The translations under genes and the position numbers were made by a program. A DNA stretch of 64,000 nucleotides from Raillietiella orientalis. Lineage: Eukaryota. The stretch covers positions 5,394,001-5,458,000 of the forward strand of contig JAYWIR010000006.1 in assembly GCA_036172245.1 (NCBI GenBank), in the 5' to 3' direction. Each line of letters begins with the position of its first letter. Positions within the stretch are counted from its first letter, which is position 1. Positions 1 through 64,000 of this stretch are shown piece after piece. The notes under the pieces are model-generated. The model worked only from the letters and a program-made list of their open reading frames with translations. It had not been told where the DNA came from and made no database searches.

Positions 1-2
1 CT

Positions 3-683
3 CAGATTGAATCTCTACAACTTTTATACAAAGTGTGCTATGCCCGTGTACTGGATTTTCGACGGAAATTTATGGAAGCTGCCCAACGATATAATGAGTT
101 ATCCTATAAGTTACCTGAAGAAAAAAGACTGGAAGCATTGCGCAATGCACTTCTTTGCACAATATTGGCTTCAGCAGGTCAACAGCGTAGTCGTATGTTA
201 GCTACACTCTATAAAGATGAACGTTGTGCCCAGTTGCCAGGACATGCCATTTTGCGTCATATGTATCTTGAACGCCTTATTCCACGTAAACAGCTCAAAG
301 AGTTGGATGCTATGTTGCATCCACATCAGAGGGCCACTGTTGCAGATGGCTCCACTATCTTGGAGCGTGCCATTGTGGAACACAATTTGTTAGCAGCACG
401 GCGGCTGTATCATAATATCCGTTTTGAGGAACTGGGAGTTTTGCTAGAAATACCTGCATCTCAAGCAGAACGTATTGCAAGCCAAATGGTGACAGAGGGT
501 CGTCTCGAAGGACATGTGGACCAGATAGAAGGAATGGTTCATTTTGGCGAGCAACAAGTCCTGTCATCATGGGATAAACAGATTCAAGGATTGTGCTGTC
601 AGGTGAATGCAATTGCAGAACAAATTCGACATGCTGTGCCAGAATGGTATAATGGAATACTTGATGAAGAGATGGTGGAATAA
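3..683 (+). CDS. COPS4: COP9 signalosome complex subunit 4, 3' part (PCI domain); 5'-truncated by the window edge
   Basis: Open frame from the window start: [36 protein letters not shown]...[22 protein letters not shown]...[31 protein letters not shown]...[27 protein letters not shown]. These match recalled CSN4 motifs. TAA at 681-683; AATAAA near 839 and 856. Confidence 0.96.
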
Positions 684-3600
684 GTTTGAGTCATAAATGA
701 TCACATATCCACATTGAGTTGACTACACATGAAAGTGCAGCAATGCAACTGTATTTATTTATTGTTTGCATTTCTGATTTTGAGTGTAATGGAAGTTCCT
801 GGGTATGGAATCCAGCCTGAGCAGCCCTAGTTGAATCGAATAAATTACGTTTGGAAATAAAGTGCAAAAATTCCTGTGTATTTATGATTTAAAAGCCATG
901 TATTTGCACCTTTTATTGTAATTGTTTTAAAGTGGTAAAATGTTATTTTAAGATGTAGGTATAGTTTTATGTAAAAGACTGCAATAGTTTCCTGACAACC
1001 ATGTAATGGTACCTGCCATATATCTTGGCCATGATATGGCCAAAAGTGCTCAGGAGCGCACCGTTCAGAGTAGGTAGCTATTTACCAATTTTAAGCGACT
1101 CTACCACCATTTTAGCAGACATTTTTGGGCTCCACCGATAGCCACACAAGTATAGCACTCCGCTTGACCAACACTAAGTTACTTTTACAATGGAAACTCA
1201 AGTGTTGGTGAGCTAACACCCGAACGAAATAACTCCTGCCTTTTTATCGGTGATATTGCACAGAGACATCATAGTTAGCTTTTTAGAATGAATATATAAC
1301 AAATACTATTATTTCCACTTGCGCTTCCAAATATACCATTTGGGGATTATACCATACCTAATATACCAATCTCTTCTAACGGCCATCATTCATTACGAAT
1401 TCGCAGTCTCTGTTATCCATGTATGGGTGAAAATTAAAATTCATAGTTCGTTGTTCTAATAATCAAGTAGAGGTAAGGCCCGTAAAAATGACAGAAATAT
1501 TTATCGACAGATTGCGTTCCAAAAGCGCTATTCACTAAGGGAGTATAATAACCAAGCTGAGCTATCGATACTGATTCGGTCTTGAGATTAATAATACACA
1601 ATGTTGTTGTTGTATTATACTTGCAGAAGCTTGTTTATTTTCGTTGAAGCTCTTTCGATTCATACAAAAATATTGGATTGTTTCATTGAGATAGAAACCA
1701 TTTTCCTTGACCATCACCCAAGGTCCACCTATTAAAAGGTTACTAAGATGTTACTCTGATGCTTATTTCTTCACAAACAGATGATTCCTTGAATTCTTTT
1801 TAGCTTACATTGCTGTTCCTTTTTAGCGATAAAAACCATGAATGATTACGACATTAACTCAGATAGCCAAGTCAGGTGTCTCATCAGTCCTTTACGATTT
1901 GCCTCCACAGCTCGGAAACTGTTTTATCAGCATTTTAGAATGGAGTTGTTATTGTTATTTTCCGTCTAAAGCCTCTGCAACATCTCCCTCATTCTGTCTC
2001 CAGGAATAGAACAGTCTTTCATCAATTTTCAAACATCAGCTTTTTATTTTTTTGAAGCATCACGCCGAATCAGAAAAAAAGAGAAAAAAACCCAATCCCT
2101 TACTAACTTGTTCCTTGGCAATAAAATTTTCACCTTTATAGATAACCCTGCTTTCAGAAATACCTACCTACCCTCTCCTGTGCAGCCTCTAATACAAGAG
2201 GTAGAATGCTTTTCGAGGACGCCAAAATGATCCGTTTTTTTGATGAAGTACCTAGCATGATCTTGGTTGCTGGAAGTCTGGATTTTATTTTAGCGTACGG
2301 TTTCCTTGGACAGTGATATAGGAATAAAGTATGACTTTTAACCCAAGAAAGTTTTCATCTAATGTTCTGAAGATTCCGCAATCCACCTGCGTGTAATTCC
2401 GAGCATAAAGACTCGTACACATTTATAGATTACAACTTTTAATGTTTCTCATTTCAGCGCCACTTTCCTCTTTCACCTGTTCTTTTCAATTTTGCTCGTG
2501 TGCTGCTGATAATTACGCGTTTTTTTTTTTGTTTTTTGACGGGGGGGAGTGTATCTGTCTAAATATAATATTCTCCAAAGGGTGTTGAAATATGTACACC
2601 AGGCGTATTTAATACTGCAGGTGGTTCTTATTTTTCAAACATTAAATTATTCTTGAAATATTATTGTCTATCTCGTTTATAGACAACATAAACTCTAATT
2701 CCACAAGCAAACACAGAAAGAATACATTCATCAGTCCGTGAGCTGTCTAAAGGAAAACTGCCAAGCTGAAATTTTATGCTGAAACATTTCTATCCCTTGA
2801 AATTTTTAGTTTTCCGTTTCGTTTTGTTTTCTTTTATAGTTCTGATGGATCGAAATCATATGCGATATCTCAAACACGTAATCAGAAAAATAAAGGTTAC
2901 ATTGTCATCCAAATATAATAGATAAATGAAGTGTTTGAATGTTGGCCACTTTCAAATTGAGCGGAAAATTCCAACCTACTTTCTTAATAGTAATCATTAA
3001 ATAGCGTCATTTAATGGCAGCAGGAGGTTGTAGTTTACAGTCCTAAACATGCATTAATCTTCAGAGTGCATGAAAACAGTGAAAAAGCAGCCTGACGGTA
3101 TCATTTTGCATTTCAGACCAAACATACTCATTAGACGATAACATCGTTGAGCAAATGCCAATAATCAGAAATCAATGAAAATCATAAATAATAACAATCA
3201 GAAAACAAAATATTTGCTCGTTGCCTGATTATTCGACAACACTCAAAATTACAGAAGTTTACGTTTTTTTACATTCTCGATTCCGGCACGAACTCTTCCA
3301 ATCATTCTTACAAATATAAACCTTGCTCTAAAAGATCCCTGCAGATCACCTCGACAATTTATCGTCCAGCATATAGTCAGTTCCAACCGTTATATGGGTT
3401 TAGCGTTCACATTACAAGAAACCATTTTATACATATTATTAAAACTGCAAGTGGGAATCATGATATCTTGAAAAAATTGCGTTATGGAAAAATCGGAAGA
3501 GGTTTGATTGTGATTATAATGACGACGTACGGTTTCTCGCATGAAGATTTATACTTTCCGGATAGTCTTCCCGATAATTGTGTAAATTGGGGCCTGCGTG

Positions 3601-3703
3601 TCATGGGCGCACCGTGAGAACTGATTGTTATGAGTAGCCGTTCTGTGTTTTCAAAATATTGTGTAGACTTAAAAGTGTTCATTATTTAAATTTAAGGGAA
3701 GTT

Positions 3704-4542
3704 ATGGCAACAGCACAGAGTCAGTCAAAAGAAGATAAAGACAATGAGGAAAAAAGTATGGATAGTTTTGATTGTAATATTTGCCTAGACACGGTTAAAG
3801 ACGCAGTTGTCAGTTACTGCGGCCATTTATTCTGGTAAGGGTTAGTTCTGCAGGTAACCCCTATGAAATTTATTTTTATTTTTGCGTACAAATCATTTAA
3901 TTTAAGTTTTATAAAAGTTGACAATGAGTTTGAGTGCGGACAGTCTATAAAATGCATATTGCTTACTCACCAGTTGGTGCATTTATCGATTTGTTTTTGT
4001 GATTATCCATTGCTCTTCTGAGATTAATATTTACTTGTAGAAGCCAAAATATTCTGGCCTCTGATTCATTAGTAATCTGTGCAGATTTGGGGAATACAGC
4101 TCTAGTGTTTTTCAGTTGGCCATGCTTGTATCAATGGATAGAAATTTCGAACAAAAAAGTATGCCCTGTATGCAAAGCAGGTATCAGCAGAAATCAAGTG
4201 ATTCCTTTGTACAGCAGAGGAGATACAGAAAGAAAAGACCCACGAGATAAGCTACCACCTAGACCTGCAGGTCAAAGAACAGAGCCTGAAAACAGTTCTG
4301 TAAGTTTATTTGTGCCACATGAATGACGTATCTTGTAGACTTCCCAAGGCTTGTTTTCAGATACAGGATTGCAAATGTTTCTGGGAATTGGAGCATTTCC
4401 CATTACATTTTTTGTTTCATCATTCAATCTTGGAGGCAGAAATACTAATACTAATGATCCAGATGGACAACAAGATCAGTTTCTCAATAAGATTTTTTTC
4501 CTTATAGCCTTTGTATTTTTAATTTGGTTACTGTTTGTATAA
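3704..4542 (+). CDS. RNF5: RNF5/RNF185-type C3HC4 RING E3 ubiquitin ligase with C-terminal hydrophobic anchor (~172 aa; exons 3704-3834, 4116-4299, 4339-4542)
   Basis: The spliced product contains [30 protein letters not shown]...[20 protein letters not shown]...[24 protein letters not shown] and [25 protein letters not shown] introns; exon lengths sum to a multiple of 3. Confidence 0.93.
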
Positions 4543-6899
4543 CATATTATTGATAGTTATACATAAATAGAAAAAGATTGAATCAAGTTCGAAATTATTT
4601 TTTTTCATCTAGAATATTTGATGGATATCTCTACAAACTGTCTGTGTGAAATCATTTTAAAAAGAGAACTTCTTGGAACATTACCCAACGAAATTATCAA
4701 GTATTTTAAGTAACTGGAATGCAGATTGAAATTATTTTGCCTGCTCAGTCATTTTCATTAGGAACTTTTGGAAGGCTGTCTGATAATCTGAACCATTTTC
4801 TAAAATGTGTGACCCCAAAATGTATGATTGAAAACTTCAACCAGATCTTTAATTCATTGCAACGTTTGGCCTTTAAAACATATAAGAGCATGCAAGGTAA
4901 AACCATGTCATCAAGCTATTCACCAAGATTGAACTGATACATGATCAAACATTTGTATCTTGACAAGAAACTTTGTTTCTCAATGTTTCTATGTGCAAAG
5001 TGTTTTAAAAAACTGTTCTTCAGTGAATCTCATTGGAAATTTTATAATCTAACAAGAATCATGGCCTGATCACGATCATAAGTAAATCTTATAACAAAAG
5101 AGAAGTGCAAACCCCATTTTTGAGCCATTTTTTGGTGTTAACTAGAATTCTGAATAAAACGAATGCCAACTGCAAACGGTTTCGTATTTATTAAATAACA
5201 TATCAGCAAACTGGGTATTTTGGATAATTTCTGATGCTTCCGTTCCAGTTTCTATCGCAGTTACATAAAGAAGTCTCAGTTATTACAAAATACAACTTCA
5301 GAATCATTAACGAAAACCTAGATGTTTGAATTAAAGCTATTCTGCAAATCTGTTTACAGAAGTGTTGTACTTCATGCCCCAATAACTGAAAATAAATACC
5401 CACCTATTCCGATTATATGCACACATATATATACGCATATAATCCATACTCTTTATATACATGCGGACAAAAAAAACACTTAATAGCTAAAGTACTCGCA
5501 AATAAACGAAAAAATACCGAACCGTACAGCAAAAACGATGCATTATCGACGGTGCTATTGATTTTAAAATGCCGAGTAACAGGTGCTGTACCTTGCTACT
5601 ATGTCACAAAGCGTGAACGCCCCCAAAGCAACATGGTCGTCACAATGACACATGGCGATGCTACAAAGTTTCTACATTTCCTCAAATCACTTGAGACATT
5701 CACAAAATTACTCTTGCATTCAACAACGGGCTAACTCAGGCATTCGAGGCAAGTTGATTAAGTTAAAGCACTTTCTAATGATGCACAAAACACTATATTG
5801 GCTTGCTTACCAACTTCTCGGATGTTAGAGTTGCCAAACGGTAATTGGGAAACTATGTAATCCTCAAGTTACACTAACTTTGTAGAACAAAACCTCCCTT
5901 TAACGCCCGTAACTATAAAGCAAAGTTTTCATGATATTTTTAGGACGATCCTATCTCATTTAATGCAATTCATTGGACACATATCTCTGAATATAAACTC
6001 TGAGATTTTCAGTATTAAGGGAACTCAAAAATGAGCTCAGTCGAATGATTTGGAATTGAGCAAAGCGAGAAGAAAAAGAAATATTTCGACACAGAATGCT
6101 TCTTCACGCTAACTGGGCAGAAATAATTCTAATTCTCCATTTTTGAGAAACTGGCTTTGAAAAATAATTCTCACATAATCAGAAGGTAAAACTTTCACTC
6201 AAGTATCAAGAAATGTTCTATCTTGTAACTTACATAAACAGTAGCGATATATTTTCATTGCTTCCCGTTAAATGTAACTATTTTCCTTAGATTGGTAGCA
6301 TTCGAATTGTAACTCTTGGTGTAAGGAACATTGCTTAACATCAGGAGAAAAGCTATCATTTGATTGCCTGAACTGATGGATTGATTACTCCAAAAATCCT
6401 CATGAAACACAAAATGTACTGTGCTTAGTTTATTTATTAATTTTTCCTTAATAAATGGACATTTTTTTTTTTTTGGTTGGAGTTGTTTCCCTTTTCCAAA
6501 AAACACTTATCAGGAATTCTGAGTTTCTCCTAAAGCTAGTCTCCACTTTTTTCAAGCACCTTTAAAGAACGTATCATATAATTTTAACTTTTTTTCAAGA
6601 CATTCGACTTGTTCAGAGTAAAGAGAGATGGACTTTTTTAAAAAAACACACACACACGCATTTTTTTCCAAAAGAATTTTTCAGTTAATAAACAGAATTC
6701 CTCTGAATTTTTCCATCAGTTTCATTTTTACCAACAAAATATTGTAACCGTAAATGTTTCCAAGCGTGCACACAAAATAATTATCCTGAGGCACTTGACT
6801 ATTTTTCAGTTTCATCATTCTCCTCTGCAGAAAAGGAATTCTATCGAAAGTATTTCAGAGGTACAAATCAAATTCTTAACGAGCATGAAATGTGAATAC

Positions 6900-7500
6900 T
6901 TCTTAAATTTTCATTCTTGTAATAGGGGTTCCTGAAATTCGAAAATCCACGGAAGTCAAAGAATCTCTCCAGTTAATATCCTGAAATTGTCGTAAAAGTC
7001 AACATGTAGAACATGTAGACAAATGAGAGTATCTCTTTTAGCTTAATGACCGCTCCAAGAAGTTCTCTTTAAAATGATCTGACACAGAAGTGGTTGGAGG
7101 AGTATACCTATCAACTATTCTAGATGGAAAAAAAATAATTTCGAACTTGATGAAATCTCTTTCTATTTACGTACATTATCAAGAATATGTTATACAAACA
7201 GTAACCAGGGTAAAAAAAAAATGCATTAATTCTGGAACTGACGTAATCCAATTCGATTAATCCATACGATCAGTTTTCAGTTTCACTGATATTTGAGGCC
7301 TGTTCGAGAATCACTTTCCAGAATTTTCTTTCTTTCGATTTCCGAAACGTCATCGATATCGATTCTTCTGCGTAATAAGTGGAAGGCAGCTTGCTACAAG
7401 AGTTGGATTTTCTTTCTTGTTTCAAAAATTCACGGCATTCGCCTTCTGGACTGGATTACCCAAAATTTAGAAATCGAATTTTCATCAGACTTATTGGAAG
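6900..7500 (-). mobile_element. Highly decayed non-LTR retrotransposon RT fragment (RTE-like)
   Basis: Minus-strand pieces YYAEES (resembles YADD) and ILESDSRTGLKYQ*KLKTDRM (resembles the GLxINxxKTKxM motif). Many stops and frameshifts; limits approximate. Confidence 0.3.
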
Positions 7501-8249
7501 TTAGGAAACACCCATGCAGCCACTAAGGTGCACATTAAGACAAGGGTAAAAGCTACATTTTCACGAAAGCTATTTTATTCGGACTAATAGCTTTTAATAT
7601 TAATACAAAGCTAAGCCTTGAATCTAATGAGTATTGGTTCTCATCGAATGAACAAGTAGTTAAATGAAAGAAAGTGGCAAATATTTTCAGAAGCACGTGA
7701 AGTGAGGCGCATGGGAAAGATATTCCTAAGACAAAGCAAATACTTGGGCAGTGTAAACGCCTATAAAGATAAATATGTAGTTTTGCAATGGATCTGCTTC
7801 AACTGTGTCCAATCAACAGTGATCTTTCGGAACAAACAAAATGAATTTTCACGTAAATATTGTGAAAACACAATGAGATAAAGAGGAATGTGAATAGCTA
7901 TGTATAGATGAGGCGGATCATAGATGATTTAATCCAATCAGATTAATGAAGGCGACCAGAGAACATACACAACAGCGTGAGTCAATGTGAGAGTAATCAA
8001 GGATTTCATCAACTTTGTTAATATATTGCACTTTAAGGATTATTCCCTGGCACTATTCTTTCTCCGAAGAGAACTAGAAATGGGTTGCAGAGGAACACAG
8101 GGATTACTCGATTGACAACGAGGGTGTTCATTCAAGGAAGAGCTTGAAGATGCCAAAGAAAATCATGTAGATTAACATTTTTCAAATGCAAGCCAGTGTC
8201 CAGCTCTACTACCACCGGAGTAAGTTGCACCCAATCTCAGTTTTGTCTA

Positions 8250-9890
8250 CAAACATGGAGACGAGGGAAAAAATCAGACCAAGGAGCATGGAATATCTAG
8301 AACTCTTGGAATGCCGCACTCAACAACTTGGCAAGGTTGAAGAGTAATCTGAACAGGCAGTTTCGGAAAGGAAGACAAGAATGCATCCTTTTCCATCTGC
8401 ACCATACCGACCGGTCTGGAAACTGTCAATTTTCGGTGAACAGTAATTTCATCCGATAGCTACCCGGTGGTATGCCTGAGGACTCACTCGAGCCCTCTAT
8501 CGAGTTGAGGAAACCAATTCTAAGGTATGGAGAAGCTCGGGAACTCGGAAACTACGTGAGATTTATCTGTAGATGTGAAAACAGAATCAGTTGATGTATT
8601 CCAACAAGATGAATGCCCTGAAGAATAATTTAAGTCGGAGACTGTTTATAGGATACCAATGTGAAGGTCCGTATCTGAAGAGCAAAGGAGACATCGGAAA
8701 CATCTGACGAGTTCAGAAGGAGAATGGACATGCTTTGGAACCAGAAGCCAATCTAGTTCTTGCAGTCCCCATTTCTGCAACATGTATCAACAGAATTATA
8801 TGGTGCGAGAGCTAAACTGATAGTACGTCATGATTCGGGGATGAGAGCCATAACGCATTCAGTGAGAATGAAGAATTTTTTCCTCCTGCATTCCCATGGC
8901 ACACAGCAGCTCCTGTTTCTTTTCGGTGCTTCATTTGAACACGAGAAGCATTGGAAGTCCGATTCCTTCCTCAACGCGGTGAGTTCGCTGTAATTCATGG
9001 CCACAGGGAATCCACATGATAGCAAGCAGTATCCGCCATCATCGGATGACATCACTAGTGATCTATCACGCTTCTTCTTAATCGGATAACACAATGGTAG
9101 ATTCATTGTGACTCACATGATGCATGAGCCAATAGAGAACCTATCGGAGGAAACCCGAGCACCCCCGGCGCGATCACCCTCCGAGTGGTCCCGCTGCGTC
9201 TCATGCTTTGCAGACGACTTTTCTCAATCGCAGACTGTGACCAGAACGGTTCCAAAGTGGACTCGGATTACCAGAGAGTTGGTCTCTGCGCGGCTCTGAG
9301 TAGCTCGTTAAACAAGAGAAACCTATTCAAGAAAATTATACGGAATCCTCTGACACAAAAGGCATCGCTGTTAGGAGAGAGATGAAGCTGTCATATTCGT
9401 GTATGCTACGAAATGTTGCAGGACTGGGAGGTATGATAATCTGAGAAGCAGCTGCTCATAATCTGTTTGCTTGAATTGTTGACGGTGTCGAAGATATTGC
9501 CTTTTGCTGAGAGCATCTGAAAAGTTGTTGACAAAATCTAAGAACTTGTGTTTTCTGGTATTGGTCTGCTATTCCTCTTGAGACGGCATCCTGAAGTTGT
9601 TCAGTTGGATTTACTGTGGTCTCGACGTACTCTCATTAAGAAATACTCCCCTGGGATGTAGAGTTAGCGACTTTGGGGAGCGATGAATTTGTAGCCTGCG
9701 ATTCGATCTTTTGTGTGTAGCATGATTTTCGAACCTCGCATCTCTTTTCTGGCACTCTTCGGGGCTGTGCTTCTCTTTCAGAACATTGTCCTTGTGTGCA
9801 ACTTTCCTTAATTCACTATCCGGCTGTTCTAAAGGAACGATGCTAAACATACTAGGCATCCTTAAGTAGGATTCAATTCGGGGAAACATG
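8250..9890 (-). mobile_element. Highly decayed LINE ORF2 relic
   Basis: Ordered minus-strand remnants: ATHKRSN (EN-like), RQQFKQTDYEQL, CVMALIPES*RTISL (like LIPK..RPISL), SSGIPPGS (like GVPQGS) and TACSDY (like AYADD). All are degenerate. Confidence 0.4.
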
Positions 9891-12800
9891 CACTTTTACA
9901 AAAGTGAAGGTTTCTTTAAATTTCCTCAAGACGAGTCTCGGGAGAGAGGAGAGAGCTGCCCGCTTTGTGTACATTCGTTCGTTCAGTGTCATTTGAGACG
10001 TAACGACTCTTTTACAAGACATTGTGATGTTATTTTTGGAGGGGGAAAAAAGAGAGAAGGAATTTCATGGTGCTGTCTTCGGCTTCAACAGCGGGTGGTG
10101 AGCTTAAATAAATACATTTCAGGAAGACTGGGAGTTTAATTCTCACGAACACGAATTGGGCTGCAAAATAACCGACCCTCGAGCATGTTCGAAATTTCAC
10201 TTTGATAACAAAGTCTGAACTCGGGACTTCACTAAGGAACTTCGTAGATTTTTCTAGAAGTCCTGAGTGCTTCTCAGAGAAGTTCCATGTACTCTGGGAG
10301 GACTTTCAATTGCTTGCTAGTAGTCACGGCTCACTCACCAGAAAATGCATTTTCAGGACAAGCTTGCTGTCTCACCAAAATGGTCGCTACCAGAGTCGTG
10401 ATGAGTAGCAAACCCTTTGTTTTGTTATGTGATTCAATTTTATTCTTGTTTCTTCTCCTGGATCCATTTGTGTCAGTGTCGTGTCAACTATAATTATCGT
10501 TGATCTACTTGGCAGATCCAGATCGTCATCCCATTTTCATTTTTTTTTTTTTTTTTCTTTTACAATCACTTACTGCATGGTCTCTGAATCTGCTATGCAT
10601 GAAATCATGTGTAACAAGCAGATATACACTCCCCTGACACATATACACTTGTCATGCGAAATAATGTGCGCGCATGCACTCGTGTTTTCAAACGAATGTC
10701 TTTCAGGGAACGACAGGTATCAGGCAGTCAAAATGTTCAGGAATTCAAAGTATAGGAATCATCTGTTCCGTACATCAAAGGAGGATTACAGCTCCTTAAA
10801 TAAACGGTGGGCTTGCCAGCAGCATTCAGGTGGCGCCATAAATTTTTCCTTTCAGTGAATGATAAAATATTGCAAAATGGAAAGGCATTCGAATTCTTGC
10901 CCCGATGGACACGGCTGCCTAAGAGTTACGAAGAAACAGGAGCATTACTTGAAGAGTATGATGCTCTTCTGTGTTTGCCTACTGTTCTTCGACCCTCAGT
11001 AGCCGATTGTGAGGCATTATTTATACCAATGAGGATTAACAGTCAAGACAAATGGCTCCGGATGACGTCACTGAACAGAGTCTTTACTACTCGGAAGGCA
11101 TACGTATTTTCCAAAGGCCCCTTCTATTAGATAGGTTGAAGACCAAATGAAAATCAGGAGCTCAAGGTTTCTGCTTGAATTCTCGCATGCGTATAAATAA
11201 AGCCAGCACGAGCATGTTTTCATTTAAAAAATTGTTGAGTGCTTTCTAGAAGAAGAAGAAAGAAAAAAAAAAAAAAAAAAACTGGTATGGTATTCTGAGA
11301 AACACAGAAGTACAAAATCTGCCCTGCATAAACACAAACCATGCGACATGCTTTTAGCTTCTCCGGAATGCATCTTCCCTCGACTGCACTAAAGTTGAGC
11401 ATGTGGACCCTGCGTGCAGATTTATGGCTAATTGAACATATCTACAACCGTGAGAATCGGTTCCCCTCCCGAGAAACTTCGGTCCCGACGCACGCCGCAT
11501 CCCCACCGCCTCATGATTTCCAACCACCTCGTTTCCGGGGCTGTTTCCGGATGGGGAAGACTCCAGAGCGGCACAAAGTACACAGACTTCAGGGTACGTT
11601 CCGACGGTACCCTGAAGTCTGTACTTTTATTTCCGGAAAGTACCGAATTTCGAATCGAATGCGTTCGGCTCGCGGTTCGACCTCGGGGGGAGTTGACAGC
11701 GCCTTACCCTAAGCGGAGCCTGGATGCAGATTATGGACCCCGCAGCATGTACCGAGGAAATCAGAATTTCCCGGAGCTCGCGGATGCTGACTAAGAACAC
11801 GCCCTTTGACCTCTCCTGCAAAAATAAACGCAAACAAATTGTATGTTTCGAAACTGCGTTTTTTTTTTTTGTTTTTGTGTGTGTGCGTGTGTGTGTGTGT
11901 GTTTTGCCAATGGAAGTCACGAGCGGAAACAAAGGCTCTTTTCACGCAAGCGGGGTCAGGAACCCCCCCAGCGGCAATCCGCTGACTTGATCAGAATCGT
12001 CCTGCGAAAACCAGAAATCCTCAGATCCCGAAAAACAAGCAGCTGGAAAAATTCCAGACGCTAGGATGCATTCAAAGATTAGAGTTTTTTTTTTTTTTTC
12101 TTTTTTTTACTATGTCTCATTTTTTGCCGTTTCGTGACATCCGTGAATTGCGATTTTTTTTCATTTCGAGCTCCTCCATTTAGAAAACTGTGAAACCAAC
12201 GAGGACCTTTTCCCTTGCTCGAATTAATGCGAAAAAATCAAAGTTTCGTTTGTTTTTCACACATCTACTTGGATTGGACCGATTCGTCATTCTCGGCTCC
12301 GTTAGAATTTGAATCGGAAAGAATTCTCGCAAGTATTGCTGTGAAGCTCTTTGGTTTTCCGACACGAACGGCCGACGCGTTTGCTTCCTTGCATTTTCCT
12401 GCTGCCCTCCGAGCCTCGTGCTGCCCTTCTTCTTTTCCTCCAGCGTGCTGCTGGAAAATGTGCTTGGAGATGCACTGCACATTCTCACACTCGAGGGAAT
12501 CGATGGACAGTGCATTTCCAACTTACTGATATCGAAATCTTCAACGTAACCGTCACATACCCGATCGAAAAAATGAAATGGGCCGATGCATGAAATCGAG
12601 CTTTCTTAATGAATAAAGTTGTTGTTACTTGAAAGTGGTGGATAGCTGGACGCTATGTTTATATGAGTTTCCTCCCCCCCCCCTCCTTTTCACTGGTGAT
12701 GATGCCATAATCATTTCCCATTTTTATGCAATGGTTTAGCAACAGAGAATTCGATGCATTTCGTTATCATGCTTTCTTCTCCGGAATGAAAATTCACATC

Positions 12801-14363
12801 AAGGAACTAATTGAATATCCAAGGCCATTTTTGAAATCAGCGAAACAAAAAATTACGCCCATAGATAACTTTGTTCTCATGATATTCACATTTAATATAA
12901 CCATGCTTTCAGCAGGGGCTTATCTGTTATCTTTTGAACGTACCGGAAGTATTCCCTATTTATATAAGGCTCTTATACATGTAGTCCAATGTTGCACTGG
13001 AATGCAAATGCATTTTAACTGAATATCTCATTCACCCAACAACTAGATTGTAAGCAACAGTTTCCTTCACAACGGATAGTCTTGGTATTTATCTGATTTG
13101 CAAATTTCATTTTGTGCTCCCTGCAGTTAAGTTGCATTATGAGGCACCTACAAACATTAGTAAATTATTACTAGTCACTATTCAGTCCCAATAACAGACA
13201 TAAAAGTGCCATGATATTATGATCGTGATCTTTATGTTTTTGTTTGAATGCTAAGAGTTTACATTTATATTGTGGATCACAATCATTTCACTTTCCTCAC
13301 CAATGCATATGCCATTGCTTCCAGCCAGAGGCATATGAGGGCATACACAATCCAATTCCCATTTCCCTTGCAAAGCTTCTTTTTCCTATTAATATGACAG
13401 GCACGGGCCTCATCTACTGCTCATAGTTACTGCTTCAACCTATTTTGCCTCCCAGAGCAAAGGAAACTCTGTAGCATTTGAGGATTTTTCATTGGTACTG
13501 ATAGATAGGCTGGCTTGTATGCTATTGAATGACAACCTTCACTTAGATTCTGAATAGTCCTGTGAGATTTAACAATTTTGTTCCCATTTTGACAAAGTAC
13601 TTGGAACTTGTTCTATATTCTAGAGTTTTTTGCAGATGCATTCCTGAGTTGTGTTTGGTAAAATAAATTCCAAGTGCTGTGTGTGTGATTGTTGGTCCCT
13701 GTCAAAACCAAACATTTCAAACACCCATTCCTACTCTCTACTCCTAAACTATTTAGACAATAACTGCCCAATACATGAATTGCATGCCCAAAAACTGTTA
13801 AGAAAAGAGAAATGAGAGCACAATGTGTCCATTGCAAGAAAGTCCACACTTACCACTGTTGAATAATAAAATATGCTATAATTACAGCTTGAACAGCTAA
13901 CTGCATGCACTAAATTGCCTCAACAGCTTTATAGCTACATTATGCCTTAACAGAAAGCTGCAGAAATGCTACAAAAAATACTCTATACCAAAGTTTCTTA
14001 AAACCATTGAATGCTTCTGGGGACAAACATGTCAATTTTCTTTATGTAATGCTTGTTTTATCTAAATCTGTTGAGATACAGAAAGCAGATTCTTCCCCTC
14101 AGTAACTGACATCTTTGGCTTAGTTTCAATTTATGTTAAAAAGCACTCTCATACTATCATTCTTGGGCTAATCATGATGCTATCACTCATTTCCATCCCT
14201 ACATGCAGAACTCGAATGTCTGAAATGTATAGTACAAAGTATTCAAGATGAGTAAAAGCTGTACATGAGAATTTAAAATGCAGCTTTATTTTCCATAAAT
14301 ATTATTCTTATAGCTATAAACCCATTTGTATTTTAGCATGGACTTGAATCATTCAATAAATTG

Positions 14364-15262
14364 TTATGCAACAAAGTCCAGTCCTAAACCTACTTTGTGA
14401 TCCCCTTGATTTAAGCTAGTTCCATCAATGAGAAGAGAAAGAGTCAGAGTGGCTCCCTGACGTAATCGATGTTCTAAACTCAAACCAAGCTGAGCTTGAT
14501 TTGTCAGTTTGCCTCTCAGCTGCGTAATCTGATCCAACGAATAACAACAACCCAAAGCAAATCGAGGCAGATCTCCTGCTCCCGCTAATGTCATCATGAC
14601 TCCAGTCTGCAAGTTGGAACTATTGTGTACCCACACACTACTAGTGGCCTCTTGGCCATCATTTAGTTGAACATGTACAACAAAATCTGAGGACTGATAG
14701 CCGAAAGCAAGCTGACTCTTTTTGAGTGGTAAATTACTACCCAACTTGAATGCAGCTTGATATCCTAATAACCAGCCCTTATAAAGGCTTACTATGGAAC
14801 CTGTCAGCACTGGTTGCTGCTTGCTCAAGCTCACATCCCCATGTACTGTGACCATATCATGTTGATAGCAAGCTCTGAGGAATGAAAGCAACATGCGAAC
14901 AGGGGGTTGCATTGTGCCATCCAAAGACAATCTGAGACCTTTAAGTAACTTATCTTGTTGGGTAATTTCAAAACACAATTGATTATCAGTATTCCATCTC
15001 TCCTTAATTGATACTCCTTAAACAGAATTCCAGAAGTTTCCACAATAGATAGTGAACACTTACCATATTCTGTATGACTAAACTTGCTCTCCAGAAAACC
15101 AGTCACTTTGCCAGTATCCTGTGCATGGGTAACATTTGCTAAAAACTGTGGGCCTCCTTCTGGAGTCAATTTACTTTCAATACGAAATACTCCGAAATGA
15201 TATCCTTTACTGAACAGGTCACGGCAATTTTTGCCAAGATCACAGAACAGTGGTGGTGCCAT
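14364..15262 (-). CDS. VDAC: Voltage-dependent anion channel (mitochondrial porin), divergent (~283 aa; exons 15262-15064, 15016-14364)
   Basis: MAPPLFCDLGKNCRDLFSKGYHFG...GKVTGFLESK...EYG|VSIKERWNTDN...KGLRLSLD...YKGWLLGYQ...LTLSLLIDG..LNQGDHKVGLGLDFVA. A 47-nt GT-AG intron at 15063-15017 restores the frame. Minus-strand AATAAA near 14285-14290. Confidence 0.95.
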
Positions 15263-15949
15263 TGGTGTTTTGTATTTGCTAATTCGGTCCGATCAATCTA
15301 ACAAGGAAAAATCTAATTGGGAAACGTAAAAAGAATATTTTTATAATAGATGCCAATTTCAATGCACTCATTTCTGAAGTACTGTTAGAAAAAAAAAACA
15401 CACACACACAAAAGAAAAACACGAAGCTACAAAATTTGTATGAATTCAAGCAAACGCTTCTCTGGTTTGACAAATTTAAAAAAATTGAGCACGGTTGCAG
15501 ACTGCAGCTGATATTCATTTCTTTCCTTTCATTATGGCCCTCAAACGACTTGAAGTCACATGTATATACCACATGATTCCCAAGTAAGGCATGCCATGCA
15601 GTTGCCGGCATTAGAAATTATTGCTAGCATAAACTGTGTTAGAAACCTTGCATCTCAGGAGGTACATTATATATATATATATATATATTTTTTCAGAAGT
15701 GTGACCAACAGTTCAATTTCACACCGGTACTCGAAATCGGACCACCAATTCAAGAATGGATGCATATTTCTCGAGTTTGCTCAACGGTTTCGGGTGCAGG
15801 TTCCCGGTTCTGGTGTTTCTGTTTTCACGTTCACGGAAGTTTTTTTCCGTTTTTCTTTTCCTTCCCCCCCCCCCCCCTCCTGTTTCCATGCCTTGGGAAC
15901 GTTACCCTAACGTCTCACGCAAACCACTCGGGCAAGCCACGGCACGGAA

Positions 15950-16225
15950 AGGGACGAGAGAAAAAAAAAAAAAAAAACAGAAAAAAAAGGGAAAGAAACC
16001 ACCACGAGGATCTCCGACCTACCGAAAAATTCAGCATTCTTCTTCCCCTGTATCCCGAAAAGGAGAGCACACACTCAACCAGACGAACCACATCAACTTT
16101 CATCATAGAATGGGGTGGATGGGTGGGTGGGGGAAAGGGGGGAAAAAGAAGAAAAAAAAAGAGGAAAGAAAGGGAGAGAGAGAGAGAGAGAGAAATGAGG
16201 AAGAAAAAAAAAAAAAAAAAAATAC
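15950..16225. repeat. Low-complexity poly(A)/GA-rich tracts and a G-run cluster
   Basis: Long A runs, (GA)n, and GGGGTGGATGGGTGGGTGGGGGAAAGGGGGG at 16112-16142. Confidence 0.85.
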
Positions 16226-16572
16226 CTTGCCGGTGAACGAGCCAGAACGTGTTTCGGCTATGTTTCCAATTGTGCTGTGTAGACGGGCATATTCATCGGG
16301 TTTCGTATTCTTACGCAACTCCCCAAGTAGCCATATTGGTAGAGGAACATGCAACTAGCGTGAATCCTACAGTGGCATCCCAAATTATTTGTGGTAGATT
16401 CTGTGTAGTAGCATCGTACCTTGCCTTTTTTTTCCACCAAGTTGTTTGTGAAAGTAACGTGGTATACTGTTTCAGAATTTTTCCGGTTGCTGCAAACTTC
16501 TTTTTGTCGTTCTGCTTTCGATCACAGTTTGCTTTATGTGAAGCTCACACACACATTTGTGAGTGAGTGACA

Positions 16573-16640
16573 GTGTGTGTGTGTGTGTGTGTGTTTGTGT
16601 GTTTGTGTGTGTATACGTATATGTGTATGTATATATATAT

Positions 16641-16679
<39 letters not shown>

Positions 16680-16680
16680 T
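16573..16680. repeat. Compound microsatellite (TG)n-(TA)n-(CA)n
   Basis: Dinucleotide runs visible directly in the sequence. Confidence 0.9.
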
Positions 16681-18380
16681 GTGCTTTTTTGTACGAGTAA
16701 GTTTGTGCCACTTTGAATCTTATATCAGAAATGAAGTTGATGTGTTTTTTGACGTGGTATCGAGTTACCGTTGCTCAAAGGCGACATTAGCTTAGTGTAT
16801 ATTTAGCTATTTTAAAAGCCATATGTGTGTAGCAAGATATGTTAAAATCTTAAAGCGAATTTCTGGAATTGAGCAGAAAAAAAGGAAGGCATTCATAAAC
16901 TCCTGGCTCACCATCTGAGATTTAATGTTTGGCCAAACGGTTTTTCGGTCAAAATTTAAGTCAAGGTTTAAAATTGTCAATATTTCAACACTGGAATATA
17001 ACAGTTTTTTTCGTTTTGTTTCTGTACTTGTTTTTTTTTTTTTCTTGTTGTTCTTCATGTGAAATTAACCACACGAAAAATGCAGCGGATTACGATCTGT
17101 AATTGACTCACACGCCGTGTATGTAGTGATCGGAAAAGATGAAAGGTGTGTTGGGTTTTTCGTGTCAGTGCACCAAAAACCGAAAGGACATGTTTGTGTG
17201 TTTGTTTTTCCCCTTCTCCCCTCCCCCAATCCACAAAGGCATTTCATACCTTGCAAAGCTCGCTTTCGTTATTTTGAAACAAAACAGTTGGAAATGCGAT
17301 TTAGAATTTCTTGTCATTGAAATGGCTGAAATTTCCCAGAGCCCTGCTTCCTGATGTATTAAGCAGCCTGTTTGATCCATTTGTAAGATCCCAAATAGAG
17401 TGAAATGCCGTTTTCTTTTGTTTCCACTCGTATTAATTCTGCATGTTGATTGTTTATTTTTTAAAAATGTCAGGGAAGTTTAAGCAGATGTGTTTGACTT
17501 TCCATCAAATTCATTGTCAGTGTATAAGTACCTTGTAACTGCACAGAATCGTTCTTTCCAACAGTTGATATGTTACTGTCTAACAAGAGTCATGTCCTGA
17601 TCATTATTATGTATTAATTATGTAAAGTTTGTGTATTTTGGGGGGGGCGATTAACTGTTTTGCTGTGTTAATTGATCACAAGTGATAGGAAGAAAAGTCA
17701 TTATAAGTTTATTGGAAACTGTACTTGTTACTCAGTAATTCACTGCAATTCATATTCCTTTATAAACAAAGGCATGTTAATTTCTACTTGCATTTTGCAG
17801 ATTTGAAAACTTATCTTGGAAGTAATTGACTTTTGTTGTTGCATAACAAAATTTCTTTTTGTTTTTCAAAACGTTTATCATTGCATTCTACAAATTTGTT
17901 TGCTATTTTTGTGAAATAGGTAAATCTTGTTTAATAACACCAAGGAAAGAATGGTTTGCTTCTGTTCATAATTTATAAAAGGAGATTCTAAAAATTAAAG
18001 TAAGCATTCAAATATTAAATTATAAGGAAACTTTGTATGTTTAATCCCATTCACTCCAAAAAGTAAGGAATAAGAGAGTGTTTTTTTTACTGTGATAGTT
18101 CTGTTTCTTAGACATCAAGGATTTGTTTATTATCTCTTATCTGAGAATAGTAGAGAAGTGTAAGTCCTTGCACTTTTGTTTGTAACAAATAGATTATGAG
18201 TCAAAGCAAAAGTGTGCATGTGCATGTGTGTGTGTGTGTGCATGCATGCGTGTGTGCATGTGCATGCATTTTTGCCTCTGTGGAATGTAATCTCTTGTAT
18301 TATTTTCTCTGGAATAGGACCCAGAGGGTATGTTAGAACTTGTGTCAGTAGTAATTGAGTGCAAACTTTGACTTCACCTG

Positions 18381-19062
<682 letters not shown>

Positions 19063-19849
19063 GACCTGTTTTTCCCTTGCCCCAGCCACTGTGCGATGGT
19101 CATGCGATATCTAATAAAACAAATTGTCTATGGATGAGAGGAGTGCTTGTTATAGTTGTACAGCCTGTGATTATCTAGTGAATAGGATCAATTGGGAATT
19201 TATGTTTTCATTTAAGAGGCAAAATATGATGACTGTGCTGCAATGTTTTAGACTGACCTGAAGTTATTTTGTTGATGCAACCGAAATTCATTATGATGAG
19301 TGCATTGTTCATTGCAGCTACATTCAAATCATGGAAGTTTGTGTGCTTTCCCACGTATGTATGACAGTTGTGCCCTGACGGCTGCTTTTGATTAACATAT
19401 TAGCATTGTAACCTTATACACTTCACAGTCACTTTGTCAAATTTGTGAAAATAGCAAAAATCTTGAATTGTCTTCGCATCATTATTATTGTTTTTGTTTT
19501 AACATCCACACAAACTTGCAGATGCAAATCTTATCAGTTTTTCTGCAATAGTGTGCCGATTTTTATTTTTATTTTTCCCTACCCCCTCCTTCGTGAATCT
19601 AGCAATAAGGAAGTACTTTATTATTTTGCCCATCATCATCGTGTGTAGTATTTCTTGGATTACCTTGCTGAATGCATCTCTCTTGAGAAGGAAAAATGAT
19701 GCTTGAATTTACGAAAAAGTAATGTTTGTACAAACAAATTCTACATTTAACCACACTGTAAACGTTCCTGTTTTTAGGCCAAACTAAAGCAAACCTGAAA
19801 TGTGTTCCAATGTAGGGAAAAAAATTTTCCTTAGAATTCTGAAATAAAT

Positions 19850-20800
19850 GTCAGTATTGGCCACGAATCGTTTTGTTTTTGACTCGTTTCCTAGTCATAG
19901 TGACGGACAAGCCGAGGTGCGTGGCGTGGTAGGACAGCTCGAGTAGCAGTAGTAGTGCACGCACCACTTCTGAAAGTAGCGAATGGTGGTGAACACTGAC
20001 GGAGCGTGAATGTTGTCTTGAAAGTGCAGCCGGGCGAATTGTGAATGAGTGCGTGAACGGATCCCAAAATGGAATGACAAAGGCAAGTCGCAAAAATACT
20101 TTTTAAAACGTCGTCGCTTTGGGGTGCGCAGCTCCAATGACTTCAGTCCTGCAGAGCTGCGTAGAATGCAGTGTGCCTCGCCATCCATAACGAGGGTTCT
20201 TCGAGAATCGTCGGTACGCGAGTCGAGCACCCCGGAGGTGTTCCGTCTGCTGCTACCCTGCTGGTGTGCTTCGGATGCTCGAGTGATGCGCGCGGCTGTA
20301 CCTCGTTTTTGTCTTCCCCTTCCTCCTCCTCCTCCTCCGAGTGTGCCGTTTCACGCAGCAAGGTTAACGATCCCGGCGAAACCGTGACTTCCCGCATTCG
20401 GGTTTGGCTAGGCGGAACCATCAGGAAAGAAAGGTCTTCCAGGCAGGCGCTGCGCCGGCGTCGGGAACGGTTGCATCCACGGGATCACCGGAGAGGATCG
20501 GGCGCACGTCTTCCTCCGCGTGCTCCTGGCGAAAGGGACGTCGTTGAATCGCATCCCCCTCGCTCTCTTCCAGCCCAGCGCGCCCGTCGCTCCGGGCGCG
20601 CAATCCACCGAAAGTGGGAACGGCTTTCAGACGAGCGACGTGAGCTCGCGATCGAGTGGACTTGGAAAAGCGTGGAGTTCAGCTCCGAGTCCGTACGTGT
20701 TGGGAAATTGCAGACCGCTTTGTTGTTTCGAAGTGCCGCGCAACTCGGGCTGTTGCGAAGGCCGGCTGTGCAGAACTAAGTGGTCACTGCCTGGTTCACA
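19850..20800 (-). mobile_element. Decayed non-LTR retrotransposon RT fragment
   Basis: GC/CpG-rich. Ordered minus-strand remnants: SSPVIP, APQSDDVLKSIF (like VPQGSVLSPLLF), YFCDLP (like YINDLP), LHFQDNI (like LFADDI) and HLGLSVTMTRK. Confidence 0.45.
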
Positions 20801-21849
20801 TTCGGATAGGTTTTTTTTTTTTCTCTCTCTTTCAAAAGCTGCTGCTTTGATTTATTTTCCATGGACCAATGGAGCAAAGGGACTGTCTCTCCTCGAGCAA
20901 GGCTAATGGTATGGCTGCGTTAGCGGTTGTTGCTCTTTCTCCGGTTGCGTCGGGGTCCGTTATTGACGGTTGTCTTCATCCCTGCGCTTCTTCCCTTTTC
21001 GGTTCAAGTACCGATACCACGCCTACGCGAAAACACGTGACGAGTCCTGTAGCAAATTCGGCCCCATCCTGAAGCGCCGCTCCTCGGCTGGCGAGCGGCG
21101 GCGCTGCGCTGCGCCGTAGCGTTTGGGCGAAACCCTGCGGCGCTCGTCGATAAGTTCCCTATTGATTAAATTATCTTCTTCTGCACACTTCGCTCAGAAG
21201 AGGTCTTCGCCCAGTTTTCCGAAGGCAACCCCGGAAGGTCCTGGATCGTCGCTTTGTGTGCGCGCTTTCTGTTTCTTTTTCTTTCCCTTGCTTTTTCCTT
21301 TGTAAGGGGATGTTCGAACGCGGTTGGGAGCTACCCGGCCGACCTCCCCGTGTGTACAGTCGGATGAAGCGGATGGTGGATGGGATCGGATCCCCTGCGG
21401 GGATCGTTGGTTACCTCGGTAGTTGACAGCTCCCGTTCGTCGGGCCTTCACCGTGGCCACCCTGTCAGACTCCGAGAAGTGATTCGAAGTCGAATCCCTT
21501 CGATTCGGCAAAGGCCCCCCTGTGGCTCCCTTTCCCGTTTTGGCTGCATCTTGTTTGCCGGGAAATTCCGAATGGGATTGCGATCCCTATCGTCGCATTC
21601 GCTCCGGAAAACGGTGAAAGAAGAGCACGGCACTTCCTCGGGCCACGCGCAGCCCTCCAAAAAAAGTCCAGTGGGAGCAAGCTGATCGCGGGCAAAAAAC
21701 GATCCTGAAGAGGTTGCACGAGTAGAGGTCGCGGAAAGATGTGCTTTGCATCGTCACACCCGAAGCGGGTCGCGGTGTGAGGCGCGTAGGTGGGTGAGGT
21801 GACGAGCGGGAGGAGGGAGGGGAATTCACGCTAACGGACTCGCGTAGCA

Positions 21850-22880
21850 GTGGTGTGCACGCCTTTTCGCGGCAGCTGGAACGTACTGACCGACGCGACT
21901 CAGGGGAAGGGGAGAAGCAAAATCGTGGGGTCATCAGTCGGCTCTTCGCTCGAGGTCGCAGAAACCAAGTCCACACGTTGCACAAGCGGCAGCGGTGACG
22001 ACGTGGGGATTCCTCAGGACTGGGATCTCCAGGAGCCTAAAAATGCTGCCCGTGCCACGCGCCTCATTCCGTTTTCCAACTCTCTCTGTATCCTCCCCCT
22101 ACCCCGCTTCGTAGAGAATTCAAGGTCGTCTCATAGCATCGTGACCCAAAGCGACTTCCGCATTTTCCAATTTCCAAAATCCTCCTTTCGAATCCCTGCA
22201 CCTGCGGAGGGAGGGACCTCGGTCACCACGGTTCCATGCGCTTCCGCGTTCTCGTGCACGATCTTCTCAAGGGATAGAAGCGGCGAATGATCCCGGCTTT
22301 CAAACCCCCGTCCGGGGGCGCCATCAGAGGGAGACGAGGTGCCCAACCACGCGCATCTCGGGCGTACGGCGGGTGTTCTGTTTGCCAGACGGGCACCGTG
22401 GGTCGCAGAAGTGGCGCTATCCGTTTGTATCTTCCTTGCCCTCGGCATATGGAACGAATTTTCGGTCTCCCGTTCGAAACTCGCAACTGGGCTGCGTGGG
22501 ACTTCGAAACGGGCTGGTTGGATGGCAGCAAGGAACGCGCGAAACCGAGGCGCGGTGCACCGCCATCCTTGCGTTGGACCCGTGGTGGACGCGAACCGAC
22601 CGTCGAGCCTCCGCTTCAGGTATTCCCATCCACCTCGGTCAGGAGGCAGTCCATCCCGAGCAAGAGGAAACACAGTGTCGAAGAACTGCGGCAAGGTGGG
22701 AGAGAAACCACGTGTGGCAGTAAGGCGGGTCCTGTCGACAGTGTCCCGTTACCGCAGGAGGAAGGCTCCTGCTTCGAGTTCGCGCGCGTTTCAGCAGGAC
22801 GCGTGCTGGAAAGACCGACCCGCGAAAGCGAGGGAGCGCACCCCCGTTGGCTGTTGCTGTTCCTCTCCCGCTGGTGAGGT
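21850..22880 (+). mobile_element. GC-rich probable LINE relic (possible APE-endonuclease N-terminus)
   Basis: PFRGSWNVL...LEVAETKS resembles the xGSWNV...ETK motifs of LINE endonucleases. The remainder is uninterpretable. Confidence 0.3.
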
Positions 22881-22924
22881 CAGGGTAGCGCCACTAGAAG
22901 GTGGTTCCTGACTGGGTCACGCCG

Positions 22925-25900
22925 GGAGTTTATTCTAAAAAATAAAATAAATCTTAACAACAAAAGTACAAAATAACACTGATTCGGCAAGTCACCGAGG
23001 ATGTAGCTGCTGGGAGCAGCCTCCGGAAGAGGACCACACAAGGTGAAACAAAGAATAAACAAGCAAAAAAAGTTTCGAGACGTTTGGAAAGGAGGGAGGG
23101 GGGGAAGGCATCACAGAGTTCTCCCTGGCGTCCCTTGCATCCTCTCAAAGATGCCGGCAAGCACCCCCTGGTTGCGTGTCAGGTGCGACCGTCCCGCCTC
23201 AGTCCTCAGGAAGGAGAAGGCGAGGGAGGCAGTGGCGTCCACCTCTACCGTCGGAGCTTCGGGTCGCCTCGATTCCGCGGACGAAGCAGGAAGCTGCGGC
23301 AGGCGACGTGGCGCCATGCATCGGGCCTTCACACGCGTGGGGAGGTGTCTGAATAGGGCCTTCGGGTGGTATGCTGGAAAGTCGAGGGACTTCCCGCGCA
23401 CAAGAGGGAGCAACCCATTCGAAAAGCAGGTGTTGGTTGACACCTCCCTCTGGGGAAGATCGCATCTCGAGTATCGGAAGCGCGCTTCTCCCTTCAGAGA
23501 AATTGGGAAGCGTCCCTTCGGGGTTCTTTTCGGAGGATGAGGAAATCACGAGTGGATCCTTTCCTGTAAGTCGGTCCCTCCGAAGAAGAAATGAGGAAGA
23601 GGGTTTCTTCGGGGTTCCCTTCGTAGACAACCAGGACCACAGTTGGCAACCCCAGGGAGCCTGTAAAAATCCTCTTCGCGGGGAATGCCCTACCACCAGC
23701 CGCAACCTCAGCAGCTCCTTGCTGCGTCCTCGGGGATGTGGCGTCCTGCAGCAGCGCTAAAGAAGGAGCGTACGAGAGAGACGCCGTCCAGCATGCAGTT
23801 CGCTTTCTGCGGATAGCAGCCAGATGCCCTCATCTGGTTGCAATCAGGACCGATCTAGCCGGCATCCTGGAAAAGATGCGGAAGATGACCTCCAGCAGGC
23901 CGTGATCCTTTCCTGGCTCTCCCATTTTTTGTGTGTGTTTTTATTTCATGAACTCTCTTTCCCTCCTTCCCTCTCTACCCCTTTGTTTTCCCCCTCCCCT
24001 CCGTTGCCGAGGTGACCCTTGCCGGTCTGTGGACTGGCAGCCTAGAGGATCCAAGGGCAAATCGAGCGTGGTCGTACCACGCGCCCCACCACGATTTGTG
24101 AGTTTTTTTCAACTTCAACAAACGCCCCGGCGCGCCCGGGTGGAACTCGGAGACAACCAGAGCGAGGGTTCCCTTCGGGATTCCCTCTCAAACATAAGAG
24201 AGGAACGGGCCGCTTCCTCAGGAGCTCTTCCTGGATTCAAAGGGTGTTTCCTCCCGGGCTACCCCCTACAGCGCGAAAGACTCCCTCGGGCAGAGTGGGC
24301 GATTCCTAAAGAGCTCTGCAAGTCCCCCCTAAGGGGGAGGAGAGCGGTTCTCCGGCAACCCCTGATAACCGGAAAGAAGGGAACCTGGAAAGCAGGTGGG
24401 GGCGAGGTGTCCCTTCCGCGGTCCCTGACCACGGTCCGGGGTTGTGCCGCACCTGGTCCAGCTACGGAGGCTGGCGTTGCGCAGCAGTGGCGACGCCGCG
24501 TCTTGCCACTTCGGAGGGAGGAAGGAGCCGTCGAAGGACGCCTCGAGGATGTCCTCTTCGCCCAGCGGGATTTCAAGGTGGTCCATCGAACGGGAAAGCT
24601 CTTCGAGGGTGAAGGGTGGCGGGGGGGGAGCACTGCCCAGCATCCCCGGCCTTCTTCCTGCGACCTCGCAGTTTCCTGACCGTCCCGCAGGGGCAACGGC
24701 GTCGCGGCGAGAAGGACTCGCTGGCCCCACAGGATCATCCCCGAGAGCCAGTCCAGCATGTCCTCCAATGAGCAGCGGGACCCTCCTCCGCCCCCCCATC
24801 TTCGATCCGCTTTCCGTTTCCGCCGCAGTCCGCCATCCAGCAGATCTGGGCGTGGTCTTGAGCCATGGCAACCGTGTGGCCGGAACCGGCCGCCCACTTG
24901 GCGCTGTTCCGTACCAGAGGTCTCCCCGAAACTTCGCCCCTAGGGATGTTCCCCACCGGCGCTTCCACGTGGACGAGACCCTGGCATCTCCTGGCCGGTT
25001 GCTCCACAGGAACTGCGGGTACTTCCGACCGCAGTCATGCAGCGCTTTCCCGGGAGTCTCGGAACCTCTTCCGACCGTTGCCATGGGGACCCGTCGAAGG
25101 CGGAGTTTCTGACGCGCCTCAACCATCGCAATCGGGATGTCACGCGGCGAGACACCGGACTCCCCCGTCCCTCCTGCTCGTCTTCCCCGCCCCGGGCGTC
25201 TCCTGAGGGACGCGCCGCGGAAGGGGGCAGTGGGTCTTTTCCAGGCTGCCGCTTCCCGAGGAACCCCTCGGGAACGAGTCTCGGTGAGGACTCTCCTCCC
25301 AGGACCGTCCTCCACCGACATCCCCCTCCCCCGGGGGCGAGCAGACGCGGGAGAGATCAGGCATCGAACCCCGGAGTTCGAGCTGTACCTCTCTCCCTAG
25401 GTCATCTGAGGTCAAACCCTGTGAGCCTCGGCACACTCGTTGATGCCGCCGCCTCAGCTCAGCTCGCGAGGCAGCTGCCTCCAGCTCATCTCCCTCGGCC
25501 CGTTCTGTACCTTTCCGCCTCGTCCCTCCTCTGCCCCTTCCCCGGGAGTCGGCGTACAGAGGCCGCCTCCAGCACCGCTCGCGGTCTGGCTGGTCGGGCC
25601 CTCCGGCGTATCACCTCCGGTGCTTCCGCTCCCTGTCGGCCAGCCGAGAAAACTTCCGCTTCGCGGTCTCGGGGCCCGCCCCAGGCACGCTGCAACTACG
25701 AGCGACGCCTCGAGGAGCGGAGAGCGCCGCCGCCGCAGCGTGCGCCAAGCTTCTCCCCCCCCCCCCCAGCTCTCTCCTTCGCACGCGTTCGGTTTCTTTT
25801 TTGTTCGTGGATCGCCCTCCTTTTGGTCCACCAGAGCTTTCAGTCTGCTCTTCCGGTCCAGATGCGCGTTCGGACCTGCTTCGAACTGCGCAGCGAAAAC

Positions 25901-26270
25901 CTGCCGTAACTCCCTTGGCTGAGCGCGGAGGCCGGGGGCAGGAGAGGAGGCTCGCGGTAGCGGAGGGGGGCAGGGAGCGGGGAGAAGTTCCGAGGATCTC
26001 CCCGCTCGGAGGCGCGCGGAAGTCTCGGAGGGCGAAATTTCCTTTCCGACGAGAAGATTTTTGCTCGGGTGCGGCGGCGGGGAACACCAAGAAAGGCGGC
26101 CGGCTGCAGAGATCCGCGGAGCGGGCGCGGGATAGCGAACGTGCGGTGTTGCGTTTCGTGGTCATGGCAACGGTCGGGCACGGGCGGCGGGGGTGTCCGT
26201 TTGCCGCGAGAGGCCGCGTCTCCGCTGCAAGAAGTGTGCTCCAGATCGCAACGAATCCGAATCACCACAC
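22925..26270 (-). mobile_element. Decayed L1/Tx1-like element (host copy 1): RT relic, ORF2 C-terminus interrupted by a ~40-nt minisatellite, and 3' UTR
   Basis: Minus-strand order: TASLLSC..TAGFR, RGVARSCSVP (like RGVRQGCPLSP), PLYADS (like LYADD), SRRDGGVRCL, FLPPKWQDAASPLL...WTRCG, [repeat], HLLFEW, AASCFVRGIEAT, LAGIFERMQ..*. The C-terminal parts align by eye with the 43.4-44.6 kb ORF. Confidence 0.7.
23635..24150 (+). mobile_element. 5'-truncated L1/Tx1-like insertion (516 bp) with target-site duplication AGACAACCAG
   Basis: Direct repeat AGACAACCAG at 23625-23634 and 24151-24160. The insert reads without frameshift as TTVGNPREPVKILFAGNALPPAATSAAPCCVLGDVASCSSAKEGAYERDAVQHAVRFLRIAARCPHLVAIRTDLAGILEKMRKMTSSRP*. 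This is homologous to the end of the 43404-44618 ORF and is followed by the family 3' UTR. Confidence 0.85.
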
Positions 26271-26274
26271 TGCT

Positions 26275-26490
26275 TTTTCTTTTCACCTCTCTTTTTTCTT
26301 CTTCTTCTTCCTTTTCTTTTTTTTTTTTTTTTTTCCTCTCCTTTTTTTTTTTTTTTTTTTTTCGCGTCATGTGGATGCTCTTTCACATTTCACCGGTTCA
26401 ACTCGAGCAGGAATTGAGCTCAAACTGGTGGCACAAAAGAGACAAGTAAAAAAAAGAAAAAAAAAAAATGAATGAATGAAAAAAAAAAAC
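26275..26490. repeat. Poly(T)/CT-rich tract followed by poly(A) tracts
   Basis: Homopolymer runs visible directly in the sequence. Confidence 0.85.
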
Positions 26491-28039
26491 GATCATCTTT
26501 TATTAAACGACATCCGCATGTATGCAAAAGACATGAAACAAAATAATGAACAGCAAAAGGATCTCAATTCCAAGGGAAGCCCTGGCCACGAGCTATCCCT
26601 CAGTTGAAGCCTTTCCGCCTCCCTGAATCCTCGAGAGGATTCAACGTATCATTCATCTCTAGGCATAAATTGTTCTCCTTGTTTGCAATTGGAGAGGCTC
26701 AGTAAATTATGAATATCAGTACGCTTTACTACAAATGCAATAAAGCGTAATGATGTTCATAATTTAATAAAGCGTCATAATATTCGGTGAAGCACAGCAA
26801 AAAAATTAATTCTTCGTCCACCAGTCAACCCCCGCACTTGGATCGGAAAACAAAAGCGGTTGGGCAAACCGGTGGGGATCCCCAGAGCTTGAACCGCTCC
26901 GGCTGATCCGGGAATCCATCTGAATGAGGTCCCCCCATTGCCCCCCCCCCATGTCCCCAGTGCAAGCTCATCGGGGCTAGATGGTGGTGCGTGAGAGACG
27001 AAGATTTGGCTGCGGGGAATTTCCATTCCCGCCCTTCGTTTGCTTCCTTTTCAGGGGTTGGTCCACGCCGTCATCCTCGACTTGTTTGTCCATTTCCTGA
27101 CCCTCCCACCCTGTCGAGTTTTCAACTCCTGGGGCATTCGTTTGTCTTTCCTTCTTTTTTTGAATTGGCCAAGTACCTCAAGGACCACCGCGCGCCTGGC
27201 GGCCCACGCAGCTCTTTAGCACGTTGACTGCCACGCCCGACTTGCATGAGGGCTCTCAGGGGGCCACAAAAGAATTTTCAGCATTCTAAGCACAGGTAAT
27301 GACAAAATAATAAGAAATGTGGTCATATAAGATCATGCCCTTATCCATCGTGCGTTTCTCTTGCAAGTGGTCACGGGTGACCACCGTGGCCCCCTTGATG
27401 CACTCAGTTTCTCTTCATTACTTTTTTTTTGAATACTTTCCTACAAGTACCAGAAAACGACCATCTACGGCGTTCACGTGGAACGGTGTACACCTCGGAA
27501 GGTATCGTAGCAACCGTAACAAACAACCCTTCATTTCTTTTGACAAATATGTCCTCATTAGCTGGGGTGGCAAGGATCGTGAGAAAATCGTGAGAAAGCG
27601 TTGCGCAGGACATTAGTCAATAGTGTTCGTTCATTTCTGTAATAATAAGGGTTGTGCATACTACCACCTTAGATTTTAGATTATAGAGCTATATTTACGA
27701 TTATTTTGTGAAGTGTTGTTCATAGATTACTCCTCAAAGATATGGATACAAACGATGGCCAGCTCATTTATGCTTCAAATGTTTTAATACAGTACAACAC
27801 ACTTAATTTTTGTAATACAATAGATAATGTTTCCATTAAAGTCTTTAATTGTTGAATATTGCATTTTTTAATTTCAGAACATTGTCTAGTTAGCAATGAT
27901 GTTCCAAATTTTATAGTTGACGATGTTCATTTTATGTTAATCATTCTAAACACTTGAGGCACTCTGGTCACTGATGATCACCGTAGCCCCATCGAGGAAA
28001 AAATCTCCGGTCACAGTTGACCAACGTGACAGTCAACCT

Positions 28040-29780
28040 GTTAACGCCGTTCCACGCTACCCAGGGGTGCGTGTTGACTCTTCAGGTCAAAGAATGCCCA
28101 GAAGGACCACCCTATGAATCCAGAAAGGGCCCCGGAGGAGGAAGTCCTGTTCCTCTTGCGCTTATTCATGTAAAAAGAAACCCACAAGTCGCTGGAGAGA
28201 CTCTTGGTCCTGCCGCGTGACAAAGGTAACCATGGAGACCTGACGAGAACCGGCGCACAGACCAGCCAGGTTCGCCTCGGCAGCAGAGGGGGAGGGGAAG
28301 CAACGAAAAAAGAAAAAGAAAACAAAAAATATAAATACATTGGAAAAAATCTGGAGCGTTTGGGAAGGGATCACCGGGTGCTGGAGGGGGTCCTCTGCAT
28401 CCTTTCCAAGATGCCGGCAAGTTCCTCCTGCTTCTGGATTCCCAGATGAGGCCATCTCGACGGTGCCCTCAACGAAGAGATAAGCAAAATGGATGGCGTC
28501 CCTGGTCTTCTCTGGCGCCGCTCCAGGCCACAGCGATCCCGCGTAACGAGCAGAGTCCTGCTAAGGATGCGTCCGGAGTGAGGGCGTCGCGCAGGAAGAG
28601 GCGCTTTGAAAATGGGGTTGCCCTCGGGATTGTTCCGCAGGGACGCGGCAAAGCTTTCCCAGAATGGCCGCAGGGCAGGCAACACAACCCACAAGCAGGT
28701 GCGGGAAGGACTCTCTCTCGCCGCACCTGCTGCAGTTCGGACTCACTCCTCCCCCGGGATCAGGGTTGTCGGCGGACGTTTCACGGGAGACCCCCACGCA
28801 ACAGCAAGATCACCGACTCCGCCGCTTTACGAGGAGGAAGCTGCTGTTCCAGAACACCGGGGGCGCTTCTCCTGGCAGCTATCCCCAGTATGGCAGTCCT
28901 TTGGGTGGGACAGTCAGCGTCCTTCAGCTCCTAAGTTGTCCACGCGCCCAGAAGTTTCTTTTTATTGTCTGTGTTGCACTCACTTCCCACACACCGTCTC
29001 TTACATCAGTCTCTTGCGCTTAATAGGGAGGAACCCCAGAGGGAACCTCTTCTTTGTTCTCTCCAGAAGGAACCCGTAAGGGAACTGCTTCCTGTTTCCT
29101 CCTCTGAAGAGAACTTCGAAGGGACGCTCCCTGATTTTCTCTGAAGGGCGCTCCCCGAAGAGAGCAGAGCACCACTTCACACTCTGGATAGATATCAATC
29201 CATCAGCTCCATGGTACGAGTAGGCGATTCTTAAAGACCTCCTACCCCCGAAGTGGTAAGACGCGGCGTCGCGACTGCTGAGCAACGCCAGCCTCCGCAG
29301 CTGGACCAGGTGCGGCACGGCCCCGGACTGTGACCAGGGACCGCGGAAGGGACACCTTGCCCCCACCTGCTTTCCAGGTTCTCTTCTTTCCGGTTATCAG
29401 GGGTTGCCGGAGAACCGCTAGCCTCCATTTAGGGGGGACTTGCAGAGCTCTTTAAGAATCGCCCACTCCGCCCGAGGGAGTCTTTCGCGCTGTAGGGGCC
29501 AGCCCGGGAGGAAACACCCTTTGAATCCAGGAAGAGCTCCTGAGGAAGCGGCTCGTTGCTCTCTTATGTTTGGAAGGGAACTCCGAAGGGAACCCTCACC
29601 CTTATTTCTCTCTGGAGGGACCCCGAAGGGAGCAGCGCTCTTCTGACACGGCGGGGAAGTGGCCCCCTGAGGAAGGTATCAACCAGCCCGAGGTTCGCTA
29701 TGGTACCATGGGGTGGCTCCATTTTCACAACCGCAGGGAAACCCCCAAAGACTCTTTGATGTTCAGGAAGTCCAGAGGTT
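28040..29780 (+). mobile_element. Two tandem partial copies of the minisatellite-bearing host element (about 28040-29240, interrupted by an insertion, and 29225-29780)
   Basis: 29243-29602 is the reverse complement of about 24160-24520 at roughly 90% identity by eye, and reads LLPPKW*DAASRLLSNASLRSWTRCG on +. Joining 28090-28164 to 29023-29160 reproduces 29500-29640. Confidence 0.75.
28165..29010 (-). mobile_element. 5'-truncated L1/Tx1-like insertion (846 bp) with 12-bp target-site duplication CTCTTGCGCTTA
   Basis: Direct repeat CTCTTGCGCTTA at 28153-28164 and 29011-29022. With frameshifts the insert encodes KKLLGAWTT*ELKDA, zinc knuckle CSRCGERESFPHLLVGC, LRPFWESF and RWPHLGIQKQEELAGILERMQ..*, followed by the family 3' UTR. 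Confidence 0.85.
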
Positions 29781-30879
29781 CGACTTCCGATCCCGGTCAG
29801 TCATCGGGGTCGGGGCGGACTCTCTCCGTGGACACCCTGCTTTCGCTCCAGCGACGGGGGTGCGAAAGAAGCGAAACGTCCCAGGATTTGTCCCATTTCA
29901 CTGTGTGCAGCAACCGAAGACTGGTTAGGACAGAGCAGAGAGTTCCAGAGGGACAGGACTCGACCGTCTTCAGGGTTGCATCGGAAGAAACGGAAGTGCG
30001 TCTACAGTTCCGATGTTGTCGAATGAGCACAGGAAACTGTATCCCGTGGACCATCCCCCTGGGGTGCAGTTTTTTGTATTCGTTCGGCAAGATGAGGGTC
30101 TCTGTGGGTACTCTTGAGGGAAGAGGGCGAAGGCAGCTCCGATGAGCTCAAGTGATCTGCGGTTTACAGGGAGTGATGGTCGGTTTGGTGGATCCGCAAA
30201 GAGTGCTGATCCAGGTAACATGAAATCTGAAATGCCTTCTGGGGATGCAGGTGAAAGGCATAACTTCCACTTGAGTGTATACCACCGGAGTGTTCAAGAT
30301 CGTCGAACGAGGATCCGTGCACGTCGAACAAATAAGCCCGATTGGGTAAACATTCTGGAAGAAAATGCTAGTCGAAACTTTTATTCGCTTGAAAGAAATC
30401 ATTCCAAGAGCAAAAAGCGACGTGATACAAAATTATCCTGCCTCGTAGTAGGAATTCGATTGGTTATTTCAATCTGAATATTCAATATTTCAATCTACCG
30501 GTGGAGAGGGAAGTCCCTGAGATTCAAAAACAGATCCGAAACTTTAACCTATAACAGGCAACAGTCCTGTTATAGGTGATGGCGCCCGAAAGCACCAATG
30601 ACAGCAACCGGTTTGAAAGGTTTGTTTCACAATGAGTTCTTGTTCGACCTAGGTGAAATAAGAGTAAAGGAACCTATTCTAGCAAGCACTCTTTGTTGGA
30701 ATTTGTAGTGTTACCAAATATATCAGGCTGTATTGGTGACCAGTGCCCAAATCGAAAGCAATCTTGCCTTTCCCAAACGTTCATCGCCACATTAAAGAGT
30801 GAGACATATGAGAAACTCAATGGCTCGTGAAACAGCTGAGGCAGAAAAAGTTTCGCTGGAATGAGTTTGGACAACTCCA

Positions 30880-31335
30880 AACACATTTCTACACTGATGA
30901 TTTGCTCTCTGCGATATAAATGCCCTTAGAAAATCCGACCATGCCTGGCAAGCAGTTCTCAAAAACCAGACGACAGTGCTGAGCAGACCAGGAGAGAACT
31001 TGCTGAACTGACGGGATGGCTTAATCTAGAAGTGAATCAGATAATCCGGAAGAGCTTATTCCATCGCATTCAGAAGAATTCTCAAACGAAGCTTTGGTTG
31101 CACTTTGACAGTCGAATCGAAGATTAGCGTGATCAAACGACGAAAGTGAAGGAGAACCTCTTTCGACCTTCAACAGTTCGATTTAAAAATACCACTATTA
31201 TCGATGAAAAAAAAAGAGAGAAAGAAAGAAAAAACAATTGATTAGAGCCATTTAAACATGAGGGCTGGAAACACGAGCCTTTACGAGAATTGAGAGTGCT
31301 AAAAGGTTTCTATGAACAAGACTTCAACTCAGTTA
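30880..31335 (+). mobile_element. Tigger/pogo-family DNA transposon relic (transposase C-terminal region)
   Basis: DINALRKSDHAWQAV and LNLEVN/SDNPEELIPSHSEEFSNEALVAL resemble recalled Tigger C-terminal motifs (AWxEV; EELLxSHxEELTNEEL). Stops and frameshifts are present. Confidence 0.55.
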
Positions 31336-32190
31336 AAGTGTGACAAAACTCTGACGGGCAAAGACAGAAAAAGATAGCACCAAATCCTTGCATACATGAT
31401 TTACTCCGTTTCGTTTTGTAGCAGCATTTTCTTTAAAAGCATAGCACCTTACGTGCGTGCCTACTTCATTTTCCAGCGTGGGAGCACCAAGTGTTCCTCC
31501 ACGAAAAACAATATTGATAGACCTTATTATCTGATTTTGTAAAAAATCAGAATAATAAATGCCCCGGCATATCCGGATGATAAACTTCATTTTTCGTTTT
31601 TCCGAAAGGATTTTGAACCTGGAAAAGATGTGTCCACAACGCAACGCCTCACGTCCACATTTTCAAAGAGGGAATCTTGCTGTATCACAGGTAACCATAT
31701 CTGCGGCAAAGTGAGCTGGTAAGCGTGCTATTCGGTGCTTTCCTTTGCTGGAAGGAGGGATGAGACATTCAGGCGATCGGGTGAGCTTGAGGAGTGTGTG
31801 GCTACGGGAGTCAAGAGCAGCATCTCTTCGCCATCATAGCCATCTTCGCCCACCGTTGGTGTTCTTTCCGCTGATGAAAACTGAATAGCCCGTTGTTGTG
31901 ATAGCCGGGTGTATTCGTAATCAAAACCACATCCCAAAAGTCGAAGGTACTGCCAGCAAAGGTGACTATCATTGAAGTTGCCAGTGGAAAGACCTGGCGT
32001 GGTCCAAGCCACATATGCGAGTTGCTACCAAATGAGTCGATGCAAAGCCACAGTCCTTCGGTACGAAAAAGCACGGGAGAATTAAAAAGCATTAACGGCC
32101 GTGTTTGATTTTTCCTTAAAGCTGGCGTTGCGGTAAATGCATGTGAAAAGCGACTCGTTTGTGATTCAAATCACATAAGTGGTACGGAGA

Positions 32191-33690
32191 ATGATGATGG
32201 ATCCCATGAAACAAAAGATGTTGTTATCCGGTTTCAAGGCCTTCATGGCGTTTTCTCTGTTCCTCAAAGAATTTGGTTTTTAGGCATGTGTGCTAAAGAG
32301 AAGTTCGTGGAGAAGCATGAAGAAAGGCGTGAAATCTCAATTGTGGATGACCTTTTGGAGGTACTTGATCCAACACCTAACATTTATGAATTGTTCAAAG
32401 AGTTCGATGGAAAATTTTTTCAAGGGACATTGCAAAGTGTTGAGTTGAAGTGGAGCTCCCGCATGACACTGTGATTATAAATATTTGATATTCTCTTTAA
32501 TGATCCATACTAGGTGTGCTGGGCTTTGTGTTTATGAAGGTAGATGCTCTGGATACTGTTGCATCAAACTTAGCCAGCCATTACTGAAGTTAAGACCAAG
32601 ACGAGATTTAGTCGAAACTTTGTTGGTAACTCCATCATGTGTAGTGATATATCATTAATTTCAAATAGCATGAAATGATACATGCTTATTTATTTGTTAC
32701 AGCTAATAATAAGGACCATGATGCTCATGGCAGTGAATTTTTAAAGAAAATGCACCAAATAAATAATCTGACAGGAACTAACATAACAGTAAGAGATTTT
32801 TTCAACACCTAAAATTCAAAAAGTTGATTGCTTGTTTTATAAAGAAATTATATACTGAATGATGAAGCTTGTTGGTGAAGTGTTGCAATTCTCTTGGAGC
32901 ACTTTCATGCAATTTTTATGAAGTGAATGGGTTTACAAGTTTTATGAAATGAAAGTAAATTTCAGAAATTCCAGTAACTGCAGTGTGTTGCTCTTTTTAT
33001 GTAGTTTGTTGCATTTCTAGCAATTTTTTTTGTATAAGGTGTACCATAATTTCAATAATGAAGTGAGGTTTTATCAACAACATTGGTGGAGGTGTGATGG
33101 ACCATGTCGAAACAATGCTCCATTTCATGGATATGTGAAACGATCTATGAATAGAGCACCAGGTCCTAATGATTTTTGGTGGGCCAATCATCAGGCTACT
33201 TGTAATGGGAGATTTCAGAAAATAAAGGAGCCTGAAAACTTTCAAAATACAAAGAAAAAAAGCTCCAACAAAACTCTTGATAAGATGAGTAAGTACCTGG
33301 CCAAGAGTGCATTTACATCAGAATGCTTCTGTAGTGTCTTCCAAACAGGAAACTCCAAATTCAATTTTTAAGCAACAGAAAGAGAATGAAAGCAAAAAAG
33401 ATGTAAATCCAAATGATGTTAAGAAATCAACTTTCATTCCATTCTCGGGTACAGGTTTTCGTTTGGGATCTGATACCTCTTCATCTACAAGTGTACAGTC
33501 AGCTTATTGCCCATGTTGCTCTGCACAAGTTCCAGTACATGAAATGAACTTGCATCTAGATCTGTGTCTAAGTGACCCATTTGATGACTGCATATTTGTG
33601 GCTTCCATGGTTCAGTGCCCAACATGTTTGCAAAAAATGGATGAGAAGGAAATGTTTTTACATGTTCAAACATGCCTTGCTGGGAGATGA
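32191..33690 (+). CDS. SPRTN: SprT-like DNA-dependent metalloprotease Spartan (~354 aa; exons 32191-32230 [tentative], 32284-32470, 32514-32625, 32669-32788, 33039-33288, 33335-33690)
   Basis: LDPTPNIYELF..F..KFF, KWSSRMTLCAGLC, LSQPLLKLRPRRDLVETLLHEMIHAYLFV (HExxH), HG.EF, HWWRCDGPC...FHGYVKRSMNRAPGPNDFWW..HQ..C.G.F.KIKEP, SHP box FIPFSGTGFRLG and C-terminal UBZ fingers. The first exon and start codon are uncertain (alternative ATG at 32286). Confidence 0.95.
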
Positions 33691-34339
33691 AAGTGATAAA
33701 ACACTTGCGTAAATTTATAATGGAATGGAAACTATAAGTCCTGGAGCAATTTTGCTTGGTTGGATGAAGGCATTATTGAAGTTATCTGCTATATGAAAAA
33801 TCAGTTTTACAAATCAGTCTCCAAAGAATTGTTCTACAGTATTCTACTTGCTAAAGAAAAATTTCCTGTAGTCCACAAGCGATGCTATGTCTTCCGCAGC
33901 AAGAATATATGTTAACCGTATTGAGTGATAGCTGCCCAGGTGACATTTAAACAGCACGAAAAAAGTAAAGTCTAGAAACTGGCAAAACTTGAAGTTCATT
34001 TTTAAAAACGTACGATTAATAAAATAGGATTAACCAGAATACCTCACTGTTTTATGTTTTTCTTTTTCCTGCTGACAGATGTACAGTTCTTCCAAAGACG
34101 ACATTTAACTACAATTCGCAAAATTCTTACCGAGTATTTGGAAAACTGTTGTCATGTCTTTGAAGGAGTGGCTGAAGCCGAGGGGAAATGACTTTGCATT
34201 GCGATGAGAAGTAAAATTGTAGAGGACAAGGAAGTGAGACATTTAGTGCTATTCCGTTTGAAATTAAAATGCCACACGGTGACGTTTTTTTTTTTTTTTT
34301 TTGTCGTTACATTCACCCAGTTGACTGCATTGAAACTCA

Positions 34340-35220
34340 ACTGGGGCCGCGTAGGCTTGCACGGACACGTATCCTAAAGGCCGAAAATTGTTTGAAAATT
34401 AAACGGCTTCTGATGGATGTTGCTCAGCGTTTCATTCCGAGAAATCGCATCGACGGAGAGAGCCCAAACTCAATTTGCCCACTCCATCCACATCGCACAC
34501 TTCTGCGAGGTACTTATGCGCCCGTCCCTGTGCAGGGCAGAGAGAGCCATCACTTAGCAACCATCTCCCGGGGCACTCGACGTGGTGCACGACGACCTCA
34601 ACGCGTCCCACGGCCGAAGACGTGGCTGTCATCGGAAACCTGGGGCGCGTCCCCTCCGGGCTGCAACGCCCGTGTGTGGTCTGCAGTCGAGTGCGGGTCA
34701 CGCGGAGGCGTGGACGTGTTGTCCAGCTGCCCAAAAGGTTCGATCCACGATTGCTTTGGACTGTCAACTCGTTTGCCTGGAGCAAAGTCCTTCCTGCTTG
34801 GAGCAGGAAGTCGTAGAACGGATTGCATGCACGTGTCACACGTTCATCCACGTTGGATGGGGAATGGAAAGCATGTTTACCTTGGCTCCCTCTCCAAGGC
34901 CCGATCGTAAATGCTCCAGCAAGTGCCTGGCGCCGTGTAAGGATGGATCGAACTCGATCATGACGGATACACGCGATTTGTAGACTAATAGCAGATCTTA
35001 GGGAGTGTGGAAGGGCAAGGGGAGGGAGCCAGCGCTCAAGGGCGCGTCTTGGCCTACGCCCTTCGGTGGAGGAGAAATTCGAAATCCACACGCTGTGGCC
35101 AAGGTCGGCCTGCCTGGCGGCGGTTTGACGACTCCGCCTCACGAATCTTGCGACGCCGTGGTGAGAAAACCATCCTCGCTGAAACAGACCCCCAGCAAAG
35201 AAGAAAAAAATCCATAAAAA
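34340..35220 (+). mobile_element. Decayed 3' fragment of a non-LTR retrotransposon (ORF2 zinc-knuckle region)
   Basis: GC-rich island. EDVAVIGNLGRVPSG followed by PVCGLQSSAGHAEAWTCCPAAQKVR resembles the CxxC..H..CP knuckle. A-rich 3' end. Confidence 0.45.
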
Positions 35221-36279
35221 GACTTTTGGAATTGTAATATTCAAAAATACAAGAATTGATTGCATAAGCAACCATAAACATTCGCAAACAGCTTAAGTCC
35301 TGACCAGTCAATTCAACTAATCGAGAACTGCCCGGTTTTTATAAGGCTTCTGTGATAAGAGACATTATACCTCAAGCTGCAATGTTCTACTTGGAAGCGA
35401 TTCCTACGTGAGAAAAAAACATTATGAACATTGTGGTACGATAAAATATTTGCAAGAAAAAATTGTGACTTTTCAAAAAAGTTCTTACATCTGTATTACG
35501 TTGAAAGATTGAAACTTTAATGAAGGCGAAGTTTGGGTGACCACCACAAGCAGAAAAGCCTTAAGAGCCTTTGGCGTTTTTCAAGTGAAAGAGAATGTTC
35601 CTCTGCATGCCACATTATGGGATTTTGGAGCGCATTGACCCTACAGGTTCTGGAATGGACAGCAAGCAGAATTTCTATGTCATCATTATTTTAAATCCTC
35701 TAAAGTTAGAAGATTACTCAGTTCCGAGAATTCTGGTACGACGGTGATAACAACGACTTCCATTAAGGATGGAGGGAGTCGATGGCGGCATGAGCTAAAT
35801 GGCACCTCCAAGAAAAGTCAGTTGTTCGTCCTGTCGAGAATGAATTCAGAGTTGAACTGGCGCGTCAAGTGATGCAGGAGGAATTCTGATTCATCTCTCT
35901 CCACGAGGTTCTTTAAACGTTAAAACAAGAGTTGGTTCTGTCTTGAATAATGCATAGAACATTGCTTAGAACAAAGCTTGCAAGATGCAGGAAACCAAAC
36001 TACGCTGACATACACAACTCGAGTACCTCGAACCGCTACCACTAATTATTCGACTCTGTTCGGTCATTCATCATTTGATTCTTTAGTAAAAGGCGAAAGA
36101 ATTACGAGTTGGAATGGGGAGCAGATCCATCATTTCATTCTGCTTTCATATTTGATAAGAAGCTGAGGCGCGGGGCTCGTTTGCTTGCTGATGGGAATAA
36201 AAGCGCGGAATTTTATTACAGAACCCTACTAGTGGACTCCCGTTGACAGTGGCAACTTTTGTTCCCTATTCTGTGCAGT

Positions 36280-36720
36280 AGGGACTATGCATTTCTACAG
36301 AAAGTATTCGAAGGAAAACAATGGCAGCAGTCCAGCGGGCGAAGCGAGCGACGGAAATGAACAGAAACTCCTTGAGGTACGCCAGAAACCCGATATGAAC
36401 CCTCTAAAGACTCACCTTTCCTCTTCCAGGATTTGCTGAGGCCGGATTCCTGCATGGTGAGGGTTACATTCCTTCCAGCTGGGCTGAGGACGTGCACCTC
36501 CGCGGGGTCGCGACCTGCTGCATTCACGGCGGTCCGTTTCCATTCCTTGGACTTGAGTGGCAATCCCGGAGGAAATCCACCCCGTACATCTACGTGTACA
36601 CTCTCCGTGTTCTGTTTGCCGCGCACAAATCGAATCAGTTCATCAGAACGAATTGAGCATCGAGGTGGCCCAAGTTTCACTTCACCGATTTCTTGTACTA
36701 TAGAATCCACGAATTCAGGA
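36280..36720 (-). mobile_element. Decayed LINE RT fragment (CR1/L2-like)
   Basis: ESVHVDVRGGF (like xxLDFSKAF) and YRVSGVPQGVSV (GVPQG motif) in one minus-strand frame. Confidence 0.5.
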
Positions 36721-38479
36721 AAAGTTCACGCTGCAATACTTCTGGCTCTCAAGTCAGGCTCAGACTCGACTTCCCGAGCTTACCTGCTTATTCTATTAGT
36801 AAAAGAGTCGCAAACCCATCTATTCTGGAAACAGAACGAAAAATTTCGCTGTGCCCGTCTGATCCAAAACGATTATTATGCAATTTGCGAATGGCTTTGC
36901 ACAATCCGCGCATATCCCTTTTTCGTTCTTTGTATTGGAAAATCGAGAGAGGAATTCGATATCCGCATTTCCACCACGGAAAATTCGCGTGATTGAGACT
37001 AAGAAACGAATTCTGGGATTCGAATGGAGCGATTGCTTTTCAATCCGAGAGAAATCGTCGTTTCTTATTTGAGTGCCTCGTTGAAATCAATCTGAAACAA
37101 AAAACAAAAACAAATATATGGATGCGTTTCAACTACAGGAATGTACGTTTGCGGAATAAGAAATGAATACGAGGGCACCAGAAGTTTTCCCGAGGTAACC
37201 TGGAAAGATTAGATTTCAAAATAAGGTAAGGAAACAAAAGCAAAATAGAACATTCAACAAGTTCTTCCTTCTGCACATTGAAAATGAGCATATAAAAAAG
37301 CAGATCACCACGAGTTCAATGCAATCTCTCTCTCTCTCTTTTTAAATATGAATCATAAGTTTCCGTTATCGGATTCGTTTCTCACCGCAAAGGAGAGAGC
37401 ATAAGACTGTTCCCACAAGTGGATTTTTTTTAAAAAAGAAAGTCATTGCCAGAGGAAACGAACAACGAAATGACGAAGAGCGTTTTCTGGTTCTTCGTCC
37501 ATGAACAAAATGCTGTCAAGAATTGATCACCGCAGCTAAAGACACGTCTTTTCCATGGGAACAACAAAACCTTAACGATTACCTGCATGATGCAATTATC
37601 AGAGATTCATATCAAATCATTCATATCTTACTGAAAAATAATAAAAAGTTCTCCAAGCTAAAAATGCACAAGTTCATTCCTTTTCAATACAGTTGTGGAG
37701 CTTTTTTTCTCTAAGTTTGAAAACAAACAGAATCTTCTCGTATCCGTATATCTATACATTTACATAAATATTAGTGTGTATCATCATTTGGAAAATGAAT
37801 ATGACCTGATTTCATACAAACCTACCTTCTGCATGTTGATGAATTCTTAGGTCAGACTTTCAGTATTAGGTTTCGATGCATACATTCTTTTATGGAATTT
37901 ATTTCAGTTTTAACGATTCCACCAACAATTTCCTTTCACAAAGCCATATTTTCAGAGGGTTGTCTTTCCGATGTCTCTTGTTCCGCCAATATTTTCCCTC
38001 GCTACAATTCCCCCCTAAGCTTAAATTTTCTGTTTCTGTAATGGTTCTATTATTTTTCACAACATTGCCTCAGCCGACCTATTTCTCGTAGTGATAATGG
38101 AGTAAGAAGCCGAAAAAGATTTAATTCAATGGTAACCAAGAAAATCGACTATGTTTTTAAATTGTTACATTTGTACGAGTCTTTTTAACTAAACCCAAGA
38201 TTCATTGCGACTTGCATTTAGAAGATATCTGACTGTAGTAATTGATTTGAATAGCAAGCAATTTGAAATCCAGATGTAAGAATTGTTTTCCTTGATGTTA
38301 CAATTCATAGCATGAAGATATGGGGCCCCTAGGCTTCAGCATTGATGTACGTCCATGGGCGTTTGACTCACTATTCATTTCTGGTTAAAAGTTACCAAAA
38401 TATTATTTGCATAATAAAAACCAGTAATCAGTCAAAGAAATGGAGAATACATAAATAAAGATCAGAATTTCAATCTTTA

Positions 38480-38900
38480 TTTGTACATTGTCAATTGTTC
38501 AGCTACAATAACAAAGTGAACTCAAAGTCAATGTCGACCGTTTTATCAGCTAACTTGGAATAGTGTGTAGATATATCCACATGTACGAATTCGATTTTAT
38601 TGTATATGTGACCGGTATACCATGGACATATATGCGATTCAACACATGCACTGAAATTGAATTGCACAAAAATTCCAGCAGATATTTCACATTTGCAAGA
38701 AAGTCTGAGGCCTATTTGCTTGAAAGTGCAATCTTCAATTCCAGAGTATTCATGACAGTAAACGAGATGAGTTTTCACATTTAAGTCTCCACATCATTTG
38801 AGTTCCGGAAGAAGTTCCGCGCAATTTGATGGAAATGTCAAATGCCTCGTCGGTGTTCTTAATATGCGCATTTTGAAAAGAGAAATCCGATTCGACTTTT
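38480..38900 (-). mobile_element. Possible hAT transposase C-terminal (dimerisation-region) relic
   Basis: DFLANVKYLLEFLCNSISV and HVDI...DKTVDIDF loosely resemble the hAT C-terminus (FPNIxxLLxILxTLPVS; HxDI). Degenerate. Confidence 0.35.
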
Positions 38901-39610
38901 GGTCCTCTACATACGACTTTTGGTACTTTTGGTCTATCTTATTTAATTATGATTTTCGGTTCAAACTCTGCATCAGATAAATTGTTGCATGGTCTCTGGT
39001 TCGGAGCTCTCGTTCTTACATGAATGTTTGGCTTACTGATTTTTTTCTCATTAAGTAATTATGTCCCGCATAATCAAGGCTGAAGAAAGAAGGATCCTAT
39101 AAAAAAAATGAAGAGAATTAAGAAAGATGCACGTTGAAAAAAATCTAAAATCGAACATTCAACATGAACACCTCAATAACTTCACCGTATTTTGTAAATT
39201 TCCTTAGACACTTTTAGCGTGCGTCTGTACAGTACGATTTTCAAATGTGCAACACTGAACACCATTGAATCAATTACACTAATCCAAAGATCTCTTCAAA
39301 TGATCTCAGATACCAATTTTAAATGTGTTCACTTTTTTCAAAATTCCTATGAGCATCTTTATTCTTACAGTCAACTAAGTAAATATTTATCTAATAGTAA
39401 ATGCCTATTGTCTGTCTGTCAGATTTTTATTCTGTATTCATTTGTTTCTTTACAATGTCTTGGATATTACCAACGCACACCATGAAAAATGCATTTTGTT
39501 TGGGAATTCTGATGTAATTCCTTGAGATTTGATTGGCTATTCGCAATTCGAACTTTTCTAGCGGGTTTTATTCAATGGTTGAATATTTTGATGTGCTCTG
39601 TATTATTGAC

Positions 39611-42083
39611 ATGGCAGATATTGACGAGATTTTAGAAACGATAGAGGTTCCAGATTATGATTTTACTAAAGGGGATTTTGAACCAGAAGTCTCGGAGAAT
39701 TACTTTGGTAATATTTTAATTATTATCATACTGTCTTCACCCCTTTGAAGTATCTTTAATTTTGATCATTGGAAATCTCACCATTAATGATTTCTGCATG
39801 TTCGTAAATTTGTGAATCCTTTCATTCATTTGCATTTACTCGACCCTATTTTTTGCGTATCCATTCATACTGATGAGGATTCTTTACTTAATAGGTGGAT
39901 ATGTCTCCTGAACTACCTAATGAAAGGTGTATTGATATGAATGCAGATATTTTGCCCTGAAATATTTTAGAAGATTCATGGTGATGCAATTTTTGCGTGT
40001 AAAGCGCATATGGTGTTTACAATGTAAAAAGTGCATCACCTAATTAATTTAAGAAAAAAACATTGTTTCTGCTTATTGTGAAAGCATGCTGAATGACATT
40101 GTGTAACTCATTTCTATTAAATTTTCATTAAGAAAATATTTCATGTAGGCATAGATCATGAAAAAGAAGACATCGAGAACGAGCCAAATGGAAAGCAATT
40201 ACAAGAAAGTAGTGGTAATGATTTTTGATAAAATAATTCTAAACTTTAAATTTAGCACCATTTGCCAAACCTGTACCAGCCAACATTCGCTCTGATGTAT
40301 TTAAACCAAATTCAGCAAATAAGAAAAATAATGGCGCCATTGTCAAGAAAGCAAAGAAGAACATAAAGAAAGTGAACAATTCTGAATTGAGTGAACTATC
40401 TGCTCAAACTACAGGGTTTTCAAAGAGTTTTCATTCTGTAAATCAAAACAAGAATGGCACTTCAGTTTTGCAAGAAGTTACTAATTGTAGCAGATCTAAT
40501 GAGAATGGGTCTGTATTACCTGTTTGTATTCTCACATAAATCATGCATTTAAGTTCGAAGGTGCAACTGATTCAAAGACAAACTTACATCATATCAAAGC
40601 AAGAAGAGAAAAATGATGCTCATGAAAATTTCCAAGAAAAAAAAAATGCACTTGCCAAGGTTTTGTTAGCTTATTTATTTGTTGCCAACTATGATCGTTT
40701 TAGAACTCTGACAAAAAAGTGTCTGCTTCCAAAAGCACAAAATCATATAAGAGTATGGCAGAAATCGTAAGAGATTTCCATGTAAGGACTCCTGATAGAT
40801 TTCACACCAAGCGGAAAGGTATTTGGAATGAACTGGATTTATGCTATCACTTGAACTTTAGACACCCAGACTTTGGTAGTTAAATCAGGTAAACAGACTC
40901 TCCCATGCACTATTCCCAAGAGTCCAGAGTTATGTGCATGCAAAAGAAAGCGTAAAGCTCAAGTACTAAGCCAAGACGAGAGAGAAATTAAAGAAATGGA
41001 GATTATAAAGAGGTAATTTCATGCATCTCAATAATGTATTTTGAATTAGTTTCAGCAAACCTTTTAAAGCAGCACCTGTTCCAGATAAGGTTTTGCATCC
41101 AGCCTCAACTTCTAAGAAAAAGAAACAACCTGATATCACAGTACCTGAAGCATTTCATTTTACAGAGTTACGCAAGAAAGAGGTTACTTAATGTAATTTT
41201 ATGAAGAGTTAATTAGGTTGTTTGTGTTGTTAGAAAAAAGTTGAATCAGATTTCAAATTCTCTGCACAACCTGTTCCAGCAACTCTTTACCAACCACTTC
41301 AGAGAAAGAAGCAGATCAAAGGTTCATCTGTCAAAAAGTCACAGTCTACACATGTTCAACCTTTTTCTTTTGATGTGGTTGATATGTTGCGCAGAAAGCA
41401 GCATGATGAGCACATTCAGAGACTGATTGCAGAACAGGAGGAAGCCTTAAGAAAAGCAAGAGCATTTCATGCTCAGCCTGTGCCTCCACTCGAAGAGCCT
41501 GATTTTGTTCCAAAAAGAACTGGTGCACATACTACCCCTCAACCATTTTTATTCTCCTCCACTTATGAAGAAAACATACAGCGTTTCAAACAACAGGTTA
41601 GCTGAAGAAAACTGTTTCATTACATGATTTTTGGTAGGTGGAATCACAATGGCAGAGACTTCGGGAATTGGCCACATTCAAAGCCAATGACATTGGCCCT
41701 CATGTATTATCACCTCCTTCTCCAATGAAGAAAAGTGCTCGTTCTCCAGTCCAAACTGGAGATATAAAGTTGAATACAGAAATTCGAGCCAGAGCTAGAG
41801 AACAGTTTGATGAGTACTTGAAGATGAAAGAACAACAGCTCCAAGTTGCCAAACAAATGGTGAGTTCTTTTATATGTACATAAATAAAGATTCTGTAATG
41901 CCATTCTTGCAGCAAACAGCTTTGAAAGAGCAGCTGGAAGAAGACTATGTGCAAAAGCTCCGTCAAGAGACAGTCCACCATGCACAACCTGTACCTTCTT
42001 ATCCTCCATTTGTGATTCAGCCATGTAGTCAGACCCCTACTGTACCCATAAGCCCACGATTTTCCAAGAGATTTAAAAAATGA
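39611..42083 (+). CDS. TPX2: Targeting protein for Xklp2 (TPX2), spindle assembly factor (~556 aa; exons 39611-39707, 40149-40214, 40256-40508, 40554-40659, 40704-40818, 40862-41012, 41056-41182, 41234-41596, 41638-41859, 41913-42083)
   Basis: SMAEIVRDFHVRTPDRFHTK, TIPKSPEL, repeated FKA/FHAQP motifs, and C-terminal KLRQETVHHAQPVPSY...TPTVPISPRFSKRF. The N-terminal EVPDYDF...SENYF resembles the Aurora-A-binding motif. All introns are GT-AG and the frame is consistent. Confidence 0.92.
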
Positions 42084-43109
42084 ATTTTTTCTATTGAATC
42101 AGCATAGCAACTAATAAATGTTCTCTGATTGTGTAAAGACAGTGCAAGTATCCGTAAGCTGGTTATTAGCTGTCAACCCAATCAATACCGTTGATATTCA
42201 ATAAATACTCTATGCCTGCATTTAATTTAGGATTGCCATCACTTATCAAAGCCTAGTTACAAGCTTTCTGAAAGGCTGTAATTAGCATTTTTTGGTGGTT
42301 TGGGAATAATGGCCAGAAATAAATTTGTAATCATGATAAAAACCAAAACATTTAGAAGTTTGAGAAGCAGCTATGCAATTGTAGTTTTCTTTTTTAATTG
42401 TATTACAATAATGCAGATTTCTCAAAAACCATGCATATATCTGATTACTCCACGAATGCGTACAAAACAACTTCGAGTGCGCAAGCTGGAGCATTAATTC
42501 AAATGTCAAGGCTGATATTCAAATGCTTGCATGCAAAGAATCATTTCCAAATCTACGAATCATCGCTTTGCTGACCTTAAGTGCCACAGCCTCGTTCTGC
42601 TTTCAAACAACTGCAACCTCAGAATTCGGTTTTGGAATTCCAATAATTTGTATTGTGGTAATGAAGTTACGAATTGCTACGACACGAGCAATCACTGATC
42701 AATAGATTGACCTTACTCTTGGAAGCGAAAAATTCGGGAGTTCATGTTCCTTTGATGGGAGCGCATTGACGCCGCAATCAAGGAATTTCACGATGCATGA
42801 CATTTCTGTTATTCCCCATTCAGTTGGGCATTACTCACTTTTAAGATGATTCTTCACCGGTGACGGTCAATTGCACGCAAAACCGTGCGTTGCGCTTCCC
42901 AAAAGTCCAAAGGGCGCGCCGATCCGCACGTGCGCCACCTCGAACGCCGCGGGAGCCGCGCAGGAGCGGCTGCTTTGGGACCACGGTCACGAGAAGAAGA
43001 TGAACCTGCGCCGCTGGCGTGCCGCTGGGCAGTAAAAACTCGAGGTAGTGCAAAAGGCGAAGGTAATCGTCAATGCATTACTCCATGAAGACATGATCAG
43101 GTTGCCTGT

Positions 43110-44630
43110 TAAATATGTGCGCTCGAGACTTTCGGGCGCTGTTGATGACATTCTGGGAGCGGGTAAGAAAACTCGGTGAAGCAGCTATGAAGACAGAAGA
43201 GAAGCGGATCGACGGGAGGTTGACACCCGGGTACGCCCGGGGCGTTTGTTAAAAAAACTCTACATCCGCGGTACAAGGCCCCGCTCACGGCCATATGCAC
43301 GGGACCTGCCGGGACGCCGGGACGCAGCCCGGCGTAGCGTTCCTCAGCAGCGAAGGGGGATGGGGATAAAACAAAAAGAAGTTGGAGGGCAGGGAAGGGA
43401 TCACTACTCGCTGTGAGGAGGGCCCATCCGTTGAAGGAAGCCCTCGAGGTCCATCCGCATATTCCCCAGTTGGGGCCATCTGGCAACTCTCCGCATGAAG
43501 CGTTGGGCATATAGGATGACATCCCTCGCGTGTGGACCCACTCCTTCGTTGTTGGCGTCGCTCCATGCCGCCACGATGCCTCGGACGCAGCACAAGGCTG
43601 CGAGGGCTGCGACTGGCTGCAGGGCGTCCTTCACGAAGAGGGGCCAAAGAACGTCTCTGGGGGTGCTGCCCGTAGGGAGCCCGAGGGTCGTCCCGAACCG
43701 TTCCCAAAGGGGTCGGAGGGCAGCACAGTCCACAATAAGGTGGGAGAGCGATTCCCGCTCTCCGCACCTGGCCCACTCAGGATCCACAGCTCCCCTTGTC
43801 CAGTGGAAGCGGCGTGCGTTGCAGGGTAAACCCCAGTGCAACAGCAGCAACGCCGACTCTTGCCACTTAAGGGGCAGGATCCTGGATTCCTTGAGCACCG
43901 GGGGCCACTTCAGCACATCCACAGGGATGGCGAGCAGCTCGCCCCATCTGTTCAATCCTTGCGGCTGGACGCTCGGGGTCGTGGCGTCCGCCAGTTCTCC
44001 TGTAGTCCAGCCGCTCAATAACTTCTCCCTGCCTGCGATCCGGCAGGAGACTTGCCACCTCGGCTTCTGGCGGCCGTGAAGCGCCCTCTGGAGGTAGGGC
44101 ATCTCCGTAGCAAGGGGGTCGTCTCCGCCCACATGCGACTCGCGGGAAATTCGAGTATTTCCCGCAGGGTGCGGTGGGAGTATGGGCCGTGACGCAGGCA
44201 GTTCATCGGATCTTCGCACCTCCGGTTTTGCTCGGCCCAGGTGCCAGCAGTCTCCTCCAGCCAGGCGGAGGAGTTGGCGGGGCCACAAACCATCCAGCCG
44301 TTCTCCTTCACCAGGGTTGCCATGCGCCCGAGCAGTAGGCCGCATCTTCGAATCTTCCGGCCAGGGCACAGAAGAAACGACGCGAGTCCTTCGCACCGGG
44401 ACACACGCCAGGCGAGGAGGCGGGCCGGAATGCACCAAGGGGTGCTCCACATCTTCGCTGCGATGGCGAGGGTTCGCCACCGCAGCTAGATTTCCATGCG
44501 CTCCAGCGTCAGGAGGCTGAGACCGCCGTCCCGACGCAGAGCGCACAAGTCCTTCAAAGGGACTCGAGGCCTCCCCTTGCCCCAAAGGGCGATGCGGAGG
44601 AGGGAAAGCGGAATGCATCGAATTAATTTT
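43110..44630 (-). mobile_element. 5'-truncated L1/Tx1-clade retrotransposon: ORF2 C-terminal ~400 codons plus 3' UTR (best-preserved copy in the window)
   Basis: IALWGKGRPRVPLKDLCALRRDGGLSLL (LWxG..R..LC...GGL post-RT motif), then a frameshift into the long 43404-44618 frame with KWQESALLLLHWGLP and ARCGERESLSHLIVDCAALRPLW. The 3' UTR is shared with the 23.6 and 28.2 kb copies. No convincing TSD was found. Confidence 0.85.
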
Positions 44631-45599
44631 TCAGTGTCAAGAGATGCATTTTGGTCAAAGGAAACTGCTTCCTCGTTTCCTGAAAGCATCAAGCCATATT
44701 GTGAAACGTAAGATCTCCCTGGATGTGAAAATCGCACCGAAGCTTCAAGCGTGCTTAGGATCAACAGGGAAGGAAGACAGCAAAATGCCTGGAAGCCAGT
44801 CTACAAACGAATTTAGAATGCTGTTATTTTTTGTTCCGCAAACATTTTTTCACAAATTTGTTCCTACTCTCATGAGAGAGCTGTGTCAGAATTTAGAATA
44901 AAGATTTATAAGAGAAGATGTTGCCTTATACCAAAGCGGTAGCTAACGTGTCTGATGCATTTCACACATGTATACATCAGTCTATTGAGTTGAGTGTACG
45001 TGCGTATTTTTCTAAAAAGTAAATACACAATCATCATCAAGAAAAGCTTTCTTCTGTAATGTTATGACATGAAGAAAGAAATGGTTCTCATCGCTCACCG
45101 AACAAGACACCTTTAGTTACTCTGTCATGAATGAATGAGCTCGTTCTTCATTATGTAACTTTCAAACTAACTCACACTTTGAACAACTACAGACTTTTTT
45201 TTTTTATTTTTTATTGAGGTAGCAATAAATAAGAATGCCCTGTTTTCACCTGTGAATCATTCTGCAAATGATTATGAAAAGATTGATTGTTTACATTCCG
45301 TTGAAATGCATCCAGGGTTTTCAAGATGTTCAAGTTAAAGCATAGGGAAGTAATCCAAAATTATACTCGCAAATTTGAGATGCTGTTTTCACACATGATG
45401 CCAGTAAGTTTCTGCAACTCGAAAACAAATTACTCAAATTACAAAAGCAAAGTACCATGAGAAGCATGATCCGGTTGGAAGAAGTGTGCAGCAGGCACCG
45501 GAGAGTACCTACTCTCTTCCGAGAAGCACCGAACTCAGATTTGACTCGATCACGCTAAAGGATTTCTACCACTTAAGAGTAAGCTTGCTGTTTCTACAG

Positions 45600-46200
45600 A
45601 GATTACGTGGTTGAATCGTGGCTTGACTTGTGCAGCTTTCTTAAGCTGCAGCGGTCAAAGGCTGCTAGGAAGCTTGATTCTCTCTTCGTCCACCGCCACT
45701 CACGTACTCCGTCACCGGAAGTGTGACGTACCCTCACCTTCTTTTCCAATTCGCGTTCCGACGTAGTGTCGAACAGAAGAATAAAGAGAGAAAGGAAACG
45801 AAGAAGAAAGCAGGGACGAGAGACCCCCAAATCGGGGGTAGCAAAGGAAGGAACGATCCGGGATCCTGCAAGATCTGGTATTGAAGACAGGACTTTTTCC
45901 AGCGTGTTTTGCCGTCCAAAGCTCACCTTTTGCATGAAGGTCCTGCAGGATCAGGTCCCGACTTGACTACCAACCAATCAGGAATGATAGAAGACAGGAG
46001 GACTCAGACGGCCAGCATGGCGAGAAGCAAGGTGCAGGTCTCCCGCCCTCTTCCCACTCAGGGTGCTGCTAGTCCTTTCGCCATACCGACAGCTTATCGC
46101 TTTTCTGGACGTTGTACACCCGAATACACTCTCGGCTCAAGAAAAAGGAATATAGGAAGGTGGTGCTCTAAGTAGGGAGCAGGGGAAGGAGGATCGATAG
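45600..46200 (-). mobile_element. Decayed LINE RT fragment
   Basis: DLGVSRPCFLLRFLSLFILLFD (like GVRQGCPLSPLLF) followed by SSFLAAFDR (like LAFADD). Confidence 0.35.
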
Positions 46201-46594
46201 GTGAGGTTCAGTTCAAAATCCCGAACGCGGAAATCCCCCAAGATCGCAATGTTTCTTAAATACATTAATATGAATTTACATGAATAATGAGTATCGAATT
46301 GTAAAAAATGAATAACAATAAAAAAAAGTAAAAGAGAAATTTGGTATTTCTTTTTCCTTTCATTTCTAGCACTCGATAAGTGGAGCTTCAGGAAATGACG
46401 AATTCTGTTTTCGGGATTTTGATCGCTTGATAAATATGTGTTTATAATTTGATATTTAGGAATTCATTTAATATGTATTTATTATGTATGTAAATATGTA
46501 TAATGAACACGTGCGCACACACATATATAAATCCATATACCAGTCCACATGTAAAAATATACATAATAAACGTGTATGTTTATTTTTTATGATC

Positions 46595-46940
46595 TTTGGG
46601 GATATCGGCGTTCGTGATTTGGATTGGCACTGCGATGGGGGAACTGGACTCGGATCACTCTCGATGGCTTCCGGGTGCACTCGGGGAACAGTGAGAAGGA
46701 AGGGAAGTGATGATGGACTAGGTGGGAGGAACGGGAGGGAAGGAAAGGAAGATCACGTGCCCGCCGCTTCTCCCCAACTTCCTTCTCTGCTCCATGTCCC
46801 GACACGTGTGATACGAGCATCCGGCTCATGTTCATTCGTGGCATTCGAGCCACGAATCCTCACACTCTGACCGACAGCGGCGGCCACGCTCCATCCGCGA
46901 AAGACGCCCCAATTAAATGGATTAAAAAAAAAAAAAAAAA
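46595..46940 (+). mobile_element. GC-rich retroposed 3' end with ATTAAA and an A tail
   Basis: Abrupt GC-rich block inside AT-rich DNA, ending AATTAAATGGATT followed by an A run. Confidence 0.4.
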
Positions 46941-47029
46941 CTTTCTGAATTTATGTTGCCCCTTATCGAGGATGGCTTTTGCCCTGAAGCTTAGCTTCCG
47001 GGCATTGCATTCTCAGTTTTCCCTTTCTC

Positions 47030-47700
47030 TCTCGCGTGCTCTCAGGCGGAGCCTTCCTCGGCAACCAATCATCACATGGGATAAAAGCCTCACGGATTTT
47101 TCTCTGAGCTGGAGAGTTGTCCTAGGAGCCAGTTGTAGTGGATCGACATCTCAAGAGCGCCGCGATTCGCGGGGAGCGGAGCCCCTCAACTTAAAGAGGG
47201 GCGGGAGGGGAAAACTTTCCCGTCATGCCTAAGCAAGGGGGATCTCCTTGCCGACCGGCTTCCCTGCTTGAGGCAAAGATGCTTTCGCAATCAACATCCG
47301 GCGAGAATGCTCTGGCCAGAGGGTTGTCGGATTGCAGGATGCGACGTCTTGCAGTGCCGAGAAACTGCCTGGATCACATCATTTCGATGCACCTCGGATT
47401 CGTCATGCACGTGAAACCAAGCCAGGAGCCAGAAGAACGGAGCACGCGAAGGACATCAATGCTGCCTCCCTGGTGTCCCGCATCGATCCTTGCTGCGGTG
47501 GTGACCGCGGGTTCGTTCGCTCTCCCGAACAGGAGAACAGACGAAAAAGGACCAAGGTCGGAAGCAAGTGCAACATCGCTCTCTCTCTAAGGAGTGGCGC
47601 CCGTGCCTCACCCTTTCTTGCACCTGCGCGCAAGAAAGACCTCAACTCCATGACAACTTTTCTGTGCAACTTGGATGCTTACAGCGAAATGCTTTTTTTA
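47030..47700 (+). mobile_element. Decayed LINE RT fragment (domains 0-3)
   Basis: PVMPKQGGSPCRPASLLEAKML (like IPKxG...RPISLLxxxxKIL), DHIISMH and KDINAA. Confidence 0.5.
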
Positions 47701-50700
47701 TTTTTTTTTGCTGCTCTTAGAAGTATGGATTTTCTGGATTTTGAGGGGTAAGGATGAAGATCGGATTTCACCTTATGTACCGGCTAAACGGGTAGCTCTG
47801 CTAAACGAAACGCCAGCAGGCTTTTTGGGATTTGCAACGATCATCTCGTTCATTTCACACTCGTGACTGATAAGAAAAAGAGCTGATGATGACAGCAGAG
47901 CTCCTGGAACTCACGAAAGCTGTCGTGCGAACACTGACCGAAACAGCGCTAACTCGAAAAAATGGAGCATCTTATAGTTCAGTTGCAGTAATTTTTTTTA
48001 AAAAATGATCTATTCACACAGATTCCGAAAAAAGAAAAGGGTTAGAGAAACTACGAGAAAAGCAAATGAATTTTTTTTCCGAAAGTCCATCAAGCATCTC
48101 AACAGTTTGGCTTCCGACCTTGATCCCGAAGGCGACCGTAAACCACAAACTTTTTCTCGTACGTGGAGCATCGGCAATCACGTTCTTCTGCGTAAATCGC
48201 ACTTTTCCAAATTACAATCCAGTTGTCGCCAGACGCGTCTACTCTTTTTTCGGCCCCTTTTTCCCTCTTTGCTCACCGCTGGAAGTCTGAACTCTTGCTA
48301 GCTAGAGGTGTTTGCTTGAGCCGCGTAACTACCATCAAATGATGAAGTGAAAGTTTTGCATCTAAGATCAAATAGCGAGGTATCTCGAGATGATACGAAA
48401 CGACAGCTGCATTCTGTTCGTGTTTTATGGGGTACAAGCAATTTCGACGAATCCCTCGAGCATACGGTAGGAGGAAAACATTGCATTTCTAGCAGTTTAT
48501 CCTGAAGATTCCATAAAAATTCGCTACGAATTCACGTATCTGGTTCATTACAAGGAGGCTCCATTTCCACAGACGGAAACGGATCCTTTCTGAGAAGTTT
48601 GGAAGAATACGTAAATGTTTCTAAGCTTGATAGAACATGCGAGGACAAAGAGATTGCAACACATCTGAATTTATAAGACAGAGATGTGTCAGAGACCAGC
48701 GTTCCTGGAGTTTAATAAGTTTGCTTCTTAAAAGCAATTTCATCTCACCATCCACGGAAATGTGAAAAAGTGAATGTCTACACATTCAACTTACAGTTTC
48801 CGTCTTTATTTTGAACCGATGAGTTTTCAATTACAATCTAAACACACTCCACTTTTTTTTTTACCTTCACAGATCCCTTTGTGATGATGATGCACCCCTC
48901 AAGAACTCCGCAAATGTGGCTTTTATTTCCTCATAATGAGTGGACAGTTCTTCCCTTGATGCACTTGGTAGCTCTGAAGAAAAACCCACTTAAAAGTCAC
49001 GCTCGAAAATCACACTCGTTAGTGAGGCTGGAATAACTGGGGATACGTTGTAGCGAGACAACACCTAACACCAGTGTTTGCGTTTTGCAACGTGGGCGGA
49101 ACGCATTTTCCTCGGTTCGCTAAAGCCGAAATGCTTCCCTTCAGAAGGGGCCCGTTTTCTTCCAGGTTCTTCCTCTTCGCAATAAGGACTTCGTTTCCGG
49201 GATCCTCCTGCTGCTGCTGGAGAGTCGCGTTCCATTGTTGCGTTCCTGAGGATCCCCACTTTCCTCTCCATTGTGCCCCGAGCTGCCGCCTCGCTGATTC
49301 CTCGGGTTCCCGCTCGCGTGGAATGCTGGTCCGTTTGTGGTGAGGTGGGAGAGGGCTTTTCCAGTACGTCTGGTACAATGTGTACACGGCGACTGCATCA
49401 GACCACCTGATGTGTTTTCCAGCAGCCTCCGGCACTCTTGATGCTGATGCTGTCGTCAGCGCAGTGTACTGTAAATTATGATGTGGATGTAATGGCCAAG
49501 GAAATCGACGAAACCTTTGGAAAACCAAAAAAGAGGATGCAGAGCATTTGGCATCATCATCGGCGCAGCGCGTCCTCTCTACTAAATATCTGATGGGATC
49601 TTCTCACGAAATCCAGAGAACCTTGAATGAGATTTATGATGCGCCGTTGTATCCAGTTTTCCTGATAATGTTTGGTGATTTTCGTTTTGGGAATGTACCT
49701 AAAAGTAAGTGTATCCACTCAACCGTGGTTTTGCTTTGAGCCAATCGTTCTTAAATGTTACATGAACGTATGATTTCACGTGAAAATCTCGAATGAGATA
49801 TTAGTTTATGCTCATTGACTAACTAAATGCCTGAACACACAGTGTTTTGGAGGAAAAAAAAATTGATCTGATCTGCATCTTGGTTTTCCAGTCGATTCTT
49901 ATAAAATACATAAGAAAGGGAAATCGACCCCACGTATTAGAATTTCAGTTTGTGAAAATCCTTCCAATCCCGTTGCCGTTAGCAACGAAGCCGAAGCTTC
50001 TCGATCTTTCGCGTTCCGTCGTTGCAGCCGCTGATGACGCGCGGCTCATTCTTTTGAGCACTATCCTCACTCCAGTGCTATGGAAGGAGTGTTTTCCCGG
50101 TGCATTTGCACGGGAAAAAGCACGGGGCAGCAAGGATGGACTATCACGGTACGCTTCGCCATGGACTGTGGAGAAATAGGGCCATTCATCGCACCCACAA
50201 GGAATTGATTAATAGCCATTACGAATAGTTATCACGCGCGCGGCTCAATCAGCCCGTGAGTGTCATATGAACGTTTCCGGTGAAGTGTCAAAAATAAAGT
50301 CCTTCAGTAGAGTGAAACGAAGTACTCAAAGGCTGAAAAAGAAAACACACACACAAAAAGATGCACCTTTCGTCTTTCAATCACGCTCGACTCGGCAAAG
50401 CTTTTTTTTTTTTTTTTTTTGGAACGTCCCCCTATTTCTTTCTTCCAAAGATTTCCCTTACTGAGAATTCTATCCGTTTTTCCATTTGATCCGTTTACAA
50501 ATTTGCGCAATCCATGGACAGATCATCCCAGTGTAAATTTGCATAATGGATTTCTCTTTTTCGGGTGTAGTGGGAGCGGCGCGCGCCGATACAGAGTTGC
50601 CAGAAATGCTCCAACTGCTGGATGAAACGGTTCGATGGTGATTAACGTCGACTATGCTCAAAAGACCGTTTGACACTGCAGCCATCGCACTTCCTATGCT

Positions 50701-51049
50701 GCAGGAACGGTTTGTATAATTGTATTCATTCAATCCTCCTATAGTTTGAGATCGAGGGGCTCACGTGCTATGTGATACCGGGGGCTTATATTCCCAATCA
50801 AATGCTTCAGAAATTGGAAACCGAAGTTTCAGGCTTGCTGCTCGAACGAATCTCTCAGAATCTCTCTCCCCTTTTCATCATGCAGCGTTCTGCTTTTCAC
50901 ACCACAGTGAATTCATGTTTCGCATTCCATAGCAAAGTCACGCTCTTCTGCAGGTTTCGTATTTACGGAAATTCATTTCAAATCCTCTCAATCTGCGAAG
51001 CTGAAGGACTTTCTGAAGACTTCGTGCGGTGCTGATGTTCGAAGGTCAC

Positions 51050-51605
51050 AGACATGTGGTGGAAAAAGAAAAATCCAGGAGGACACGGTTGGGTCGCGAT
51101 TTTCAGGATTCAACCGATTCGGAAGGGAAAACGGAAAAGTTGCCCGTTTGAAAGTCCCCTTAGGGGAAACTGCCCGCTTTCGAGTGAAGCTGCACGGTCC
51201 GCAGCACGTCACTCGATGAAGTCCTTTGCACTGCGATGCCTTCAACGGTTGGATTTCTCTGGCAAGCACTGTGCTCCTCTCAAGATTCCGGATTCAGATT
51301 CCCATATTCCAAGGGAACTTCCGTTCAGGGGATGGAGGAGAGATGGAGTCTCTTCTCGAGGACGGGAACGCATGGCTTTACCATTTCGCTCCGCGCAAAG
51401 TCCTTCGTACAAGCAGCAAGCACAATGGGAAAAAGTGACTCCATCAGGAAAATGGAAGGTCGTGAGGAGGTCCTGTGGGATTTGCCAAAAACGGAAGCCG
51501 GACTTTCATGTCCACGATGATGGCACTCAACTGCTGTACAGTATAGTCGTCGCACTTTCTATGCTGCACGAACGGTCGTTTAATCGGAGTCCTCGTGCAG
51601 TGTAA
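51050..51605 (+). mobile_element. Decayed LINE RT fragment (domains 1-2)
   Basis: IFRIQPIRKGKRKS...LRGNCPLSS...MKSFALRCLQRL (like VxPIxKG...YRPISLLS...KxFExxxxxRL). Confidence 0.45.
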
Positions 51606-54600
51606 AACACTACAGAGAAGGAACTTCTCAACGAGAAGCCTTATTTTTTTAATCTTACGGAGACGAAGACTCATGGAGTCGTTTTTGTTTTAGAGAAGGA
51701 TTTTAGGAGATTGGAAAAGAAAAAAAAAAAACAATTTCAGGAAGCTTTCGGTATCAAAGAGTGAGAATATCAGAGAGGAAACAAGAATCTCGATTCATCT
51801 CTTGTGTCTTGGATCTAAAATCATACGATCTAAGGAAATGTAGAATAAGCAAGTTGCATAAGGACTCCCGATGTCAACTGATTGGGATTGTTTGCGTGGC
51901 AAATACAAGGTGAGACGTTTTGCATCAACAAACCGTCCTCCGAAAGGTGCGAATACAATACGATGATAATAGAAGAGTCAAGACTGAATGGAACAAACTT
52001 GTGTCTTACTCGTCAGTGTTGCATGGATGAATAAAGATTTAGTACAAACTCCAGAAAGCTCGGAAAGGTGTTCATCAAGTTGCTCAATGCAGGGAAAAGC
52101 ATTCGCAGGAATTTCAAGTCGGACTCCAAATTCGATCTGGGAGATGAGTCCCTTCTCACTGCGACAAATAGGGAATATCTCACTGGTATTATCCAAGAAC
52201 AAGCGATCAAAATACAATATATAGTTAGGAAAGTAGATTTGTGAAAAAAAGCACCTTAATGATAATGAAAAAAACGATTCAAAGGAAATTCAGGGATGCC
52301 TACTTTCACCGGCCATTCTCAGAAATAGAATGCTCAATAGAAGCACACCTACATCACATGACCTCACCTATTAACTATATGAAGGAACAGGAATCCTCTC
52401 TAAATCAGGATATGTTCGTAGGGAACTTCCAATACAAAGAGAGGGCTTACAACAGCTTTTTTAATTGTGTTCTTTATGCACTTGGGGATGAGAGTAGCGA
52501 TCCTTGACATACCAGGCATGAAAGAAAGAGCGCACAGATATTGAGGCTCAGGAGCACAGATAGCGGCTTGATGCACGAGCAGTGGATCGAGAATGCTCAC
52601 ATGTTTCTATGGAAACCCAGGCACAGATGCCAACGCAAGCCTCAGTGCTTGCGCAAACCAAAACTCTTGCAGGAATGAAAAAACTCATTTTCTGAAGTCT
52701 GATTATCTTGATTTAAATAAAAATCGGTAAACTCTTTCGATCACTGACTCGACGTGCTGGAGCTCGGATTTAAAGGGTTGACTCTGGTTCCAGCAAACCT
52801 CAATTTAGAAATAATGTCAAAATCATTATGTTTAGATTCAGTAATTGCAAATCAATCAGCACTCTCAACGGAACATAGAAATAGTAACGAAAAGTGGACA
52901 GACATTATTTGACATTTGAATTCACTTTCATGTCGGTCTTTCTCTAAACATCATTATTCATGATGCTCTGACCGATTATGATTCCCAATAGTGATCTTTC
53001 AACTTCGAGGCTGTGCATGAATACTGATGGGGTTTTCTTAGGTCTTTTGAAAGGTCAGTCCAAGGTCGAGACCCCGGCCCTGGGGATCTCTCCCGAGAGC
53101 AATGCATTTTCATGTACTCCGATGCGGCTAGCAAGTACGAGTATTAAATCACACAACGATCACCAAAGTATCACTGGACCTAAAAATTAAGGTGAAAAAA
53201 TTCAATGCAAATAGCGAATATTCAAAAATGCTTCTATTACCTTCTTTGATAAATTCATCGAGTAAATGACAAATTTGCTAAACGAATTGTTACCCATTGA
53301 ATTAAAATGTAGTGAGTATTCTATGTTAACGTAAAACGCCACTTTGAATGCACAGAAAAGTACTTTGATATTTCTTTTTAAATTTCAATTAAACAAACCA
53401 AGAGATAAATGTGAGTAAAGAAGAAAACTATGAATGTACTGTTGGATAATAAGCTATAAATCTCATTTTCGCCTCCTCTCGTAAAAATAATTTCGAAAGA
53501 TTTGAGATGTTTCGAAATTATTTTTCACTTCTAAACACTGAAAATACCACAGCGCTTCTTGCTTAAGATATCCTTCGCCGATTCCAATCGCTAGCAGCAA
53601 TTTTTCTACTAATGAGCCTACTACTCGGAAACTTCACAATGAACAACGGACAAAGAACGCTCGAGTTGCCGGACGAGCACTCTTGAGTACTTTGCTCGCA
53701 ACCGCCCTCAGGCACAACTACATTCGACTTACTTGTGTTCGGCTTAATTTTCCCTCTTTCTCTCCTAACTACATGTCAGGAAACTTACTTACCGAGATAA
53801 AATCGCATCTGGGTACTGTGACGAGTTGAAAACATGCGTGCCAATTTCGGACGGATTCTATAATTCTGTATTCTATCGAATTAAAGGCTTCTGCGTGGAA
53901 TGACATGAGGTTACAAGTCCTATCAGTTAGGATTCATTTTCTATTACATTTCACTTGGCATTTTAGAAAATAATTCCATTAAGTGAAACTCCACTCCCAA
54001 AAAAAGAAAAACGGATTCGGTAGATCTGTTCCTATAACCATACTTTCTATGTAATACTGTGATCACAGGCATTAGCATTTTTCTTTCAGACATACATTCA
54101 TAATCTGTATAATGAATGAGCTAGGAAGCACACACTGTGGACACGAGAACTGATGGAATGAACTGTGCCAATGAAATGCGGTCGTTCCGAGTAGTTCTTT
54201 TTTGTGTCTTTGGCTCTGATCTTTTATCTTTCTGTCTTTTCTTTGAATTCATATGTCCTGGCTTCAAGTTCTACTGCTTTTTGGTGATTATTGGCTGCCT
54301 CACACTGCTGCATTCCTCGGTTTCGGAATTCAAGTCGCCGCATCTGTTTAATTCAAAGTATTTTTGCCTTCTTCGAGCTACTGGCACTCAGCTATGTGAC
54401 CTGGTCACAAAAGCCGTCATAATTATGGCGTCTGTGTTTAGCTCATCATCTGACCGAGGAACATTCATTTCCGAAATGTATTCTTAGAGGTCCATGTGTG
54501 CTGCAAAGTCCCTTACTACCGAGATTATATGCAAGATCAAGAGAAATATTTTCTGCTATGTTTAAATGTATGTCTCGCAACAGTTCTTCGACTGAACCGT

Positions 54601-54849
54601 GGTTCTTGTTCCTTGGACTTGCCTGAAATTGAATATTTTTGCGTTTGCATAAACCATGGAACTACACCACCACGTTTTTATACAGTGCAGAATCAATGCA
54701 TTTGATCATAATTCATTTTCGATTCTTTTCTTCACTTGATATCTGTTTGATTCCAGTATATTTACATCCAAGTTAGCCACTCTGCTTCAGGTCTTAGTGT
54801 AGACACCCATAACTTTATGACTGCTACGACTTCCATGATGTTTACGTAT

Positions 54850-55540
54850 GCATCTTCGACCACACCGACCTGCAACGTGAGAATCTGTTTTCCTTGTGAA
54901 AACGTCGACCCTTGATTCTCTTTTTCGGAAATTTAACCGTATGTGAAGAGCAGCAAAATAGTTCCGAGTCCAAGAGAATGCAACCTATTCTCAACAGCCT
55001 ATTATTATCTCGTGGTGGCATTCCAAAATCTAATGTGCAGCTATCGTTAGAACAAAAACTTTGCCGATGTTGCATTAGAAATCTGCAGAATTCTCATTAT
55101 TTGACTGATCACTAATGTTCCGATTGCGTGCTTCACAAGAAAGTTCAGATGAAAGGCAGGATTTGAATTCACAAGTCACGTATCGAGCGATGCAATGATT
55201 CTGCAAAGGCATTCAAGTATTCTGTGATTTCTAGAAACAAAGCATTGCAATGTTTCTGGTTCTGAGTGCCACCGCTGAACAAAGTTCTCTCGATGTAGCG
55301 CAAGAAGGCAATCCTAGCCGAATGCCCATTAAGATTCGTAGAAACTGCATGCCCGCACGAAGCCACAAGATCACTACAAATCACAAAAGATTACTCCAAT
55401 CGAGTGGTTTTTTTTCTTCACGAGGGAGACGGTGGACTGCCAAGGATGTTGCAGTTATAGCCATTCGAATGGAAATTCGTTCCGAGATGGGCTGCACCTC
55501 GTGGTCAGATTTGGAAACGACTGCTTGCGAGAACTAACAC
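54850..55540 (-). mobile_element. Decayed LINE RT fragment
   Basis: Ordered remnants AVHRLPREEKKPLDWSN, NALFLEITEYLNAF and LDFGMPPR. Confidence 0.35.
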
Positions 55541-56679
55541 ACTCAATCTGCATGCACACGAACACATAATTAGGATAAAATTGACACAATAAATCGAAAA
55601 GTGAAAACTGAACGAGCATGTGAGCTGGAGTAATTGAACACTAGAGAAGCGAATAAAAAGAAATCTGGAAAGAGACAGAAGGATCAGAAGAGCTTGAAGT
55701 CGACCTTTAAGGGAACCTATAGAACCTTAAATTTGGGGAAGTATCCTCAACTTACGGTGATTTCGAGTGCATGTGTGGAAAAATAAATAAATGGTCGTTA
55801 TCTCAGTAGAGAGACGATGTTTCCGTAAATAGGATCTGCATCGCTGACAATCGGTGATTGTAGTAGCTCTAATTTCGGAGTTTTGACCTCAAGAAGGACT
55901 ACTGATGCATCAGTATAGAGATTTCTTTTTGAGTTTATCTCCGAGCTGATCTGCTCGTGCTGCTTTTTCGTCAAACAAGAAGCACGAGTTTGTCTTTCTT
56001 TGCAAGGAAGGTAAACACATCGCCTGCGTAAGGAGAAAAAAATCGACCGACAGTGTCACCGAGACCGTGCACACAGTTTTGCATTTCATAGGTAGAAGGC
56101 CATTTGTAAACGACATTTGATGCTAAAGAATGTCTACTGGTCGGATGCTTTAATACAAGAAGCAATGGTACTGTGGCAGAAATGCCTGTCAGCAATGGTT
56201 CAAAAACAAGATAGCTTTCTAGGAATTCATTGTGTGTAAATGAAGAGGATGGTCATTACTTAGAATCACACTCCCTAGGGAGCCTAGACTGCTAAATTTA
56301 TATGTTTATGTTTGATTCCGTGCTTTCCGTATTCAAGCATCACCTTGGGTTTCGAATGCTTTGATGCTCGTTTAAGATAGTTATTGCTATAATCATGGAC
56401 CAAAGTACCAACTGTGGTAACACTATGAATTTCCTATTGCCACGACATTTTTCGAGAAAAGTTCATGTCAGAGAAAATTAATGACAAATGAATGCATTTT
56501 GAATTTACGTTGCACGAACCGATTGGTTACATTAGTGGTATTTCCTCGATTCTCAAATGTAGTCATTAATGCAATTCAGAATCGAACTATGGAGTCGGTA
56601 AAAAATATACATATTGACTCGAAGCGGAAAACGGAAAGCCATGCAATACCGTAGTGAAGGAGGAACAGAGATCCAACTC

Positions 56680-56990
56680 ATTTATTGTTTTATGCAATCG
56701 TTAGCAAGGGCATTTCTTTTGATGGACAGCGGACCATCTGCCGAGCCACATTGCGTGGAGTTCGAAGATATCTCTTTTTCAAATAGCTCATTCCTGACTT
56801 GTAGAATCCTGAAATAGAGAGAGATGACATTACGAAAAACACCACGAGGTAGCTGTGCAAGCGCAAACTCTTTAAATGGTATGCAAATCTTCGTTTGCGT
56901 GGATGCAAGAACGGGGCAGACTTCAAAACTCCCGCTGACGATGCGTTGAAAGATGCTGCGTTTTGTTTTCCTGCTTGATTTCAATTTTTC
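56680..56990 (-). mobile_element. Decayed LINE RT fragment (domains 1-2)
   Basis: KICIPFK...FRNVISL...LFEKEISSNSTQCGSADG (like PIxK...YRPISL...KxFEK...QxGF). Confidence 0.4.
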
Positions 56991-59880
56991 AAGTAAGGGA
57001 TGCCGTGTAGCATATGCAAATCAGCACCGAAGAAGAGGAAGGATCTTTTTTTATCAGCATGTGAAACAGCACATAATAGAAGATTGCTCTCACTTGTAGT
57101 CATGAAAAGAAAAACTCTGCATAGAGGCTATTTTTTCGGAGCCTTTTAATCCACCATTGAGACCGAAAACAGTGCAGAAGAATTTTGAGCAGCAAATCCA
57201 TGATTTCAACAGAATGGTCAAGTTTTTAGTGAGCAACTCAGATAATAGGCCGAAAACAACGGGGGGGGGGACGAATGGCATTACAGTCGAAAGGACCATG
57301 CTGAATTTGGACAAATGGAGAAGGAAGGACATGAAATAGAAAGGATGAAACCAAAGTTCCAATGATTCAGATGAATTGCAGGAAATCAAAATGAAGCTTA
57401 AGAAGAATTCCAAGTTCAAATAGATCACGTGAAAGTAATTTTAAAGTTCACGAAACAAAGTGGATTCATTTAGAAACAAACTTTGCAGAGAACTTGAAAG
57501 AGTAGCATGCTTTCTATGACGTGCGAACATTAGACAAATGACCATAGACTTAGCACATTCTGGTTGATGGAAATTTGGATTATCAGCCTAAGTGATTGAA
57601 CCGAGAAATTTACGTCATTGCAATAATGTGCTTTTAATTATATGCTTTTTTTTGCTGATATTATATTATATTTTGTGAGAGCTGAACATATTTCAGAAAT
57701 TCCATTAAATTATGTTCTTTAGGAAATTGAAAATTTCCCTATGCTAACTCTTAACACCAGTTCATGTTCTTTTACAATTATGTTACAGATGTGTGGAGAA
57801 TACGGGGAAGAAGAAACATGAAATCGAAATCAGAAAACTCCTAAAATCGATTTCGTGTTTATTAGCAAGCTTCTGTAGAAAAAGATTTGCATCATCATTG
57901 AAGCAAATCTTTCATATTCAGTACATGATTTTCGCAACTGTTAACAATTATTAACTCTTTACTTATGATAATGAAAGCATGAAAACTCTCACGCAAACAC
58001 AGCCGTTGATACGGAGCTTTTAATCTTGCTCGCTTTCCCATATGCAGATTCGTGTATCTCAGTCCTACTCTTTATTTTCAGGAGGTTTTTAAATACCTAA
58101 AGCACTATCATTTTGAAGCCGATTTACTGCACTACGAAGCGATCCATGCAAAGAAAGCGCTGTCTTATCGCATTGATCGAACTATTAAGAAGTACACATT
58201 TTTTTTATCATGTGTAGTTCAAACCGAAATGCCTTTTTATCGATTCCCAATCTGGTATTACGCTGTAGAACATCTCCAACCAGTCCCAATGAGTCTCAAT
58301 TATCTCAATCCTCATTTCGAGTCCACACACTTGCCAACTGATAACGGGAGTTCATACAGAAAACGCAATTCACAATTCACAACACAATTCACGGAATGAA
58401 AGAAATCTGTGTTACTCCCAAGTGAGGTCGTTTGGAGGAATACGGCTAGAAGGAGGATTTGGACATGCTCCCATGCCATTGAAAAACAGTGTTCCTTATA
58501 TTTTACCAGGTATGAATATTTCGAAAGTGTTTTTTAGTGGATATACGTTCTCTGAATGAAAGAAATAAATGCATTTATTAGTTTTCCAAAGAAATACTCC
58601 TTTAAAGTTCATATTCCTTGCTGCCAATTATGGCAACAGTCCTGCAAGCAGTTTCTTTGTCAGATGGACATTCCGAAAGAGCCATAGTGATATACCACCG
58701 AAAATTCAAGAGATTTCCGATTTCGCTCATGTTTGCGTTACTGTTACTGCCCGTAACACAAATATGGAAATTGGAAAATGTGTTCCGAAAACAGAAAACC
58801 AAGTCATGTGATATAAATCCTTAACATTGACACGAAACATCACAGTCCATAGAGTACTTGGATTTCCAGAATGTTGATTGCAAACCGTATATAAAATTCG
58901 CTGTTTCCATAATACATGCTTTGTGGTTTTGCGGGCGAATCGCCGTTTTCTCAGCAGAACCGGGGAAACGCCCTTTTCCCGTTTGATTGTACGTGAATGA
59001 GATGCCCACGTAGTAAAGCAGAATCGTTATCCCTGCTTAGCATGTAATAAATAATGATAGCTGCAACAAGATGAGTCAAAACACCTAAGAATGAGGAACA
59101 CGCGCATCCCTTGAGCAGCCACGGAGACTAAAGAAATTATTCGAATTTCTGGTTCTGGATAAGGACCTAAAGAAGCTGGATGGAGATTCGTGGAATTTCC
59201 TTCGCTGAATCCTCAAAACTGAAAGACGAGAAAACCTCACATTCATGGAATAAACAGAAAATGAATTTGAAGCAGTTAGAGACTGGTTCAGAAGAGAGCA
59301 CAAGTGTGAGAGAGGCTTTCTAAAATATATGAGCTAAGAACCAAATCTCGCAGGTTTCCGTGTGTTTGTGGAAGCGAATAAGCTCAGACATCTTGCATCT
59401 CGTAAGAACACGGCTTATACTTGGTTTGAGATAAAGTAACTGGTTACTCCAAGATTTGCGATGAATGCACAAGCACTTTCAGAAAAGAAATTTCTGGAAT
59501 CTAAGAATGATATACTGGTGCATTCCTCGAAAGGTGTCCGGAATTCGCCTACAAGAGTCGGTCGCAATGCTTCGAGAAGCATCCTGCAGATCCTCTACGG
59601 AACAACAGGATAAGAGAGTAAAAGATGAACATGTTTTGGCCGTAGATGCATTGTGCTTACGGGATAAAAGCATTTGTTTTATTAATACGCATGAAACATG
59701 GATTTTTTTGGGTCAAGCTGGAGAGCTGAAATTCATAGATTTGATGCATTTCAACGAGAATCGAAAGTAACAAAATAAGTAGAAAACCGACCTTTGTGGC
59801 ACAAGTCTTGATCTTCTCCAAAGGTTTTCACATCTGATCTGACATATAAAAGGAAACTAAGAAAACTGACTAAGAATAAG

Positions 59881-62800
59881 GTACCATTGTACTTAACGCC
59901 AATTACCCGGGATGCCCTTGCCTAATTGACTCAGAGTGCGAGCAAAAGTTCTGCAGTGGGAATGCATGCGGTGTGTTGTCGTTTCCCGGGTTGCGTAATG
60001 CGTGCCATCTCCAGGCTGCTCCATGCCTTCTCCGGACGGTTGCGCGTGTTCCCTCCCTGAAGACTGCTACAACCTATGCGAGGAGCAGCCGGGTACTGGG
60101 TTCTTGAAGTGCGGCGACAGCAAAGGTACGTACGTGCCTCCACATTCTGGAGCAGCGGAGGAGCTCGTTGGAGAGACTGCTACTCCGCAACTCTTGCATC
60201 CACGTGCCTTTCCAGGCAAGTGCTCAAGAAAAAAAGAGGATGGCTGCGCTTGTGAATTCGATGTTCAGTGCCGCTCCCGTGTCTGCGTGAAGAGGGATCC
60301 TAAATCAGTGTTTGGGACGTGCTGTGAGTAGTGCGATTGTAAGGGTCGCCGAGGAGCAGTTTTCACCAGTCCGCCGCCACCCACCAACGCGTTGAAACCT
60401 ACTCTGAACGAAAGTTCTTACCCTAACTAAAAACCACTCTAAAACGTATCCCTGTGGCCGCATTCCCTTTTTGGAACGACGACCTGTGCTCCAGGATGAA
60501 TTCCCTTTTCTGTTTCCCTCCCGATGGAAAATGGAAAAGAAATTCTGCATCACCTGATACAAGCGCCGTATCCGTTTCCTTATACTTTTTTTTTAATCTG
60601 TGCTCAACTCTCTGTGGTCCCGAGCACTGCATGAACGATAACGCCACTAGCTCCAGTCCCCTCCTCTGGAAATCCATTTCCGGCATTCTTTCGTTCGTGC
60701 CAGTCGCTCACTGCTGTTTGGCGAGAGAATGAATGATCGTGGTCCTGCATCCGTGGCATCTCACGCTCACGAGTAATCTAACTGCGGTGCGAAGTGGTGC
60801 CCAGGTCTCCTTTCTGCAAATGCAGATCTCCCAAAGAGTGTAAGCATGGATTTTGCGCGAAAACAGGATGGAAAAAAGAATGCGGTACGAAGACTCTGCT
60901 GCTCGATCGGGGCCTCGTGACGTGGCGGGTGCGATTTCATGCATTTCATTTCAGTTGACTGCAGGACTGCTCCCCGATCTCCTGGCTGTTCGTGCATCAC
61001 CAACAGTCACTGCAAGGGACATTGCCGAAAGAAACATTGCTCAGGTACCGAGGAAGTAGTTGAGGTTTGCACTCCGGAAGCACCTTTGAACCACCCGTGG
61101 TACCTGCTTTGGCTGTCTGCGTGTGCATTCAAGAACGCCTTCTTCACCTGAGAGACGGTGATGAAGATAAAACGCGATGGCGATTGCTGCCTTAATTTTG
61201 CGCGACAGCTTCCGCTAATTGTAAGCCTGCAAAATTTGCCAGCGCTCTTTCCTGCGTGTCTTGCGGGGAAAATTGCTGCTTGCACGCAGTTGACGTTCAG
61301 AAAGAGCCTCAAAGTTGCACCTTTTTCCAGACTCCGGGTGCTCAAGGAAGAAAATGCGCCCGAGCGGTTGCCCGTGCGTTATACCGGGCGAATGCTTATC
61401 CGAGGAATGCGTACAGAGCGAGTCTGGAAAAGGCATGAGCTGCGCAGGTAGGGCACTGCTCATTTCGACAAAAGCCAGCGGCGAGGTTGCGACCCTGGCA
61501 ATCTACGGCAGTCCCCCAATTTTGGTCTACTCGCCCTCTTGTGTTTCAGCATACTGCTTTTCCGTCAGAGGCACGCTGTCCGCATTTTTATCTTCAGGAT
61601 GTCCGTGTTCCAGGGATATCCAGTGTTTGGGATGGATGAAGTGTCACAAAACAACCGGAACTTGCGGTAGAGTTGGTCCTGCTGAAAAATCATGGACAGC
61701 CGGTCCCATTTTGATCGCGAAATGTCGAAAACGACAAAAACGAAAAACCTTTGTAATGTCTCAAGGGGGACTGGGCACTCTATTCTCTTCGGGTTCTATC
61801 CCATCTCTATTTCGCTTTCAAAGAATAGCCATTCAGCGAAAAGTGGAAATGTAGAGTCGAAGTGAAGTGCGCACTTCTTAAATACTTGATGTCGGTTGAT
61901 GCAAACGGGATCATCAGCTGTCCGTGATCAACGTCGTCTGGACCAGTCTAGCACGTGTTCCTTTTCAAAGATGTAGCATTAGTTAGGTGCTGAGTAATAC
62001 CTTTCTTCAGTGTTTCAATCGGAGAATCTAATGACACGGTCTCGAGTAGATGAGATTTATGTGGGTAACTTTGCAGAGGACTGCTCTTCGGTTCCGAAGA
62101 CCACAGGATGCCCTTGTGACGATGACAGCGACTGCTTCAATCACTGCATCAAAGGATTGTGTGACAACAGAAAGCGAATCCCTCGTTATTCGTGGTCGTG
62201 GGGAAATCTGGAAATCTTTCTCTTTCGGCATCAGCGAGTTGAAAGCGTTGTTTTTAGTTTGGACGCTCATTTGTGGATCGGGCGAAGGGAATTCTCTCCT
62301 TCTTTCGATCTTATTTTCCGTGAAATTCGTGACTTTGTTTGTTGTTTTGCCTGAAAATTCATCGTAAAGAACAGCTGAAACGAATCGAAATCAGCAACAA
62401 CCGAATGTCCGTTGTCTACACAGACGAGCGCTGAAGATAGTCCGATGGAAGCTGTGCCCTTCATAAAGAGACCTTATCCTAGACGCCGCTTAAAAAAAAG
62501 ACATTTCTCTTTAGGAAAGCTGATTCGCCTGTTCATTTATTTATACAAAAAATAACGAGGCGCCTCACGTACTGAATAAAGAGGAAAGCAGAAATGGAAT
62601 CATCGTGCACCATCTCGGACGATTGGAATTCGCCAAGAAAGACCGGGAAAGGATACTCAAATACTTGCCAAATATTTATCCATCATTGCGAGATTCCGTC
62701 GTTTCATTCCTGCCTTTCTTTCCATGCAAGATTCTTCATTCTCGCACACTTTCCGGGAAGAGTGTGAAAACGAATACGCGCACCGCTTGACCTCACTCTC

Positions 62801-63779
62801 ACTGAATTTAGGTTTGTGCTCGGGGTCGAATCGTCCAGACGGCTGCTCGTGTGAGTGCATGAATGACGCGTGCATCAGCCGCGCCTGCTTGGTGGTTTTC
62901 ACGACAGGCTTCAAAAAATGCAGTGAGCATCTCTCAATCATCCCGTGGTTCATTCGAAAGGGTGATGATGGGAATGATGTCTGTCTCACAGCTTCACTCC
63001 AGCCGGAAGCCTCATCCTCATGGTTGCGGGTGCGAGAACACAGAAGATTGTAGGCACTACAATTGCCTCAAAGATGAGGTCACAGCGTTCACGACTTGCG
63101 GTAGGTCCCTCCTTTGTAGAGCCAAAGCGCAAACGCTCGCGTGCAGTAATCATCCGCCAAGTCTTGCATCTGCAAAGCAGTAGGCATTAGAAGTGGCAGT
63201 GGCTGAGCTGATGAGCTTCCTGCGAGACACACTTTGCAGCGAAGAGTCGCGCGCCAGCACGAGCGCATGCGCTCTTTTTGTATCCAACACGACCACGCGG
63301 AATGTTTACAGATGCTGCTTTCTGGCTAAGATAGTGTGCCTAAGATGATACGCCTCCCAAATATGTCAAAGCTGGAAGTTTCTGCTCTCACGAGCTCAAG
63401 GACAGCTGCTTTTCGGTTAGAATGCCCGTGCCTGAACGGCGGTGAAGTTCCAAAAGCAACTTTCCTGTGCGTGCCCTCGGCAGTATTACGGATCTCTTTG
63501 TGAATGGAAAAGATGGAGTGAGTACTAAAGAGCTACTTCTTTCCTCCCCTCCGATGTACAGCATCGTGCCGCTTCGTACGTAAATCGACGAATTCCGAAT
63601 CGTTCACAATATTTCAGCCTGGTCAATATTGTGGATACCGCTCTGACCGCAAAATTTCGCATTTTCCAGGGATGGGTAAGCTTACCACGATCATCCTCAT
63701 TACCATTGGGATGCTCCTGTTGCTCCCTTTGGCTGGTTTTGCTTCACATCCCATGTTGTTCAAAAGCTTTGGCGAAAAG
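59881..63779 (+). CDS. Cysteine-rich repeat, EGF and transmembrane cell-surface protein; partial model, possibly pseudogenised (exons about 59881-59970, 60015-60125, 60216-60323, 60955-61044, 61331-61447, 61550-61666, ~62077-62180, 62812-62922, 62992-63100, 63421-63517, 63670-63779)
   Basis: Nine exons each encode a G-C-x-C-x5-C-x3/4-C-x(n)-C type module (e.g. PGCPCLIDSECEQKFCSGNAC, DGCACEFDVQCRSRVC, TGCPCDDDSDCFNHCIKGLC), mostly with phase-1 GT-AG boundaries. These are followed by CPCLNGG/CACPRQYYGSLCEW and the hydrophobic LTTIILITIGMLLLLPLAGFA. The start and final exon were not located. Confidence 0.75.
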
Positions 63780-64000
63780 GTTTGTACATTGGCGAATCAG
63801 CTTATCCGACTCGGTTTCGCGTGCTGAGATTCTTTCGTGGTCACATTTCGCAAGAACGCGAGCGTTTTTGCATTGTGCACCTCCCGTCGCCCACCCGGGG
63901 TCGATCTGTCCGTCTCGAGCGAATGGGAACGAATGCAGTAATTAAGTTCTCTGCCGGCGCAGTCGTCGGAACGTGCCTTTGCAAGTGAAATCGAAATGCA

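Follow-up and report, generated by a model that had tools for sequence, protein, structure and literature searches.

Known targets of site-specific LINEs with an APE-type endonuclease are RNA genes and microsatellites, as well as transposons of the DNA and LTR kinds. Tx1L of Xenopus is reported to insert into Tx1D, Tx1-Mar (copies 85–87% identical) into Mariner-N4_AMi, Tx1-8_Crp and Tx1-4_AMi into LTR elements, and Tx1-9_AMi into Harbinger, and a LINE is counted as target-specific when one type of target makes up more than 20% of its flanks (PMC4494074). Dewa, Keno, and Mutsu are reported from the spacer of tRNA arrays, U2 snRNA, and 5S rRNA, respectively (PMC3706591, PMC4494074), and Zepp and ZeppL, members of the L1 clade in green algae, nest in their own copies and form arrays (PMC8226300). 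SINEs commonly have a 3′ tail in common with their partner LINE (PMC5786205).

In the 64,000-nt stretch of Raillietiella orientalis DNA analysed here (the window), two 5′-truncated LINE copies, insert 1 and insert 2, each lie in the body of a copy of a SINE-like repeat of ~860 bp whose head resembles a tRNA, and the lineage of insert 1, hereafter lineage B, very probably homes to one position in that body. The nested features are as follows.

22905..23422, minus strand: 3′ part of an old LINE, "H" (ORF2 C-terminus and 3′ UTR), with the terminus AATAAA...CCCGGCGTGACC of the clade
23423..23432, plus strand: left target site duplication (TSD; AAAGCAGGTG) of the SINE insertion in LINE H
23433..23624, plus strand: 5′ part of SINE copy T1, 5′-truncated, headless, with ~40-nt units (profile match 23393-23636, model 342-585)
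23625..23634, plus strand: left TSD of insert 1, which is the main target motif (exact over 10 bp; over 13 bp, starting at 23622, one mismatch)
23635..24150, plus strand: insert 1, a 5′-truncated member of the SINE-homing LINE group that retains the ORF2 C-terminus and 3′ UTR (groups with SINE-flanked copies; tblastn)
24151..24160, plus strand: right TSD of insert 1
24161..24388, plus strand: 3′ part of SINE copy T1 (profile match 24147-24410, model 570-857)
24389..24398, plus strand: right TSD (AAAGCAGGTG) of the SINE insertion in LINE H
24399..25230, minus strand: LINE H, upstream portion of its decayed ORF2 (region after the RT, as far as the zinc finger), 5′ limit approximate (weak tblastn, and tblastx to L111)
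28042..28152, minus strand: 3′ part of SINE copy T2 (profile match, model 614-741)
28153..28164, minus strand: 3′-side TSD of insert 2 (exact repeat; microhomology)
28165..29010, minus strand: insert 2, 5′-truncated LINE of a dispersed, non-homing family, ~25 nt short at its 3′ end
29011..29022, minus strand: 5′-side TSD of insert 2
29023..29239, minus strand: 5′ part of SINE copy T2, 5′-truncated, without the main target motif (profile match, model 358-625; alignment)
29240..29597, minus strand: inverted duplicate of 24164-24522 (92%, 331/359), comprising SINE 3′ part and ~125 bp of LINE H ORF2
29598..29810, minus strand: SINE 5′ part joined to the duplicate, the two together forming T3 (profile match, model 233-443)
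43219..44630, minus strand: copy of family A, a younger sister family, 5′-truncated and neither in a SINE nor in another LINE

Both insertions and their TSDs are genuine, as the original prediction held: the flanking words AGACAACCAG (insert 1; 23625 and 24151) and CTCTTGCGCTTA (insert 2; 28153 and 29011) each occur exactly twice in the window. The TSD of insert 1 lengthens to 13 bp with one mismatch (23622-23634 / 24148-24160), and the final 3 nt of the insert may be part of it. Copies of this LINE group typically combine 5′ truncation and a TSD with an intact 3′ end; insert 2 lacks ~25 nt of its family's 3′ end, being 3′-truncated at a microhomology in which the first 7 nt of its 3′-side TSD (minus strand) equal the family's AATAAACG region. 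That the two are separate events likewise stands, since their 5′ ends and families differ and each occupies its own copy of the same repeat; misassembly or one duplicated event is rejected because the inserts belong to separate clades and the SINE copies around them differ clearly. The sites lie ~39–43 nt apart in repeat coordinates, which is the predicted one unit. Insert 1 is among the copies furthest from its group majority (74%) and lacks any close relative (76% at best), yet its TSD is perfect; its ORF2 is 43% identical to that of the 43-kb copy over 83 aa (tblastn, E 2e-12).

The host had been taken for an ORF2 carrying a minisatellite, with both inserts antisense to it; it is instead a dispersed SINE-like element with ~40-nt units in mid-body. 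SINE copy T1 is itself an insertion: it interrupts the zinc-finger region of LINE H in antisense and is flanked by the TSD AAAGCAGGTG (23423 and 24389). Insert 1 is antisense to an ORF2 only at second hand, because its SINE copy had landed earlier, antisense, in the old LINE, and the SINE copy around insert 2 lies outside any ORF2. Both inserts are in the sense of the SINE and are therefore no systematic source of the sense/antisense chimeras that had been envisaged. The 3′ part of LINE H matches insert 2 at 76% of DNA positions and a relative (L111/L144) at 83%, and its upstream part gives a weak tblastn match (25% over 312 columns, pairwise E 1e-5) without a Pfam match. The supposed empty copy at 29500-29640 (T3), in which the main target motif is absent, belongs to the 92% inverted duplicate; a further SINE 5′ part adjoins this duplicate, which holds a third copy of AAAGCAGGTG at 29364. 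The most plausible history would thus run from LINE H, through antisense insertion of the SINE with a 10-bp TSD, to insertion of insert 1 into the SINE, the right flank being locally duplicated in inverted orientation. Pfam searches of ten window ORFs gave no significant match, and 24523-26300 as a DNA query found only itself and a T-rich match.

The landing pad is abundant. Its head motif has 2,789 matches in the genome (control 0), its main target motif without LINE sequence 2,672 (control 4), and sense SINE DNA amounts to roughly 0.6% of the genome as a lower bound; by eye, the motif is present in ~11–13 of 28 SINE copies unfilled at the site. The element is dispersed and high-copy, with a defined 5′ end and an A-rich 3′ region, and it has been retroposed with a TSD (10 bp around T1), which are characters of a SINE2; its copies have sharp ends in common, and the 3′ end is variable. 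No convincing TSD was found in 7 near-complete old copies. A B box within one mismatch occurs in 34/51 heads, and the consensus of 42 heads folds into a 76-nt cloverleaf that ARAGORN accepts only at 85% of its threshold. Single copies gave no Rfam tRNA match (12 loci and one head-bearing stretch), and ARAGORN at relaxed score returned only noise on whole loci; a tRNA origin of the head is therefore suggested with moderate confidence. Tandem Repeats Finder did not call the ~40-nt units as an array because they are too diverged. That the repeat is a LINE 5′ UTR or a pair of terminal inverted repeats is rejected, because a full-length lineage B copy (L103) has it solely as flanks in one orientation and because its ends are a tRNA-like head and an A-rich tail.

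The homing of lineage B was assessed in two samples. A 22-nt motif from the LINE 3′ end has 152 matches in the genome (control 0), of which the best-matching 70 loci were taken, leaving 64 after removal of near-duplicates. The SINE stands in sense at the LINE 3′ junction in 62/70 loci and 57/64 non-duplicate loci, and in antisense at none (Fisher p 8e-18 for 57/64 against 0/29); the figure of 57/64 is slightly circular because the motif ends in CGG, possibly target sequence. The unbiased figure, from relatives picked by similarity with insert 1 alone as query, is 11/28 non-duplicate loci, against 0/29 for the insert 2 family and 0/29 for family A. One type of target accounts for 39% (11/28) or 89% (57/64) of the flanks in insert 1's group, which is above the 20% level (PMC4494074). 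Within the subclade of insert 1, 8/16 rows are SINE-flanked and 8 are not; therefore, specificity is not absolute or flanks have been lost. The 3′ junction falls at SINE model position 570 in 34/57 loci and mostly at 571-579, or at equivalent spots in other units (~490, ~531), in the others. The SINE 5′ half is also present at the 5′ junction in 38/57, many of them ending in a repeat of the target head. A loose TSD script was positive in 22 of these 38, but also in 2/7 SINE-negative loci.

Lineage B is now decayed. Its inserts are 135 to 1022 nt long in the motif-picked set and reach ~5.7 kb with ORF1 and ORF2 in L103; L103 and L099 retain decayed ORF1, EN, and RT, and no intact ORF2 was seen among the copies examined. 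Copies are ~85% identical to the majority.

Targeting by an L1/Tx1-like LINE of another mobile element is supported for insert 1's lineage but not for insert 2, which had been assigned to the same homing family. Insert 2 falls in a separate clade (support 99), and its family, with flanks that are unrelated by eye, stays below the 20% level for a SINE target; it is a stray insertion by a non-homing sister lineage. Antisense targeting of ORF2 is real in another place: it belongs to family A, that of the 43-kb copy and not of inserts 1 and 2, in which 11/28 relatives sit at one antisense site, ORF2 codon 311. The 43-kb copy itself lies outside the repeat that holds inserts 1 and 2, a caveat already attached to the original prediction. 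Family A uses several fixed sites, of which codon 311 is one; 26/28 relatives are nested in existing LINE copies, and arrays are formed. TSDs were sought in family A, in the 43-kb copy, and in LINE H, mostly without success within the DNA examined. Some ORF2 frames in sister lineages with different fixed targets exceed 1,000 codons.

On domain content, these LINEs are assigned to the APE-endonuclease, L1/Tx1-like type. ORF2 of family A carries an N-terminal AP endonuclease and an RT, as in APE-type non-LTR elements of the L1/Tx1 group (PF03372, E 3.8e-10; PF00078, E 2.6e-20); its best solved relative is human L1 ORF2p (E 6e-47), the best non-L1 RT entry having E 6e-12 and entries named R2 E 9e-9. 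CCHC knuckles in ORF1 and a C-terminal CCHC-type motif in ORF2 are visible in translations (Pfam zf-CCHC E 0.023, below cut-off), and zf-RVT had no Pfam match in the LINE ORFs. A word-indexed protein search gave 6 matches, one of them close, and RT identity to library proteins is at most ~40%, except for P0001 and the fragment P0010 (71–72%). As to the putative Tx1-like affinity, the RT tree, built without an authentic Tx1 reference, places this genome's elements together with P0001 on a long branch as one clade (support 1.0), to which none of ~140 library RTs is a resolved sister; the name Tx1 was attached to 0 of 20 library RTs looked up.

Taken as a whole, the data make it highly likely that lineage B, a decayed APE-type L1/Tx1-like lineage, homed by target-primed reverse transcription to a fixed position of the SINE body, TTCCCTY/CGGAGACAACCAGGG, and that insert 2 was opportunistic. 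Insertion would have followed the SINE's sense in every case seen, producing short TSDs and a varying degree of 5′ truncation, and insert 1 would be one such event; junction position, orientation, TSDs, varied truncations, and an anatomy of EN, RT, and putative CCHC motifs are seen directly in lineage B or its clade. The endonuclease probably recognises the motif and may also accept the weaker sites found at the corresponding spot of adjacent ~40-nt units. The RNA 3′ end may pair with the nicked target through the CGG overlap, sharpening site choice, and longer read-through tails from SINE-resident donors perhaps add to the pairing. The SINE would offer a safe landing pad in about 2,700 copies. 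Insert 2 would be an internally primed insertion by a member of the dispersed sister family into a different SINE copy, at a site one unit further downstream.

A reading in which the junction was inherited and not targeted is very unlikely; the 3′ third of the SINE would then be LINE 3′ UTR, making the repeat a SINE whose tail derives from a LINE, or would stem from 3′ transduction out of a single ancestral insertion. The SINE 5′ half is absent within the examined DNA in 19/57 loci, no upstream SINE was found at the near full-length L099, and SINE–LINE tails in common are frequent (PMC5786205); some of the 19 one-sided loci may be 3′ transductions, and this reading may account for a minority of copies. 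Against it, the SINE 5′ half is present in 38/57 loci with differing LINE truncation points and, in many, a second target head, family A and the family of insert 2 have the same 3′ terminus and no SINE behind it, and an AATAAA signal lies ~30 nt ahead of the junction. Amplification of a few SINE+LINE composites as units, by the SINE promoter or segmental duplication, would make the loci non-independent, and near-identical junctions at 6/70 motif-picked loci, together with recurrence of the H+SINE arrangement in L111, point that way. Nevertheless, among 43 loci chosen for both flanks the 5′ breakpoints scatter over model positions 1-936, only L181 and L215 sharing one, pairwise identity has a median of 73% and a maximum of 84%, and T runs of 5–7 nt in the LINE 3′ UTR should stop Pol III, which renders this explanation extremely improbable.

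Two further explanations have hardly any probability. Template switching between LINE and SINE RNA, without insertion into SINE DNA, would fit the one-sided chimeras L029 and L100 (SINE 5′ half, LINE, and unrelated flank), but colinear SINE on both sides needs two switches, without target duplication, and exact TSDs flank both window inserts. The original prediction of a single family inserting antisense into a minisatellite in a sister LINE's ORF2 had in its favour the antisense position of insert 1 inside a decayed ORF2, the reality of the ~40-nt units and their one-unit spacing, and another LINE at the second site with a TSD (L112). The units nevertheless form a free-standing dispersed element with sharp common ends; as stated, this model is refuted by the full-length family A copies without the units, the 0/29 of insert 2's family, and the SINE's own TSD in LINE H.

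Homing of lineage B may be part of a wider pattern, a possibility that we regard as rather doubtful: one LINE radiation would have given sub-lineages, each homing to its own fixed retroelement site (SINE body, ORF2 linker in antisense, ORF1, 5′ UTR), as jointly decided by the endonuclease and a target-matching 3′ RNA tail. In its boldest form, the SINE would be the lineage's own passenger turned landing pad, with read-through SINE tails guiding donors back to the site, and the ~40-nt units, each opening at a usable site, would record repeated rounds of cutting and duplication. The occurrence in one genome of close sister lineages that differ in their fixed targets offers a natural series in which to study how endonuclease and RNA 3′ end switch target, a question that bears on targeted gene insertion, and the SINE-homing evidence here is a multi-locus test.

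By analogy, lineage B would have worked like Tx1L or Tx1-Mar: it is an APE-type LINE found within a different dispersed mobile element, at a fixed position and in one orientation for a given site, and it resembles Tx1-Mar in age (~85% against 85–87%; PMC4494074). It differs from that group in that its target is a tRNA-headed SINE body and not a DNA transposon or LTR element, and in that its RT joins no named clade in the tree without an authentic Tx1 reference. Like Dewa, Keno, and Mutsu, lineage B inserts sequence-specifically into a target that is multicopy and has a link to a small-RNA gene; whereas those elements occupy functional RNA genes or spacers, the site of lineage B belongs to a dispersed retroposon, ~550 nt downstream of the decayed tRNA-like head. 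Family A, and not inserts 1 and 2, resembles Zepp in nesting in existing LINE copies and forming arrays, and is unlike it in using several fixed sites, including antisense ORF2 codon 311. The target is like SINE2 in its tRNA-like head containing a putative B box, its body of unrelated sequence, its A-rich 3′ region, and its thousands of dispersed copies, 5′-truncated ones having a TSD, and differs in its variable 3′ end and in having, by eye, no tail in common with the LINE termini. A search of titles and abstract openings, outside Repbase Reports and most subscription papers, found no LINE aimed at a fixed position of a tRNA-headed SINE. The homing habit is a known one, and the landing pad, a SINE body, is unusual.

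The window holds two 5′-truncated LINE fragments, both coding for an ORF2 C-terminus that is related to the ORF2 of a further copy at 43 kb (43219..44630, - strand):

23635-24150, + strand: insert 1, LINE fragment inside the SINE copy T1
28165-29010, - strand: insert 2, LINE fragment inside the SINE copy T2

As originally predicted, the two have different TSDs. The TSD word of insert 1, which is extendable to 13 bp with one mismatch, occurs exactly twice in the window (23625 and 24151), as does that of insert 2 (28153 and 29011). The assembly containing the window is eukaryotic and comprises 210 Mb.

The host of the inserts, which had been taken for a related LINE, is a SINE-like element, probably a SINE2. 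A genome search with the uninterrupted repeat at about 29500-29640 gave 498 candidates, 40 of which were scored, and alignment of 28 of these sequences yielded a dispersed element of ~860 bp with ends common to its copies. In the orientation of the inserts, it has a sharp 5′ end with a tRNA-like head, a middle that includes several ~40-nt units, and a 3′ part rich in A whose end varies. Of 51 heads, 34 contain a B box with at most one mismatch; from the consensus of 42 heads, ARAGORN reports a 76-nt cloverleaf at 85% of its threshold, not at 90 or 100%, and Rfam detected no tRNA when single copies were scanned. Genome matches number 2,789 for the head motif (control 0) and 2,672 for the main target motif (control 4), so that most sites are empty. 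Copies unfilled at the homing site (L033-L060, last unit before CCAAGCG) are of two types, with and without the unit carrying the target motif (by eye, present in about 11-13 and absent in 13 of 28). At a third site, model position about 690-700 of the SINE profile, a sense LINE fragment splits the SINE (L037:1177-2640).

Both inserts are sense to the SINE. The proposed antisense relation to a host ORF2 holds for insert 1 only, by way of T1: this 5′-truncated copy, bounded by AAAGCAGGTG at 23423 and 24389, interrupts the zinc-finger region of an old, decayed LINE (LINE H) in antisense; T2 is outside any ORF2, and the main target motif is missing from it. The ORF2 homology of LINE H is weak (pairwise E 1e-5); in a relative, L111, the same SINE junction has ORF2 residues 478-1085 on its upstream side. 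The elements are nested, T1 having entered LINE H and insert 1 then T1. The repeat at 29500-29640 is not the plain empty copy it was thought to be: it is an inverted duplicate (92%) of 24164-24522 to which a SINE 5′ part absent from T1 is joined, and would be a product of local recombination. SINE copies also adjoin LINE zinc-finger regions antisense at L043:1114-2019 and L111:6000-7500, and the SINE itself may favour LINE ORF2 as a landing place. Elsewhere in the window, 25230-26290 and 19900-22850 are GC- and CpG-rich with long open frames and gave no family match where tested, no further copy of 24523-26300 came up in the genome search, 4516-4677 and 7216-7054 form an inverted pair (165 bp, 85%), and two short palindromes lie at 16573-16675 and 26703-26766.

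The lineage of insert 1 homes to the SINE. When relatives were selected by similarity to insert 1 alone (795 candidates, of which the best 40 were scored and 30 loci fetched), the SINE was directly at the 3′ junction in 12/29, or 11/28 without one duplicate. A 22-nt motif that represents the lineage's 3′ terminus has 152 genome matches (control 0), and among the 70 examined, best-matching first, a sense SINE was at the junction in 62, and in 57/64 after removal of six near-duplicates, a value that is slightly circular because the last three bases of the motif may be target-derived; an antisense SINE was found at none of the 70. The junction is at model position 570 in 34/57, and most others deviate by a few bases or use the equivalent place of neighbouring units. 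The SINE 5′ half is also at the 5′ junction in 38/57; its absence within the sequence fetched for the other 19 counts against homing, as does the lack of a SINE flank in half of the 16 tree rows of the insert 1 subclade. In 43 loci chosen for both flanks, 5′ breakpoints are scattered over all of the 3′ 1.4 kb, and a single pair of loci shares one; by eye, about 25 end in a repeat of the target head. One locus, L103, holds an element of roughly 5.7 kb with ORF1 and ORF2 between two SINE halves. The copies are old, with a median pairwise identity of 73% and about 85% to the majority. Two 95% identical LINE copies on one contig (L096:6515-7760 and L102:1492-2737) differ in that one is SINE-flanked and the other is not, and L175:1592-1659 is a long near-perfect hairpin within the LINE 3′ UTR.

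The original prediction placed both inserts in one homing family; insert 1 is a true member, whereas insert 2 is a stray. Among 29 relatives of insert 2 (2,998 candidates, the best 40 scored), the SINE is at the 3′ junction in none and TSDs in unrelated sequence occur in several; a separate clade unites them with insert 2 (support 99; 27 rows, limited to copies whose 3′ end was found). Because about 25 nt of the family terminus are absent from insert 2 and it joins its target at a 7-nt, one-mismatch microhomology, internal priming is suggested. A weak secondary preference for its position is possible, since in L112 another LINE, with a TSD, lies at nearly the same SINE position.

The proposed self-targeting does not apply to the two inserts and is instead real in the relatives of the 43-kb copy (family A). 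Of 29 fetched besides that copy, 28 had a 3′ end found; none of these is in the SINE, as had been noted for the 43-kb copy itself, and in 26/28 the 3′ flank is within another LINE of the clade. Eleven share an in-register antisense position at ORF2 codon 311; their targets have 65-95% identity to a reference:

L070, L071, L072, L077, L081, L082, L085, L088-L091 (3′ flanks), antisense: codon-311 insertions between EN and RT of related LINEs

The other LINE targets are one ORF1 site (7), which may represent amplified array units and not independent events, the 5′ UTR (5) and elsewhere (3). L093, L094 and L095 are head-to-tail arrays of family A that contain nested fragments, two different types of ORF1 and ORF2 frames 1,034-1,115 codons long, and many matches are on small contigs or close to contig ends, as a Zepp-like cluster might be.

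The ORF2 of family A combines an AP-endonuclease domain with an RT domain, and its nearest solved structure is human L1 ORF2p. By the established chemistry of TPRT, the nick would fall in the bottom strand at a point that leaves the end of the primer opposite CGG, a triplet that overlaps the LINE terminus GGAAAT(CGG). The fixed position and orientation point to recognition of the target sequence by the endonuclease, probably assisted by RNA-target pairing. The terminal bases of the LINE 3′ end differ per sub-lineage and go with the target (GTAAAC then CTCC; GGCAAC then GCCGAA; GGAAAT then CGGAG), and CCCT(C/T) precedes both the SINE and the ORF2 site. T runs in the LINE 3′ UTR argue against full Pol III read-through of SINE and LINE composites.

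In the RT tree, the clade of this genome forms a long branch and has a single close relative, which is unnamed, and its named neighbours are uncharacterised proteins of turtle, pseudoscorpion, ticks, frog and Closterium. RNA-gene targets of site-specific LINEs are listed in PMC3706591; the titles and listings of a literature search contained no SINE-targeting LINE, and the supplementary target figures of PMC4494074 could list SINE targets. The nesting of family A recalls that of Zepp (PMC8226300). The insert 1 lineage exceeds the 20% of flanks in one target by which PMC4494074 defines target specificity, and behaves as Tx1L does towards Tx1D and Tx1-Mar towards Mariner-N4_AMi (PMC4494074); it is a variation on known target-specific LINEs, with an unusual target.
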